This document shows, one piece after another, positions 1-64,000 of a stretch of 64,000 nt of DNA (positions are counted from its first letter, which is position 1; the number at the start of each line of letters is the position of its first letter). The position numbers and the translations under genes were made by a program. Below the pieces are notes generated by a model. It worked only from the letters and a program-made list of their open reading frames with translations. It did not search any database and was not told the origin of the DNA. Origin of the DNA: an uncultured Prevotellaceae bacterium (GTDB lineage Bacteria; Bacteroidota; Bacteroidia; Bacteroidales; Bacteroidaceae); assembly GCA_902763615.1 (NCBI GenBank), contig CACWSX010000009.1, positions 34,515-98,514 of the forward strand. The letters are read 5' to 3'.

Positions 1-180
1 GATGCGGCGCACGGCGCGCGATCCCAATGAGAAACCTTCCACACGCATCTTGACCACCGTGTCGCGGTCGTAGATGATCTTATAGGGTTGCGTATCCGCG
101 TCCGGCGCTGAAACGGCGTTGGCATAGGGAAGCACCGCCAGGAGTGCCAGTAATAGTATCGCTATCTTTTTCATGTTCAT
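1..180 (-). CDS. Partial gene running off the window edge; secreted protein with signal peptide
   Basis: Manual translation MNMKKIAILLLALLAVLPYANAVSAPDADTQPYKIIYDRDTVVKMRVEGF...; in-frame ATGs at 192, 180 and 174; starts just after the stop of the upstream EEP gene. Confidence 0.7.
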   Translation of the reverse strand, partial: MNMKKIAILLLALLAVLPYANAVSAPDADTQPYKIIYDRDTVVKMRVEGFSLGSRAVRRI

Positions 181-194
181 ATCTCCTTTCATGA

Positions 195-1286
195 TTACTT
201 TACGACGCGCTTGTCAGCTTTGCCGTCCTTTTGTTCGATATAGATGCCGTTTTTCGGCTGATTCACCTCCTGACCTCTCAGGTCGTAGAAGCGTTTGTTG
301 TCGTCCGTCTGCTGTTTCACCTCGTTGATGCCGGTGGTTCTCGACACCACCTTGAATGTGGCTGCCACGGGATAGTGGTCGCCCAGCGGCTTGCCCTCGT
401 TCTGATAACCGTCCTTGTCGAGCGAGTAGGCTAGAGGCTGTATCTTCGTGCCCATGACAGGGTTGATATAGAGAATCTTGTCGAGTGTCTCTTCTCCCTG
501 TTTGTTGAGTTCCAGGAAGACATCAGCCACCGTAGCGCGCCCCGATTCGTTGATGGCGTCGATAAACACGCTTTTCACGTCGTCGCGGCTGTAGAGGCTG
601 TTCATGTCGCCCACCACAATCACCGGCCGTGTGTCCAGATGCTGCATCACATCGTCCTTCAGCTGCGCCCATTGGGCCATGCGTGCCGCTTTGTCCTTCG
701 TGTCCTTTTGTTCGGCCTCGTCCTTGTCGTCGCTGGCGTCCATGTGCATGTTGTAGACCACGATGCGGTCGCCGCTCCGCAGCGTCACCTCATAACGGCG
801 GAAACCCTTGGTCACCATCTCATCGAGGGCATGGCTGAACTTGCCGAAGTTCTGTTGCCAGGGTGTGCGGGCTACGGGCGTCACCGTGAGGTCGTTCTTC
901 CACAAGGCCATCAGACCGTCGCACTCAAAACGGTGGTTCTGCAGATGCAGGTAGTCGATGGTGCGCTCTTCCACGCCCACGTCGCCCGACCACTCGTCCA
1001 TCTTGTAGTCGTCCTCGAGCATCACCGAGAGCACGTCATGATAGTTGAAGTCTTCCTGCAGCATGAGCAGGTCGTAGCCTTTCTTCAGCAGATATTTGCC
1101 GATGCGCGCCGTACCGCCATTGCCGGGGCCGTCGGCGTTCACTTTCACAACTAAGATTTTCTGGGGCAGTCCGTCAACGTTGAGCGTGGCAATGGTGAAC
1201 TGTCCGTCTGCATCCTGTCCGGCTGCTGTCGGGCAAACAAATATGGAAAGGATGAGGGATATTGTCCAAAGATTAATTTTCTTCAT
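195..1286 (-). CDS. Endonuclease/exonuclease/phosphatase (EEP, sphingomyelinase-like) family protein with signal peptide and T9SS C-terminal sorting domain
   Basis: EEP motifs TLNV, LQEDF, YNMHMDA, GDMN, LDKILY, GDHYPV; signal peptide MKKINLW...; C-terminus YDLRGQEV...KNGIYI...KRVVK is typical of Prevotella T9SS cargo. TATCTTTG promoter at 1314-1321 favours the 1286 start. Confidence 0.85.
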   Translation of the reverse strand: MKKINLWTISLILSIFVCPTAAGQDADGQFTIATLNVDGLPQKILVVKVNADGPGNGGTARIGKYLLKKGYDLLMLQEDFNYHDVLSVMLEDDYKMDEWSGDVGVEERTIDYLHLQNHRFECDGLMALWKNDLTVTPVARTPWQQNFGKFSHALDEMVTKGFRRYEVTLRSGDRIVVYNMHMDASDDKDEAEQKDTKDKAARMAQWAQLKDDVMQHLDTRPVIVVGDMNSLYSRDDVKSVFIDAINESGRATVADVFLELNKQGEETLDKILYINPVMGTKIQPLAYSLDKDGYQNEGKPLGDHYPVAATFKVVSRTTGINEVKQQTDDNKRFYDLRGQEVNQPKNGIYIEQKDGKADKRVVK

Positions 1287-1403
1287 TATTATCATTTTTA
1301 TTCTTTTTGGTTGCAAAGATACACATTTTTCCGAAACGGCCAAAGTAACAGCTATATATTTTCGCTAAAGTATATTAAATATTTTGGTTGTATGTAAAGA
1401 AAG

Positions 1404-1462
1404 CGAGCCGTAATCTCACTCCTCACGACATTACGACTCACTGGCAATGAGATTACGTCTCG
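1404..1462. repeat. Inverted repeat/hairpin with three copies of a GAGNCGTAAT-like motif
   Basis: CGAGCCGTAATCTCA (1404-1418) pairs with TGAGATTACGTCTCG (1448-1462); internal ATTACGACTC (1430-1439) is an alternative partner. Confidence 0.7.
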
Positions 1463-1504
1463 ATAATGTCGGGCTGCTTCTGCTTCATCAAGAGGTAATA
1501 ATTA

Positions 1505-1930
1505 CTATAGTCTTTGCAGCCTGGGGCAGCGGTGGTGCTCGAGCGAGGGCAACACCTGCTGCAATTGCATGAAGAGACGCTCGCCGGGCTTGTCGCGATC
1601 GGGCTTGTCCTTGTTGCTGCCCTTGGTTTTCTCCAACTTTTGCCACGACTGGTACTTGTTCTCCTCTTCCTTGTCGTGCTGACGGAAATCGCGGCAGATG
1701 GCTTCCACCAGCGGTGTCAACTGCCCCTTGTTGTCGCCACAATTGGCCACGCGATTGGCCATCATGCCCGTCGGTTCCTTCCAACTGTTGTCAGGATACT
1801 GGAATTCCTCGCCGCTGATGTGTGCGCCAAGGATGGGGAAAAACATCGGGACGAAGGGTTCGTGATTGCCTTTCGAAAGCTGCGTGAGCAGGAGTTTGAT
1901 ACATTCTGTACCTTTTGCAGGCTTGGGCAT
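1505..1930 (-). pseudogene. Internal fragment of a DUF3987/VirE-associated (BT4734-like element) protein
   Basis: Segment LLLTQLSK...MFFPILGAHISG.EFQYPDNSWKE..GMMAN.VA..G.NKGQL..LVEAICRDFRQHD...WQK..KTKG.NKDKP resembles the middle of long Prevotella DUF3987-type proteins; both ends are missing and the C-terminus drifts into unrelated sequence. Confidence 0.55.
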
Positions 1931-1957
1931 CGCCGGGGTGGTGTTGCTAAAATGTTG

Positions 1958-2184
1958 TAAGTCATTGATTTATAGAGAGTTAAACTAAAATTTGATGTTG
2001 CTTGTTGTGGCTTGCAGTCTCAGTCTCAGAGTCTCAGTTGTTTTTTTAAGGTACCCCCATCTTTCCTTATTTATATATGTATGTTATGTATGCGTTTAAT
2101 AATCAATAAGTTACAAAGATTTGAAGAGGCGTTGTCCGATATAAGGGGTGTCCTTTTTTCGAACTGAGATTTGAGACTGAGACT
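1958..2184. repeat. Origin-like region: AGTCTC-repeat inverted arms, AT-rich core, two IHF consensus sites
   Basis: AGTCTCAGTCTCAGAGTCTCAGTT (2016-2039) is inverted as AACTGAGATTTGAGACTGAGACT (2162-2184); WATCAANNNNTTR matches at 1958-1970 (minus) and 2101-2113 (plus). Confidence 0.65.
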
Positions 2185-2234
2185 ATTCACGCTCATTTTT
2201 ACTTTTTTACCTTTTCTGGCTTTTTTACCTTTTC

Positions 2235-2518
2235 TCTATCAGACCCTCGAGTGCCCAGAGCAGTTCGTTGGCCACGCAGGCGGCATACCTGGCTCCGTAG
2301 AGCGGTTCCAACCCTGAAGTATCTCGCCGATGATGCCTCCCACGAGGCGAGGTTCCTGTGACTTCGTTGAACCTGCCTTCATTCTTGGTGCGGCAGGGGA
2401 GACAGTGATCATGTAAGATGAAACTGTATGGTGTAAGGCTAACGAACCATGACGATGGGGATTCCGTCTCTCGGCCCTTGAATAATATCATTCCGTCGTG
2501 TCATCACTTTGTCAATTC
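2235..2518 (-). ncRNA. Candidate structured non-coding RNA
   Basis: TAACTTTG promoter at 2525-2532 (minus); hairpins CCTGCC/GGCAGG (2372-2397), GCCTC/GAGGC (2335-2348) and GCUC-UACG-GAGC, a cUNCGg tetraloop (2292-2303); the overlapping 88-aa ORF has no recognisable features. Confidence 0.5.
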
Positions 2519-2679
2519 AGCCTGCAAAGTTAAACAAAAATCTTGATTGTTTTCATTTACAGGTAAAAAAGTATCGAAATAATTCCGAAATTTCGGAATT
2601 ATTTCATCGCTTTTTTGGCAGACAGTTTGGTGGTCTCAGAAAAAAGATGTATATTTGCGGCAATTATAACTTAAACGAA

Positions 2680-3774
2680 ATGAGATACAGCTTTATTCTA
2701 CTTTTCATACTGATAGTCACATCGCTTTCAGCTCAGGAGAACCTGCAAAAGGGCGCGAAAGCCTCGGAAGTGAAGAAGACCTTCCAAACGGTCAAGAAAC
2801 TTCCAATCACAAGTGTGAAGAACCAGTATCGCAGCGGTACCTGCTGGGATTTTGCCACATTGGGCTATTTCGAGAGCGAGATCCTGCGGAAGACGGGTAA
2901 GATTTATGACTTTTGCGAGATGTTCGTGGTAAACAAGGACTATATGGACTGCGCCACGCATTATGTACGCATGCACGGCTACAGCCAGATTTCGGAAGGC
3001 GGCTCTTGCGACGATGTGCTGGAGGTCATCCGCCAGCATGGTATTTGTCCGGAGAATGCCATGCCGGCTCCAGGCTCGCTGACGGGCGACTCACTGGCCA
3101 ACTTCAAAGTGTTCTTCCCCGAACTCGAGAAAACCGTTAAGGGTATCGTCAGGAAAGACGCCAAGGAGCCACTGCCTCATTGGCAAGATAGTGTGCAGGC
3201 AGTCATCGAGAAATACGTTGGCCGCTGTCCTGAGTCGTTCGTTTATGAGGGAAAAACCTATACGCCGAAGTCGTTTGCCGAAAGTCTGGGCCTCGACCTC
3301 GACGACTACGTGAGTCTGACAAGCTATTCGCATCATCCGTTTAACCAGTGGTTCGTCATCGAGGCACCTTACAAATGGCGATTGAAGCCCAGCTACAACA
3401 TCCCCATCGAGCAGCTGATGGATATACTCGACAAGGCGCTCGATGCAGGCTATACCGTAGCGTGGGGTGGCGATGTGACAGGCGACTTCACCCGCACAGG
3501 ACTGGCGATGCTGGCTGACGGTGTGAGGCCCACTCAGGAAATGCGCCAAGAGCAGTGGAACGACTGGCGCTTTACCTACGACCATGTGATGCTCATCTAC
3601 GGCAAGGCTGTTGACGAGCAAGGGAAGCCCTATTATATGGTGAAGAACTCATGGGGAGAGAGCGGCCAATACAAGGGCATCTGGTATATGTCGCGTGACT
3701 ATATGACGCTGAACACGACCTATCTGTTCCTTAACCGCCACGCACTCCCTAACACGATGTGGACTCAGAGGTGA
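2680..3774 (+). CDS. Peptidase C1B family aminopeptidase C (bleomycin hydrolase-like)
   Basis: Catalytic motifs QYRSGTCW, DHVM, VKNSWG; signal peptide; TATATTTG promoter at 2650-2657. Confidence 0.9.
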   Translation: MRYSFILLFILIVTSLSAQENLQKGAKASEVKKTFQTVKKLPITSVKNQYRSGTCWDFATLGYFESEILRKTGKIYDFCEMFVVNKDYMDCATHYVRMHGYSQISEGGSCDDVLEVIRQHGICPENAMPAPGSLTGDSLANFKVFFPELEKTVKGIVRKDAKEPLPHWQDSVQAVIEKYVGRCPESFVYEGKTYTPKSFAESLGLDLDDYVSLTSYSHHPFNQWFVIEAPYKWRLKPSYNIPIEQLMDILDKALDAGYTVAWGGDVTGDFTRTGLAMLADGVRPTQEMRQEQWNDWRFTYDHVMLIYGKAVDEQGKPYYMVKNSWGESGQYKGIWYMSRDYMTLNTTYLFLNRHALPNTMWTQR

Positions 3775-4891
3775 CCAGCATCAGACTGCTGATGATCATA
3801 TCGCTTATGAAGAGTCCTCGTCGGGTGAGGGCGAGATGTCCGAGGTGCATTGAGAGTAACCCGTCGTCGATGAATCGGCGTGCGCAACGGAGGCAGTAGT
3901 CGCGTTGGCGGTCGGAGAGAAGGTTGAGGTCGAGACCCTCGCGCGTTCGGAGGGCTGTGGTCAGCAGGTCGTTGTAGCGAGTGTCGCCCTCGATGGTCTC
4001 AGATTCGAAGAGACGTTCGCCTCGTTCTATTCCTTTTATGTATTGATGGATGTCGGCAACGTTCCAAGAGCGCGTATGACCGTCAAAGGAGTGGGCTGCG
4101 GCACCAAGACCGATATAAGGTGTATAGTTCCAATAAGCGGAATTGTGACGGGAACGGAAACCGGGACGTGCGAAGTTGGATATCTCATAGTGCTCAAGGC
4201 CTGCGGACTCTAAACGGTCTTTCAACAGATAATACATGGCGCGCTCCGTTTCTTCGTCGGGGAGGACACACGGGTGACTGTTACCATTGTGTCCATTCAT
4301 CATGCGATGGAGTGGGGTGCCTTCTTCGATGGAGAGACAGTAGGCGGAAAGGTGTTCCACATGGAGGGCCAAGGCGGCATCGATATCGTGCGTCCAGTTG
4401 TTGAGCGTCTCGTCAGGGAAACCGTACATCAGGTCGATGCTGATGTTTCGGATGCCCGCAGCCCGCAGTCTTTCCACAGCCTCTGCGACCTGTGCAGCCG
4501 TATGTCGGCGATGGAGATATCTGAGGCGCTGGTCGTTGAAGGTCTGGGCTCCCATCGATACACGGTTCACGGGCAGGGTGCGCAGATTCTCGGCAAAGGC
4601 CTCTGTCACATCGTCGGGATTCACTTCGATGGTGATTTCTGCATCTTCGGCTACCTTATTATATTTATATAGGGTATCGAAGATCTGGCGGAGTTGCGGA
4701 ATCGTCAGTTGGCTTGGCGTCCCACCACCCAGGTAAATACTCCTGACTTCTGTCTCCTGTCTTCTGACTCCTGACTCCCGACACAACGCATCGGTATACC
4801 GCTGGCGAAGGTCCAACGAGGTCGTGGAATAGAACGCGCAGTAGATGCATCTGCTTGCACAAAATGGAATATGTATGTAGATTCCTGCCAT
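3749..4891 (-). CDS. hemW: Radical SAM heme chaperone HemW (HemN-like)
   Basis: YIHIPFCASRCIYCAF, GGGTPS, YEISNFA, SRHNSAYW. Confidence 0.9.
   Translation of the reverse strand: MAGIYIHIPFCASRCIYCAFYSTTSLDLRQRYTDALCRESGVRRQETEVRSIYLGGGTPSQLTIPQLRQIFDTLYKYNKVAEDAEITIEVNPDDVTEAFAENLRTLPVNRVSMGAQTFNDQRLRYLHRRHTAAQVAEAVERLRAAGIRNISIDLMYGFPDETLNNWTHDIDAALALHVEHLSAYCLSIEEGTPLHRMMNGHNGNSHPCVLPDEETERAMYYLLKDRLESAGLEHYEISNFARPGFRSRHNSAYWNYTPYIGLGAAAHSFDGHTRSWNVADIHQYIKGIERGERLFESETIEGDTRYNDLLTTALRTREGLDLNLLSDRQRDYCLRCARRFIDDGLLSMHLGHLALTRRGLFISDMIISSLMLVTSESTSC
4740..4781. repeat. Six degenerate tandem heptamers inside hemW
   Basis: CTCCTGA CTTCTGT CTCCTGT CTTCTGA CTCCTGA CTCCCGA, 42 bp, frame-preserving. 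Confidence 0.75.
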
Positions 4892-5007
4892 ATTTGAATG
4901 CAAAAGTACTAATTATTTTTAATTAATGACAGAATTCTTTGGTGATTTCTGAAAAAATGTCTAATTTAGCCGACCGAATTTGATATTTAACTTAAAACCG
5001 AACGATA

Positions 5008-7167
5008 ATGAAGATTTATCAGACAAACGAAATCAAAAACATTGCACTCATTGGCAGTGCGGGTAGCGGCAAGACGACTCTTGCCGAAAGTATGGTCTAC
5101 GAAGCCGGCATCATCAAGCGCCGCGGTACCGTAGAGGGTAAGAACACGATGAGCGACTATTTCCCTGTAGAACAGGAATACGGCTACTCGGTGTTCTCAA
5201 CTGTTTTCCATGTGGAGTGGAACAACAAGAAGCTCAACATCATCGACTGTCCGGGTTCTGACGACTTCGTAGGTGGCTCTATCACCGCTATGAACGTGAC
5301 AGACCAGGCTGTGATCCTCATCAATGGCCAGTATGGTCCTGAGGTGGGTACAATGAATGCTTTCCGCAACACGGAGAAGTTGAAGAAGCCCGTCATCTTC
5401 CTGGTGAACCAGCTGGATCGCGACAACTGCGACTTCGATCAGATCCTGAATCAGCTGAAGGAAGTGTATGGCCCGAACTGCGTGCCCGTACAGTATCCGA
5501 TTGCAACGGGTTCTGGCTTCAATAGCGTGATCGACGTACTGCTGATGAAGAAATACTCCTGGAAGCCCGAAGGCGGTGCACCTATCATTGAGGATATTCC
5601 TGCAGATCAGCTGGACAAGGCCAAGGAAATGAAGGCCGCTCTGGTAGAGGCCGCTGCTGCTGGCGACGACACACTGATGGAGAAGTTCTTCGAGAGTGAG
5701 GACCTGACAGAAGACGAGATGCGTGAAGGTATCCGCAAGGGTCTGGTGACTCGTTCTATCTTCCCCGTATTCTGCGTTTGTGCAGGCCGCGACATGGGCG
5801 TGCGTCGTCTGATGGAGTTCTTGGGTAATGTGGTGCCTTTTGTTAGTGAGATGCCTGTCATCAAGAATGCTGCCGGCAAGGATGTGCCTGCAGATACCAA
5901 CGCCCCTGCATCGCTCTATTTCTTCAAGACTGGTGTGGAGCCCCATATCGGTGAGGTGAGCTATTTCAAGGTGATGAGCGGTAGCGTGAAGAGCGGCGAC
6001 GATTTGACAAATGCCGATCGTGGTTCGAAGGAGCGCATGGGTACATTGTATGCTTGTGCAGGTGCCAACCGTATTCAGGTGGACCAGCTTAATGCAGGTG
6101 ATATTGGTTGTACTGTGAAACTGAAGGATGTGAAGACCGGTAACACGCTGAATGGCAAGGATGTCGACAATAAGTTCGACTTCATCAAATATCCGAACTC
6201 GAAGTTCTCTCGTGCCATCAAGGCCGTTAACGAGTCTGAGACTGAGAAGATGATGGCTGCTCTGGCTAAGATGCGTCAGGAGGATCCTACATGGGTGGTT
6301 GAGCAGTCGAAGGAGTTGCGCCAGATTATCGTTCATGGTCAGGGTGAGTTCCACCTGCGTACCTTGAAGTGGCGTATGGAGAACAACGAGAAGATCCAGA
6401 TCGAATATATCGAGCCGAAGATTCCGTATCGTGAGACGATTACAAAGATGGCTCGTGCCGACTATCGTCATAAGAAACAGTCGGGTGGTGCCGGTCAGTT
6501 TGGTGAGGTGCACCTGATTCTGGAGCCTTACACAGAGGGCATGCCTGATCCTACATCGTTCAAGATCAACGGTCAGGAGTTTAAGATGAACATCAAGGGT
6601 AAGGAAGAAATCGACCTGGAGTGGGGTGGTAAGCTCGTCTTCATCAACTCTGTGGTTGGTGGTGCCATCGACCTCCGTTTCATGCCCGCTATCCTGAAGG
6701 GTATCATGGAGCGTATGGAGCAGGGTCCGTTGACAGGTTCTTATGCCCGCGACGTTCGCGTGATTGTATATGATGGTAAGATGCACCCGGTTGACTCTAA
6801 TGAGTTGTCGTTCATGCTCGCTGCTCGTAATGCCTTCAGCGCAGCCTTTAAGGAGGCCGGTCCTAAGGTGCTTGAGCCGATCTACGACCTTGAGGTGCTC
6901 GTGCCCGGTGACTATATGGGTGATGTGATGTCAGACCTGCAGGGTCGTCGCGCTATCATTATGGGTATGGATTCCGAGGCCGGCTATCAGAAGCTGAGCG
7001 CTAAGATTCCTCTCAAGGAGCTCTCCAGCTACTCAATCGCTCTGAGTTCGCTGACGGGAGGCCGTGCATCGTTCACAACGAAGTTCTCAAGCTATGAACT
7101 CGTTCCGAACGATATCCAGCAGGCTCTGATCAAGCAGCATGAGGAGGAGATGAAGGACGAAGAGTAA
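5008..7167 (+). CDS. fusA2: Elongation factor G paralogue EF-G2
   Basis: MKIYQTNEIKNIAL, divergent G1 GSAGSGKTT, HKKQSGGAGQFGEV, domain IV insertion; not in the str operon. Confidence 0.9.
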   Translation: MKIYQTNEIKNIALIGSAGSGKTTLAESMVYEAGIIKRRGTVEGKNTMSDYFPVEQEYGYSVFSTVFHVEWNNKKLNIIDCPGSDDFVGGSITAMNVTDQAVILINGQYGPEVGTMNAFRNTEKLKKPVIFLVNQLDRDNCDFDQILNQLKEVYGPNCVPVQYPIATGSGFNSVIDVLLMKKYSWKPEGGAPIIEDIPADQLDKAKEMKAALVEAAAAGDDTLMEKFFESEDLTEDEMREGIRKGLVTRSIFPVFCVCAGRDMGVRRLMEFLGNVVPFVSEMPVIKNAAGKDVPADTNAPASLYFFKTGVEPHIGEVSYFKVMSGSVKSGDDLTNADRGSKERMGTLYACAGANRIQVDQLNAGDIGCTVKLKDVKTGNTLNGKDVDNKFDFIKYPNSKFSRAIKAVNESETEKMMAALAKMRQEDPTWVVEQSKELRQIIVHGQGEFHLRTLKWRMENNEKIQIEYIEPKIPYRETITKMARADYRHKKQSGGAGQFGEVHLILEPYTEGMPDPTSFKINGQEFKMNIKGKEEIDLEWGGKLVFINSVVGGAIDLRFMPAILKGIMERMEQGPLTGSYARDVRVIVYDGKMHPVDSNELSFMLAARNAFSAAFKEAGPKVLEPIYDLEVLVPGDYMGDVMSDLQGRRAIIMGMDSEAGYQKLSAKIPLKELSSYSIALSSLTGGRASFTTKFSSYELVPNDIQQALIKQHEEEMKDEE

Positions 7168-7187
7168 TCTTTGATTATTATAAAAAT

Positions 7188-7221
7188 CAAAGGCTCCGCG
7201 ATTGCGGGGCCTTTGTTTTTT
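7188..7221 (+). terminator. Intrinsic terminator between convergent fusA2 and GH106 genes
   Basis: CAAAGGCTCCGC-GATT-GCGGGGCCTTTG followed by a T run. Confidence 0.8.
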
Positions 7222-7243
7222 CGGATAAGTCTGAATGTTCGGA

Positions 7244-9916
7244 TTACTCAGATCTTATCAGTTTGACTTCTGAGTTGAGACCGCTGGGAACGGGTTCCCA
7301 ATGATCGTAAGTAGTCTTCTTGTAATTGATGTCGACAACGTTGATCTCCTCCATCTTGCGCCAGGGAATGCCTCTGCGGTCTAAGTCGGCAATGCGGTTG
7401 GCAGGCAGATTGGTCACTTCGATGCGAAGTTCGTTCATACCGGCCTTCAGCGCCTGCTTGCAGTCGAGTACGAAGGGCACCGACCAGGCGCAGCCGATAA
7501 ACTGTCCGTTGATATAGACACGTGCAGACTCGCGGACATCGCCAAGATCGATCATCCAGGCACCCTTCGGGGCGTCCTGCTTTGTCATCTTGAATTTGGT
7601 CGTATAGACACCCGTACCCATCGTAATCTTCGCATTGTCGTCGTCGAGGGATTCCCATGTTTGGAGTTTGTCGAGGGTAAAGGTCTTTCCGACTTTCGGG
7701 GCCTCCTCGGTGAAGCTGAGCGTCCAAGGGCCGTTGAGGGAAATGTCGCTAGTCTTTCCGGCCTTGATGGTCAGACTGGAAAGGCCAGGCTTTCTATCGA
7801 TACTTTCTGTAAAGGTCTGCAAGATCATAGATTCACCGCTGCGCAGGCACATGTCGATGCTGTCGCCATTGATGCTGGCAGGAATGATGTCGCCATTGAG
7901 GGGATTAAACCATACGGCATCGTTGAAGCTGACAGCCAGCGGCAGACGGTCTGCAATATCATTGGGCGACAGGTTGGCGATGAAATAGTGGTATCCTGTG
8001 GCGTTCTTTCTTCGGATGGCCTTTAAGCCGCATTCCAGTTTCATGGTCTCGGGTTTGGCTGCTGCTGCGAGGTCGGCGGCTCGTGTACCATAGATAATCC
8101 GTGCGCCTTGAGCCTTTAGCTGCTCAATATGCTGCCTGACATTGTCGGGAATCATTTTGCACTCAGGAATGACGAGTGCCTTATAGCGTGTTCCTGCTGC
8201 TGTCTGCAACATCCCGTCTTTATATGACGTTGTGAGCAACAGACGGTCGGAGATATAGTCGCTGTCGAAGCCTGCACCGTCGATGGCCAGGATGCTCTTG
8301 ATGAAATCAGGAGCCAGACTGCCCATAGCGTGGATGCTGAATTGCATGAGTAGTTTTCTGGTGTTCTTCTGCCACATGTCGCGAATGGGCAGGTAGACGA
8401 TGAAGTCATTGTCGGGCTCTCCCCATTGCAAGAAACGCTGACAGCGCTCGACGTACTGCATGAAATAGGGGGCGTCGCGCCAAATGCTGTTGGTGGGACT
8501 CATGTCGATGCTGGCATAGAACTTCCAGCCTGGCCACGGGTCGTCCTTCGGCGAATAGCAGGTACCGTGGAAGAACATGTGGTTGACACCAGCACAGAAC
8601 ATGAGGTCGATGTCGGGTTTCAACTGCGAGAGTGAAGTACGGAAATGTTCTGTCAGCCAGGTGAATGTCTCACTTGATGTGTAAGGCTTGCCGCAGATGT
8701 GGGCTGCCGACGGGGCATATTTCAGCATTGAGAAATCAGAGTCGTTCTTGCGGGTTTTGCCGGGATCTGTGCGCAGCCCCTTGATGCCAAGATCAGAAAG
8801 GCCGAAGCCCTCAATCTCTGGGATATCCACAGCGGCATAACAGTCAATCAGATTGGCGGGTGAACCATGCGCTTGGTTGCGTGTGATGGCTCCGTGACGA
8901 TGGGCCCAAGCCGTCCATTGGCTGGTGAAATTCTCCAATAGCAGGTCGCCGAGGGTCTCGCGATAATCGCTGACGATCTTGGGATCTCCCTCCTGTAAGA
9001 GCAGGAAATAGTCTTGCAACTTGTAGCCACGGCGTTTTTCAAACTCCTCTAGCAACGTGGGCGTCCAGGTTGCGTCGGCCACCTCATAGCTATCGTTGAA
9101 GAAGGTGTGAGGGTAGGGTGTCTTTGTCCGCTCGAAGGCTGCCTCAATATGTGCCAGATAGTTTCTGACAGCCTGACGGTCGAAGTGATCGATGACCAGA
9201 CCTTCACCTCCGGGGGCGGCACGCTTTACCTTCATCACACCATAGCGAACATAAAGGGCAACTACCTGCCACTGGGCGCTTTCGAGTTCTTTCAGACTGC
9301 GTTTCAAGACTTTTTTCATGGTCTTGTTCCCTGCAGTCTTCAACTGTGTCTTCAGCATATCCTCAGGCGACCAGGTGAGTTGGCCGTCCTTGACGTATGG
9401 GGTAATGTCGTATGAATGGCCTTGCCAATAAGCCATGACTTTATTGAGTTTGCTGTAGACTTCGTCTTTGGCAGAAACCTTCAATGGCAGATTCGTTACG
9501 CTTTTGCCCATGAAAGTGCTGTTAACAAAGATGGCCTTGCTGGCACTTTCTTCCAGCGGTACCCACGGACCTCCGAAAGGCCAACCTGTGCCTGTGGCCA
9601 TATCCACCTCGATGCCCATCTGTTGGCCGTTTTGTTGCACCTCGCGCAGCATCGCCATCCATTGGTCGCTGAGATAGGGAATGTTATTTGCCTCGTTGCC
9701 CTGTACCCCGTAAATGGGTGTAATTTCCAAGGCTCCGATACCATGATTGGCATATTCCTGCATGGTCCAACGCAGGTTTTCTTTGTCGACAGCTGATCCC
9801 AGCCACCACCAGCGTGCGCCAGCCTTGGCCTCCTGTTGCGGTTCTGGCCACTGCTGAGCTGTAGCTCCCACAGCTAGAGTGGCCAGAATCGTTAGTGTTA
9901 TAAATCTCTTATACAT
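7244..9916 (-). CDS. Glycoside hydrolase family 106 (alpha-L-rhamnosidase-like)
   Basis: RWWWLGSAVD, GTGWPFGG, FFNDSYEV, QAHGSP, SSETFT, C-terminal beta-sandwich (DLGDV, N.LRIEVTN); signal peptide from MYKRFIT. Confidence 0.85.
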   Translation of the reverse strand: MYKRFITLTILATLAVGATAQQWPEPQQEAKAGARWWWLGSAVDKENLRWTMQEYANHGIGALEITPIYGVQGNEANNIPYLSDQWMAMLREVQQNGQQMGIEVDMATGTGWPFGGPWVPLEESASKAIFVNSTFMGKSVTNLPLKVSAKDEVYSKLNKVMAYWQGHSYDITPYVKDGQLTWSPEDMLKTQLKTAGNKTMKKVLKRSLKELESAQWQVVALYVRYGVMKVKRAAPGGEGLVIDHFDRQAVRNYLAHIEAAFERTKTPYPHTFFNDSYEVADATWTPTLLEEFEKRRGYKLQDYFLLLQEGDPKIVSDYRETLGDLLLENFTSQWTAWAHRHGAITRNQAHGSPANLIDCYAAVDIPEIEGFGLSDLGIKGLRTDPGKTRKNDSDFSMLKYAPSAAHICGKPYTSSETFTWLTEHFRTSLSQLKPDIDLMFCAGVNHMFFHGTCYSPKDDPWPGWKFYASIDMSPTNSIWRDAPYFMQYVERCQRFLQWGEPDNDFIVYLPIRDMWQKNTRKLLMQFSIHAMGSLAPDFIKSILAIDGAGFDSDYISDRLLLTTSYKDGMLQTAAGTRYKALVIPECKMIPDNVRQHIEQLKAQGARIIYGTRAADLAAAAKPETMKLECGLKAIRRKNATGYHYFIANLSPNDIADRLPLAVSFNDAVWFNPLNGDIIPASINGDSIDMCLRSGESMILQTFTESIDRKPGLSSLTIKAGKTSDISLNGPWTLSFTEEAPKVGKTFTLDKLQTWESLDDDNAKITMGTGVYTTKFKMTKQDAPKGAWMIDLGDVRESARVYINGQFIGCAWSVPFVLDCKQALKAGMNELRIEVTNLPANRIADLDRRGIPWRKMEEINVVDINYKKTTYDHWEPVPSGLNSEVKLIRSE

Positions 9917-9918
9917 TT

Positions 9919-11247
9919 TTAATTGAATATCGAGGACAGAATATAGGCCACGATGGTCGATACGGTGACACAAATCAGGCCTGGCATCATGAATGAGTGG
10001 TTCAGCAGGTATTTACCGATGACCGTAGTGCCTGAGCGGTCGAAGTTTACCGTGGCGATATCCGAAGGATAGTTCGGGATGAAGAAATAACCATAGACCG
10101 AAGGTAGCACACCTAGCAGAACGGGACCAGGAATTCCTAGTGAATAAGCCAGAGGCAGCATTGAAACAACAACAGCACCCTGAGAGTTGATGAGCACGGA
10201 AACCATGAAGAAAACGAGAGCGATGCTCCACGGATAATCTTTTACAATACCCTCAAGCATAGCCTGTATCTCGGGCATATAGTTTGAGAAGTAAGTGTCA
10301 GCCATCCAGGCGATACCATAAATGGCGACTACGGCTACCATACCCGACTGCCATACAGGACCAGCAACAGCCTTTTTGGGCTGGGCCTTACAGAAGATGA
10401 TCATCAAAGCAGCTGCTGCAATCATCACAATCTGGATAACGAGGTTCATTTTCAGCGATTTCCCATCCCACGATGGTAGCAGAGAGGGAATTGCTGCAAA
10501 CAACACGATGACAGCAAGTGCACCGAGGAAAATAAAGACGGCATTCTTGGCCGATTGTGGAATCGTCTTGTCGAGTGTCGTGGCGTTTGAACCGTAAATG
10601 TAATTACGTTGTTCAGGATCAGCAATCTTTCTCTGGAACACAGGATCCTTATCGAGGTCGAGACCACGATGATAAGAGGCTGCAGCGGCGGCCATCAGTC
10701 CGCAGATACAGGCGGGAATGGAAACCATCAGCACCCGGGGGATTGTGATGTCGAAATTGTTGGCATTCGAGATGGTGACGAAGGCCACAACGGCAGCTGC
10801 GATTGGGGAGCAGGTGATACCTACCTGTGAGGCAATGGAGGCTACTCCACATGGTCGCTCTGGTCTAATTCCTTTCTTTAATGCAATATCGCAAATAATT
10901 GGCATTAAGGTATATACAACGTGTCCAGTTCCTACCAAAACTGTAAGAAAGAAGGTCGTTAGTGGTGCTAGGAAAGTGATGCGATCCGGATGCTTGCGGA
11001 GCATTTTTTCTGCAATCTGGATGAGCCAGTCCATACCACCTGAAGCCTGCATGATACCAGCACAGGTTACGGCTGCAATGATGATGTAGATTACATCAGT
11101 TGGGGGTGTTCCTGGCTTAAGTCCGAAAGCAAAGACGAGAATGGCAAGTCCGATACCGGAAATGGCTCCCAAGGCAAGTGAACCATATCGCGAACCTACC
11201 CACAATGCTCCTAAAACAATAAGGAGCTGAATAATCATTAATACCAT
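9919..11247 (-). CDS. Anaerobic C4-dicarboxylate transporter (DcuA/DcuB family)
   Basis: GIRPERP, ASQVGITCSP, FDRSGTTVIGKYLLNHSFM; many transmembrane segments. Confidence 0.92.
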   Translation of the reverse strand: MVLMIIQLLIVLGALWVGSRYGSLALGAISGIGLAILVFAFGLKPGTPPTDVIYIIIAAVTCAGIMQASGGMDWLIQIAEKMLRKHPDRITFLAPLTTFFLTVLVGTGHVVYTLMPIICDIALKKGIRPERPCGVASIASQVGITCSPIAAAVVAFVTISNANNFDITIPRVLMVSIPACICGLMAAAAASYHRGLDLDKDPVFQRKIADPEQRNYIYGSNATTLDKTIPQSAKNAVFIFLGALAVIVLFAAIPSLLPSWDGKSLKMNLVIQIVMIAAAALMIIFCKAQPKKAVAGPVWQSGMVAVVAIYGIAWMADTYFSNYMPEIQAMLEGIVKDYPWSIALVFFMVSVLINSQGAVVVSMLPLAYSLGIPGPVLLGVLPSVYGYFFIPNYPSDIATVNFDRSGTTVIGKYLLNHSFMMPGLICVTVSTIVAYILSSIFN

Positions 11248-11425
11248 AGCAATTGTTTTTAATTATTGAATTGACTTGTTTTGTTTGCAAAGTTACGTAT
11301 TTTTTCTGAAATAAAAAACATTTTGTGATATAAATCTTAAAAATATTTATTTCCTTTGTTGACTCGAATATTTTTAGTACCTTTGCGCCCTAAATAAGTA
11401 AAAGGTATAAAACGATATCGAAAAT

Positions 11426-14400
11426 ATGGCAAAGAGATTCGCCGAACACAACGGCTTGAACCTGACACAGGTAAATAATGATATCCTGGAAATGTGGCGG
11501 GAGAAAAATGTCTTCTGGCGCTCGGTAGAGGAGCGCGAAGGGTGCCCGCAGTTTGTATTCTTCGAGGGCCCTCCCTCAGCTAATGGTCATCCTGGCATCC
11601 ATCATGTGCTGGCTCGTACCATTAAAGATACCTTCAACCGCTATAAGACGATGAAAGGCTATCAGGTAAAGCGTAAGGCAGGATGGGATACCCATGGATT
11701 GCCTGTAGAGTTGGGTGTTGAGAAGGAATTAGGTATCACAAAGGCTGATATCGACAACAAGGACTCGGAAAAATACATCTCCACGGAGGACTATAACAAG
11801 AAGTGTCGTGAGAATGTGATGATGTTCACCCAAGAATGGCGTGACTTGACGGAAAAGATGGGCTATTTCGTAGACCTTGATAATCCGTATATCACCTACG
11901 ATAACAAGTATATCGAAACACTATGGTGGCTCTTGCAGCAGTTTTATAAGAAAGGCCTGCTCTATAAGGGCTACACAATCCAACCTTATTCGCCAGCAGC
12001 AGGAACCGGCCTGAGCTCACATGAACTGAACCAGCCTGGTTGCTATCGCGATGTAAAGGATACGACTGTAACAGCTTTATTCAAGGCACTCAATCCTAAG
12101 GAAGAGTGGACAAAGTGGGGTACGCCTTATTTTGTAGCTTGGACAACTACACCTTGGACCCTGCCTTCAAATACTGCCCTCTGCGTAGGTCCGAAGATCG
12201 ATTACGTGGCCGTTGAGACCTATAATGCCTATAATGGCGAGAAAATCACTATCATCTTGGCTGAGAGCCGTCTGAATGCCTATCTCGCTCCGGAGGGTAA
12301 CATCACCGATGGTGAGGAGATGCCTGGGTACAACAAGGGCGAGAAGTTTGTGCCTTATCGCGTGATAGGTCGCTATACAGGCGAGGAGCTGGTGGGTATG
12401 AAGTATCAGCAGCTGATGCCTTGGGTAAAGCCTTCGGCCAAGCTCGATCAGAATGCTGCCGACTATGTGAAGGCGTATGCTGAAGCTCATCCTGAGAAGG
12501 TGTTTGCTGGCGAGAATGGCAAGGATCAGTTCGTGGAGATGGAGAGTGAGGCTTTCCGTGTGATTCCCGGCGACTATGTCACCACCGAGGATGGTGCTGG
12601 TATCGTGCATATCGCTCCGACCTTCGGTGCCGACGATGCCAAGGTGGCTAAGGATGCCCACATCCCAAGCTTGTTCCTTATAAATAAGAAAGGTGAAACC
12701 CGTCCGATGGTCGACCTTCAGGGTAAGTACTATGTGATGGACGAGCTCGACAATAACTTCATTGAGAGGTGTGTCAACGTTGAGGGCTACAGCCACCACG
12801 CTGGCGATTATGTGAAGAATGCCTATGCACCAGAATTCAATAAGGATGGCAAGTATGACGAGCAGGCTGCTTCAAAGGCTGAAGACCTGAATATCGTGAT
12901 CTGCATGGAGATGAAGCAGGAGGGTACTGCACTCAAGATTGAGAAGCATGTGCACAACTATCCGCACTGCTGGCGTACCGACAAGCCCGTCTTGTATTAT
13001 CCGCTCGACTCCTGGTTCATCCGTTCTACCGCCAAGAAGGACCGTATGTTCGAACTGAACAAGACCATTAACTGGCAGCCTGAGTCCACAGGTACAGGCC
13101 GTTTCGGTAACTGGCTCGAGAACCTGAACGACTGGAACCTCTCCCGTAGCCGTTTCTGGGGAACACCGCTTCCCATCTGGCGCGATGAGGATGGCAAGGA
13201 AATCTGCATCGGTTCTGTAGAGGAACTCTACAACGAGATAGAGAAATCAGTCAAGGCAGGCTTTATGAAGAGCAACCCCCTGAAGGACAATGGTTTTGTG
13301 CCTGGCGACATGTCGAAGGAGAACTACGAAAAGATCGACCTTCACCGTCCGTATGTTGACAATATCGTCCTTGTTTCTGAGAGCGGTAAACCTATGAAGC
13401 GTGAGAGCGACCTCATCGACGTTTGGTTCGATTCTGGTTCTATGCCTTACGCCCAGGTACACTATCCGTTTGAGAATAAGGACCTGATTGATAAGGGTAT
13501 TGCTTTCCCCTGCGACTTTATCAATGAGGGTGTCGACCAGACGCGTGGTTGGTTCTTCACCCTGCATGCCATTGCTACGATGATCTTCGACTCTGTGGCC
13601 TTTAAGAATGTGATTTCTTCTGGTCTCGTGCTCGATGCCAAAGGTAACAAGATGTCGAAGCACGTTGGTAACGTGGTGAATCCGTTTGATATGATTGGCA
13701 AGTACGGTAGTGATGCTGTCCGTCTGTATATGATGACCAACTCTGAGCCTTGGGACAATCTGAAGTTTGACCCAGAGGGTGTGGATGAAGTGCGTCGTAA
13801 GTTCTTCGGAACGTTGTATAACACTTATAGTTTCTTTGCGCTCTATGCCAATGTGGATGGTTTTGACCCCGCTACAGCACAGGTGGCATTCAATAAGCGT
13901 CCAGAGATCGACCGTTGGATTCTCTCTTGTCTGAACACGCTCATCAAGGGTGTGGAGGCTGAGCTCGACGGCTACGATCCCACACGTGCAGGCCGACTGA
14001 TAGATGCTTTCGTCAACGACGACCTGAGTAACTGGTTTGTGCGTCTGAACCGCAAACGCTTCTGGGGTAAGGAGATGAGCGAGGATAAGCTCTCGGCTTA
14101 TCAAACACTTTATACCTGCTTGATGACAGTCGCCAAGCTGCTGGCTCCGTTTGCACCCTTCTATGCTGACCAGTTATATAAGGATCTTGGTGGCGAGTTG
14201 GACTCTGTACATCTCGACAAGTTCCCTGTAGCCGACGAGTCACAGATAGACAAAGACCTCGAGGCCCGCATGCAGATGGCCCAGAAGATTACCTCTATGG
14301 TTCTGGCACTGCGTCGTAAGGTGAACATCAAGGTGCGCCAGCCGCTGCAGGCCATCATGATTCCTGCTGTCGATGAGACGCAGAAGAAGCACATCGAGGC

Positions 14401-14986
14401 TGTGAAAGATCTGATTATGAACGAGGTGAATGTCAAGGAACTTCGTTTCGTAGAGGGTGCTGGCGTGCTGGTTAAGAAGGTGAAGTGCAACTTCCGCACG
14501 ATGGGTAAGAAGTTCGGTAAGCTGATGAAGAGTGTGGCTGCCGCTATGGATGCCCTCTCGCAAGAGCAGATTGCCGAGCTCGAAAAGCAAGGTTTGATTG
14601 CCATCAATGTCGAAGGTCAGGATGTTAACGTCGAGGCTGTTGATGTGGATATTATCAGCGAGGATATTCCAGGCTGGTTGGTAGCCAATGAGGGTAATCT
14701 CACCGTAGCCCTTGAGGTGGAATTGACAGACGAACTGAAGAACGAGGGTATGGCCCGCGAACTCATCAACCGCATCCAGAACATCCGCAAGGAGAGTGGC
14801 TTGGAAATTACCGACCGTATCGTGGTGACTTTGGCTTCGAATATCGAGGTGGAGAAGAGTCTCGGCAGCTTCTCTGACTATATCAAGACCCAGGTGCTTG
14901 CCGACGATATCAAGGTAGCCGACAACGATGGACAGGAAGTGGACTTCGATGAATTCAAACTGAACATTAAAGTAGAGAAAATATAA
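11426..14986 (+). CDS. ileS: Isoleucine--tRNA ligase (type 2)
   Basis: EGPPSANGHPGIHH, GWDTHGLPVE, WTTTPWTL, EGVDQTRGWF, KMSK; promoter TACCTTTG at 11378-11385. Confidence 0.97.
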   Translation: MAKRFAEHNGLNLTQVNNDILEMWREKNVFWRSVEEREGCPQFVFFEGPPSANGHPGIHHVLARTIKDTFNRYKTMKGYQVKRKAGWDTHGLPVELGVEKELGITKADIDNKDSEKYISTEDYNKKCRENVMMFTQEWRDLTEKMGYFVDLDNPYITYDNKYIETLWWLLQQFYKKGLLYKGYTIQPYSPAAGTGLSSHELNQPGCYRDVKDTTVTALFKALNPKEEWTKWGTPYFVAWTTTPWTLPSNTALCVGPKIDYVAVETYNAYNGEKITIILAESRLNAYLAPEGNITDGEEMPGYNKGEKFVPYRVIGRYTGEELVGMKYQQLMPWVKPSAKLDQNAADYVKAYAEAHPEKVFAGENGKDQFVEMESEAFRVIPGDYVTTEDGAGIVHIAPTFGADDAKVAKDAHIPSLFLINKKGETRPMVDLQGKYYVMDELDNNFIERCVNVEGYSHHAGDYVKNAYAPEFNKDGKYDEQAASKAEDLNIVICMEMKQEGTALKIEKHVHNYPHCWRTDKPVLYYPLDSWFIRSTAKKDRMFELNKTINWQPESTGTGRFGNWLENLNDWNLSRSRFWGTPLPIWRDEDGKEICIGSVEELYNEIEKSVKAGFMKSNPLKDNGFVPGDMSKENYEKIDLHRPYVDNIVLVSESGKPMKRESDLIDVWFDSGSMPYAQVHYPFENKDLIDKGIAFPCDFINEGVDQTRGWFFTLHAIATMIFDSVAFKNVISSGLVLDAKGNKMSKHVGNVVNPFDMIGKYGSDAVRLYMMTNSEPWDNLKFDPEGVDEVRRKFFGTLYNTYSFFALYANVDGFDPATAQVAFNKRPEIDRWILSCLNTLIKGVEAELDGYDPTRAGRLIDAFVNDDLSNWFVRLNRKRFWGKEMSEDKLSAYQTLYTCLMTVAKLLAPFAPFYADQLYKDLGGELDSVHLDKFPVADESQIDKDLEARMQMAQKITSMVLALRRKVNIKVRQPLQAIMIPAVDETQKKHIEAVKDLIMNEVNVKELRFVEGAGVLVKKVKCNFRTMGKKFGKLMKSVAAAMDALSQEQIAELEKQGLIAINVEGQDVNVEAVDVDIISEDIPGWLVANEGNLTVALEVELTDELKNEGMARELINRIQNIRKESGLEITDRIVVTLASNIEVEKSLGSFSDYIKTQVLADDIKVADNDGQEVDFDEFKLNIKVEKI

Positions 14987-15013
14987 TAATCAGAAACTAA
15001 AAACAGAATAAAT

Positions 15014-15397
15014 ATGGCAGAAAAAACACGTTACAGCGACGAAGAACTCGAAGAGTTCCGTCAGATTATCAATGAGAAAATGGCATTGGCCAAGCGCGAC
15101 TATGACCAGATGATGAAAGTGCTTATGAACGAGGACTCCAACGATGTCGACGATACATCACCAACCTATAAGGCATTAGAGGAGGGTAGTGCCACACAGT
15201 CGAAAGAAGAACTCATCTCTATGGCCGCTCGTCAGCAGAAGTTCATTCAGGGACTGAAAGCAGCCTTGGTACGCATTGAAAATAAAACCTATGGCATCGA
15301 CCGCATTACCGGTGAACTGATTCCTAAGGAGCGCCTTCGCGCCGTACCTCACGCTACGCTGAGCGTTCAGTCGAAGATGAATCAAAAGAAAGGTTAA
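15014..15397 (+). CDS. TraR/DksA family protein
   Basis: RYSDEELEEF, coiled coil, ALVRIENKTYG...IPKERLRAVPHA; conserved ileS-dksA-lspA order. Confidence 0.88.
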   Translation: MAEKTRYSDEELEEFRQIINEKMALAKRDYDQMMKVLMNEDSNDVDDTSPTYKALEEGSATQSKEELISMAARQQKFIQGLKAALVRIENKTYGIDRITGELIPKERLRAVPHATLSVQSKMNQKKG

Positions 15398-16066
15398 GTG
15401 AGCGCTTTCAGAAAGTTTTTCACCAACGGGAGACTGGCGACATTGATTATTGTTGCCATTCTCCTGATCGACCAAGCCATTAAGATTTGGGTAAAGACCT
15501 CGATGACGCTCCATGAGAGCATTCATATCACCGACTGGTTCTACATCTCGTTTATTGAAAACAACGGTATGGCATTCGGTATGCAGCTTGGCAGCAAGAT
15601 TGTACTGTCGCTGTTCCGCGTCTTTGCCATTGCACTACTAGGCTATTACATTTGGATTGAGGTGGGAAAGAAGGCAAAGATAGGTTATCTTGTTTGTCTG
15701 TCGATGATTCTCGCAGGTGCCGCAGGCAATCTGATCGACTGTATGTTCTACGGCCTTGTTTTCAATAATTCGTCGGAGTTCTACCAGTCCTACTTTGTGC
15801 CGTTCGGTACGGGCTATGCCCCCTTCCTGATGGGTAAGGTGGTGGATATGTTTTATTTCCCATTGATCGAGACAGAATGGCCCCAGTGGATGCCTTTTGT
15901 AGGTGGCGATCATTTTGTATTCTTCAGTCCGGTATTCAATTTTGCTGATGCCTCCATCAGTGTGGGTGTCGTACTGCTTTTGTTGTTCTATCGTAAAGAG
16001 ATCAGTCAAATCACGTTGAAAAAGAAGGACCCTGCAGAGCAAGATCCTGTTCACGAAGAAGCATGA
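15398..16066 (+). CDS. lspA: Lipoprotein signal peptidase II
   Basis: DQAIK, NNGMAFG, GAAGNLID, VVDM, FNFADA. Confidence 0.93.
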   Translation: MSAFRKFFTNGRLATLIIVAILLIDQAIKIWVKTSMTLHESIHITDWFYISFIENNGMAFGMQLGSKIVLSLFRVFAIALLGYYIWIEVGKKAKIGYLVCLSMILAGAAGNLIDCMFYGLVFNNSSEFYQSYFVPFGTGYAPFLMGKVVDMFYFPLIETEWPQWMPFVGGDHFVFFSPVFNFADASISVGVVLLLLFYRKEISQITLKKKDPAEQDPVHEEA

Positions 16067-16980
16067 ATCTGCATCGTTACCATATCGTTTTCCTGTTCTT
16101 GGTGCTTTTGACAGCATGTTCGCCAAAAGTTCCCAGTGAGTATATACAGCCCGACGATATGGAAGATATTCTCTACGACTATTTCGTGTCGCAAGGTATT
16201 GCCAAGCAGGAAAATCTCACGTATTCCGGTTCCTCTTCAAGCAGACCGATGGATTACAAACGTGAACTCTATTTCGAAGCCGTCCTGAAGAAATATGATT
16301 TGACACGGGCTGAGTTCGACTCGTCGCTTGTCTATTATTACACACGTTCCGATCGTTTTGTCAAGATATGGAAGAATGTACAAGAGCGCTTGGGCGAGGC
16401 AGCCATCGAGTATGGCGCTTCAGCAGGTGAGGTGGAGAATTTTACGGCTAGTACGCTGACAGGTGATACTGCTAATATCTGGAACGGTGCCATTTCGCAG
16501 GTGCTTGTCCCTTATGCGCCCTATAACCGTTTGCAGTATCGCTTGCAGGCAGATACAGCCTATCGCAAGGGCGATAGCTTTATGTTAGCCTGGAATAGCA
16601 ACTTTCTTTATCAGAGCGGCTCCAAGGATGCAGTCGCTTATATAGCGGTGAAGTATAAGAACGATAGTGTCGCCTCATCGGTGACCCATTTTTCTGTCGA
16701 CGGCCGTTCTCAGTTGCGTATTGATGGCTGCGAGGAGCCTGTGAAGGAGATCAATGGCTTTATCTATCTGGGACAAGGATACGAGAATACTTCCAATTTG
16801 CGAATGCTTATCGTCAGCAATATCCAGTTGATACGTTTCCACAAGAAGGAACACGAGGAGGTTGTACCACAGCCGCAGAAGTCGGTGGCGGATTCGCTCT
16901 CTCAGGTGCCCGACTCCTTGCGTCCTCGTCATCATCGACTTGGAGAACGACCAGATCAAATAAAACCAATAACTCAATAG
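16063..16980 (+). CDS. DUF4296 domain lipoprotein
   Basis: Lipobox LTAC; YIQPDDMEDILYDY; FDSSLVYY; usual neighbour of lspA in Bacteroidales. Confidence 0.8.
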   Translation: MNLHRYHIVFLFLVLLTACSPKVPSEYIQPDDMEDILYDYFVSQGIAKQENLTYSGSSSSRPMDYKRELYFEAVLKKYDLTRAEFDSSLVYYYTRSDRFVKIWKNVQERLGEAAIEYGASAGEVENFTASTLTGDTANIWNGAISQVLVPYAPYNRLQYRLQADTAYRKGDSFMLAWNSNFLYQSGSKDAVAYIAVKYKNDSVASSVTHFSVDGRSQLRIDGCEEPVKEINGFIYLGQGYENTSNLRMLIVSNIQLIRFHKKEHEEVVPQPQKSVADSLSQVPDSLRPRHHRLGERPDQIKPITQ

Positions 16981-16984
16981 CACT

Positions 16985-18313
16985 ATGAATTTGAAATTCC
17001 GTTTATCGTTAATGAACTTCTTGGAGTTTGCAGTCTGGGGTGCCTACCTCACTTGTATGGGTAATTATTTGGGCATTGCCGGTCTGGGCGACAAGATTTC
17101 ATGGTTCTATGCCATTCAAGGTATAGTAAGTATCTTTATGCCCACACTGATGGGTATTGTAGCCGATAAATATATCCAGCCGCAACGTCTGTTAGGCCTC
17201 TGCCATTTGGTGGCGGGCTTCTTTATGCTCGGTTGCTGGTGGTTGGGTAGTCAAGCAGGCTTCGGACAAGAGTTGGCTGACAAGTCGTTGTTCATCGCTC
17301 TCTATACGTTGAGCGTGGCTTTCTTTATGCCTACTATTGCGCTTGCCAATACAGCGGCTTTCACTATTCTGAAAGAGAACAATATGGACACGGTGAAGGA
17401 CTTTCCCCCCATTCGTGTATTGGGGACCGTCGGCTTTATTGTCACGATGTGGTTTGTCAACTGCGCATTCATTGACGATAGCGGCTTTGGATTCACGTTG
17501 GCCGAGAATGCCCATAAGTTCCAGTACACCTATATGCAGTTCTTCGTGTCCGGCTTGTTGAGCATTGTGCTCTTCGCCTATTGCTTTACCTTGCCAGAGT
17601 GTAAGCTGGAGAAGAAAGACGACAAAGTGTCGTTCGTCGAAAGCCTTGGTCTTAATGCCTTCAAGCTGTTCAAGCGTCGTCAGATGGCGTTGTTTTTCAT
17701 CTTCTCGGCATTGCTGGGTATGTGCCTGCAGGTTACTAATGGTTTTGCAGGTCCTTTCCTGACCAGTTTCAAAGGTACGCCTGAGTTTGCAGACACCTTT
17801 GCAGCCAACAATGCCACGTTGCTGACGAGTATCTCGCAAATCAGTGAGGCCTTCTGCATCCTCCTCATCCCCTTCTTCCTGAAGCGTTTTGGCATCAAGA
17901 TCGTGATGCTCATGTCGCTCTTTGCATGGGTGTTCCGCTTTGGCTTCTTTGGTATAGGCGATCCTGCTATGCCGGGTGTGCTGTTCTTCGTGCTGTCGTG
18001 TATCGTCTATGGTGTAGCTTTCGACTTTTTCAATGTGTCGGGCGGTATATTTGTCGATCAGGAGTGCGAACCCAGTATTAAAGCTTCGGCTCAAGGCTTG
18101 TTCATGATGATGACCAATGGGTTGGGGGCTACCATCGGAACCTTGGCAGCTGGTGAGATCGTGAATGCATATTGCACATGGGAAGGTGGTTACCTGGTTG
18201 GCGACTGGACCTCGTGCTGGTTTGTCTTTGCCGCCTTCGCTTTGGTGGTAGGCATCACCTTCGCCATTGTTTTCAAACCCGAGAAGAAACCTATTGAGCA
18301 GGTTAACCATTAA
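16985..18313 (+). CDS. MFS nucleoside:H+ symporter (NupG family)
   Basis: LSLMNFLEFAVWGA, DFPPIRVLGTVGF, SQISE, YGVAFDFFN. Confidence 0.9.
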   Translation: MNLKFRLSLMNFLEFAVWGAYLTCMGNYLGIAGLGDKISWFYAIQGIVSIFMPTLMGIVADKYIQPQRLLGLCHLVAGFFMLGCWWLGSQAGFGQELADKSLFIALYTLSVAFFMPTIALANTAAFTILKENNMDTVKDFPPIRVLGTVGFIVTMWFVNCAFIDDSGFGFTLAENAHKFQYTYMQFFVSGLLSIVLFAYCFTLPECKLEKKDDKVSFVESLGLNAFKLFKRRQMALFFIFSALLGMCLQVTNGFAGPFLTSFKGTPEFADTFAANNATLLTSISQISEAFCILLIPFFLKRFGIKIVMLMSLFAWVFRFGFFGIGDPAMPGVLFFVLSCIVYGVAFDFFNVSGGIFVDQECEPSIKASAQGLFMMMTNGLGATIGTLAAGEIVNAYCTWEGGYLVGDWTSCWFVFAAFALVVGITFAIVFKPEKKPIEQVNH

Positions 18314-18333
18314 AAGCAGGTTACTTATATCGA

Positions 18334-19053
18334 ATGAAAGAAAGCAGATTCTTTTACGTCCCCGATGCTGATCAGCAGCAAGAATTGCCTGCTGCCGAGG
18401 CTATGCATGCCATGCGGGTGCTTCGGTTGAAAGGTGGCGACGAGCTGTTCCTGATGGATGGGGTCGGCAACTATTATCGTGCCGAGGTAACGATTGCCGC
18501 CACGCACAACTGTTACTACGACATTGTCGAACGCCAGCCTCAGACACCTCAATGGCAGGGACATGTCCATCTGGCCATTGCACCCACAAAGATGCTCGAC
18601 CGTATCGAGTGGATGATTGAGAAGGCTACAGAGGTGGGCGTCGATGAAATCACGTTCTTTCATAGCAAATTCTCAGAGCGTAGGGTGGTGAAGATTCCCC
18701 GCTTGGAAAAGATAGCCATCTCTGCCATGAAACAGAGTCATAAGGCTTGGAAGCCTGTCATTCACGATATCGTGTCTTTCAAGGACTTTATTGCTTCGCC
18801 TGTTGAGGGTCGGAAATATATTGCGCACTGCTATGAGGAGATACCTCGTGTTAGCCTCTTTACCGAGTTGCAGGCGCTCGACCCTACAGAACCCGTCACT
18901 GTGCTGATAGGTCCTGAGGGTGACTTCTCCATCGACGAGGTGCAGATGGCAATCGAAGCAGGCTACCAGTCGGTGCACTTGGGTAATAGCCGCCTTCGTA
19001 CGGAGACTGCAGGCCTGATGGCCGTAACAATGATGCAACTTTCTAAAACATAA
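18334..19053 (+). CDS. rsmE: 16S rRNA m3U1498 methyltransferase
   Basis: HAMRVLRL, EKATEVG, IGPEGDF, LRTETA. Confidence 0.95.
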   Translation: MKESRFFYVPDADQQQELPAAEAMHAMRVLRLKGGDELFLMDGVGNYYRAEVTIAATHNCYYDIVERQPQTPQWQGHVHLAIAPTKMLDRIEWMIEKATEVGVDEITFFHSKFSERRVVKIPRLEKIAISAMKQSHKAWKPVIHDIVSFKDFIASPVEGRKYIAHCYEEIPRVSLFTELQALDPTEPVTVLIGPEGDFSIDEVQMAIEAGYQSVHLGNSRLRTETAGLMAVTMMQLSKT

Positions 19054-19057
19054 AAAA

Positions 19058-20398
19058 ATGACTGACGAGAAAATCATGTCAACCATCAAACCTGATGGTG
19101 AGTACTGGCAACCGGAATTAGAGACCATGCCAAGAGAGCAACTCCAACAGTTGCAAGTTAAAAAACTCAAGGAGTCTATCAATGTCGCCTTGAAGTCGCC
19201 TTTTTACAAGAAACGTCTGGGCGAGGCTGGTATTACGGCCGATTCTATCAATACGGTCGATGATATCCGTAAGATTCCCTTCACCACGAAGCAGGATCTG
19301 CGCGACAACTATCCTTTCGGATTGGTAGGTGCTAATTTGGATGATGCTGTTCGCATCCACTCTACCAGTGGCACGACGGGAAATCCCTGTGTCGTCGTTT
19401 ATTCAGAGCACGACATTTGTTCGTGGGCAAATATGATTGCCCGTAACCTCTACATGGTGGGCTGTCGCAAGAGCGATGTGTTCCAGAACTCCAGCGGCTA
19501 TGGCATGTTCACGGGTGGTCTGGGCTTCCAGTATGGTGCAGAGTGGTTAGGTGCTATGACGGTTCCTGCTGCGGCAGGCAACTCCAAGCGCCAGATTAAG
19601 TTCATCAAGGACTTCGGCACCACCTGTCTCCACGCTATTCCTTCTTATGCCATCCGTCTGGCAGAAGTCTTTAAGGAGGAGGGCGTCGATCCCGCCTCCA
19701 CCAAACTCCGTACCCTCTGTATCGGTGCTGAGCCCCATACTGAGGAGCAGCGTCGTCGCATCGAGCGTATGCTGGGCGTGAAAGCTTACAACTCATTTGG
19801 TATGACTGAGATGAACGGCCCTGGTGTGGCCTTCGAGTGTAAGTATCAGGAAGGCATGCACCTTTGGGAAGACAACTATATCGTGGAAATTGTCGATCCT
19901 GACACCCTCGAGCCAGTACCCGATGGTGAGATGGGCGAGATGGTGCTCACCACGCTCGACCGAACAATGATGCCTATATTAAGGTATCGTACACGCGACC
20001 TTACCCGTATTTTGCCAGGTGAATGTAAGTGCGGACGTACCCACCGTCGTATCGACCGCATCAAGGGTCGTACGGATGATATGTTCATCATCAAGGGTGT
20101 CAATGTCTTCCCGATGCAGGTGGAGAAGATTCTCGTGCAATATCCAGGCTTGGGCAGCAACTACCTGATCACCCTCGAGACCATCGACGACAATGATGTC
20201 ATGACCGTAGAGGTTGAGCTCGATGGCTTGGAGACAGATATCTATCCCGAGATTCAGAGGATGACCAAGGATATCCAGCGTGCCTTGAAGGATGAGATTC
20301 TCCTCACACCTCAGGTGAAGCTCGTCAAGAAGGGTTCTCTGCCTCAGAGCGAGGGCAAGGCCGTCCGTGTGCATGATCTCCGTCATAACAAGGATTAA
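19058..20398 (+). CDS. paaK: Phenylacetate--CoA ligase family protein
   Basis: HSTSGTTG, GYGMFTGGLG, RYRTRD, GRTDDMFIIKGVNVFP, EGKAVRV. Confidence 0.88.
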   Translation: MTDEKIMSTIKPDGEYWQPELETMPREQLQQLQVKKLKESINVALKSPFYKKRLGEAGITADSINTVDDIRKIPFTTKQDLRDNYPFGLVGANLDDAVRIHSTSGTTGNPCVVVYSEHDICSWANMIARNLYMVGCRKSDVFQNSSGYGMFTGGLGFQYGAEWLGAMTVPAAAGNSKRQIKFIKDFGTTCLHAIPSYAIRLAEVFKEEGVDPASTKLRTLCIGAEPHTEEQRRRIERMLGVKAYNSFGMTEMNGPGVAFECKYQEGMHLWEDNYIVEIVDPDTLEPVPDGEMGEMVLTTLDRTMMPILRYRTRDLTRILPGECKCGRTHRRIDRIKGRTDDMFIIKGVNVFPMQVEKILVQYPGLGSNYLITLETIDDNDVMTVEVELDGLETDIYPEIQRMTKDIQRALKDEILLTPQVKLVKKGSLPQSEGKAVRVHDLRHNKD

Positions 20399-20402
20399 TT
20401 GC

Positions 20403-20906
20403 ATGCGTCGTCATTGGATTTTAGGATTGTTGTTGCTCCTGTTGGTGCAGATGGGTAGGGCAGAAGGCTTGAAGATGCGCGAAGTCTTCAAACAGATGCC
20501 CGATTCCCTTTTGCCATATCTCTCAGAGAACAACCGTTTGGATTTTATCGACTTCATTGATTCTAAGATGAAGGCTGAGGTGAAAAACCGTCTGGGCGGA
20601 ACCAGCGAGATGACGGTGCTTACCGATAGCACGCTGAGTATTCGAATGAGCGAGGCTCTGCAGATTGATATGCTCTTGCTGAGAACGGTGGAAACCGCTG
20701 ATGCAGGAAGTAGCGAGATAATCTGTCTGATTGAGACTTTCGGTGCTGATTCCCTCAGCCTCGAAAGCACGGTTCGTTTCTTCACGTCCTCATGGCAGTT
20801 GTTGAACGAGCCGCCATCTATTTCGGTGTCAGATCAGAACACTATTTCGTCCAAAAAAATGCAAACAATTCTAAAAAGAGATGATGAAATTCTAAAAAAG
20901 AATTAA
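20403..20906 (+). CDS. DUF3256 family secreted protein
   Basis: MPDSLLPYLSENNRLDFIDF...VKNRLGG.S; signal peptide. Confidence 0.75.
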   Translation: MRRHWILGLLLLLLVQMGRAEGLKMREVFKQMPDSLLPYLSENNRLDFIDFIDSKMKAEVKNRLGGTSEMTVLTDSTLSIRMSEALQIDMLLLRTVETADAGSSEIICLIETFGADSLSLESTVRFFTSSWQLLNEPPSISVSDQNTISSKKMQTILKRDDEILKKN

Positions 20907-20970
20907 AATAGTGCAAATTACACGCTGCATTTGTCGAATGACTTTTGTTTTTTTTGTACATTTGCAGAGT

Positions 20971-21036
20971 GTTTTTCATGGTATTAGATTATTAAGGTTA
21001 AAAGGAAAATAGGTTATCGTGAGATAACCTACTTTC
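20971..21036 (+). ncRNA. Candidate short Bacteroidales sRNA (possibly FopS-like multicopy family)
   Basis: TACATTTG promoter at 20957-20964, body TTTTCATGGTATTAGATTATTAAGGTTAAAA, terminator TAGGTTATC-GTGA-GATAACCTA (21010-21031). Confidence 0.65.
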
Positions 21037-21253
21037 AACTCCGACGAAAATTATTTTTTAGTAGTCGGAGATGAAAAGGGAGCTTGGGAAAGTTCCCTTT
21101 TCTGTTTTTCGCCAACAGAGATCGAGACAATCCGAACCGTCCTTTACGAGATATGCCTGCCCGATCTCGAATTCGACGGCTACGAGGACGTTCTTCCTGT
21201 CGCCGAAATTTTGTGATACTAAATTTTTGTTTCATTCAAAATTTCTCATTTCT

Positions 21254-21655
21254 CTATTCATCTATTCATTTTGTATCTTATTCATTTATATTCAGAGAGT
21301 TATCTAATGAATAGTACTCTTATACTATTCATTAACTATTCATTATTTATCATTCAGATATCATCTTTTATTGCAAGAAACGTAATTAAACCTCTAAAGA
21401 CTAGTTTGTTACACTACAGTAACTCAATTCGTAACATTTTGTAACAAGCCTTGTTACAAAGTGTCACCGCCATTGTGACAAAGTGTTACCATTGTTTTTA
21501 CAATAGCGTGACACTTATTTTTCTTGAATCAGTAATTGCAGATTGATAACAAAAATCGCTAAATAATGAATAGTCGCATCACTATTCATAGCCACTATTC
21601 ATTATGTAACCATTTGATTATCTTAATGTTATACGGAATAATGAATAGTGAATAG
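21254..21655. repeat. Array of CTATTCA/TGAATAG boxes around approximately 22-bp palindromic units, with an IHF site
   Basis: About ten boxes at 21254, 21262, 21306, 21325, 21336, 21565, 21582, 21595, 21640, 21649; perfect palindrome TTTGTAACAAG-C-CTTGTTACAAA at 21438-21460; IHF consensus at 21607-21619 (minus). Confidence 0.75.
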
Positions 21656-21920
21656 TGTTTTCATTATTTCTAGTCAATAATTTCATTTTGATAAATTGGC
21701 TCGCAATAAGGCCAGAGCAAAGGGCTTGAGCCAAACGGTCATTCAACATTTAACGAGATCCTTCGTTCCCTTCGAATAGTCAATGATGACAACAACATCA
21801 CCATCTTCAGTCTCATTGGTCGTAAGGATCTGATGGCCGATTCCTTCTAATTCAAGGGATAGAATTCACTTTTCCCCCTGAAAATTTGGAACTTTCGAAT
21901 AATGTTCGTATCTTTGTAAC

Positions 21921-22050
21921 GTGAAAGGAGAAACCGAGTAGAGCCACGATGTGTGGAACGGTGGTATCTGTGTGATGATGAGCAATTCGACCTTGCCGCT
22001 TGGTTTCCTTCACTCAAATACAGAGCTGGTCACGTGTGGCCAGCTTTTTC
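21921..22050 (+). ncRNA. Candidate structured sRNA of about 130 nt
   Basis: TTTG (21885-21888) plus TATCTTTG (21909-21916) promoter; 5' GTGAAAGGAGAAACCGAG pairs with CTTGGTTTCCTTCAC (21999-22013); terminator AGCTGGTCAC-GT-GTGGCCAGCT-TTTT (22024-22049); no useful ORF. Confidence 0.65.
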
Positions 22051-22078
22051 TATTTTGATTCTATATACTTTATGATTT

Positions 22079-22136
22079 CCACAAGCCTTGCGGAAGGTTA
22101 GGGAGCTTGCTTAATCAGAAAAATATCGTATCTTTG
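22079..22136 (+). promoter_or_regulatory. Palindromic operator copy 1 plus sigma-A promoter
   Basis: CCACAAG-C-CTTGCGG at 22079-22093; TATCTTTG at 22129-22136. Confidence 0.7.
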
Positions 22137-22162
22137 CACCAACTAATTAAGAGAAAGAAGAT

Positions 22163-23173
22163 ATGATATACAAAACTCCAAAGCGGAATACCCCTATTGC
22201 CACGCTCATTAAGAACTATGTCAACAAGAAGAGTGGCAAAGTTGCTGAATCTAGGAAAGAGATTCAAAGACGATTCGAGCATCTCGATTGGAAAGATCAG
22301 AAGAAAATACTTATAGCATCCCTTGATTCTTGTAAGTCAGACAGACAATGGGCCTATTCGAAACTTTACAATCATTGGGACAAGTCTTTTGAGGAAAAGG
22401 TGAGAAAGTTGTGGGATGAACTCCACGAGCCGATGTGCGCTTGGCCTATTATCCGTTTCTTCCCCATTTCCTATGTGAAGGAGAATATGACATCGTTCAC
22501 TGGCGAAAGAGACTTCTATTTTATTAGCCTTCGTCTGGCAGAAGATCCGAACTATATCATTGATAAGAGCAAATTAAGGACTGTCGATTACTTGGCTGTG
22601 CTATATTATTCAGGCAGAACGCTGTCTGACGATGATGCCATTGATATGTTGTTTGAGATTGTCCATGATTTGTGCATCTCTGGCTTCTCGATATATGAGA
22701 CACATATGGATTACGATGAAAGCCTATTTGACCTTTCAAAACATCTAAGCATTAATCGTGCGAAAAACTATCTATTTAGGATGGACCATTATAAAGCGGT
22801 AGATCTTTTTGACGAATGGAATCGGAAAGTGCGCAACAATATCAGGGATAGTCATGAATATGCCGTCTTGAAAGAATGGGGATTCCCTCGCTATGATTTA
22901 TTTGAACAAGGCATATTGATTGTTAGGAAATACGCCTATACGGCGCTTGATAACAAATATAAACACCCTTCAGATATGATTGTGACAGAAATGTTTTCAT
23001 TAGCAGATTTAATATTTCGCCAACCTCCTGAAGATGTGCCGTCAAGAATCACTAATGATATGCTTCCATCCGATCCGTCGTTTTTGGAGAAAATAAAGCA
23101 AACCAATGTTGAAGTCAAGAAGTTGGTGGACGACTTTGAATTGGAACTATTTGATGGAGATGTTCCGTTCTAG
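22163..23173 (+). CDS. Hypothetical protein; N-terminal domain shared with the 30850 protein, acidic DVPF tail
   Basis: 336-aa ORF with its own promoter; no family recognised. Confidence 0.8.
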   Translation: MIYKTPKRNTPIATLIKNYVNKKSGKVAESRKEIQRRFEHLDWKDQKKILIASLDSCKSDRQWAYSKLYNHWDKSFEEKVRKLWDELHEPMCAWPIIRFFPISYVKENMTSFTGERDFYFISLRLAEDPNYIIDKSKLRTVDYLAVLYYSGRTLSDDDAIDMLFEIVHDLCISGFSIYETHMDYDESLFDLSKHLSINRAKNYLFRMDHYKAVDLFDEWNRKVRNNIRDSHEYAVLKEWGFPRYDLFEQGILIVRKYAYTALDNKYKHPSDMIVTEMFSLADLIFRQPPEDVPSRITNDMLPSDPSFLEKIKQTNVEVKKLVDDFELELFDGDVPF

Positions 23174-23186
23174 GCGTATTTTTCAG

Positions 23187-23256
23187 TCCACAAGTCTTGT
23201 GGAATTACTTTTTTTGCTCCAAATCCTTTTTCTGTCAGAAAAAAGTTGTATCTTTG
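23187..23256 (+). promoter_or_regulatory. Palindromic operator copy 2 plus sigma-A promoter
   Basis: TCCACAAG-T-CTTGTGGA at 23187-23203; TATCTTTG at 23249-23256. Confidence 0.72.
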
Positions 23257-23293
23257 CAAAATCAAGAGCTAGAATGCTAAAGCAATCGTATTT

Positions 23294-24361
23294 ATGGCAA
23301 CATGGGCAAAAGAGAATTTACCTAGAGAAAATGGCGAAATGGTCCCTATGCAGGTTCCAATAATTGTTTCTGCAAGTAGGAGTACAGATATCCCTGCCTT
23401 CTATGCTGATTGGTTTTTCCATCGGCTGAAGGTCGGCTATTCTGCATGGACTAATCCATTTAACGGTGTTAAAGGTTATGTTTCATATAAGAATACTCGC
23501 TTTATCGTATTCTGGTCAAAAGATCCCTCTCCACTTATTGCTCATTTAGATGAGTTGAGAGAAAGGAAGATCGGATTCTATATTCAATACACCTTAAATG
23601 ATTATGTCAAAGAAGGTCTGGAAAAGGGAGTGAAACCTTTGGAATATCGAATCGACACTTTCAAACGATTGGTTGATAAGTTAGGCGTAGGAAGTGTTAT
23701 CTGGCGATTTGACCCTCTAATGCTCACTGATACGATTGATATCGACACGCTTCTCGGAAAGATAGACAATATTGGCAATCAGTTAAAAGGCTATACTGAG
23801 AAACTCGTCTTTAGCTATGCAGACATTGCCTTATACAGAAAGGTGAAGTCGAATCTCGAGAAGAACGGCATTAATAGCAGAGACTGGACTGAAGATGAAA
23901 TGCATGAGTTTGCAAAGGGATTGGCCAAACTAAACCAATCTTGGGGTTATACCTTGGCAACCTGTGGCGAGAAGATAGATCTTAAGCCCTATGGCGTTGA
24001 GCATAACCATTGTGTTGATGACGCCTTGATTATTAGGCTCGCGTATCACGATAAAGTCCTTATGGACTTCCTAAAAGTCAAGATACACCCAATGCCAAGC
24101 CTTTCTATCTTTGGAGATACGGAACCACTACCGCCTGATGCAATTATTCTTCCCAATAATACATATGTAACCCGTGGCGACAATAGAGATAAAGGTCAAA
24201 GAGAGTTCTGCGGATGCATGAAGAGTAAAGACATAGGTGAATATAATACGTGTGTTCACCTATGTGAATATTGCTATGCGAACACAAGTAAACAGGCTGC
24301 TGCACTCAATTATAATAGTCATAAAAACAATTCAAGGAGTGAAACAATAACGGGAAAGTAA
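23294..24361 (+). CDS. DUF1848 domain protein (radical-SAM-like, C-terminal CxxxCxxC)
   Basis: IVSASRSTDIPAFYADWF, FWSK, IWRFDP, TCGE, CGC..SKDIGEYNTCVHLCEYCYA. Confidence 0.9.
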   Translation: MATWAKENLPRENGEMVPMQVPIIVSASRSTDIPAFYADWFFHRLKVGYSAWTNPFNGVKGYVSYKNTRFIVFWSKDPSPLIAHLDELRERKIGFYIQYTLNDYVKEGLEKGVKPLEYRIDTFKRLVDKLGVGSVIWRFDPLMLTDTIDIDTLLGKIDNIGNQLKGYTEKLVFSYADIALYRKVKSNLEKNGINSRDWTEDEMHEFAKGLAKLNQSWGYTLATCGEKIDLKPYGVEHNHCVDDALIIRLAYHDKVLMDFLKVKIHPMPSLSIFGDTEPLPPDAIILPNNTYVTRGDNRDKGQREFCGCMKSKDIGEYNTCVHLCEYCYANTSKQAAALNYNSHKNNSRSETITGK

Positions 24362-24365
24362 TAAT

Positions 24366-27300
24366 TTGAGGGACTATATGTGCTACGTAACCGATATACA
24401 GAAAATAAGTGACCTGACTATAAATGATATCATCAAGGTCTCTTTACGTTATGTACCGGAGTCATTCAAGTCATGTCCTTGGGCGTATAGGGATAGTGAG
24501 GGACGAACGTTGGAACATGGTACGGCTGTTCTTGAAACAGAAGAACAGTGTTGTGCATACATGGCAGCTTATGGGCCGATGCATCAACACAAGTTAATTC
24601 GTGCATTAGATGAGGATGAATTCCCCTACGAAGCTTTGAACAATGGCGTAGAGATTTATGATTGGGGATGCGGTCAGGGTATTGGTACTGTCGCTATCAT
24701 TGAAAAACTACGGCAGTTTGGCTGGTTGTCAAAGCTGAAGAAAGTCACCTTAGAGGAACCTTCTAATGTGGCAAGGCAACGAGCAGTATTACATGTCAGA
24801 CAGGCATTAGGGGGGCAAAATATTGAGATTGCTGACGTTTCCTATTATCTTCCTTCAGATTATGGCGACAACAGCAACTCTATTACGAAAATTGATGTTC
24901 GTGAGCCTTGTGCCATACATATCTTCTCGAATATTCTGGATATTGAAGCTGTCAGCCTGAGGGGTGTTTCAAAGATGATAACCTCTTCTGGTGCTCAGCA
25001 TATAGCCCTGTGTATAGGTCCGGCAAATCTAAATGAAAGCCGAATCAATACCTTTAGCTATTATTTCAAAAAGGAAGGCCTATGGGTGTTTACAGAATTC
25101 CGCGATACGAATTTTGGTCATCATCCCAATGGAAGGGCATATGGTTGCCTGATTAAGAGTTTTACATATAGCCTGACACGTAACAGTAATATTCTGCATA
25201 AATACAGCTACTATGCTCCTGTTCAGCTATTTGCGTCCTATTCAGATGTCAATTTGCAGGGGTCTTCATTACAAAGTGCTTTTGAGATTCTAGCTCCATT
25301 TGATATGACGGCACATAAAAATCTTTGCCCAGTCTATGCCCTTGTTAGCAATCTTATCTCACGTGGTTGTCCAACATTGGCCAGTCCAAAGGTATTGGAT
25401 GCAATCAGTTCGAAAGATAAAGCAAAGAGCCTTAATGCCGTTGCACGTATTCAGAAAACCTTCATAGAGGCAATGATATCTGATCGCATAGATTTGAAGA
25501 AGGACACTTTGGATATTCTTGTGATTGAAGATGACACGTCAGTGGCAAAGATAGCCATTAATGATTTTGTTGAGTTATACCATCATATCGTTGCTATGAC
25601 GCAGGATTATTCGGACTTGACCCTTCCCCCAATTAACATATATGGTAAGAGGGAGGCTAAGCCCCAGACAACTTATGATGCTATTATTGATGTGTCTATC
25701 GACCAGTTATGTAATCCTGAAGAAGTGGTATTCTCTGATTATAAGGCCAACAACGACTGCTTTTTTGTTGTGCGCTCTTCAAAGTCTGTATATGCAGAAA
25801 GATTTCTCTATACAACTGAGAGAATCAAGTATAAGCCTCTCGTTGAAAGGGACACACAAGGAAATTATCACAATATTGAGGATGTTTGTGGCCACCTGCG
25901 CTATTTTCTGAACCTGATTTTCAGAAAAGAAGATTTCAGACCTGGCCAGCTACCCATCCTTAGTCGGGCATTACAGCTAAAGAGTGTCATCGGATTGTTG
26001 CCAACAGGTGGTGGTAAATCTCTTACCTATCAGCTAGCAGCCATGTTACAGCCTAGTGTTACTTTGGTTGTTGATCCGTTGAAGGGATTGATGAAAGATC
26101 AATATGATGGATTGCAAAAAACAGGTATAGACTGTATATCATTTATAAACGGTGATATTGTTGGTGAAGAAAGAACAAAGCGAGAACAGGCATTAACAGG
26201 TTCACAGACACAAATTATGTTTTTGTCACCTGAACGACTTAGCATTCACCGTTTCAGAGATGTTCTACGCTCTATGCGAGAATCCGATGTTTATTTTGCA
26301 TACGGTGTGATAGATGAAGTTCATTGCGTCTCTGAATGGGGACATGATTTCCGTCTAGCGTATCTCCATCTGGGTAGAAACTTATATAATTATGTCCTCC
26401 CCAAAGAAGTAGAAGGTGAAGATAATCATATCTCTTTATTTGGATTAACCGCAACTGCATCGTTTGACGTTCTCGCTGATGTAGAGAGAGAATTGTCGGG
26501 TAATAATTCGTATTCCTTGGAAGAAGATGCTACGGTAAGATATGAAAATACCAATCGACTAGAGTTACAGTATTATGTCTATCATGTAGACACGTCAACA
26601 GCTACAACGTCATGGGATGTCGGTGAAATTAAAGAAAATAGGCTTCTTGATGTAATTAATGATTCTACAGAGAAGTTAAAAGAGATCCAAGGGGGGTACG
26701 GTGTTGAAGAGATTAAAAAACGATTTCTTGAAAGGGAAAATATTTCTAATAAACAAAAGATAGTAGAAGTCGATTCTAATGATTTATCGGTTGAAGTAAA
26801 AAACGAATGGTATTTAAATAACAAAACAAATGCTTCTGGTATTATCTTCTGCCCTCGTGCAGGAAAAGATAAAAAAAATGAAAAAGAAAAGCCTGTAATA
26901 CTAAGTGTTCCATCTGTAGCAGATATCCTGGAAAGGGAAGGAGTTAATCTCATTTCTACATATAAAGGAGGAGATGATACAAGATGTCAGGATGATTTCC
27001 TTCAAGATCGTACAAAACTGATGGTCGCAACGAAAGCATTTGGTATGGGTATTGACAAGTCCAATGTTCGACTTACAATTCATTTAAATCATCCTTGCTC
27101 TTTAGAGTCATTCGTACAGGAAGCTGGACGCGCAGGGCGAGATGGGAAAATGGCATTGGCAACTATCATGTATGCAGACAAGCAATTTCAAAATCAAAAT
27201 GTTAAAACTAGACTGATGGAATGGCATTCTGCAGATTATGAAGTGAATAAATTTTTCTATGATACCAATTTCTTAGGAGAGAGTTTCGAATTGTTTGTAA

Positions 27301-28511
27301 TGCAATTGCTTCTATCATGTTTGCCAATGCGATTTACCAATGAAGAATTCATGGGAATTGAACATGAAACATCTGGAAACGCTCAAGGTATATTTCAAAC
27401 TTTACAAAAGTGTATAAAAAAATATCCAAACAAGCGCCTTACATATTATGTATCATACCATGAAGATGAACATTTGTTGGAGCATTATAATCAACAATTA
27501 AGGCAGGCATTGTTACCTATATTTGAGACCCCTTCAATGCGAAGAATTAAGTTTAACAACCCCAAATACGGTTATGGTTATGCTCAATACAAAGAAGCTA
27601 TTCAAAAAGCAATATATAGGATGTGTGTAATTGGCCTTATAGATGATTTTACCGAAGATTATTGGAAAGAAGAATTTCGTATTGTGACAATATGCCAAGA
27701 TGAATCGCACTATTATGATTACCTCCGTCAATACTATCGGAAATATTACTCCGAAGATAGAGTTGATGTAATGATTAATGAAGTTAAGCAGATGGCGGTC
27801 AATGACGGGGTCATTATGGCATGCTTAAAGCACCTTACTTCTTTTATATATAGGAGTATCGCGGACAAGAGAGCTAGGGGTATCTTGGATATGGAGCAAT
27901 TTTGTAATATGGCTATCAGCTCAGGCAAGGACTGGAAAGAAACGAATGAAGAGCTGAAGGACTTTATTTATTACTATTTCAACTCGAAATATGCAAGAGA
28001 AGGCTTCATCACATACGATTCAAGTGCGCACAGGGAAATACCATTCTCACTAAAAGATGACACCAATTACGATATTCACAACGAAAGTGAAATATCAAAT
28101 TTCAATCTTGTGAAAAAATATATGAGAGTGGTTGATCCTGATATCGTCAATAATGATGCTCAAGTAGATAATATCAAACACTTGCAAGGTGCAGTACGCC
28201 TCATCAGACGTGCTATTGCAGAAATGAACCCTGTTCTGAACCTCTTAAATATATTCTGCATTTTATTCCTTGGTCAACAAGATAATGAGATGCTGGAGCA
28301 AGAACTATATGATGACTACAAAGCAGTTATGAGATTATATGCGAAACAAGGGAAACTTGGACTTCTCAATGAATATACGAATTTGTTATTGCAGCATGCA
28401 GCCATACTTCCAGAAGGCAAGGGATATATAGAGAAAATACAGCTCGCCATTCAACTAGAAGAGCATATTGCAGAAATTAATAGAATTAATCAAATATACA
28501 AAGAAATATGA
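24366..28511 (+). CDS. Large RecQ-like SF2 helicase with N-terminal class I SAM-methyltransferase-like domain
   Basis: MTase-like YMAAYG, DWGCGQG, FSNILD; helicase motifs LPTGGGKS, DEVHCVSEWGHDFR, LTATA, ATKAFGMGIDK, QEAGRAGRDG. Start may be ATG 24378. Confidence 0.88.
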   Translation: MRDYMCYVTDIQKISDLTINDIIKVSLRYVPESFKSCPWAYRDSEGRTLEHGTAVLETEEQCCAYMAAYGPMHQHKLIRALDEDEFPYEALNNGVEIYDWGCGQGIGTVAIIEKLRQFGWLSKLKKVTLEEPSNVARQRAVLHVRQALGGQNIEIADVSYYLPSDYGDNSNSITKIDVREPCAIHIFSNILDIEAVSLRGVSKMITSSGAQHIALCIGPANLNESRINTFSYYFKKEGLWVFTEFRDTNFGHHPNGRAYGCLIKSFTYSLTRNSNILHKYSYYAPVQLFASYSDVNLQGSSLQSAFEILAPFDMTAHKNLCPVYALVSNLISRGCPTLASPKVLDAISSKDKAKSLNAVARIQKTFIEAMISDRIDLKKDTLDILVIEDDTSVAKIAINDFVELYHHIVAMTQDYSDLTLPPINIYGKREAKPQTTYDAIIDVSIDQLCNPEEVVFSDYKANNDCFFVVRSSKSVYAERFLYTTERIKYKPLVERDTQGNYHNIEDVCGHLRYFLNLIFRKEDFRPGQLPILSRALQLKSVIGLLPTGGGKSLTYQLAAMLQPSVTLVVDPLKGLMKDQYDGLQKTGIDCISFINGDIVGEERTKREQALTGSQTQIMFLSPERLSIHRFRDVLRSMRESDVYFAYGVIDEVHCVSEWGHDFRLAYLHLGRNLYNYVLPKEVEGEDNHISLFGLTATASFDVLADVERELSGNNSYSLEEDATVRYENTNRLELQYYVYHVDTSTATTSWDVGEIKENRLLDVINDSTEKLKEIQGGYGVEEIKKRFLERENISNKQKIVEVDSNDLSVEVKNEWYLNNKTNASGIIFCPRAGKDKKNEKEKPVILSVPSVADILEREGVNLISTYKGGDDTRCQDDFLQDRTKLMVATKAFGMGIDKSNVRLTIHLNHPCSLESFVQEAGRAGRDGKMALATIMYADKQFQNQNVKTRLMEWHSADYEVNKFFYDTNFLGESFELFVMQLLLSCLPMRFTNEEFMGIEHETSGNAQGIFQTLQKCIKKYPNKRLTYYVSYHEDEHLLEHYNQQLRQALLPIFETPSMRRIKFNNPKYGYGYAQYKEAIQKAIYRMCVIGLIDDFTEDYWKEEFRIVTICQDESHYYDYLRQYYRKYYSEDRVDVMINEVKQMAVNDGVIMACLKHLTSFIYRSIADKRARGILDMEQFCNMAISSGKDWKETNEELKDFIYYYFNSKYAREGFITYDSSAHREIPFSLKDDTNYDIHNESEISNFNLVKKYMRVVDPDIVNNDAQVDNIKHLQGAVRLIRRAIAEMNPVLNLLNIFCILFLGQQDNEMLEQELYDDYKAVMRLYAKQGKLGLLNEYTNLLLQHAAILPEGKGYIEKIQLAIQLEEHIAEINRINQIYKEI

Positions 28512-28906
28512 TTGACGAGAAAATCAACAACTCACTCAGAGAGTTAGAGCAAGGACTAAAAAGCATGGAGTCCGCACGTAAACAAGTGGAAAAGACTGTC
28601 AATTCCTATGATGGTCTTAATTCAACTACCGCTGAGTATGTCAATAAACTCGGCACAATTACGACCAAGATTCAGGATCTTGTTGATGCCATAGGCAAGG
28701 ACTATTCCCTGAAAGTAAGGGCGTTTGAGAAAGACAGGGAAACGGTCATCAACGCATCAACTGCTGCAACTGAGAAACTTTCCAATGCCACAGAAGAGTT
28801 TAAAGACTCATTGGTTGAGATCCAAACAAAACTGAAATACAGCTTAATCGTCAATGCTGTATCGCTCGTTGCTGTTGCAACAATTTTATTTTTTCTTTTG
28901 AAATGA
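28508..28906 (+). CDS. Coiled-coil protein with C-terminal membrane anchor
   Basis: ATGA overlap with the helicase stop; helical heptad pattern; hydrophobic tail LIVNAVSLVAVATILFFLLK. Confidence 0.8.
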   Translation: MIDEKINNSLRELEQGLKSMESARKQVEKTVNSYDGLNSTTAEYVNKLGTITTKIQDLVDAIGKDYSLKVRAFEKDRETVINASTAATEKLSNATEEFKDSLVEIQTKLKYSLIVNAVSLVAVATILFFLLK

Positions 28907-29091
28907 CAAGAAACTCTTCTTGTTACGATATTATGCGTATATGGAATCATCATAAATGCAGGGAAGCAGGCCCCAATCATAGTGTAGGTATACTCTATCC
29001 CTACTTAATGAATATGCCAAGGGTACGGGAAAAGTAATGATGTTTATTTTTCTTGTGATCAGTTTTGAATTATAGTTTATAATTGATAAGG

Positions 29092-30375
29092 ATGAAGAAA
29101 TTGTTATTCATATTAGGAGTGATTTTTTGCTTCATAAAGCCGTTGTACAGCTTGTTAGGTAAGAATGAATACTTGGATATTGCCATAACTGTATCCATTT
29201 TTGTTATTGTAGTGATGATAATCAATGAGATGATGAAACCTAGAGTTGTAGAAGAAGATGTGCAACCATTCATGCAAGAAAATGAACAGTCGTTGTGGGA
29301 CGATAATTCGTTCTTAGTAGAGCTCAACCAGAATGTAGAATTGTCACCTGACGAAATGGTTTATGTTGCGAATGAAGAGGATAAAATTCTGACAAATCTT
29401 TTGGAGAATCATCCAGAGGCTCTTGAGGCGTGGGCACAAACGATAGGTTTTCAAATAATATATCTGCCGATGCTAATCAAACGTCTCAAAGAGAAACGAG
29501 CGTTTCAATATCACGCCCCTTATCTGAATGATGCAGAGGTGGGAAAAATAGACATCTGTAATGATTTCCTTTTACAGTACTTTTCAAATCCAGAAGATAA
29601 GAACCGAGTTAAGCAAGGTTTTATTCGAGTGGATAATGTTCATAGGACTGGCAATGACAGCGACAAACCTGTCGTTCGTTTCTATCCGTTGTCTGCTAAA
29701 GGAAGCGAGTCATTACCAGATCAACTAGATAAAATCAGTAAACAGATAGTGAATGAGCGAAGTCTGCAGGACTTCCACATTGAAAACACAAGCGTTAATA
29801 GTGAAAGAACCCAAATAGGTTTTGATTATGAACCCAAAGAGAATTCCGTTCTTCAACAAAATAATGATGATACAAACGACTTGATAGAAGAGGTAAGGGA
29901 GCGGATAGCCCTATTACGGCGGAGGGGAATTTCTCAATTCATCCTTGAGCAGTTGATTCATCCTGATGACAGGCTGAGTAGGTTGGTGATAACGAAAGAT
30001 TATAGGTTGTTGCTGCCGGACTACAACGATATGGAAATCAAGATGGAGCCGCTGGTGAAGGCTGTATATCTACTTTTCTTGAAACATCCGGAGGGAATCC
30101 TGTTTAAGTGTCTGCCTGATTATCGTGAGGAGTTGGCTCAGATTTATGTCAAGCTGAAGCCTTTTGGTATGAGTGACAGGGTGATTCAGAGCATTGAGGA
30201 TGTTACCAATCCGCTGCTGAACTCTATCAATGAGAAGTGTGCCAGGATTCGTGGGGCATTCGTTGGTCAGTTTGATGACCACATGGCCAGACATTATTAT
30301 ATCGATGGCTTACGTGGCGAGGCCAAGAAGATTGACTTACCACGAAACTTGGTCGTGTGGGAGGATACAAAATAA
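29092..30375 (+). CDS. Membrane-anchored protein with a C-terminal domain that is probably a winged-helix DNA-binding domain
   Basis: Two N-terminal hydrophobic helices; the C-terminal beta-beta-helix-helix-recognition helix-wing pattern (EIKMEPLVKAVYLLFLKHPEGI...SINEKCARIRGAF...YYIDG.RGE.KKI) resembles OmpR-type effector domains. Confidence 0.65.
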   Translation: MKKLLFILGVIFCFIKPLYSLLGKNEYLDIAITVSIFVIVVMIINEMMKPRVVEEDVQPFMQENEQSLWDDNSFLVELNQNVELSPDEMVYVANEEDKILTNLLENHPEALEAWAQTIGFQIIYLPMLIKRLKEKRAFQYHAPYLNDAEVGKIDICNDFLLQYFSNPEDKNRVKQGFIRVDNVHRTGNDSDKPVVRFYPLSAKGSESLPDQLDKISKQIVNERSLQDFHIENTSVNSERTQIGFDYEPKENSVLQQNNDDTNDLIEEVRERIALLRRRGISQFILEQLIHPDDRLSRLVITKDYRLLLPDYNDMEIKMEPLVKAVYLLFLKHPEGILFKCLPDYREELAQIYVKLKPFGMSDRVIQSIEDVTNPLLNSINEKCARIRGAFVGQFDDHMARHYYIDGLRGEAKKIDLPRNLVVWEDTK

Positions 30376-30680
30376 TGAAAATATCGTACATGAGGCAAAT
30401 GTTCAGTTTCCTTAATGGAATGGTGGACAAAAAAGAAATTGGTGCGGCATGCAGTATCAGTTGTGTAGTATGGGCCTTTATCTTATTATTATTTGTTCTG
30501 CCACCTTTAATCAAATATAATACTAATACATCATTTGTTGGTGGTTTCTTTTTGACATTATTGACAATTGTTTTTTGGTGTATAACAATAACTATTACTT
30601 TTGGTGTTGTAGGGGGAATTCTAGGATTTCTTATATCATTGTTTAAAAATGAGATTAAAACATTGTATATCGTTATCTAA
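30375..30680 (+). CDS. Small membrane protein
   Basis: TAATG coupling to the upstream gene; two to three hydrophobic segments. Confidence 0.65.
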   Translation: MKISYMRQMFSFLNGMVDKKEIGAACSISCVVWAFILLLFVLPPLIKYNTNTSFVGGFFLTLLTIVFWCITITITFGVVGGILGFLISLFKNEIKTLYIVI

Positions 30681-30766
30681 AGTTTAATTTCTGACATAGC
30701 ATTCTTTTATGGGTTGGCTTTTCTGTCAACGATAATACCCGACTATTAAGTTTAAAAATGAATAAT

Positions 30767-30823
30767 CCACAAGCCTTGTGGGGCGAAATTGCTTGGTTGC
30801 AAAGAGGGAAAATCCTAATTTTG
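30767..30823 (+). promoter_or_regulatory. Palindromic operator copy 3 plus sigma-A promoter
   Basis: CCACAAG-C-CTTGTGG at 30767-30781; TAATTTTG at 30816-30823. Confidence 0.72.
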
Positions 30824-30849
30824 CAACCAAGTTTTTAATAGTTGTGAAT

Positions 30850-31266
30850 ATGACAGATTACGAGTACATTTTAAATCAGGCAAAAAAGTTCTATTACACC
30901 AAATGGGACGATGGGAAGTTGCGGAAGTGTGTGGATATGCTGCATGCACTTGAACACGATGAACTAGTGGCGTTGTACCATTGCAAATGGATTAAGAAGG
31001 TTATGCATGAAGCAATCTTTAATATCTTGTATATGGACAAAATTGGGGAACGGGAAGAGACCATTAAAGAAATGTCGACAAATGAGCTTATCAATGAGTT
31101 TGAAGACAGAAGCAGTGGAAACGTATCGCTTATCAGAGAAGAACTAAGACACAGATACAAAGAGGATCTTGGAGATGACAGAATTAAGATTGCTGCAGTC
31201 TTTAGGAATGGTACAAAGGGTGATCAGCAATGGATTCAATTGCAGATGCGCAGAGATTGTAAGTAA
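30850..31266 (+). CDS. Hypothetical protein; C-terminal domain shared with the 22163 protein
   Basis: First ATG after the promoter (MTDYEY...); 138 aa. Confidence 0.75.
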   Translation: MTDYEYILNQAKKFYYTKWDDGKLRKCVDMLHALEHDELVALYHCKWIKKVMHEAIFNILYMDKIGEREETIKEMSTNELINEFEDRSSGNVSLIREELRHRYKEDLGDDRIKIAAVFRNGTKGDQQWIQLQMRRDCK

Positions 31267-31312
31267 TCCTCGATACAAAGACAACTATAACACATTAATT
31301 GAGAATAACAAG

Positions 31313-32113
31313 ATGGGACAGGTAAAAATGTTAGGGGCACTGGTAGGCGATATTATCGGCTCAGTGTATGAGTTTCGTAACACGAAGTCTACTGATTTCG
31401 AATTGTTTTGTGGTGCAAGTGATTTCACGGATGATTCCGTGATGACACTGGCTGTGGCGAAATGGCTGCTGGAGGATGAAGCACATACCATACATTATTT
31501 AATATATTGTATGCAGGAACTTGGCGACCATTATCCTTATGCCGGGTATGGAGAAAGGTTTTCTGGATGGCTCTGTGAGGACAATCCACAACCTTATAAC
31601 AGCTGGGGTAATGGTGCTGGCATGCGGGTTAGTCCTGTGGGACTGTTTGCCAAGACCCTCGATGAAGCTTTGGCTCTGGCTGCTATTACGGCATCGGTGA
31701 GTCATAATCATCCAGAGGGTGTGAAGGGCGCACAGGCAATTGCTACGAGTGTATTTCTTTGCAAGCAAGGAAAATCGAAACAGGAAATCAAAGAATTTGT
31801 AGAAAAGACATTTGGATATAATCTGAATCGAACGATTGACGAGATCCGTCCAAGATACGGATTTGACGTATCATGCCAGGGCAGTGCACCTGAAGCAATA
31901 ATAGCTTTTTTAGAGGGGAATACGTTCGAAGAGGTAATTCGCCTGGCGATTTCCCTTGGAGGTGATTCTGATACCATTGGTGCTATGGCTGGTGCTATCG
32001 CTGCATGTATGTATCCCATTCCTCACGACATTGCAGAACGCTGTGACAGGATTCTGACTGATGACCTAAGAGATATCAAAGATAATTTCATTAGGATGAT
32101 AGAGGGTAGATAG
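31313..32113 (+). CDS. ADP-ribosylglycohydrolase (DraG/ARH family)
   Basis: GALVGDIIGS, FTDDS, SWGNGAGMR, HNHPEG, GGDSDTIGAMAG. Confidence 0.93.
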   Translation: MGQVKMLGALVGDIIGSVYEFRNTKSTDFELFCGASDFTDDSVMTLAVAKWLLEDEAHTIHYLIYCMQELGDHYPYAGYGERFSGWLCEDNPQPYNSWGNGAGMRVSPVGLFAKTLDEALALAAITASVSHNHPEGVKGAQAIATSVFLCKQGKSKQEIKEFVEKTFGYNLNRTIDEIRPRYGFDVSCQGSAPEAIIAFLEGNTFEEVIRLAISLGGDSDTIGAMAGAIAACMYPIPHDIAERCDRILTDDLRDIKDNFIRMIEGR

Positions 32114-32132
32114 ACTGTCTAGAGGATTGAAG

Positions 32133-32606
32133 ATGGATATTAAGGTACTGAGAAAAGTGAGGGAATTCGCCATAAAGCATGCGCGAAAAGATGAGTTTTC
32201 TATACACGGGATAGATCATTGGGATAGAGTGGCTAATTATGGATTGAGCGTTGCTTCTCCTGAGGCAGATTTGGATGTAGTGTTGTGTTTTGCTTACCTT
32301 CACGATGTTGAAAGACAAGATGATGGCTATGATGAAGAGCATGGTCCAAGAGCTGCTGCATTAGTTGATCAGATCAGGGATTCAGTCTTAGCTTTTCTTG
32401 ATGATAAGCAGATAGGTTTGCTAAAAGAGGCATGCGCTCTACATACTATATGCCACAAAACTGGTAATCCTACCATTGATGCATGTTTCGATTCAGATCG
32501 TTTGGATTTATCAAGAGTTGGTATTACTCCTGATCCAGATAAAATGGCTACAAAGAAAGGAGCAGAAAAAGCAAGGGCATTTAATGATTACAGGAAAAGG
32601 GATTAG
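32133..32606 (+). CDS. HD-domain metal-dependent phosphohydrolase
   Basis: HGIDHWDRV, AYLHD, EEHG, CALH, DSDRLDL. Confidence 0.88.
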   Translation: MDIKVLRKVREFAIKHARKDEFSIHGIDHWDRVANYGLSVASPEADLDVVLCFAYLHDVERQDDGYDEEHGPRAAALVDQIRDSVLAFLDDKQIGLLKEACALHTICHKTGNPTIDACFDSDRLDLSRVGITPDPDKMATKKGAEKARAFNDYRKRD

Positions 32607-32607
32607 G

Positions 32608-33774
32608 ATGCAAAGAAGAAAAATTAAACAGGTGATGATAATAATCTTATTTGCCATCACACTTCTCATTGTGGTAAAGGTTTTATGGGTAGGATGCGCC
32701 ACTGGCGGGCTTGGATCTTTTGATAGTGAGAAGAAAGGGATCATCTTAAGAGCGAACTACCTGACGTCAAAGGTGGCGACTTCACCACAAGGGTTGCTTG
32801 ATGAAATGACGAATGGCATTGGGGCGCAGTTTCAGGGAGAGTGGGCATTATACTCCTGTTCTATGACTACTGCTGCATTGGCAAATATCGCCATCCTTTA
32901 TCCTCAGAATAAAGATCTGTCCATCAAATATATTGGGCAAATTATTGATATCGCCCTGTCGCCAGAGATTCGTGAGTATGATGCTTATAGTTGGATGGAG
33001 GATCCGATGGAGGGTATCTATGGCGATATGAGTCACATTTCTTATTATAGTCATATCGCATGGATGATTAGCAGATATAAGCAGATAGGTGGAGACAATA
33101 GGTATGACGATATCTATCATTCGTTATGTAAGGCTATGAATCGCAGGATTCGTCAGAGTCCATATTTGAATCTGCCAACGTATCCTGATGGTTATATCTA
33201 TATCCCTGATATGCTGGTGGCGATTGTGGCTCTGCATAATTATTCGTGCCAATATGATGGGAAATACTCAACGACAGTGAATATGTGGATTGAAAAAGCT
33301 AAGACGGACTGGATAGACAAAGAAACGGGTTTGGTTGCATCGATTTTGTTAGAAGATAATGGGCAAATAGTAATGCCTATTAGAGGTTCGTATTCTGCCT
33401 TGAATTGTTATTATCTGTCGCAGATAGATTCAGAGTTCGCCAAGGAACAGTATGATTGTTTGATAAAGCACTTTAAACAAAGCGTACCCATTGATGGCAT
33501 TAAGGAATACCATAATACGACTTGTTTGATGGGATTCGATATAGATGCTGGTCCGATTATCTTTAATCTAAGCCCGTCTGGAACAGCCTTTGCCATTGGT
33601 TGTGCGACGAGTCTTGATGATATGGCGTATAGGCGGCAATTGTTGAAAACTGCGGAAATAGCAGGTAGTACAGTCACGTGGTTTGGCAAGAGCCATTATT
33701 TGTTGGCAAACTGGGCTTTGGTGGGTGAGGCCATTACCCTTGCCATGAGAAAACTCGAATGTGTTATTAAATGA
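32608..33774 (+). CDS. Membrane-anchored hypothetical protein, possible alpha/alpha-barrel (linalool dehydratase-like)
   Basis: N-terminal TM helix; GEWALY, TYP...Y.PD, RGSYSAL, DIDAGP, LVGEAI.LAM; the fold assignment is from memory only. Confidence 0.55.
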   Translation: MQRRKIKQVMIIILFAITLLIVVKVLWVGCATGGLGSFDSEKKGIILRANYLTSKVATSPQGLLDEMTNGIGAQFQGEWALYSCSMTTAALANIAILYPQNKDLSIKYIGQIIDIALSPEIREYDAYSWMEDPMEGIYGDMSHISYYSHIAWMISRYKQIGGDNRYDDIYHSLCKAMNRRIRQSPYLNLPTYPDGYIYIPDMLVAIVALHNYSCQYDGKYSTTVNMWIEKAKTDWIDKETGLVASILLEDNGQIVMPIRGSYSALNCYYLSQIDSEFAKEQYDCLIKHFKQSVPIDGIKEYHNTTCLMGFDIDAGPIIFNLSPSGTAFAIGCATSLDDMAYRRQLLKTAEIAGSTVTWFGKSHYLLANWALVGEAITLAMRKLECVIK

Positions 33775-33781
33775 TGAGAAT

Positions 33782-34900
33782 ATGAAGAAGATTTTGTTTG
33801 GTGTGATTATTGTGATTGTGGCGTTGAGTTCGTGTTTTTCTCATGAGCAGAAGAAACCAGACAATCGGTGGTGGGTGCCTGAGAAGAAAGATGTGATCTC
33901 ATGGGAGAAACTGGATACGATTGTCGTGGGCGACGGGCTCTTTAAACTGGAGTATCCTGACTGCTTTGAACTGAGTGAAGAGTCTGATGACGGCGGTGTG
34001 TTGGTGACTTATAAGGAAATATCTGGGCTTTTTCTGACGGCGAACGCGGAAAAGAATCCATATCACTGGAATGCTGATACTTTGGCGGATCTTATTGTTA
34101 AAGAGAGAAAGGCTGAGGATAGAGACTCCATCATCATGCAGGACATGCACGATGGATATTTCTACTTGAAGGGAATCATGGGGGCCAACGGATACTGCTT
34201 CTACGAACAATATGTTGTTTTCCATGATTATATTTTCACGCTCACTTTAGTGTATCCGTCGAATATAGAGACCAAGATGGAGAATCTTTTCCGCCTGGTA
34301 CATGATTGGCATCCTGAAACCAATGTGGTGCTTGCTACAATGAAGTCGGATGATATGAAGGAGCGTATGTCTGTCCTCAAAAAGCGGGGTGGGATGCATA
34401 ACTATCGTGAGTTTTATATCGAGGAAAGTGACAATGGGTATCATTTTATGGTTTATGACTCATGTCATCATAATCGCCAGGAGATAGTCTTTGGTGCGGA
34501 TGATTATTTGAACGGAGGGGTTCCTGGTATGTATGCATTTGTAAGTCTGGATAAGAAATATGTCTATGTGGTAGGTGATATTCTGGCTAATAGTACAGGA
34601 TGGGTGTCCACCTTTATCATCTATCAGGTGAACACGGAAACGCTCAAGGCTAAGTTGGTGAATGCTGTTGCAGCCATCAAACTGGAAAAGACGGGATTTA
34701 CTGTCGCCTCCATGACTCGATGCGTCACTCCAGAAGCAGAATTCTCTTATCAGATGGACTTCGCCTTTGAGGATATTACTTATGGTTTTAATGGGAAGAT
34801 TAAGCGTAAGAGTAAGGAATATGCCTCAAAGGAAATTAAGGAACGTTATGGGAAACTGTGCAATCTAAATGGATTGGGTTTAAAAAGAGAAGATATTTGA
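33782..34900 (+). CDS. Hypothetical lipoprotein
   Basis: MKKILFGVIIVIVALSSC lipobox; 372 aa. Confidence 0.75.
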   Translation: MKKILFGVIIVIVALSSCFSHEQKKPDNRWWVPEKKDVISWEKLDTIVVGDGLFKLEYPDCFELSEESDDGGVLVTYKEISGLFLTANAEKNPYHWNADTLADLIVKERKAEDRDSIIMQDMHDGYFYLKGIMGANGYCFYEQYVVFHDYIFTLTLVYPSNIETKMENLFRLVHDWHPETNVVLATMKSDDMKERMSVLKKRGGMHNYREFYIEESDNGYHFMVYDSCHHNRQEIVFGADDYLNGGVPGMYAFVSLDKKYVYVVGDILANSTGWVSTFIIYQVNTETLKAKLVNAVAAIKLEKTGFTVASMTRCVTPEAEFSYQMDFAFEDITYGFNGKIKRKSKEYASKEIKERYGKLCNLNGLGLKREDI

Positions 34901-34954
34901 TTCGTCAGAAGGATTATTTCACCATTGCCAAGGATGTGTTGTGGTCTGAAAATG

Positions 34955-34991
34955 TTTGGTGGCAAAGATATGTCAAATCTTTGCCACCAAA
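34955..34991. terminator. 15-bp inverted repeat between the island and proS (probable terminator)
   Basis: TTTGGTGGCAAAGAT-N7-ATCTTTGCCACCAAA between convergent genes. Confidence 0.7.
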
Positions 34992-34995
34992 TAGT

Positions 34996-36477
34996 TTAAT
35001 AGCTTCTGGCGATGATGACGCGGGCCTTTGAGGGCTTACCGCTCACCATATCCAAACCAGGCGTCTGCTCCACACCGAAGGGCACGCAGCGGATGGTGGC
35101 CTGTGTCTCTTCCTTGATCTTGGCCTCGGTCTCGGCTGTGCCGTCCCAGTGGCAGAGGAAGAATCCTCCATCCTTCACACGCTCCTTGAACTCCTCGTAG
35201 TTGTCGCACTCGTAGATGCGGCTGTCGCGATAGGCCTTGGCCTTCTCGAAGATGTTCTTCTGGATGTCGTCCAGCAGCTGTGCCACATAGTCGGCGATGC
35301 CGGCCAGCGGGCGGGTATCCTTCTCCAATGTGTCACGACGCATCACCTCGATGGTGCCGTTCTCCAGGTCGCGGGCACCAAGCACGAGACGTACGGGTAC
35401 ACCCTTCAGCTCGTAGTCGGCAAACTTGAAGCCTGGACGCTTGTTGTCAGCATCGTCGAACTTCACGGTGATGCCCTTCTGGCGTAGCTGCTCGATGATA
35501 GGCTGCACCTCCTTGTTTACGAGTTCCATCTGCTCGGGCTTGGTGGCGATGGGGATAATGACCACCTGAATAGGAGCAAGACGTGGAGGCAGCACCAGTC
35601 CGTTGTCGTCTGAATGCGTCATGATGAGGGCACCGATCAGTCGTGTGCTCACACCCCATGAGGTAGCCCAAACATATTCGGGTTTGTTGTCCTTGTTCAG
35701 ATAGGTCACGTCGAAAGCCTTGGCGAAGTTCTGTCCGAGGAAGTGTGATGTTCCTGACTGCAGGGCCTTGCCGTCCTGCATCATGGCCTCGATGGTATAG
35801 GTGTCGAGGGCACCTGCAAAACGCTCGGTCTCGCTCTTTACTCCCTGCACTACAGGCACTGCCATCCACTCTTCTGCAAACTTGGCATACACCTTCAGCA
35901 TCTTCTTGGCTTCCTCTTCAGCCTCTTCGCGGGTGGCATGGGCTGTGTGGCCCTCCTGCCACAGGAATTCCGAGGTACGGAGGAACGGACGTGTACGCAT
36001 CTCCCAGCGCATCACATTACACCACTGGTTGCACATCAGGGGCAGGTCGCGCCACGACTGGATCCAGTTCTTATACGTGTTCCAGATAATCGTCTCTGAA
36101 GTAGGACGGATGATGAGTTCCTCTTCCAGCTTGGCTGCGGGATCTACCACTACGCCGCTCTTGTCCTCAGTTGCCTTCAGACGGTAGTGGGTCACTACGG
36201 CGCACTCCTTGGCGAAACCCTCCACATGCTCGGCCTCGCGGCTGAGGAATGATTTTGGAATTAGCAAGGGGAAATAAGCATTCTGCGCACCCGTCTCCTT
36301 GAACATCTTATCTAGTTGCTGCTGCATCTTCTCCCAGATGGCGTAGCCATAGGGCTTGATGACCATACATCCGCGAACGGCAGACTGCTCCGCCATATCG
36401 GCCTTGACCACCAGATCATTGTACCATTGGCTGTAATTTTCAGCCCTTTTCGTTAAATCTTTTAATTCTTTTGCCAT
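34996..36477 (-). CDS. proS: Proline--tRNA ligase (archaeal/eukaryote type)
   Basis: [37 protein letters not shown]-terminal ARSY. Confidence 0.97.
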
Positions 36478-36618
36478 TGTTTTTATTGCTGTTTTATTAA
36501 TTTGGGCACAAAAGTACTAAAAAAAGTTGGAAAAATGTGCAGATTACAAATAAAAGAATTATCTTTGCAACGTAAAAAGTGACAAAACCATTATTAATTC
36601 ATTAAAATAGTAACAAAT

Positions 36619-37314
36619 ATGAAGAGTTTCAAGACGATTGCGCTTTCAATGTGTGCTGTCCTCGTGATGGCAGGTTGTAACAATATGCAGAAGGGTGCAG
36701 CCATCGGTGCTGGTGGTGGTGCGTTGCTCGGTGCTATTGTTGGTAAGATAGCTGGTAATACCGCTATCGGTGCTGCTGTTGGCGGTGCTGTAGGTGCCGG
36801 CGCCGGTGCTATCATCGGTAAGAAGATGGATAAGGCTAAGGCTGAGGCTGAGGCTGTGAAGAACGCTCAGGTGGAGTCGGTGACCGATGCTAACGGTCTG
36901 CAGGCTGTTAAGGTTACCTTTGATTCTGGTATTCTCTTTACCACTGGTAGCTCTACACTGAGTTCTACTGCTAAGTCTTCTCTGACACAGTTCTCTAACG
37001 TGCTGAAGAACAATGCCGACTGCGACGTAGCCGTTCAGGGCTATACCGACAATGCAGGCTGGAAGAACAGCACTCGTGAGCAGAGTATTCAGAAGAACCT
37101 GAACCTCTCTCAGCAGCGTGCTCAGGCTGTGACCAACTATCTGCAGTCACTGGGTGTGAGCAGCAGTCAGATCCGCAGCACGATGGGTTATGGTGAGGAC
37201 AATCCTGTAGCCGACAACTCTACAGCAGCAGGTCGTGAGCAGAACCGTCGTGTTGAGGTTTACATGTACGCTTCACAGGCCATGATCCAGGCAGCTGAGC
37301 AGCAGGCTAACTAA
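36619..37314 (+). CDS. OmpA family lipoprotein with glycine zipper
   Basis: Lipobox MAGC, Gly-zipper, GYTD, LSQQRA, NRRVEV. Confidence 0.92.
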   Translation: MKSFKTIALSMCAVLVMAGCNNMQKGAAIGAGGGALLGAIVGKIAGNTAIGAAVGGAVGAGAGAIIGKKMDKAKAEAEAVKNAQVESVTDANGLQAVKVTFDSGILFTTGSSTLSSTAKSSLTQFSNVLKNNADCDVAVQGYTDNAGWKNSTREQSIQKNLNLSQQRAQAVTNYLQSLGVSSSQIRSTMGYGEDNPVADNSTAAGREQNRRVEVYMYASQAMIQAAEQQAN

Positions 37315-37324
37315 GCCGCTTTAG

Positions 37325-38026
37325 ATGCAGAAAATCATTCGTAAGCTACGCGTCACCATACGCTGGATATTGGCGGCCTTCTTCGGCTCCACTATTCTTG
37401 CGGTGGTGGCGCTTCGCTTTCTGCCTGTCTACTTCACGCCGCTGATGTTCATACGTCTGGCGCAGCAGGTTGGTGAGGGCAAGGAACTGAGACTGAATCA
37501 CCATTGGGTGTCGCTCGACAAGATCTCGCCCTTCTTGCCTGTGGCCGTTATCGCCAGCGAGGATGCCAACTTTATGCAGCATCACGGCTTCGACTACAAG
37601 GCCATCGAGCACGCTGCTGAGCGTAACCGCAAGCATCCCGAGAAACGTAAACTCGGGGCTTCGACCATCTCGCAGCAAACGGCCAAGAACGTGTTTCTTT
37701 GGCCGGGACGCAGTTGGACGCGCAAAGGCTTCGAGGTCTATTTTACCACCCTCATCGAGCTCCTCTGGCCGAAGGAACGCATCATGGAGGTATATCTCAA
37801 TTCTATCGAGATGGGCGATGGCATCTATGGTGCATCGGCTGTGGCCGAAGCACATTTCGGTATTCAGGCCAAAGACCTGAGCCGTAGCCAGTGTGCCTTG
37901 ATAGCTGCCACGCTGCCCAATCCTCGGCAGTATTCCAGCAAACATCCCTCGGCCTATATGCAGAAGCGCCAGAGGCGTATATTAAACGAAATGAAATATG
38001 TAAAGACATGGAAGAGTCTGGACTGA
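37325..38026 (+). CDS. mtgA: Monofunctional peptidoglycan transglycosylase
   Basis: SEDANF..HHGFD, GASTISQQTAKNVF, RKGFE, KERIMEVYLN. Confidence 0.93.
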   Translation: MQKIIRKLRVTIRWILAAFFGSTILAVVALRFLPVYFTPLMFIRLAQQVGEGKELRLNHHWVSLDKISPFLPVAVIASEDANFMQHHGFDYKAIEHAAERNRKHPEKRKLGASTISQQTAKNVFLWPGRSWTRKGFEVYFTTLIELLWPKERIMEVYLNSIEMGDGIYGASAVAEAHFGIQAKDLSRSQCALIAATLPNPRQYSSKHPSAYMQKRQRRILNEMKYVKTWKSLD

Positions 38027-38715
38027 ACAGATACCTCGATGAAATCGGTCGCGAGTCATTACTCACAGCCGACGAGGAGCGCGATCTTGCTTTAAAGATC
38101 CAGCAGGGCGAAAGCAAGGCCCTGAACCGGTTGGTCGAAGCCAACCTCCGTTTTGTGGTTTCCATCGCCAACCAGTATAAGGGCAAGGGGCTCCAGATGG
38201 ACGACCTGGTTAGCGAGGGTAACATCGGTCTGATGAAAGCAGCCTCGCACTTTGATCCCAGCCGCGGCACCCGCTTTGTCAACTTTGCCGTTGTCCACAT
38301 CCGCCAACAGATTGAGAAGGCTATTGCCCAGCAGACCGATCCTCCCAAGGGAAAGGCTTCGGGGCGCAATAATGGCGATCTGCCTTTGAAGGCCACATCA
38401 GTCGATGCACCGTTGGGTCATCGCAATAACATGAGCCTTCTCTCTGTCCTTGTCAATCAGGATGCCCCCTTGGCCGACGAGCGCGTTCACTCCGAAGCCA
38501 TCGAAGAAGTCATTGAGTTTGCCCTAGGCTCGCTCGACGAGCGCGAAAGCAGGGTGATAAACGCCTTCTTCGGCATCAATCAGGAGCACGAGACGATGGC
38601 TGAGATTGCTGAAGATATGGACTTGAAGCGTGAACGTGTCCGGCAGATTCGTGACAAGGCTGTCCGCAAACTCCGCAAAGCCTACAAATCCCGTCTCCAG
38701 GAACTCAAGAAATAA
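38008..38715 (+). CDS. Short RpoD-like sigma-70 family factor (regions 1.2, 2 and 4)
   Basis: YLDEIG..LLT.DEE, LVEANLRFVVSIA, EGNIGLMKAA..FD, RERVRQI.DKA.RKLR. Confidence 0.88.
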   Translation: MEESGLNRYLDEIGRESLLTADEERDLALKIQQGESKALNRLVEANLRFVVSIANQYKGKGLQMDDLVSEGNIGLMKAASHFDPSRGTRFVNFAVVHIRQQIEKAIAQQTDPPKGKASGRNNGDLPLKATSVDAPLGHRNNMSLLSVLVNQDAPLADERVHSEAIEEVIEFALGSLDERESRVINAFFGINQEHETMAEIAEDMDLKRERVRQIRDKAVRKLRKAYKSRLQELKK

Positions 38716-38785
38716 AGAATCCCTCGCCAATCGGGTTGCTGCTGAGAATTTCTGTCGGTGAAACCTTCAGTGAGATGGGACAATT

Positions 38786-39823
38786 TTACTGGTACTGACG
38801 GAGTGCGGCAATCAGCTCTCCGTTTTCTGTCTTGGTGCCGATGGTGACGCGGAGACAGTTCTGGCAGAGCTGCACGCGATGGCGGTTGCGCACGATGATG
38901 CCCTTGTCGACCAGATAGTTGTAGATATTGACGGCATCGGTCATCTGAGCCAGGAAGAAGTTTGCCTCGGTGGGGAATACTTTCACGCAGATGGGCAACA
39001 ACTTGAAGGCGTCGATCATGCGTGAACGCTCTTCCAACAGGATCTTCACCCACTTGTCGACCTCAAAGGGATCCTTCAAAGCCTCTAGGGCCTGCTCCTG
39101 AGTCAGCTGGTTGATGTTATAAGGATACTTTACTTTATTGAAGATGCTGATGATCTCCTCGGATGCAAAGGCCATACCCAGACGGATGGCAGCACAGCCC
39201 CATGCCTTCGACATGGTGTTGAGCACGATGAGGTTGGGGTATTTGGCAAACTCGGTGCGCAGGGGTTTCTGTGAGGAGAAGTCGCTATAGGCCTCGTCGA
39301 CCACCACAAGACCTTCGAAGCTTTCGATGACCTTGAGGATTTCCTCGCGATGGAGACTGTTGCCCGTAGGATTGTTGGGTGAACAGAGCCAGATGAGTTT
39401 CGTATGCTGGTCGGTGGCTGCCAACAGTCTGTCGGCGGTGATCTGATACTGCTCGTCAAGCAATACAGGACGATACGCTGTGTTGTTTATGTCGGCACAG
39501 ACCTTATACATGCCATAGGTGGGCTCAATGGCGACCACATTGTCGACGCCAGGCTCACAGAAACAGCGGTAAACCAAATCGATGGGCTCATCGCTACCGT
39601 TGCCGAGGAAGATGTTTTCGGCTGGTACGCCCTTTACCTTCGACAGGGCAGCCTTCAGTTCGAGCTGTAGCGGATCGGGATAGCGGTTGTAAGGGGCGTT
39701 ATAGGGATTTTCGTTGGCATCCAGAAACACGCGAGCCTCGCGGCCTGCATACTCGTTGCGGGCGCTGCTATAGGGAGCCAGGCTCCAGATGTTCGGTCGC
39801 GTCAGTTCTTGTAATGGTTTCAT
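38786..39823 (-). CDS. hisC: Histidinol-phosphate aminotransferase
   Basis: LDANENP, NRYPDP, GNGSDE, SPNNPTG, DEAY, TMSKAWG. Confidence 0.95.
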
Positions 39824-41103
39824 TTCAGACTCTTTATTCTTACTGTCATTGCGTTCTTGTGGGCATCAAGCTGCTCGGCTTCGGCCATCAGTTCGACGGC
39901 ATGACCGATCTGGCGCACACCTTCTTCCGTGAGGTGCTGGAAGGTGACTTTACGGCAGTAGCTGTCGAGATTGACACCATTGTAGGTGGTCGCATAGCCA
40001 TGAGTGGGCAGCGTGTGATTGGTACCGCTGGCATAGTCGCCGGCGCTCTCACAGGCATACTGGCCGAGGAACACGCTACCGGCATTGATCACTTTCGATG
40101 CCACATCCTCGTAGTCTTCGGTCTGAATCACCAGGTGCTCAGGCGCATAGGTGTTCGACAGGTCGATGGCCTCACGGATGTCGGAAACCAATACCAGCAT
40201 GCTGTTTTCGAGTGCCTTCTGTGCAATCTCCTTACGGGGAAGTGCCTCCAGCTGCTTATCGAGTTCTTTCTGAACTTCATCGATGAACTTGTTGGAGGTG
40301 GTAATCAGGAATACCTGGGAGTCGACACCGTGTTCTGCCTGCGACAAGAGGTCGGCAGCGACAAACTCGGCATTGGCGGTATCGTCGGCTATTACGCATA
40401 CCTCAGAAGGGCCTGCCGGCATGTCGATACCTACATCGTGGATGCTGACCTGCTGCTTGGCTGCCATCACATACTGGTTGCCAGGGCCGAATATCTTGTA
40501 GACCTTGGGAACGGACTCTGTGCCGTATGCCATCGCTCCGATGGCCTGAACACCACCGGCCTTGAATATCTTGCTTACACCGGCAATCCGGGCTGCCATC
40601 AGGATGGCGGGATTCACCTTGCCTTCGCGATTCGGGGGTGTGCAGAGCACAATCTCCTTGCAACCAGCTATCTTGGCTGGTGTGGCCAGCATCAGGACGG
40701 TTGAGAAGAGTGGGGCAGTGCCGCCAGGGATATAGAGCCCCACCTTTTCGATGGGCACGCTCTTCTGCCAGCAGGTGACACCGGGTCGTGTCTCCACCTT
40801 CTTAGAGCGGAAACGCTGCGACTCGTGGAAGGTCTTGATGTTGTCGTGAGCCAGTTGGATGGCTTCCTTCAGATCCTTGCTCACCAGTTTCCCTGCCTCG
40901 TCGATCTCGTCTTGTGTGACTTCGAGCGATGGCAGGTCCACATGGTCGAACTTCAGCTCATAGCCTTTCACAGCCTCGTCGCCTCGCTGACGGACGTCTG
41001 CCAATACGGAGGCTACGGTTTCATTCAACTGTGACACATCCAGATGCGGACGCTCCACAATTTTCTGCCACTCACTTCTTTCTGGATATCTGATTATGTT
41101 CAT
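39820..41103 (-). CDS. hisD: Histidinol dehydrogenase
   Basis: [45 protein letters not shown]. Confidence 0.97.
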
Positions 41104-41951
41104 AGAATCATTTTTTCAATTGGGGTAACCAGAATGCCCTGTGCACCCATTTCCTTCAGCTTTCCGATGATTTCCCAGAACTGCTTCTGGTCTAATACCG
41201 TGTGAACGGAACACCATTCGTCGTCGGCCAGAGGTATGATGGTGGGACTCTTCAGGCCCGGCAATACGTCGATGATCTCCTGCAGGCGTGCTTTAGGGGC
41301 GTTCATGCGCACATATTTCTTGTCTTCAGCATCCTTTACGGCCTTGAAGCGGAAGAGCATCTGTTCGAGAATCTCGCGCTTCTCCTGCGAAAGCTGCTTG
41401 TTGCCGATAAGCAGGGCCTCGCTCTGCATGACGACCTCCACCTCGCGCAGGTTGTTGCTCACGAGGGTGGAACCGCTGCTGACGATGTCGAAGATACCAT
41501 CGGCCAGTCCGATGCCCGGGCTAATCTCCACACTTCCCGTGATGACGTGTATCTCTGCCTGGATGCCCTTCTCGTCGAGGAACATCTTCAGGATATGCGG
41601 ATAGCTGGTCGCAATCTTCTTACCATTGAACCATTCTGGGCCTTTATAGTCGATCTCCTTTGGGATAGCCAGCGACAAGCGGCACTTGGAGAAGCCTAAG
41701 CGTGAGATGATGTCGGCATCCTCGCCACGCTCCACATATTCGTTTTCGCCAACGATACCGATATCTGCTACGCCCGAAGCCACGCTTTGGGGAATGTCGT
41801 CGTCGCGAAGGTAAAGCACCTCCAAGGGGAAATTGTTTGACTGCACCAACAGGGTGCGCTTGCTGGCACTGACTTTGATGTCCGCCTCAGCGAGCAGATT
41901 CATCGTATCTTCAAAAAGACGGCCTTTTGACTGTACTGCGATTCTTAACAT
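41100..41951 (-). CDS. hisG: ATP phosphoribosyltransferase (long form)
   Basis: LRIAVQSKGRL, RDDDIP, IATSYP, GSVE, DIVSSGSTL. Confidence 0.97.
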   Translation of the reverse strand: MLRIAVQSKGRLFEDTMNLLAEADIKVSASKRTLLVQSNNFPLEVLYLRDDDIPQSVASGVADIGIVGENEYVERGEDADIISRLGFSKCRLSLAIPKEIDYKGPEWFNGKKIATSYPHILKMFLDEKGIQAEIHVITGSVEISPGIGLADGIFDIVSSGSTLVSNNLREVEVVMQSEALLIGNKQLSQEKREILEQMLFRFKAVKDAEDKKYVRMNAPKARLQEIIDVLPGLKSPTIIPLADDEWCSVHTVLDQKQFWEIIGKLKEMGAQGILVTPIEKMIL

Positions 41952-42119
41952 ACTTACGTTAAAGTCTAATTACTCTTAATTCGGGTGCAAAGTTACACAT
42001 TTTTTAGACAAAAGAAGATAAGAACAATAGATTTTTATGTTTCTTTTGTGCTTTTATCACGAAAAAGGCGTATCTTTGCATCGATTTTGAAACGCGGCAT
42101 AATTTGTTTGACACCCGTT

Positions 42120-43211
42120 ATGGCAGCCTTGCTGCTTGCCTCCTGCACCGAAAAGAAGCAGGAGCGCATTGTCACACCTTGGGGCGAAGTGCTCGACTCT
42201 GTGGAGGTGACGGAGGGTTTTGACTTGCATGAGATACAGCAGGGTGGGGAACTGATTCTGGCCACCATCAGTGGGCCGCAGACTTACTACGACTATCACG
42301 GCAAGTCGCTCGGTACCCAATATCTGCTCGTGCAACACTTGGCGGATAAGTTGGGTGTCAAAGTTCGTGTAGAGGTTTGCAGGGATTCTTTAGAGCTTGT
42401 CAAGCAATTGTCTGAGAATGAGATTGATATAGTAGCTTGGCCTACACCTGGAAATCTCGAAGTAAAGTCTTCGAAACCGCTTTTGGCAGAAGAGTTGAAG
42501 GCGTGGTATAAGCCCGAGATGGTGGCTGAGGTTCAGAAGGAGGAGACACAACAGCTGACCGTTCAGCGTGTGAAGCGTCGGGTATTCTCGCCCATGCTGG
42601 ATAAGAATGGTGGTATTATTTCACATTATGATCATTATTTCCAGCAGTATTCACAGACGATTCGTTGGGACTGGCGCCTGATGGCTGCTCAGTGCTATCA
42701 GGAGTCAACTTTCGATCCCAAGGCCGTTTCGTTTGCAGGTGCCAAGGGTCTGATGCAGATTATGCCTGCAACGGCCGATCTCTTGGGCTTGCCGCGTGAC
42801 AAGATGTACGATCCGGAGCAGAATATCGCTGCGGCTGCCAAATATCTGGGGCAGTTGGAGGGAAAATTCTCTGATATCCGCAGTCGTGTGGAACGCACCA
42901 ATTTCGTTCTGGCCAGTTATAATGGCGGTATTCATCATATCCGTGATGCGATGGCCTTAGCCCAGCGCGATGGGAAGAATCCGCATGTTTGGCGCGAGGT
43001 GTCGGATTATGTCTTGAAACTGGCCACCCCCAAGTATTATAATGACCCGATTGTCAAGCATGGTTATATGCGTGGTTCCGAGACGGTGGATTACGTGGCT
43101 AAGATCCGTCAGCGCCATCAGGGCTATATGGGTGTGAAATCACCTCATATGGGCTTCCATCCCAGTCAGCCACGCAAGGCAGGCAAGCGCAAAAGCAAAT
43201 ACGATATCTGA
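42120..43211 (+). CDS. MltF-like lytic transglycosylase (SBP plus SLT domain)
   Basis: DWRLMAAQCYQES, GAKGLMQIMP.T, LASYNGG, ETVDYV; start uncertain, promoter TATCTTTG at 42071-42078. Confidence 0.85.
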   Translation: MAALLLASCTEKKQERIVTPWGEVLDSVEVTEGFDLHEIQQGGELILATISGPQTYYDYHGKSLGTQYLLVQHLADKLGVKVRVEVCRDSLELVKQLSENEIDIVAWPTPGNLEVKSSKPLLAEELKAWYKPEMVAEVQKEETQQLTVQRVKRRVFSPMLDKNGGIISHYDHYFQQYSQTIRWDWRLMAAQCYQESTFDPKAVSFAGAKGLMQIMPATADLLGLPRDKMYDPEQNIAAAAKYLGQLEGKFSDIRSRVERTNFVLASYNGGIHHIRDAMALAQRDGKNPHVWREVSDYVLKLATPKYYNDPIVKHGYMRGSETVDYVAKIRQRHQGYMGVKSPHMGFHPSQPRKAGKRKSKYDI

Positions 43212-43218
43212 TGATAGA

Positions 43219-43249
43219 AAAAGAGGCCAGGTTGATTCCTGACCTCTTT
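43219..43249. terminator. Terminator between convergent mltF-like gene and rpsA
   Basis: AAAGAGGCCAGG...CCTGACCTCTTT, with the A run giving a U tail on the minus strand. Confidence 0.7.
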
Positions 43250-43269
43250 ATTATAATGGAAAGGGGATT

Positions 43270-45051
43270 TTACTCACCCTTTTCCATCTGAGCCTTCAGC
43301 TGTGCGAGCACGTCGAGATCACCGAGTGTGGTGCTGGCTGCAACGTTCTCAACCTTTGGCGTTTCTTCCTTCTTGGCACGAGGAGCCTTCTTGGCTGCGG
43401 CCTTCTTCTCCTCACGAGCGGGATCCTCGAAGGTGCGGCTGTGAGAGAGGATGATACGCTTGCTGTCCTTGTTGAACTCGATCACCTTGAACTCGAGTGT
43501 CTCACCAGCCTGAGCCTGTGAGCCATCCTCCTTCTGCAGGTGCTTCGGAGTAGCAAAGCCCTCAACATCCTCGTCAAGCTGTACAACGGCACCTTTCTCA
43601 AGGAGCTCGATGATCTTACCCTCGTGGATAGATCCAACGGTATACTTAGCCTCGAATACATCCCAAGGATTGTCCTCAAGCTGCTTGTGGCCGAGAGACA
43701 GACGACGGTTCTCCTTGTCGATATCGAGAACGATTACCTCGATCTCTGCACCTACCTGAGTGAATTCTGAAGGATGCTTCACCTTCTTAGTCCAAGAGAG
43801 ATCGCTGATGTGGATCAGACCGTCAACACCTTCCTCGAGTTCTACAAATACACCGAAGTTGGTGAAGTTGCGAACCTTAGCGGTGTGCTTGCTGCCAACA
43901 GGATATTTGGTCTCAATAGCCTCCCAGGGATCCTCGCGGAGCTGCTTGATACCGAGTGACATCTTGCGCTCGTCGCGGTCGAGTGTCAGGATGACAGCCT
44001 CTACCTCTTCGCCAACCTTCAGGAACTCCTGAGCTGAACGCAGGTGCTGGCTCCAAGACATCTCAGAAACGTGGATCAGACCCTCAACACCGGGCTGGAT
44101 CTCAACGAATGCACCGTAGTCGGCAAGAACGACAACCTTACCCTTCACGTGGTCGCCAACCTTGAGGTTAGCATCCAGAGCATCCCAAGGATGCGGAGTG
44201 AGCTGCTTCAGACCGAGGGCGATGCGCTTCTTCTCGTCGTCGAAGTCAAGGATTACAACATTGATCTTCTGGTCGAGCTCTACCACCTTGTGAGGATCGT
44301 CTACGCGGCCCCAAGAAAGGTCTGTGATGTGGATGAGTCCGTCAACACCACCGAGGTCGACGAATACACCGTAAGAGGTGATATTCTTAACTGTACCCTC
44401 GAGGATCTGACCCTTCTCCAGCTTACCGATGATCTCCTTCTTCTGAGCCTCAAGCTCCTGCTCGATGAGAGCCTTGTGAGAAACCACCACGTTGCGGAAC
44501 TCCTGATTGATCTTCACGATCTTGAATTCCATCGTCTTGCCTACGAACTGATCGTAGTCGCGTATGGGGTGAACGTCAATCTGTGAACCAGGCAGGAAGG
44601 CCTCGATGCCGAATACGTCGACAATCATACCGCCCTTCGTGCGGCACTTGATGTAACCCTGAACCACCTCCTCAGCGTCAAGGGCAGCGTTAACACGATC
44701 CCAAGACTTGCTCAGACGTGCTTTCTTGTGAGAGAGAATCAGCTGACCCTTCTTGTCCTCTGCACTCTCAACATAAACCTCTACGACGTCACCGATTTTC
44801 AGGTCGGGGTTGTAGCGGAATTCTGAAGCGGGGATAATACCATCGCTCTTGTAACCGATGTTGACAACTACTTCTTTCTTGTCAACTGAGATGACCTTAC
44901 CGTCAACTACCTGATGGTCGGCTACCTTGTTCAGGGTTTCGTCGTAAGCCTTGTCAAGTTCTTCCTTGCTGATGTTGGCACTCGTGCCATTCTCGAACTC
45001 ATCCCAATTGAAATCGTCGAGCGGCTTAACGTTCTTTGTTAATTCTGACAT
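43270..45051 (-). CDS. rpsA: 30S ribosomal protein S1
   Basis: Six S1 repeats (AFLPGSQID, DGLIHITDLSW, EGLIHVSEMSW, DGLIHISDLSW). Confidence 0.97.
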   Translation of the reverse strand: MSELTKNVKPLDDFNWDEFENGTSANISKEELDKAYDETLNKVADHQVVDGKVISVDKKEVVVNIGYKSDGIIPASEFRYNPDLKIGDVVEVYVESAEDKKGQLILSHKKARLSKSWDRVNAALDAEEVVQGYIKCRTKGGMIVDVFGIEAFLPGSQIDVHPIRDYDQFVGKTMEFKIVKINQEFRNVVVSHKALIEQELEAQKKEIIGKLEKGQILEGTVKNITSYGVFVDLGGVDGLIHITDLSWGRVDDPHKVVELDQKINVVILDFDDEKKRIALGLKQLTPHPWDALDANLKVGDHVKGKVVVLADYGAFVEIQPGVEGLIHVSEMSWSQHLRSAQEFLKVGEEVEAVILTLDRDERKMSLGIKQLREDPWEAIETKYPVGSKHTAKVRNFTNFGVFVELEEGVDGLIHISDLSWTKKVKHPSEFTQVGAEIEVIVLDIDKENRRLSLGHKQLEDNPWDVFEAKYTVGSIHEGKIIELLEKGAVVQLDEDVEGFATPKHLQKEDGSQAQAGETLEFKVIEFNKDSKRIILSHSRTFEDPAREEKKAAAKKAPRAKKEETPKVENVAASTTLGDLDVLAQLKAQMEKGE

Positions 45052-45343
45052 AATAAAATACTTTGTTGCCCCTCGTTTTTTTGTCGGGGCTGGGTCTGAA
45101 CAGACGTTTATCAGACCATCTTTAAAGGGTTAATAATCGATAGGAGCAAGCGCCTGTTCCGGCCCCTATTTCCCCCTTTGGGGGACAAAGCGGCTGCAAA
45201 GGTACAGCTTTTAGTTGAGAGTTGAGGGTTGGGAGTTGGGAATTCCAATTACTTTTATAATAAATTAACAAAAAAGAGGGCAAATCTTTTGCAGACCTGC
45301 CCTCTATCGTGAATTTTGCGTCGGTTGTTTTTGATATTCGGGT

Positions 45344-46681
45344 TTATACGATACCCTGAGCCATCATAGCCTTAGCAACCTTCATGAAGCCGGCTACGTT
45401 AGCACCCTTCACATAGTTGATGTAACCATCCTTCTCAGTACCGTACTTCACGCAGTTTTCGTGAATGTCGTTCATGATGCGCTTCAGGTAGTCGTCAACC
45501 TCCTTAGCAGTCCAGCTCAGGCGTTCGGAGTTCTGCGACATCTCGAGACCAGAAACAGATACACCACCAGCGTTAGAAGCCTTACCTGGAGAGTAGAGGA
45601 TCTTAGCATCCTGGAAGATCTTGATAGCCTCAGGCAGTGAAGGCATGTTGGCACCCTCGGCAACAGCGATTACGCCGTTGTCAACCAGAGCCTTAGCCTC
45701 GTCGCCGTTGATCTCGTTCTGTGTTGCGCAAGGCAGAGCGATGTCGGCCTTCTCATACCAAGGACGCTTGCCCTCATAGTACTTAGCTGTGGGATACTCC
45801 TGAACATATTCCTTGATACGTCCACGCTCCACGTTTTTCAGCTCCATGATGTAATCGAGCTTAGCGCGATCGATACCATCGGGATCGAAGATGTAACCGT
45901 CGGAGTCAGACATCGTCATGGGGATAGCACCGAGTTGCAGGCACTTCTCAGCAGCATACTGAGCCACATTACCAGCACCAGAAATCAGTACCTTCTTACC
46001 CTTGATGTCGATATTGCGGGTAGCGAGCATAGAAGTCAGGAAGTAAACGGTACCGTAACCGGTAGCCTCAGGACGGATCAGTGAACCACCGAAGGGGATA
46101 CCCTTACCTGTGAGCACACCCTGGAACTGATGAGTGAGCTTCTTGTACTGTCCGAACAGATAGCCAACCTCACGGCCACCAACACCGATATCACCAGCGG
46201 GGACGTCCTCATCAGGACCGATCACGCGATAGAGTTCATTCATGAATGCCTGGCAGAAACGCATCACTTCAGCGTCGCTCTTGCCGCGGGGAGAGAAGTC
46301 AGAACCACCCTTAGCACCACCCATAGGAAGTGTGGTCAGTGAGTTCTTGAAGGTCTGCTCAAAGGCGAGGAATTTCAGGATACCGAGGTTCACACTCTTG
46401 TGGTAACGGAGACCGCCTTTGTACGGACCAATGGCGTTGTTGTGCTGGATACGGTAACCCATGTTGGTCTGAACCTTACCCTGGTCGTCAACCCATGTGA
46501 TACGGAACTCGCATACTCTGTCGGGGATACACAGACGCTCGATCAGGTTGGCCTTCTCAAACTCGGGGTGTTTGTTATACTCCTCTTCGATGGTGGGAAG
46601 AACCTGAGACACTGCCTGGATATACTCCGGCTCATTGGGGAAGCGCTGCTTCAACTGCTCTACAACTTGTGCTGCATTCAT
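45344..46681 (-). CDS. gdhA: Glutamate dehydrogenase (NAD(P)-specific)
   Basis: GPYKGGLR, LPMGGAKGG, DVPAGDIGVG, RPEATGYG, PCATQNE, KASNAGGV. Confidence 0.95.
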   Translation of the reverse strand: MNAAQVVEQLKQRFPNEPEYIQAVSQVLPTIEEEYNKHPEFEKANLIERLCIPDRVCEFRITWVDDQGKVQTNMGYRIQHNNAIGPYKGGLRYHKSVNLGILKFLAFEQTFKNSLTTLPMGGAKGGSDFSPRGKSDAEVMRFCQAFMNELYRVIGPDEDVPAGDIGVGGREVGYLFGQYKKLTHQFQGVLTGKGIPFGGSLIRPEATGYGTVYFLTSMLATRNIDIKGKKVLISGAGNVAQYAAEKCLQLGAIPMTMSDSDGYIFDPDGIDRAKLDYIMELKNVERGRIKEYVQEYPTAKYYEGKRPWYEKADIALPCATQNEINGDEAKALVDNGVIAVAEGANMPSLPEAIKIFQDAKILYSPGKASNAGGVSVSGLEMSQNSERLSWTAKEVDDYLKRIMNDIHENCVKYGTEKDGYINYVKGANVAGFMKVAKAMMAQGIV

Positions 46682-46954
46682 AATCTTAACCTTTTTTTAG
46701 TTGTTTAATATAAATTGATTTTGATTTTTAATTTTCGGTTGCAAAATTACATCAAAAATCTGAAATGACAAACATTTTATCAATTATTTCTCGAAAAATC
46801 TGTCTTTTTGTTACTTAATTGACATAAATCAAGGCAAAAAGACATATAATGATTATTTTTTGTGTTCGGGCACAAATGATTTATTGAAAATCTTTTGGAT
46901 TTATGAGTCGTTTTTTAAAAAAAAACTTTGTAACTTTGCCCACAAAATGTAAAT

Positions 46955-49411
46955 ATGGTAAGACGATCTTTCATGTTGGCATGCCTTTTGGCCAGTATGC
47001 TGTCAGTGATGGCGGTGACTAGTCGGCGTGTGTTTTTGACTTATAATGCCAGCAATGGTTTAGCCGACAATAGTGCTCAGACCATTCGGTGTGCAACATC
47101 AGGTCGACTGGTTATTACCACCATAGGGCAGATTAATTTCTTTGATGGTAATCGCTTTTCCTATATCGATCCTTCGAAAGAGAGTGTGTACTCTTTGCCC
47201 AGCTACTCAGGCAACTATCATGTCTATGTTGACAAAGACCACCATCTGTGGTTGAAAAATACGCATACCGTGTCGTGTGTTGATCTGCTCACGGAGATGT
47301 TTGTCGGTTCTGTTGAAGATGTGTTCCGCGAGTATGATATTCATGTACCGGTAAAGGATCTCTTCGTTGATTCCGATGGCGTTCTCTATCTTTTGACCGA
47401 TAAGGGTTTGTATTCGACTGAATCCAAGCAATATTTTAAAGTACGCGGGAAATGGAATCTGCAGGATCTCGACACCTATCAGAATAAATATCTGTTGTTG
47501 TTTTATGACACGGGTGTGGTAGATATCAACGAACTCTCTACGGGTTCCACTATCAATTCCTGTAAAGCATACGATGAAGACAAGATTCGCACTTACAACC
47601 GTTCGTCGGTGCTTTGTAAGGATGATTACATGTTCTACCAGGTGCGCAATGGTAGCAAGGGGGCCATCTTGATGTCCTTTAATATCGGTAAGTGGGAGTG
47701 GAAGACACTGATGGAAACTCCCTATCATATGAACAACCTCGAAAAGAGGGACAGTCTGCTTTATATTCCCTGCGAATATGGTTATTGGGTTTATGATACA
47801 GAATTGGATAGGGCTGGACAGGTTGATGAACTGAAGATGCAGAATGGCCGTATTTTGAAAACCAATATCAATGCACTTTGCTTCGACCATCAGGGTGGTA
47901 TGTGGATTGGTACCGAGAAATGGGGGTTGCTCTATTCGAGACCAAACAATCCGCCCTTTACAGTTTATACATGGGATCAGCCTGAAGCAATGAAATATGA
48001 TGCGATGCTGGCCAATGCCCCGTCGTATCGTACTTTTAAGGGTAAAAGAGTCAACTGTCTTCTGAAAGACTCCTTTGGCCGGATATGGGTGGGAACCTCC
48101 TCAGGTCTGCACTTTTATCAGAAGGAGTCAGACAATACGCCACGTGTCTATTCCCAACGCGACGGCTTACAGAACAATGTGATCCACTCTATTGTCGAGG
48201 ATAAGCATCACAACATCTGGGTGGGAACCAGCTATGGCATCTCCTGCCTGAAACTTGACGATAAAGGTGAGCTGGTTGATATCCTCAGCTACAATCAGTA
48301 TGACAATATTCCTGAGGAGTCGTTTGTCAACGGCAAAGCCCTTTGTCTGCCTGACAGCACCATCGTCATGCAAATGCTGGATCATGTCGTAGTCTTTGCT
48401 CCGAATGAGATGATGACGCTTCGCTCGATGACCTTCGAGCTTTATCCCGAACTGGTGGGTCTGATGATTAACGGTAACCGTGTGCGCACAGGCGAGAAGT
48501 TCAATGATAAAGTCATCCTTGATCAGGCTCTCATCCGTATAAAGGAATTCAATTTCGACTATGATCAGAATTCGCTCTCGCTGACGTTTTCTGCACTTAA
48601 CCATTTCCGTCCGCAGCAGACCTATTACCGTGTGCGCGTCAAGGAGATAGATGATGCGTGGAAGATCATGACGCCTTATAATTCTGGAGGAATGGTTGAT
48701 AGCAGAGGACAGTTCCATTTGCCACTCGCTTCTTTGAAGCCTGGTACATATACGATAGAATTACAGGCATCGATGTCTATCGACGACTGGAAAACGGAGC
48801 CTCGTGAGTGGGTGATTCATATCAATGAGCCTTGGTGGCGTGCTACGGGTTTGTTTGTTTTGCTCGGATTAATCCTTCTGGTGCTTTTCTTGGTGAATGT
48901 CTATTTTTATGTGCGCAATTCCAATATGCGTTCGCGACGTATCAGTGAGGAGAAAAACATTGTCCGTCGCATTGAGTTGTTTGCGGAGCGTTGCATCCAT
49001 ACAAAGGGTGATACGCTGGCACCTCTGACAGATGAGATTTCAGGTGTTGGTGTCGATTCAAGTAACTATTTGAGCGAAGAGTTCATACAGACGATGCTCA
49101 AACTACTTGATTTTGTCAATGAACAGCGTCTGTCGCAGATATCGATGAAGAAGCTGAGTGAGAAAGCTGGCATGGACTTGACGTCATTCTATGCCCTCAT
49201 CAGTTCTAATATCTATAAGAATCCTCGTGAATTGGTCAAGCGTGTGAAGATGAATCAGGCAAAGGAGATGCTTACTACTTCGGGCGACGATATTGCTGAC
49301 ATTGCTGCGAAGTGCGGGTTCGCATCACCTAATTACTTTATAGCCTCCTTCTTCCGTGAACATCATGTGCTCCCGGAAGAGTATCGGCGGATGGCCATGA
49401 TGAATATTTAA
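46955..49411 (+). CDS. Membrane-spanning AraC regulator with beta-propeller and Y_Y_Y sensor (HTCS-like, no kinase or receiver)
   Basis: Reg_prop repeats (GLADNS, DSFGRIWVGT, GLQNNVIHSIVED..NIWVGT), LKPGTY, PWW plus TM, C-terminal IAAKCGFASPNYF..F. Confidence 0.85.
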   Translation: MVRRSFMLACLLASMLSVMAVTSRRVFLTYNASNGLADNSAQTIRCATSGRLVITTIGQINFFDGNRFSYIDPSKESVYSLPSYSGNYHVYVDKDHHLWLKNTHTVSCVDLLTEMFVGSVEDVFREYDIHVPVKDLFVDSDGVLYLLTDKGLYSTESKQYFKVRGKWNLQDLDTYQNKYLLLFYDTGVVDINELSTGSTINSCKAYDEDKIRTYNRSSVLCKDDYMFYQVRNGSKGAILMSFNIGKWEWKTLMETPYHMNNLEKRDSLLYIPCEYGYWVYDTELDRAGQVDELKMQNGRILKTNINALCFDHQGGMWIGTEKWGLLYSRPNNPPFTVYTWDQPEAMKYDAMLANAPSYRTFKGKRVNCLLKDSFGRIWVGTSSGLHFYQKESDNTPRVYSQRDGLQNNVIHSIVEDKHHNIWVGTSYGISCLKLDDKGELVDILSYNQYDNIPEESFVNGKALCLPDSTIVMQMLDHVVVFAPNEMMTLRSMTFELYPELVGLMINGNRVRTGEKFNDKVILDQALIRIKEFNFDYDQNSLSLTFSALNHFRPQQTYYRVRVKEIDDAWKIMTPYNSGGMVDSRGQFHLPLASLKPGTYTIELQASMSIDDWKTEPREWVIHINEPWWRATGLFVLLGLILLVLFLVNVYFYVRNSNMRSRRISEEKNIVRRIELFAERCIHTKGDTLAPLTDEISGVGVDSSNYLSEEFIQTMLKLLDFVNEQRLSQISMKKLSEKAGMDLTSFYALISSNIYKNPRELVKRVKMNQAKEMLTTSGDDIADIAAKCGFASPNYFIASFFREHHVLPEEYRRMAMMNI

Positions 49412-50676
49412 TGTTGTTTGTTGATGTCTAGCTCTCGGAAGGCTGTCAGACGCCAGGTCTTATCGTTAACACCACGATAGTAGACGAGAGCCTGATAGCG
49501 GTTCTCCGTCTGATAGTAGCTGCCTTCCGAGGGTGCAAACTGCAAAGCACCATCGGGCTGCTGCCATAGGTATTGATACGAATAATAGCCTTGTTTTTGC
49601 AGAATACGAGCGGTATACATACCCTTGGCTGCATCGTAGGTCATCGTGTAGGTCTTCGGATCGTCATCGGTGGTCCACCAACCGTCAATCACCATCTGTC
49701 CCTCTGGTAAGTGAGGGCACTTCATCCGATACATCACCCACACATAGTCGCAGGTTGTCTCAATTTCCCAGTTGTCGCTGTTGCGGATCAGGAACGCACC
49801 GTTGGCATCCTCGTCATAGAGATAGTGTCTTCGAGCTTCATCAATAAAAGGGTAAGCCTCATATCGTTCGCCATTCCAAACCATTTGGTCGATGCCCATT
49901 GTGGGATGGCTCACGTCGAGCACCTCATATTTCCGGTATTCATTACCAGCATCGAAAATCAGTTCGCGAGCATGTAGCCACTCAGCGCTGTTACCAGTAA
50001 TGATGGTTGGTTTTGGATTTTGCTTTCTGTTGTCTTCGCGTCCGTTTTGCATTACCACCACCCATAGTTGGTTGGCAGGATCGGTCACACGTTCCACTCC
50101 GTAGTTCAGGGTCATTGACACCTGTTGGTGGCTTACGTTGGTGTCGATGTCGGTATTTGTGGTGATACGCATCGTTAACGGCATCGATTGTTCGGTCACG
50201 CAGAAGTCGATGGTCATCACCTCGCGCTCATCATCCTCGTCATCACAGATGTGAATCCGATAGTTGCCGCTTATTCTGAGACGCATACGGTCGTTAGGTA
50301 TCTGGAACCGGTAGTGGGTATAGGCTACTGTTGTGTTCATCGAGGGAGCATAGTCATCGATAGGGTTGCCATTGAATCCCTCCAGCCAGTCACTCTCAAA
50401 GAGTGCCGTCGAGGGTGTCCAGTTGGCTTCACAATGCTCTACACGATAGGTGTAATGGTGATACTCGTGCGAGAGCTCGTCGAAACTGATATTAAGTATG
50501 TCGTCTGTCCCTAGCCGCATGATAGCGGGCGATAGCCAGTCTTGATTCACCACCACCTGTAGCGATTTGATCTGCGGCTCCAGAATCCTGCTTTTGGCGG
50601 CTATCGTTACCGATATTCCCATCATCCCTAATATCGCCCATACCCTTATCTTTCTAATCATAAGCTTCATTTTCAA
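49408..50676 (-). CDS. DUF5103 / T9SS plug-domain protein
   Basis: ISFDEL, EHCEANW, SMNTTVAYTHY, AGNEYR, KQGYYSYQY, EGSYYQTEN.Y. Confidence 0.85.
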   Translation of the reverse strand: MKMKLMIRKIRVWAILGMMGISVTIAAKSRILEPQIKSLQVVVNQDWLSPAIMRLGTDDILNISFDELSHEYHHYTYRVEHCEANWTPSTALFESDWLEGFNGNPIDDYAPSMNTTVAYTHYRFQIPNDRMRLRISGNYRIHICDDEDDEREVMTIDFCVTEQSMPLTMRITTNTDIDTNVSHQQVSMTLNYGVERVTDPANQLWVVVMQNGREDNRKQNPKPTIITGNSAEWLHARELIFDAGNEYRKYEVLDVSHPTMGIDQMVWNGERYEAYPFIDEARRHYLYDEDANGAFLIRNSDNWEIETTCDYVWVMYRMKCPHLPEGQMVIDGWWTTDDDPKTYTMTYDAAKGMYTARILQKQGYYSYQYLWQQPDGALQFAPSEGSYYQTENRYQALVYYRGVNDKTWRLTAFRELDINKQH

Positions 50677-50691
50677 AGATTATCATTTGCA

Positions 50692-51162
50692 TCATTCATG
50701 ATGATATGGCTCTCCTTTAATAATAGTACACGCGCGATATATCTGCTCCGTAAACACAAGTCTCACCATCTGGTGTGAGAAGGTTAACTTTGAGAGTGAT
50801 AACTGTTCATTTGCCCGTTTGTAGATAGCCTCTGAGAATCCGTAGGGACCTCCAATGACGAATACTAGTCGGCGTGCAGTCTGCTGTTTCTGTTCCAGCC
50901 ATTTGGCCAGTTCTATGCTCCTGAACTCTTTGCCGTGTTCGTCGAGTAGTACCAGTGTATCTGATGGCTGTAACTGTTTCAGAATTAGTTCTCCCTCCAT
51001 CGTTTTCTGTTGATCTTCCGAGAGATTCTTCGTATTTCTCAGTTCCGGAATGGTCACGATGTCGAAAGGCATATAATGAGCGATGCGCTCAGAATAGTCG
51101 CTAATGCCCGCTTGAAAATGCTTGTCTGTGGTCTTTCCCACTAATATCAATATCGTTTTCAT
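50692..51162 (-). CDS. rlmH: 23S rRNA pseudouridine-1915 N3-methyltransferase
   Basis: LLDEHG, FVIGGPYG, TFSHQMVR...EQIYRA..I..GEPYHH. Confidence 0.97.
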   Translation of the reverse strand: MKTILILVGKTTDKHFQAGISDYSERIAHYMPFDIVTIPELRNTKNLSEDQQKTMEGELILKQLQPSDTLVLLDEHGKEFRSIELAKWLEQKQQTARRLVFVIGGPYGFSEAIYKRANEQLSLSKLTFSHQMVRLVFTEQIYRACTIIKGEPYHHE

Positions 51163-52517
51163 TTGATTGTCTCCTTCTCTATGAATTCGTCGAACTGCCC
51201 CTGATAGCCGTTAAACACATTGATATCCACCTCGCCTGTGATACCTTTCACACGACCGTCGGGCGATAGTTGCCACATTACCAGTTTTACATCGGGCTTA
51301 TACTCGCCATAGCGGGCAATCCAGACTTTGTAGTCCCGCTTGATGTCTGGAGCCTCAGGTAGCCATTTGTTCACAAATCGCTGATTGATATAAAGGATGG
51401 GCTTCACACCGCAAAACTTCTCCACCGCTTGCAGCCAGGCCCTGATGTTGCTGAACAGTACCTTCCCGCCACCCATCTTGGCGATGTCACCATCCGAAGG
51501 CTCGATGTCGAGTACTGGTGGCAGGTCGCCCTTACGAAACAGTGTGTTCATGATGAAGTGTCTGGCTTGTGCCGAGCCGCTCGTGCGTGTCGAGAAGAAG
51601 TGATAGGCTCCAGCCTGGATGCCGTGCTTGCGGGCAGCAGCATAGTCTGTGGCATAGTATTTGTTGCGGATGCTGATGCCTTCCGTCGATTTGATGAAGC
51701 AGAACGATACAGGATAGTCTACTATACCCGAGATTTTCTTCTTGCTCTTCGATCCGAGGTGACTGATGCGCAACTGCTGCCAATGGATGGGATAATATTT
51801 GCGCCCCTTGCCGTGCTGGTATCGCGAAATGTCGATGCCGTATATTCGTTCCGAGGTGTAGTTCATTCGCTCGCCTTTAAACACATCCTGTTGCCATAAG
51901 CCTGTTTTCAACACCGTCAGTACATCGTTCTCCAACAATTGTAAACCGAATCCTTCGCGCAAGTCGTTTTCCCAGTGCCCTTCGAAATAATGACCTGCGG
52001 TTGATATATATGATCCGTGACCCTCGGCGCGAGCATTTACCAACCCGTCTTTTTCGATGATGCCTGTGAGATCGCCCTGATAGATGCCGGTAGAGTCGAA
52101 ACGCAGGCCGCTTCTTAAAGTGTCAGCACTCCAGTTGCCGATTATGAGGCGTCCGAGGGTGTCGCGACTGATGGATGTTCCTTCGCGCTTTTGACCTTTC
52201 CAGCGACCTACATTATAGACGCTGAGAGTGTCAATCGTCTCCTGATGTTGTTTGCCAGCAGCGAAGGCGGCTACCATTTCGTAGCCCTCATCCTCAACGT
52301 TATGACGGTCTAGGTAGTAGTCCATCTCCGTCTTTCGGTCTTTCTTCATCTGAAGATGTAAGGAGTCGAGTAGGGGTGTGCCTTTGATCAGCGGAATCGG
52401 AAATATAGCGTTCTCATAATCCTCAGGTTTTTCCGAGTACTCAGAGAACCAGAACCCGATGCCACAGCTAACGGCTGCGACAAGTGCGATGGCGACATAT
52501 TTTGCGACTTTCTTCAT
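51159..52517 (-). CDS. GH25 muramidase with N-terminal membrane anchor and MORN-like repeats
   Basis: GIDISRYQ, IKSTEG, GAYHFF, PPVLDIE, WIARY, VDINVF; FEGHWENDLREGFG repeat. Confidence 0.88.
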   Translation of the reverse strand: MKKVAKYVAIALVAAVSCGIGFWFSEYSEKPEDYENAIFPIPLIKGTPLLDSLHLQMKKDRKTEMDYYLDRHNVEDEGYEMVAAFAAGKQHQETIDTLSVYNVGRWKGQKREGTSISRDTLGRLIIGNWSADTLRSGLRFDSTGIYQGDLTGIIEKDGLVNARAEGHGSYISTAGHYFEGHWENDLREGFGLQLLENDVLTVLKTGLWQQDVFKGERMNYTSERIYGIDISRYQHGKGRKYYPIHWQQLRISHLGSKSKKKISGIVDYPVSFCFIKSTEGISIRNKYYATDYAAARKHGIQAGAYHFFSTRTSGSAQARHFIMNTLFRKGDLPPVLDIEPSDGDIAKMGGGKVLFSNIRAWLQAVEKFCGVKPILYINQRFVNKWLPEAPDIKRDYKVWIARYGEYKPDVKLVMWQLSPDGRVKGITGEVDINVFNGYQGQFDEFIEKETIK

Positions 52518-52580
52518 TTTCGCCTGCAAAAATACAAAATAATTATCAATTAACTAATGTCCGTTATCAATTAATAACGA

Positions 52581-52608
52581 AAATCCCCGCCAAATGAGCG
52601 GGGATTCT
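52581..52608 (-). terminator. Terminator downstream of the DUF4301 gene
   Basis: AATCCCCGC-N7-GCGGGGATT with adjacent A run. Confidence 0.7.
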
Positions 52609-52612
52609 TATG

Positions 52613-54112
52613 TTATTGATGCTGGTCGCGAAGGAGATCATTGACTGTCTTAACGGGGTTGAAGGTGCCAAGAGGGACTTCAACGAAGATGGTCGACCAA
52701 TTGCTCATTGCACCATTCCATAAGCCTGGTAACTCTAAGGCTCTCAATTCTTTACCTGATTTTGATTTAGAAGAGATAAAACCTGTTGATTTATCGACGA
52801 AGGCGGGCAAATCAAATGGCTGACCCTTGTAATCCTTGACGGCACAAACGAGGTCAACGGGATTAAAATGCGTACCTTGGGTGAACATTTTCATATAGGC
52901 CTCATTGTTGGTGTCTATCTGTGAACTCTCGAGGATCTGGAGTGAAACCGTACCGTCCTGATTGTAAGTGAGGAACGGGCCGCCACCAGGTTCACCGACG
53001 TTTTTGACGACACCACAGACGCGCATCGGACGATTGAGTTTCGAGCGCAGATAGTTGGCGTCTACCTTGTTGTTCTTGGCATCGGTGCAGAGACATTCTG
53101 ATACGAACTTGGCGATTTCTGCCAGCTGGGCCTCAGAGGCGCCGGCATCAAGAACTTTCAGATATTCGAATGCCTTCTGTTGCAGGGTGACGAGCACACC
53201 GGCAATGACTTGCTTCCACTCAACGGTTTCTGGCTTTAAACGGTCGGGCACCACATTGTCGATATTCTTGATAAAGATGACGTCTGCCTCGATCTCATTG
53301 AGGTTTTCGATAAGGGCGCCATGACCTCCAGGACGGAATAACAGCGAGCCGTCGTCATTACGGAAGGGGGTATTGTCGGGGTTGGCGGCTACTGTATCGG
53401 TCGAGGGCTTCTGCTCGGAGAAGGAGATATCATACTTAATGCCGTATTTCTTCGCATAGCTGTCGGCTTTTTCAGCAACTTTCGCCTGAAAGAGAGCCAT
53501 ATGCTCGTGCGAGACGGTGAAGTGCACATGGGCTTCGCCGTTAGAGGCGGCATAAAGGGCACCCTCCACAAGATGTTCCTCCATCGGGGTGCGTGCACCC
53601 TCTGGATACTTGTGGAAAAGAAGCAAACCTTTGGGTAATTGACCATAGTTCAGCCCTTCGGCTTTGAGCATATTCGCTGCAACGGCCTTGTAGTTCCCTT
53701 CGGCAATGAGACCCTTAATACCCTTACCCTCGTTCTTCTGGCAAACAGCATCGAGGGCGTCATAGAAGGCGAATTTCTCAATAGAGTCGAAATATTTCTT
53801 CTCGAAATCGGTAGTGGGCACGTCGTAATCAGCATCGACGAAGGCGAACATATTTTTGAACATACGGCTGGCAGCACCCGAGGCAGGCACGAATTTTACC
53901 ACGCGTTTGCCTGTAGCCTTATAGGCTTTCCATGCTTCCTCATATTGCTGACGAGCAGCGGCATCGGGGGCGATGATACCATGTCCGATACTGGCGGCAG
54001 CCTCCAACTTCAGAAAGGGGAAACCGGTTTTGAACTCCTTCAGTTGATTCTCGATCTGAGCAACTGTGATGCCCTTCTGGGCAATCTGCTTTAAATCTTT
54101 TTCTGATAACAT
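52613..54112 (-). CDS. DUF4301 family protein
   Basis: KFVPASGAASRMFK, FRPGGHGALIENL, IKNIDNV, GEPGGGPF, ELPGLWNGAM, FNPVKTVNDLL. Confidence 0.92.
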   Translation of the reverse strand: MLSEKDLKQIAQKGITVAQIENQLKEFKTGFPFLKLEAAASIGHGIIAPDAAARQQYEEAWKAYKATGKRVVKFVPASGAASRMFKNMFAFVDADYDVPTTDFEKKYFDSIEKFAFYDALDAVCQKNEGKGIKGLIAEGNYKAVAANMLKAEGLNYGQLPKGLLLFHKYPEGARTPMEEHLVEGALYAASNGEAHVHFTVSHEHMALFQAKVAEKADSYAKKYGIKYDISFSEQKPSTDTVAANPDNTPFRNDDGSLLFRPGGHGALIENLNEIEADVIFIKNIDNVVPDRLKPETVEWKQVIAGVLVTLQQKAFEYLKVLDAGASEAQLAEIAKFVSECLCTDAKNNKVDANYLRSKLNRPMRVCGVVKNVGEPGGGPFLTYNQDGTVSLQILESSQIDTNNEAYMKMFTQGTHFNPVDLVCAVKDYKGQPFDLPAFVDKSTGFISSKSKSGKELRALELPGLWNGAMSNWSTIFVEVPLGTFNPVKTVNDLLRDQHQ

Positions 54113-54218
54113 AAAATAGGTGTTTAGTTAAAAATATAGGGCAAAATTAGTAACTTTTCTCGAAAAAAGCGAATATATCGAAAGAAATTTGTAACTTTGC
54201 CGTTAAATTTATGAAAAT

Positions 54219-56324
54219 ATGGTGGAGGAATTCACTTTTACATACGACGAAAAGAAGAAAATGGCTGCTCAGACGGCCGAGATCCTGACAGAGGAGATCG
54301 GTTTGAAGGGTGATGCGATACAAGCTGTTCATCTGATACCCGACATTGAAGAGGGGAAACTCTCGATGGCGGATGTCGAGGCGCAGTATGGTTCGTCGGT
54401 AGTGCGCATTTTGCAGGGTCTCGACCGCATCCGCCAGCTCTATAAGAAGAATCCTGTGGTGGAGAGCGAGAACTTCCGCAACCTGTTGCTGTCGTTTGCT
54501 GAGGACATGCGGGTGATCCTGATAATGATTGCCGACCGTGTGAATCTGATGCGGACTTTGCTCAAATCGAAAAAGACGGAAGATCCCCAAGCCGTATTCA
54601 TTGCTGGACGGTCATTCATGGAAGCTGTGAGTCAGGAGGCTGCCTATCTCTATGCTCCGTTGGCCCACAAGCTTGGCCTCTACAAGCTGAAGAGCGAGTT
54701 GGAGGATTTGTCGCTGAAATATCTGGAGAATGAGGCTTATTATCATATCCGCGAGAAACTGAACGAGACGAAGGCTTCGCGCGATGCCTATATTGACCGC
54801 TTCATCAAACCTATCGAGGAGAAAATAAAAGCGGCTGGCATCAAGTGCCATATCAAAGGCCGTACAAAGTCGATACACTCCATCTGGCAGAAAATGCAGA
54901 AGCAAAAGTGTCCGTTCGAAGGCGTGTATGATCTCTTTGCCATCCGTATCATCATCGACTGTCCTGAGGAGATGGAGAAGATGCAGTGTTGGCAGGCGTA
55001 CTCGATTGTGACGGATATGTACCAGCCGAATCCCAAACGCCTGCGTGACTGGCTTAGCGTGCCGAAGTCGAACGGCTACGAAAGTCTGCATATCACCGTG
55101 CTCGGTCCTGAACAGAAGTGGGTGGAAGTACAGATCCGAACAGAACGTATGGACGAGATTGCAGAACGGGGTGTGGCAGCCCATTGGCGCTATAAGGGCT
55201 TGAAGGGGGAGTCGGGTCTCGACGAATGGCTCACGAATATCCGCTCGATGCTGGAGCACTCAGACGGTCTGGAGGCAATGGACCAGTTTAAGATGGATCT
55301 CTATGAGGACGAGGTGTTCGTCTTCACGCCTAAGGGCGACCTGTTGAAATTCCCTGTGGGGGCTACTGTGCTCGATTTCGCTTATCATATTCACTCGAAA
55401 GTGGGCAATGCGTGTACGGGCGGACGCATCAACGGCAAAGTGGTGCCCATCCGTTACCAGTTGAAGAGTGGCGACCAGGTAGAAGTGCTCACATCGGCTA
55501 ATCAGAAGCCTCGTCAGGAATGGCTGAACATTGTGAAGACCTCGCGGGCCAAGTCGAAGATCCGTCTGGCGCTGAAGGAGACACAGGTGAAGGACGGACT
55601 CTTTGCGAAGGAGATGCTTGAACGTAAGTTCAAGAACCGTAAGCTCGAGATCGAAGACTCCATCATGTTCCATGTGGTGAAGAAGATGGGCTTTAAGGAG
55701 GTAAGCGACTTTTACAAGCAGATAGCCGACGGCATCCTCGATACTAACGATGTCATCGAGAAATACATTGAACTGAAAGAGGGCGAGAAAGTCGTGACTG
55801 GCGATAATGTGGCCCGCAGTGCTGAGGAGTTTGTGCTCGACGAGTCGAAAGTAGCTGGATTAAATGTGCCGATGAACGACGATGTGCTCATCATCGACCG
55901 CAATCTGAAAGGCATCGACTATCAGTTGGCCCGTTGCTGCACACCTATCTATGGCGACTCCGTCTTCGGCTTCGTAACCATCAACGGCGGTATTAAAATC
56001 CATCGTACTGACTGTCCGAATGCCCCTGAATTACGGCGCCGTTATGGCTATCGTATCGTCAAGGCTAAGTGGAGTGGGAAGGGCTCGTCGCAGTATTCCA
56101 TCACCTTGCGCATTATCGGCAACGACGACATCGGCATTGTGAACAATCTGACGAGCATCATCTCGAAAGACGAGAAACTCGTGCTGCGCTCCATTAATAT
56201 TGATTCGCACGATGGCCTGTTCAGTGGTAATCTGGAAGTGATGATTGACGATACCTCACGTCTGGAAGCGCTGATAAAAAAACTGCGTGCGGTGAGAGGC
56301 GTGAAACAAGTAGACAGAATATAA
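54219..56324 (+). CDS. Long RelA/SpoT homologue with degenerate hydrolase domain
   Basis: YAPLAHKLG, GRTKSIHSI, DLFAIRI, PKSNGYESLH, EVQIRT, AAHWRYK, TGS, zinc-finger-like CC/C and ACT domains. Confidence 0.93.
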   Translation: MVEEFTFTYDEKKKMAAQTAEILTEEIGLKGDAIQAVHLIPDIEEGKLSMADVEAQYGSSVVRILQGLDRIRQLYKKNPVVESENFRNLLLSFAEDMRVILIMIADRVNLMRTLLKSKKTEDPQAVFIAGRSFMEAVSQEAAYLYAPLAHKLGLYKLKSELEDLSLKYLENEAYYHIREKLNETKASRDAYIDRFIKPIEEKIKAAGIKCHIKGRTKSIHSIWQKMQKQKCPFEGVYDLFAIRIIIDCPEEMEKMQCWQAYSIVTDMYQPNPKRLRDWLSVPKSNGYESLHITVLGPEQKWVEVQIRTERMDEIAERGVAAHWRYKGLKGESGLDEWLTNIRSMLEHSDGLEAMDQFKMDLYEDEVFVFTPKGDLLKFPVGATVLDFAYHIHSKVGNACTGGRINGKVVPIRYQLKSGDQVEVLTSANQKPRQEWLNIVKTSRAKSKIRLALKETQVKDGLFAKEMLERKFKNRKLEIEDSIMFHVVKKMGFKEVSDFYKQIADGILDTNDVIEKYIELKEGEKVVTGDNVARSAEEFVLDESKVAGLNVPMNDDVLIIDRNLKGIDYQLARCCTPIYGDSVFGFVTINGGIKIHRTDCPNAPELRRRYGYRIVKAKWSGKGSSQYSITLRIIGNDDIGIVNNLTSIISKDEKLVLRSINIDSHDGLFSGNLEVMIDDTSRLEALIKKLRAVRGVKQVDRI

Positions 56325-56336
56325 AAAACCGACAAT

Positions 56337-56609
56337 ATGAAGAGAACCTATTTATTGGTCATCGCTATGGTCTTGCTGACAATGACTGGTTGTAATTTTA
56401 ATAGCGGACCCGTCTATCGCCCTGTTGACTTTGTGGCAGATTCGCTTGTGCATGATGATATACCCAAGGCGATGGATGAAACGCGTGAGATGCTCGAAGA
56501 AATGGAGGACGAGCCGATTATTACCGTTCCTGACATTCCGCAGGAGTCAGACTTGCTGAATGATAAGAACAAGATAGATGTTGATAAAGTAATGCGGGAG
56601 GGCTTCTGA
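56337..56609 (+). CDS. Small hypothetical lipoprotein
   Basis: Lipobox MTGC; TGATG coupling to the next gene. Confidence 0.75.
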   Translation: MKRTYLLVIAMVLLTMTGCNFNSGPVYRPVDFVADSLVHDDIPKAMDETREMLEEMEDEPIITVPDIPQESDLLNDKNKIDVDKVMREGF

Positions 56610-57316
56610 TGAAAATAGGAGATAAAGTGAGGTTTCTGAGTGAAGTCGGAGGTGGACGTGTATCCGGCTTTCAAGGAAAAGATATTGTGCTCGTCGAGGA
56701 CGAAGACGGTTTTGATGTGCCTATGCGCATCACGGAGGTGGTGGTCATTGGCGAAGAAGATTACGACACCGGACATATGGTGGAAGTGAAACAGCGACAG
56801 CAGGCTCAGACTGTTGCCTCTAAGGTGGAGGAGGAAAAGGAACTGGAACCTGCCGACAGGCCTATCACCTTTCGTGCGAAGCCTGAGGAACGCAAGGGCG
56901 GCGACAAGCTCAGCGCCTATTTGGCCTTTGTGCCGATGAATGTGAAGGAGTTGATGCAGACGCGTTTCGAGTCGTATCTGGTGAACGATTCCAACTATTA
57001 TCTGCGCTATACGTTACTCTCTGCCGAGGGTACGGCTTATAGTGTGCGTGCTACTGGCGAGGTGGAGCCCAATACAAAGGCCTTCATCGAGGAGTTCGGG
57101 CGCGAGGATCTGCAGGGGCTGGAGCATCTCTGTATCCAGATGCTGGCCTATAAGCGCGACAAGCACTTCCTGCTGAAACCGCCAGTGAATGTGCCATTGC
57201 GTATCGACGGGGTTAAATTCTACAAGCTCCACACCTTCGAGGAGAATGATTTCTTCGAAGAGCCGGCGCTGATTTATACCATCATAGAAAATGACGTTCA
57301 AAAAGTAAAGATATGA
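56609..57316 (+). CDS. DUF2027 domain protein (no C-terminal Smr domain)
   Basis: MKIGDKVRFL.EVGGG.V, EDEDGFD.P, YLVNDSNY, KFYKLHTF.ENDFF. Confidence 0.85.
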   Translation: MKIGDKVRFLSEVGGGRVSGFQGKDIVLVEDEDGFDVPMRITEVVVIGEEDYDTGHMVEVKQRQQAQTVASKVEEEKELEPADRPITFRAKPEERKGGDKLSAYLAFVPMNVKELMQTRFESYLVNDSNYYLRYTLLSAEGTAYSVRATGEVEPNTKAFIEEFGREDLQGLEHLCIQMLAYKRDKHFLLKPPVNVPLRIDGVKFYKLHTFEENDFFEEPALIYTIIENDVQKVKI

Positions 57317-59223
57317 AATACGGATTTATCAAAGTGGCTGCAGGTGTGCCAGCCGTCAAGGTTGCCGATGTGGAATACAACGTCCAGCAGATCGAGAGTC
57401 TTATCGCTCAGGCTGAAGGCAAGGGCGTGGAGCTGATCGTTTTCCCTGAACTGTGTATCACGGGCTATTCCTGTCAGGATCTTTTCCGTGAGCAGTTGTT
57501 GCTTGACAAGGCAGAAGAGGGACTGATGCTTTTGCTCGATTTTACCCGTAAACTTGATATTATCTCTGTCGTGGGATTGCCCGTGGTGGTCAACGGCCTG
57601 CTCTATAATTGTGCAGCCGTCATTCAGCGTGGTTCTATCCTCGGCATTGTGCCCAAGACGTTTTTGCCCAATTATGGCGAGTTCTACGAGAAACGCTGGT
57701 TTGCCTCTGCACAGGATCTCTCGCCAGTAGATTTTTATTTGGCAGGCAGTCCTGTTAGCATCAGTCCTGAGCCGTCGGTTTTCGTCACAGGCGATGGCGT
57801 GAAGTTCGGTATTGAGATCTGCGAAGATGTCTGGGCACCCATTCCGCCCAGCAACAATCTGGCGCTTGCTGGTGCCGATATCATCATGAACCTTTCTGCT
57901 AGCGACGATCTCTTGGGCAAGCATCAGTATCTGCGCTCGCTGCTGGCTCAGCAAAGTGCCCGCACCATCAGTGCCTATGTCTATGCCAGCTGTGGTTTCG
58001 GCGAATCGACGCAGGATGTGGTATATGGCGGCGCTGCGATGGTCTTCGAGAATGGACGACAGCTGGTTGAGGGCGACCGTTTCTCATTGCAGCCTCAGAT
58101 TAAGATTGCTCAGGTGGATGTAGAGCGTCTTCGTTCCGAGCGTAGGCATAACACCACGTTTATTAATGCCCAGCGTCAGGCCTCTGCTCGTCTGGTCGTC
58201 GCCAAGGCGGTAGAACCTCGTGATTTCGAACTTATCCGTGAAATCGATCCTCATCCTTTCATTCCCAAAGAGGCCGATATGCAGACTACCTGTGAGGAGA
58301 TCCTGAATATCCAGGTGGCTGGTCTGGCCAAGCGTCTTTATCATATCAATGCTGAGAAGGCCGTGATCGGTATCAGTGGCGGACTCGATTCCACACTGGC
58401 GCTACTCGTTACAGTGAAGGCATTCGACAAACTTGGACTCGACCGCAAGGGTATCATCGGCATTACAATGCCAGGTTTCGGTACAACCGACCGTACCTAT
58501 AATAATGCGATGACGCTGATGCAGACTTTGGGTGTCACCATTCGTGAGATCAGCATCGCCAAGGCCGTCACACAGCACTTCGAGGATATCGGTCATGATG
58601 CAAAAGTGCATGATATTACCTATGAGAATAGTCAGGCACGCGAACGTACACAGATTCTGATGGATATAGCCAATCAGGTGAACGGTCTTGTGGTGGGTAC
58701 AGGCGACCTCTCGGAACTGGCCTTGGGTTGGGCTACGTACAATGGCGATCACATGTCGATGTATGGTGTGAATGCGGGCGTTCCCAAGACGCTCATCCGT
58801 TATCTGGTAACGTATGTGGCAGGCGAGATGGCTACCGAGACGCTGCTGGATATCGTTGATACCCCGATCTCGCCTGAGCTCATACCTGCCGATAAGAACG
58901 GTATGATCAAGCAGAAGACAGAAGACCTTGTGGGTCCCTATGAGCTCCACGACTTCTTCATCTATTATTTCATGCGCTTTGGTTTCAGTCCGAAGAAGAT
59001 CTATCTGTTGGCACAGAAGGCTTTCTCGAACACCTATGATGATGCCACCATAAAGAAGTGGCTCACCACCTTCTGTCGACGCTTCTTCACACAACAGTTC
59101 AAGCGTTCGTGTCTGCCCGATGGTCCGAAGGTGGGTACTGTGAGTCTTTCACCTCGCGGCGACTGGCGCATGCCAAGCGATGCCTCGTACTCGCTATGGC
59201 TTAAGGAATGTGAGAACTTGTAG
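57313..59223 (+). CDS. nadE: Glutamine-dependent NAD+ synthetase
   Basis: Nitrilase domain ([18 protein letters not shown]), [28 protein letters not shown]. Confidence 0.96.
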
Positions 59224-59239
59224 AAGTAAAAAAAATGAG

Positions 59240-61783
59240 TTAGCTGAAAACTAACTCATTTTTATTTTCGTGGAGTGCAATGTGAATCGTGGCACCTGGT
59301 TCGAGGTTGCCGTTGACAATCAGGTCACTCACCCCGTCTTCGATGTGATTCTGAATAGCACGCTTCAGTGGGCGGGCGCCAAACTGCACATCGTAGCCCT
59401 TCGATGCCACAAACTCCTTCGCTTCTTCAGAGAGATCGATTTTGTAACCAATCTGTTCGATACGCTGGTAGAGGCCTTTCAGCTCTATGTCGATAATCTT
59501 CTTGATAGCCTCCAGGTCGAGCTGGTCGAAGGTGATGATTTCATCCAGACGATTCAGGAATTCAGGCGAGAACTGCTTCGAGAGGGCTTTCTGCACAATG
59601 CTGCGCGCATGTTCCTTATCCTCTTCGTTGAGCATCAGTCCGTTGCTGCCAACAGCACTGAAACCGACACCACGTCCGAAGTCTTTCAGCTGGCGCGTAC
59701 CAGCGTTCGAGGTCATGATGATCACCGTGTTGCGGAAGTCCACCAGGCGTCCGTTGCCATCCGTCAGACGACCCTCGTCGAGCACCTGTAGCAACAGATT
59801 ATACACATTGGCGTGGGCTTTCTCAATCTCGTCGAGCAGCACGATGGAGTAGGGGTGACGACGCACACGCTCCGTCAGCTGTCCACCTTCCTCATAGCCC
59901 ACATAGCCCGGAGGCGCACCAATCAGCCTTGAGGTGTTGAAACTCTCCGTATATTCGCTCATATCAATGCGGATAAGGGCCTCGCTACTGCCGAACATGA
60001 ATTCTGCGAGTTTCTTGGCCAAATAGGTCTTACCCACACCCGTAGGTCCGAGGAACATAAACACACCGATGGGATGGTTGGGGTCCTTCAGACCTACACG
60101 GTTGCGCTGGATGGCGCGCACCATCTTGTCGATGGCTTTGTCCTGTCCGATCACAGCACCCTTCAGCTCCTCAGACATACCCTTCAGTCGGATGCCTTCC
60201 TGCTCAGCCATACGCTGCACAGGTACACCCGTCATGATCGACACCACATCGGCCACCTGATCGGCATCCACCACCTGAGGCTCCTCGTCTAAGCCCTTAC
60301 GCCAGCGATCGTTCATTTCCTTCAGCTCCGTTTCCAGGACAGTCTGACGGTCGCGATAGCCGGCTGCCAACTCGAAGTTCTGATTTTTCACCGCTAGGTT
60401 CTTGCGCTCCTTCATACGCTCAATCTCCTGCTCCTTCTCCGCAATCTCAGGTGGAAGCTGTGCATTAGAAAGATGTACGCGCGAGCCCGTCTCGTCCAAA
60501 GCATCGATAGCCTTATCGGGCATGAAGCGGTCTGTCACGTAGCGGTCTGTCAATTTGACACACGCCACCAGTGCTTCGTCGGTATAGCTCACATGGTGGT
60601 GATGCTCGTAGCGGTCCTTGATATTCCTGAGAATCTGCAAGGTCTCCTCCTGCGTGGTGGGCTCTACGATCACCTTCTGGAATCGGCGCTCCAGAGCACC
60701 GTCCTTCTCGATGGAGTTGCGGTATTCGTCGAGTGTGGTGGCACCGATGCATTGGATAGTACCCCTTGCCAGCGCTGGTTTCAGGATATTAGCGGCATCC
60801 ATCGAACCTGGTGTCGAACCGGCTCCGATCAGCGTGTGTATCTCGTCGATGAACACAATCACCTCAGGATTGGCTTCAATCTCCTTCATCAGGGCTTTCA
60901 GACGCTCCTCAAACTGTCCGCGATACTTTGTGCCAGCCACCACACCCGTCATGTCGAGGGTGTAGATCCGCTTGCCGAAGAGCATCGGACTGGTATGATG
61001 GGCGGCAATCTGCTGGGCGAGGCCTTCTACGATGGCACTCTTACCCACGCCTGGCTCACCAATCAGGATGGGGTTGTTCTTTTTGCGGCGACCGAGGATT
61101 TCAATCACACGCTGTATTTCTTTCTCACGGCCCACACAAGGGTCGAGCTTACCTTCTGTGGCAGCACGTGTCAGATCGGTACCGAAGGTGTCGAGCACAG
61201 GGGTCTTCGACTCCGGTTTCTTCTGGGCTGTTGTGGCGGTTCTGGATTTCCCCGCTGAGCCCGGCTTCCCGCCTGCTCCCGCGGTGTCCTCGAATTCCTC
61301 CTCTTCTTCGTCGGGGAGTCCGATACCGTTTCTGATTTCTCTATTTTGCGGGGCGAAAAGCATCGCCATCGCATCTTCGTAATTCATGTTGTTCAATTCT
61401 AAAATTTGTTTGGCACTATTGTTTGCTGCGTCATGCAGGATGGCCAGCAGCAGGTGCTGCTCGTCTACTTTTGTCGTCCGCTGGATACGGGCTTCGAGCA
61501 CGGCAAGCTTCAGGATATTGCTGGCTTGCTCATTGAGCACCAACTCGCTGGTGTATATGGGCTGTTGGATCTCGTCTTCCCTGACGCGGTTCTCGAGTTC
61601 TGTCTTGATCGATGGCAGGTTCAGGTTCAAACGGTTAAACACGTCGATCACAGGCCCTTCCTTCATTCTGAGCATACCTAATAACAGGTGCTCCGGACCT
61701 ACCGACCGGCTGGCCAATCGAGCTGCCTCCTCACGCGAATAGGCGAGGATTTCGGATACTTTGGGTGAAAACTGACTTGTCAT
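59240..61783 (-). CDS. clpC: ATP-dependent Clp protease ATP-binding subunit ClpC
   Basis: Clp N domain, [17 protein letters not shown] motif, [25 protein letters not shown]. Confidence 0.95.
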
Positions 61784-61986
61784 TCTTTTGTCTTTATTGT
61801 GCAAAGATACAAATAATTCTGCAAACATCATGCCAAAATCTCAAAAAACTTTTGGCTAAATAAGCTTAAAAGGTTTGGTGGGATGCAAAAAAATACCTAC
61901 CTTTGCACGGTTAAAAACGCGTCAGCGAGCTTAAAAATGCCCTTAAACGCGAAATCCGGAAAAAATCAAGTAATAAAATATAAGAA

Positions 61987-64000
61987 ATGAATCAGACATT
62001 CGACAACGACAGAATTATCAAAATCAACATCGAAGAAGAGATGAAGTCCAGCTACATCGACTACTCCATGTCAGTCATCGTAGCCCGTGCTCTTCCCGAT
62101 GTGCGCGACGGCTTCAAACCCGTACACCGCCGTATCCTTTACGGTATGATGAACATTAACAACGTTTCCACGCAGCCATATAAGAAATGTGCGCGCGTCG
62201 TCGGTGAGGTGCTCGGTAAGTACCATCCCCATGGCGACAGCTCCGTCTATGGTGCCCTCGTCCGTATGGCACAGGACTGGAACATGCGTTACACCCTTGT
62301 CGACGGCCAAGGTAACTTCGGCTCAGTCGATGGCGACTCACCCGCAGCCATGCGATACACCGAGTGCCGCCTCTCGAAGATGGGAGAGCACATCATGGAC
62401 GACCTCGATAAGGAGACCGTCGATATGGCGCCCAACTTCGATGACTCACTCGAGGAGCCTACCGTCATGCCAACCAAGATTCCAAATCTGTTGGTAAATG
62501 GTGGTAACGGTATTGCCGTTGGTATGGCTACCAATATGCCCACCCACAACCTGGGCGAGGTGATTGATGGCTGCTGTGCCTATATCGACAACCCCGACAT
62601 CGATACCGACGGACTGATGCAGTATATCCCGGGTCCTGACTTCCCAACAGGTGCCTATATCTATGGACTCTCAGGTGTGCGCGATGCTTACGAGACTGGT
62701 CGCGGCCGTATCGTGATGCGTGCCAAGGCAGAGATCGAGGCTGGCGACACGCACGACAAGATTGTCGTCACCGAGATTCCTTATGGTGTCAACAAGGCCG
62801 ATCTCGTGGCCTATATCGCCGACCTTGCCAACCAGCATAAGATTGAGGGTGTGGCTAATGTCAACGATGAGTCTGGTCGTCAGGGTATGCGTATCGTTGT
62901 CGACTGCAAGCGCGATGCCAATGCCAACGTGCTGCTCAACAAGCTCTTTAAGATGACGGCTCTGCAGAGCTCATTCTCTGTGAATAACATCGCTCTCGTC
63001 AAGGGCCGTCCGCGTCTGCTCTCATTGAAGGAGTGCGTCAAGTACTTCGTTGAGCACCGTCACGATGTGACCATCCGTCGCACCAAGTACGACCTGCGCA
63101 AGGCTCAGGAGCGTGCCCATATCCTCGAGGGCTTGATCATCGCCGTCAACAATATCGACGAGGTGGTACACATTATTAGAAATAGTAAGACACCTACCGA
63201 TGCCCAGCGCAATTTGGAGGTTCGCTTCAATCTCGACGAACTCCAGTCGAAGGCCATCGTCGATATGCGTCTGGCTCAGCTCACTGGCCTGCGTGTCGAT
63301 CAGCTCCATCAGGAGTTTGATGATTTGCAGAAGCTCATTGCTGAGTTGCAGGAGATCCTCGACAATCCCGAGCGTTGTAAGGAGGTCATGAAGCAGGATT
63401 TGCAGGAGGTGAAGGAGAAGTATGGCGACGACCGTCGTACAGAGATCATCCCCTTCGACCACGAGTTCAATGCCGAAGACTTCTATCCCGACGATCCTGT
63501 GGTCATCACCATCAGCCACATGGGCTATATCAAGCGCACCAAGCTCGACGAGTTCCACGAGCAGGGACGTGGTGGAGTAGGCGCGAAGGCTGCCCGTCAT
63601 CGCGACAACGACTTCACCGAGTATATCTATCCTGCCACGATGCACAACACGCTGCTCTTCTTCACCCAGAAGGGACGCTGCTACTGGCAGGCCCGACGAC
63701 TCTATCAACGCCGTGCTGCGCATCAAGAACTTCAACGACGAGGAGTTCATGCAGTCGCACTATGTGGTGTTCGCCACCAAGCAGGGTATCATCAAGAAGA
63801 CCCGTCTCGATGCCTATAAGAACGTGCGTGCAGCCGGTGTCATCGCCATCAATATCAACGAGGGCGACGAGGTGGTAGGCGTCCGTCTCACCAACGGCCA
63901 CAACGAACTGCTGATGGCCAACCGCAACGGACGTGCCGTACGCTTCGACGAGAACGATGTCCGCACCATGGGCCGTGTGGCTACCGGTGTCATCGGCATG
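61987..64000 (+). CDS. gyrA: DNA gyrase subunit A, running off the window; apparent deletion plus frameshift near 63688
   Basis: [39 protein letters not shown] box; C-terminal pinwheel repeats continue in the +1 frame from 63692. Confidence 0.95.

Follow-up and report, generated by a model that had tools for sequence, protein, structure and literature searches.

Does a palindrome that recurs in front of three promoters of one gene island mark a regulon, and which protein would read it? The question arose from a 64,000-nucleotide stretch of DNA from an uncultured Prevotellaceae bacterium (hereafter the window), for which the original prediction proposed that a single factor, the product of the island gene 29092 (genes are named here by their first position), acts through these palindromes. 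All three were present exactly as described, at 22079-22093, 23188-23202 and 30767-30781, and their centres lie 43, 54 and 42 bp from -7 boxes that start at 22129, 23249 and 30816. They are contained in a wider motif, YCRCAAG-S-CTTGYGR. With at most one mismatch, the window holds three sites (six strand matches) against 0.03 expected, and none of 100 shuffles had as many; with three mismatches, the count is that of the background (12 versus 8.2). The relaxed core RCAAGnCTTGY matches four times in the window, each time inside the low-GC island (39% GC versus 50%), and the fourth match, at 21438-21460, has no promoter at the class distances defined below. Three of the four intergenic TAnnTTTG boxes on the + strand of the island (21909, 22129, 23249 and 30816) bear a site. 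A scan of the window for Escherichia coli sigma70 promoters was uninformative here. The features are collected in Table 1.

Table 1. Coordinates of the island, its genes and its putative regulatory elements in the window
Feature	Position	Strand	Remarks
FopS sRNA, left neighbour of the island	20969-21039		Island starts past the FopS terminator
Low-GC accessory island	21108..34995	+ (all island genes)	GC 0.39 vs 0.50
Site 1, 17-bp palindrome	22078..22094	.	42/43-bp class
-7 promoter element TATCTTTG	22129..22136	+	43 bp from site-1 centre
336-aa protein of no assigned family	22163..23173	+	
Site 2, perfect 17-bp palindrome, then T tract	23187..23203	.	54-bp class
-7 element TATCTTTG	23249..23256	+	54 bp from site-2 centre
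DUF1848 protein	23294..24361	+	PF08902, E 2.5e-89
1381-aa RecQ-type helicase, long N-terminal extension	24366..28511	+	PF00270, PF00271
Small coiled-coil protein, C-terminal hydrophobic segment	28508..28906	+	Weak coiled-coil Pfam matches only
Candidate regulator, 427 aa	29092..30375	+	
101-aa membrane protein	30375..30680	+	Between regulator stop and site 3
Site 3	30766..30782	.	42-bp class
Inverted repeat holding -33 region and -7 element TAATTTTG (30816-30823), then T run	30791..30832	+	
138-aa helical protein of no assigned family	30850..31266	+	
ADP-ribosylglycohydrolase	31313..32113	+	PF03747, E 9e-35
HD-motif protein (by eye)	32133..32606	+	No Pfam match; phrog_3921, E 7e-5
Membrane-anchored protein, weakly like linalool dehydratase	32608..33774	+	PF18566, E 0.001, under cut-off
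Predicted lipoprotein	33782..34900	+	No family above cut-off (Pfam, NCBIfam)
Decayed unit of site and promoter; its right half-site and a hairpin survive	34925..34992	.	Right island border
Oppositely transcribed ORF, right neighbour	34996-36477		3' end faces the island; by eye prolyl-tRNA synthetase

As a DNA motif, the palindrome is genuine and conserved, and its distances to the island promoters that it precedes are fixed. Sites lie 35, 42/43 or 52-55 bp upstream of the -7 element and share the invariant core CAAG-S-CTTG. The anticipated positional bias was borne out: across GTDB, 67 of 82 Bacteroidota site-promoter pairs are spaced by 42, 43, 53 or 54 bp, four class distances among 31 allowed, and in other taxa 10 of 44 pairs fall at those distances. 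Because the spacers form 36 clusters (42-class) and 31 clusters (54-class) at 60% identity, the site-promoter unit is not one copied unit. A single site is often common to two divergent promoters, 42 bp away one way and 54 bp the other. The usual layout runs from a 54-class site through several genes to the regulator, then to a 42-class site 11 bp past its stop and on to the cargo; many regulator relatives have the site at that point, where the window has the gene for the 101-aa membrane protein.

The gene islands of Prevotella-group gut bacteria that carry the motif are swappable. Two other metagenome runs contain the empty-site joints 21107->34996 and 21109->34996, a contig of another strain (X9) departs from the window sequence after 30362, and in that strain the ADP-ribosylglycohydrolase is swapped for other DNA (joint 30920->32123). 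At site 2, other strains have an allele with altered centre and spacer and unchanged arms. Among the labels first given to the cargo, Pfam bears out DUF1848, RecQ-type helicase (with a TIGR00614 match slightly under cut-off) and ADP-ribosylglycohydrolase; methyltransferase and HD remain assignments by eye, with no Pfam match at E<=0.1. The 22163 protein has no match in Pfam, NCBIfam, PHROG or PADLOC, and its N-terminus weakly resembles the 30850 protein's C-terminal half, with 31% over 49 aa (E 6e-5). The 30850 protein belongs to no Pfam family, and its ESM Atlas matches all score at most 0.80. It is the most frequent first gene behind 42-class sites, and 29 of its 46 homologues have such a site within 260 bp upstream. 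PADLOC's matches among 10 window proteins were confined to an RT-associated model for DUF1848 and to partial ones for helicases (DpdF/PsyrT); as these single-gene matches do not form one complete system, we rejected a named anti-phage system.

The original prediction had described the regulon from this island, and here it needs widening. There are seven sites with at most one mismatch in the whole genome, six of them in two sister islands, and 19 relaxed cores, of which 10 are uncoupled and nine are promoter-coupled. The nine include sites in the sister island and one at the promoter of a second ftsZ gene (ftsZ2), and eight of them fall within the regions that encode the regulator family, namely both islands and the ftsZ2 region. 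Nor does 29092 stand alone as a candidate: contig C24 encodes two paralogues whose recognition helix is the same, which makes three family members in the genome.

The 29092 protein has two hydrophobic helices at its N-terminus (residues 2-47, hydropathy peaks 2.3-2.4), an alpha/beta domain (74-235), a helical linker (259-289) and a C-terminal domain (298-423, about 29983-30360). The AlphaFold2 model of this last domain (pLDDT 91) agrees with the proposed DNA-binding role in that an OmpR/PhoB-type winged-helix fold is predicted, a fold defined by a beta sheet at the N-terminus, a bundle of three helices that includes the recognition helix, and a beta wing at the C-terminus. Its best structural neighbour is BaeR, at Z 8.8-9.3 (at Z 9.3, rmsd 2.6 over 97 aligned residues), although Z values of 8-9 are only moderately higher than unrelated models achieve. 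In a search of 48,161 chains, the top 21 rows were all OmpR/PhoB-type; CadC scored Z 7.9-8.0 and ToxR Z 6.6-6.9. Foldseek gave no match at E<=0.001, a PDB sequence search with the domain gave nothing below E 0.35, and the domain has no Pfam or NCBIfam match (for the window's own copy, no Pfam match at E<=1). Trans_reg_C is absent among the 20 families matched by 37 domains at E<=1. The domain would thus be of OmpR/PhoB type at the level of the modelled fold and not at that of the sequence family (Trans_reg_C). Residues 74-235, folded only within the whole model, gave no fold match in whole-model searches and, like the rest of 29092, no Pfam or NCBIfam match to a receiver domain. With a predicted membrane segment and a putative DNA-binding domain in one chain, 29092 falls into the broad class of predicted transmembrane transcription regulators.

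The family comprises 2,770 clusters at 50% identity. Of 80 genomes sampled from this genus, 45 have it, the sample having been picked partly for the motif. Its N-termini are variable: a DUF6804 membrane domain is present in most close 29092 homologues, other members have A1S_2505 with DUF1810 or further domains, and short forms (about 180-200 aa) have no N-terminal domain and no space for a receiver; one such sensorless form is encoded together with ftsZ2. Of 184 domains, 115 have NSINEKCARI as recognition helix and 26 have NAINEKCSRI. Helix variants (CARI or CSRI) show no strict covariation with site arms (CAC or CGC), as island CSRI members have either; cross-binding among paralogues therefore seems likely, and we claim no paralogue-specific code. 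The family is rare in viral contigs (three loci), so a phage origin is not supported. PADLOC and PHROGs yielded nothing usable for the family, nor did the ESM Atlas for the middle domain.

That the site co-occurs with the C-terminal domain of 29092, as had been foreseen, was found from three directions, though a gene and a site next to it that are inherited together inflate such figures. Starting from the site, the domain is encoded within 7 kb in 29 of 33 wide-flank loci with a 42/43-class site. Starting from the protein, a de novo ranking of spaced palindromes put CACAAG-N-CTTGTG first, with 41 of 78 loci against 9 for the next unrelated one, and sites with at most two mismatches occur in 52 of 78 loci against 0-1 for four permuted controls. 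All 64 promoter-linked sites of this protein-first set have the core unchanged, with four mismatches permitted, and 37 of 85 regulator genes have a site within 40 bp past the stop, often at 11 bp. At the genome level, a site in class geometry occurs in 16 of 21 domain-bearing genomes and in 4 of 35 without the domain, kin not being independent. A site accompanies the ftsZ2-linked paralogue in 18 of 20 loci; in 14 its distance is 34-35 bp, and in three it separates divergent genes with distances of 42/54 bp. One member from another family carries, directly past its stop, a variant of the site that keeps this core; of six members from distant families, five show no site with the CAAG core in geometry. 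Five of the 21 domain-bearing genomes also have no site in class geometry. All 11 Bacteroidota-labelled wide-flank loci with 52-54-bp sites alone have no regulator gene within 7 kb, and in one locus of this kind it lies elsewhere on the contig.

The region upstream of 29092 does lack the site, as was noted originally, and the gap also has no TAnnTTTG; the gene itself, however, probably belongs to an operon behind the 23188 site. No other intergenic TAnnTTTG occurs between 23249 and 29092, and the -7 element at 23249 likely drives the DUF1848, helicase and membrane-protein genes and, by read-through, 29092. Autoregulation through the 23188 site is therefore likely rather than absent. Co-oriented upstream sites are missing in 22 of 39 island-type regulator genes with at least 5 kb of upstream room.

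Taken together, the comparisons indicate that this family of predicted winged-helix regulators probably binds the site and co-regulates island cargo, its own genes and the second ftsZ. Dimers of 29092 or its paralogues would sit head-to-head on the two half-sites. OmpR-type domains usually bind direct repeats, and the 1-bp-spaced inverted repeat counts against this reading. The -33 TTTG is depleted in 54-class promoters (5/63 versus 398/1133 in the background), and an A/T tract occupies the expected position of the RNA polymerase alpha-subunit tail; for these reasons we lean towards activation at 54-class promoters, presumably by recruitment of the polymerase. CRP-type class I and class II activation likewise uses one palindrome at discrete distances, the far class having no good upstream promoter element; the likeness is in the distances and in the far class being short of -33, the difference in fold and sequence.

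At 42-class promoters, an exact -33 TTTG is present in 76 of 138, above background, which fits repression as well as activation. The same site and family might then act mostly in repression, the site being a signal-relieved operator upstream of strong promoters, as for other Bacteroidales defence-island regulators. The good -33 and -7 elements of the 42-class and the position of the 35-class site, which adjoins the -33 element, agree with this, but no distance class puts the site over the -7 box or the start region, and the 54-class depletion and the mostly activating habit of the structural neighbours PhoB, CadC, ToxR and TcpP make it unlikely. TetR regulators repress AID immunity islands in Bacteroides fragilis, according to the available part of PMC13080023, which is a point in favour of repression. 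A chromosomal host factor (such as DnaA, a LexA-like repressor of the SOS response or a protein of the Crp type) with the winged-helix gene merely as a target would suit the frequent position of that gene downstream of a site, the 54-only loci without the gene nearby and the resemblance of the left arm to the DnaA box, TT(A/T)TNCACA. A full box, though, is found in only 19 left and 7 right halves among 201 sites, so that we rejected a DnaA-box pair. A universal factor would not explain why the site is in geometry in only 4 of 35 genomes without the domain, nor why eight of nine promoter-coupled sites accompany the family. The Bacteroidetes SOS motifs in the accessible part of PMC8565304 (one GGA-N5-TCC, the other CTAA-N5-TTAG) differ from YCRCAAG-S-CTTGYGR, which does not match an SOS operator, and the Bacteroides Crp/BT4338 motif, as given in the portion of PMC3878776 at hand, is different and unrelated. 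We hold a host factor to be very improbable.

The palindrome could also be a site of recombination, or the junction between cassettes of an integron- or rAID-like kind, through which gene blocks arrive with their own promoter. Sites do lie at module borders, cargo is shuffled between the two islands, three recent duplications start 10-11 nt left of a site centre (among them, at ftsZ2, a 113-bp repeat of 97% on both sides of a transporter block of 7.8 kb), and in 10 of 27 left-only similar pairs the similarity stops within 9 nt of the centre. Yet the island borders (21108 and 34995) are away from sites, none of the 15 joints listed among 59 is site-to-site, and fixed spacing to divergent promoters would be unneeded. 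Neither island contig has a tyrosine recombinase, the 87%-complete genome has no resolvase and just two PF00589 genes (on C22 and C46), and a weak two-sequence profile found a recombinase in 1 of 63 loci of at least 10 kb. To our knowledge, a 1-bp spacer suits neither recombinase class, and we give this explanation very little credence. Even less probable, indeed scarcely credible as a general account, is an intrinsic terminator closing the upstream gene. The site is often 11 bp past a stop codon, a T-rich run follows 41 of 68 54-class sites and a terminator scan flags 23187-23203, but the core is invariant in sequence beyond mere complementarity, pair +/-5 of 144 42-class sites has A.C mismatches (23) no less often than G.U (16), a T run follows only 32 of these 144, and some sites stand between divergently transcribed genes, a place in which transcripts do not end. 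A secondary terminator role is possible at some 54-class sites.

Among known systems, binding by the winged-helix family most recalls ToxR, TcpP and CadC (PMC10269533, in its available part), with an OmpR/PhoB winged helix (predicted here) and a membrane anchor in many members. No receiver was detected here, and the site likewise lies upstream of the core promoter. ToxR and CadC, however, have an N-terminal winged helix, a single transmembrane segment and a C-terminal periplasmic sensor, whereas 29092 has the reverse order, two N-terminal hydrophobic helices and almost no periplasmic part. The family further differs in an extra helix that expands the loop before the recognition helix, in many members without a membrane segment and in its 1-bp-spaced inverted repeat. 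The best structural matches, the response regulators BaeR, SaeR, GlnR, PhoB and WalR/YycF, have a receiver, whereas here none was detected, neighbouring genes include no consistent kinase partner, and the N-terminus is one of several interchangeable, unrelated domains or is missing. The available parts of the reports on B. fragilis TetR-controlled AID islands (PMC13080023) and rAID-1 arrays (bioRxiv 10.1101/471110) describe similar low-GC co-oriented Bacteroidales arrays, paralogous regulators on separate islands that control one gene set, and repeated intergenic motifs, the last likeness being by text description as the rAID motif is in a figure. The island shares the co-directional low-GC (<=41%) genes (GC 0.39, all on the + strand) and the repeated intergenic motif given for rAID-1 in that text, but we rejected a rAID-1 or integron-like array as the recombinase was missing, the PF00589 genes being on C22 and C46. 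In contrast to those islands, as far as their accessible text goes, a winged helix replaces TetR, no 5' XerD-like recombinase is present, and the second ftsZ is a constant target; AID cargo is T6SS immunity, and the cargo here is known from genes alone.

Conserved site, positional bias and co-distribution with the candidate factor are together what a regulon would leave in genome sequences. It would be a one-component regulon with a regulator family lacking a name, a variant not described in the literature found; our searches, which covered the running text of mainly non-subscription papers, yielded no description of the motif or regulon. For a regulator family with no annotation, a factor can now be proposed, together with a precise site and promoters of three geometries. 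Little of the activation geometry has been mapped in Bacteroidales, for which natural 35-, 42- and 54-bp classes, some divergent around one site, are now available, and the site marks anonymous island genes and the second ftsZ as one response. As the recognition helix is almost identical in all members, the long island-encoded forms may act as plug-in sensors for one shared regulon, beside which the short sensorless ftsZ2-linked form would work. Judged from cargo alone, envelope or toxin/phage damage has an even chance of being the trigger. An FtsZ-ADP-ribosylating toxin with hydrolase immunity has reportedly been found. A bolder and rather doubtful possibility is a plug-and-play stress regulon. 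Prevotella-group bacteria would keep a single DNA code (CAAG-S-CTTG) and a single module that reads it, and mobile islands would import new sensor heads (membrane, ADP-ribose-linked and others) and new cargo tagged with the site. Whichever sensor arrived would turn on all tagged genes in the cell, including those for ADP-ribose-removing enzymes and for the spare FtsZ with its altered GTPase loop, and cell division would in this way be protected from toxins or phage proteins that target FtsZ.

Two hairpins also deserve mention. The inverted repeat downstream of site 3 (RNA fold -23.4 kcal/mol) may double as a terminator for the upstream operon. The decayed unit, an 80% match to a site-promoter unit on C24 with a hairpin of -25.7 kcal/mol, probably terminates the gene that is transcribed in the opposite direction.

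The palindrome CCACAAG-N-CTTGYGG is real and conserved, and the preferred reading of the genes that it tags is a regulon belonging to a new, predicted OmpR-fold one-component family, whose members, with swappable sensors, would act through one shared site. Such a regulon does appear to be undescribed, none having been found in the literature searched. All three window copies lie at the positions and promoter distances of the original prediction (see table), the consensus TAnnTTTG (-7) and TTTG (-33) being taken from an excerpt of PMC7366714. The window holds three sites at up to one mismatch against 0.03 expected, a number equalled in 0 of 100 shuffles; at up to three mismatches, the 12 matches (8.2 expected) are at background level. 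In two other metagenome runs, the allele of the 23188 copy has an altered centre and spacer and unchanged arms. A longer perfect palindrome, with 11-bp arms and the core CAAG-C-CTTG, lies within an AT-rich repeat region and has no promoter at the class distances.

Locations of the features discussed (distances from site centre to -7 element)
Feature	Location	Strand	Remarks
FopS-family sRNA	window 20969-21108	+	RF04319, 62 bits, above gathering score
Island	window about 21108-34995		
AT-rich repeat region	window about 21200-21670		73% similarity to part of contig C41
Longer palindrome	window 21438-21460		
Structured RNA candidate	window 21909-22052	+	136 nt, unannotated, z-score -2.2
Palindrome	window 22079		-7 begins 22129; 43 bp
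Palindrome	window 23188		-7 begins 23249; 54 bp
Candidate regulator gene 29092	window 29092-30375	+	
Palindrome	window 30767		-7 begins 30816; 42 bp
Allelic 13-nt insertion	window 33750-33790		
Degenerate site	C6 1136-1152		divergent promoters, 42/55 bp
HigAB-like pair	C24 19458-20129	-	
Transporter block	C24 22853-30830		7.8 kb
Second FtsZ	C24 30797-32047		

Of 400 genus genomes, 28 contain the exact motif, as against five for the reversed control. A GTDB scan with 31 permitted distances returned 118 loci of an estimated 140 or so stored stretches. The anticipated positional bias to TAnnTTTG was borne out: of 82 unique site-promoter pairs from Bacteroidota, 67 lie at 42, 43, 53 or 54 bp, compared with 10 of 44 in other taxa, a split that follows the labels on sequence records, with some of the latter looking like misbinned Prevotella DNA. 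We refer to 42/43 bp as the 42-class and to 52-55 bp as the 54-class. Co-occurrence with the C-terminal domain of 29092 held for the first of these: among 80 wide-flank loci, the domain lies within 7 kb of the site at 29 of the 33 that have a 42/43 site (one pair overlaps) and at none of the 11 Bacteroidota loci whose site distances are confined to 52-54 bp. Because spacer sequences are diverse (36 clusters at 60% identity in the 42-class and 31 in the 54-class; median pair identity 0.38-0.39), the shared spacing does not stem from one copied unit, although 79 of 136 members of the 42-class fall in its largest cluster.

Starting from the protein, 78 metagenome loci were picked by the domain alone; they come from the 80 best scores among 562 confirmed loci, and the set is therefore biased to close relatives. 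Its top spaced palindrome is CACAAG-N-CTTGTG (41 of 78 loci; the next unrelated palindrome reaches 9), and the site at up to two mismatches is present in 52 loci versus 0-1 for four permuted controls. Of the 29 loci of at least 8 kb, 26 have a site. All 64 promoter-linked sites keep the core unchanged, distances peak at 42 bp (49; 4-5 each at 43, 53, 54 and 35), and a site follows the stop within 40 bp in 37 of 85 genes, mostly at 11 bp. At the genome level, a class-geometry site is found in 16 of the 21 genomes that have the domain and in 4 of the 35 that lack it (p 1.4e-6), scored by hand on genomes that include relatives and are not independent. Among 120 genomes from other families, six also contain the domain. 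In one of these, a variant site that retains the core comes immediately after the regulator gene; the site is present for none of the five more distant members, several of which have changed helices.

The 29092 product starts with two hydrophobic helices, continues through an unclassified alpha/beta domain and a helical linker, and ends in the predicted winged helix. This last domain shows no match to Pfam, NCBIfam or PDB sequences; it has 3,803 near-length homologues, and 2,770 clusters at 50% identity were counted. Its predicted structure (pLDDT 91) resembles OmpR/PhoB effector domains, such as that of BaeR (Z 9.3, rmsd 2.6, 97 residues); such effector-type domains occupy ranks 1 to 21 in an unbiased structure search of 48,161 chains, and Foldseek gave a best E of 0.048, with none below 0.001. 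The predicted recognition helix N(S/A)INEKC(A/S)RI is present in 149 of 184 domains. In relatives, the N-terminus is absent or exchanged for DUF6804, A1S_2505 plus DUF1810 (as at two compared loci, L007 and L019) or other domains, and stand-alone A1S_2505-like genes also occur as targets behind sites.

The window conforms to the general layout of family loci, with the order 54-class site, DUF1848, helicase, membrane protein, regulator, extra membrane gene, 42-class site and cargo. Across all loci, a partly motif-selected count of 151 island-type genes, 67 have a site within 60 bp past the stop, 62 of them 42-class. Nine of the 12 sites within 400 bp upstream of regulator genes are 54-class, but no upstream site exists for 22 of the 39 genes whose loci extend 5 kb upstream. 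The original prediction had 29092 lacking a site of its own; the gap before it is also devoid of TAnnTTTG, so read-through from 23249 probably serves it instead, which a weak hairpin before the gene could attenuate.

If the -7 box starts near -11, site centres would fall near -46, -53 and -65 for distances of 35, 42 and 54 bp, in no class overlapping the box. In 54-class promoters, a -33 TTTG is rarer than background (5/63 versus 398/1133) and a T/A tract lies 3' of the site, a sequence pattern that suggests activator dependence. The 42-class has the element more often than background (76/138), which would be compatible with either repression or activation; 55 of the 138 lie within a strong hairpin, and these hairpins may also terminate the upstream operon.

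Several other readings of the palindrome were weighed. Only 19 and 7 of 201 half-sites fit a DnaA box, and the motifs in excerpts of PMC8565304 (SOS operators) and PMC3878776 (Crp) differ from the site. That it forms an RNA stem might be argued from the T run after 41 of 68 54-class sites, but A.C mismatches occur as often as G.U and the core is constant, which makes this unlikely. Recombination at the site has some support, because three recent duplications begin at its left edge; against this, no recombinase is linked to the sites and most within-locus pairs have only the site in common. Judging from an excerpt of bioRxiv 471110, the window island lacks the recombinase expected of rAID-1, and the nearest regulatory analogue is the TetR control of AID islands (PMC13080023).

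Within the 3.46-Mb genome, seven sites occur at up to one mismatch: three lie in the window, another three in the sister island of contig C24, and the last has no promoter. The sister island has much cargo in common with the window island, in a different order, and encodes a second 29092 homologue that stops just before a site; a third, short paralogue lies at its edge, downstream of a second ftsZ. Thus, 29092 is a candidate regulator, and not the sole one. The relaxed core RCAAGnCTTGY has 19 matches genome-wide, 10 uncoupled and nine promoter-coupled at 35, 35, 42, 42, 42, 43, 54, 53/43 and 42/55 bp, the last two divergent. The degenerate site on C6, outside both main islands and on a contig where no family gene was found, is a candidate trans target. 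On C24, a toxin-antitoxin pair, HigAB-like by eye, lies reversed between two site-promoter units, with its promoter 65 bp from a site.

The commonest genes behind 193 site-promoter units are relatives of the 138-aa protein at 30850, the regulators themselves, the second ftsZ and an unknown membrane protein, together with ADP-ribosylglycohydrolases, DnaB-like helicases, small WYL proteins, and Ser/Thr kinases that have LRR or Sel1 repeats; there are also TPR, TerB and DUF1016 proteins. This cargo is of conflict or stress type, and matched no named defence system; the hydrolase bears only a distant likeness to Tri1 (E 1e-10, far below cut-off).

Canonical ftsZ is located in the division cluster on C4. 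The second copy has the variant site TCGCAAG-C-CTTGCGA 35 bp from its -7 element, and 18 of 20 loci with ftsZ2-linked paralogues carry a site (14 at 34-35 bp, one at 43); at three, it lies between divergent genes, 42 bp on the ftsZ2 side and 54 on the regulator side. On C24 (locus L002), a high-GC HlyD/peptidase-ABC transporter block lies between 113-bp direct repeats (97%) consisting of the site, the promoter and the first eight codons of ftsZ2. Excerpts of PMC9871819 do not mention a second Bacteroidota ftsZ. The second FtsZ keeps the GGGTGTG motif and differs in its T7 loop (KSDFRD versus NLDFND) and C-terminal tail; its GTPase activity may be altered. A spare FtsZ and hydrolases might conceivably counter FtsZ-modifying toxins; the ftsZ2 and hydrolase genes never occur together on one of the 29 protein-first loci of at least 8 kb (three each).

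The genes behind the window palindromes sit within a 39%-GC block. Contigs from two other metagenome runs connect 21107/21109 directly to 34996, so the island is missing in some strains. Its borders do not coincide with the palindromes, and its insertion point is directly 3' of the FopS-family sRNA terminator. Runs containing it are labelled ruminant or unspecified gut metagenomes, and related loci are mostly labelled Prevotella-group. In alleles from other runs, 13 nt are inserted close to where the last two island genes meet. The structured RNA candidate, without a match in an Rfam search, has a TATCTTTG promoter of its own (21909) as well as a terminator hairpin of 11 bp, and parts of it are found again on several other contigs.
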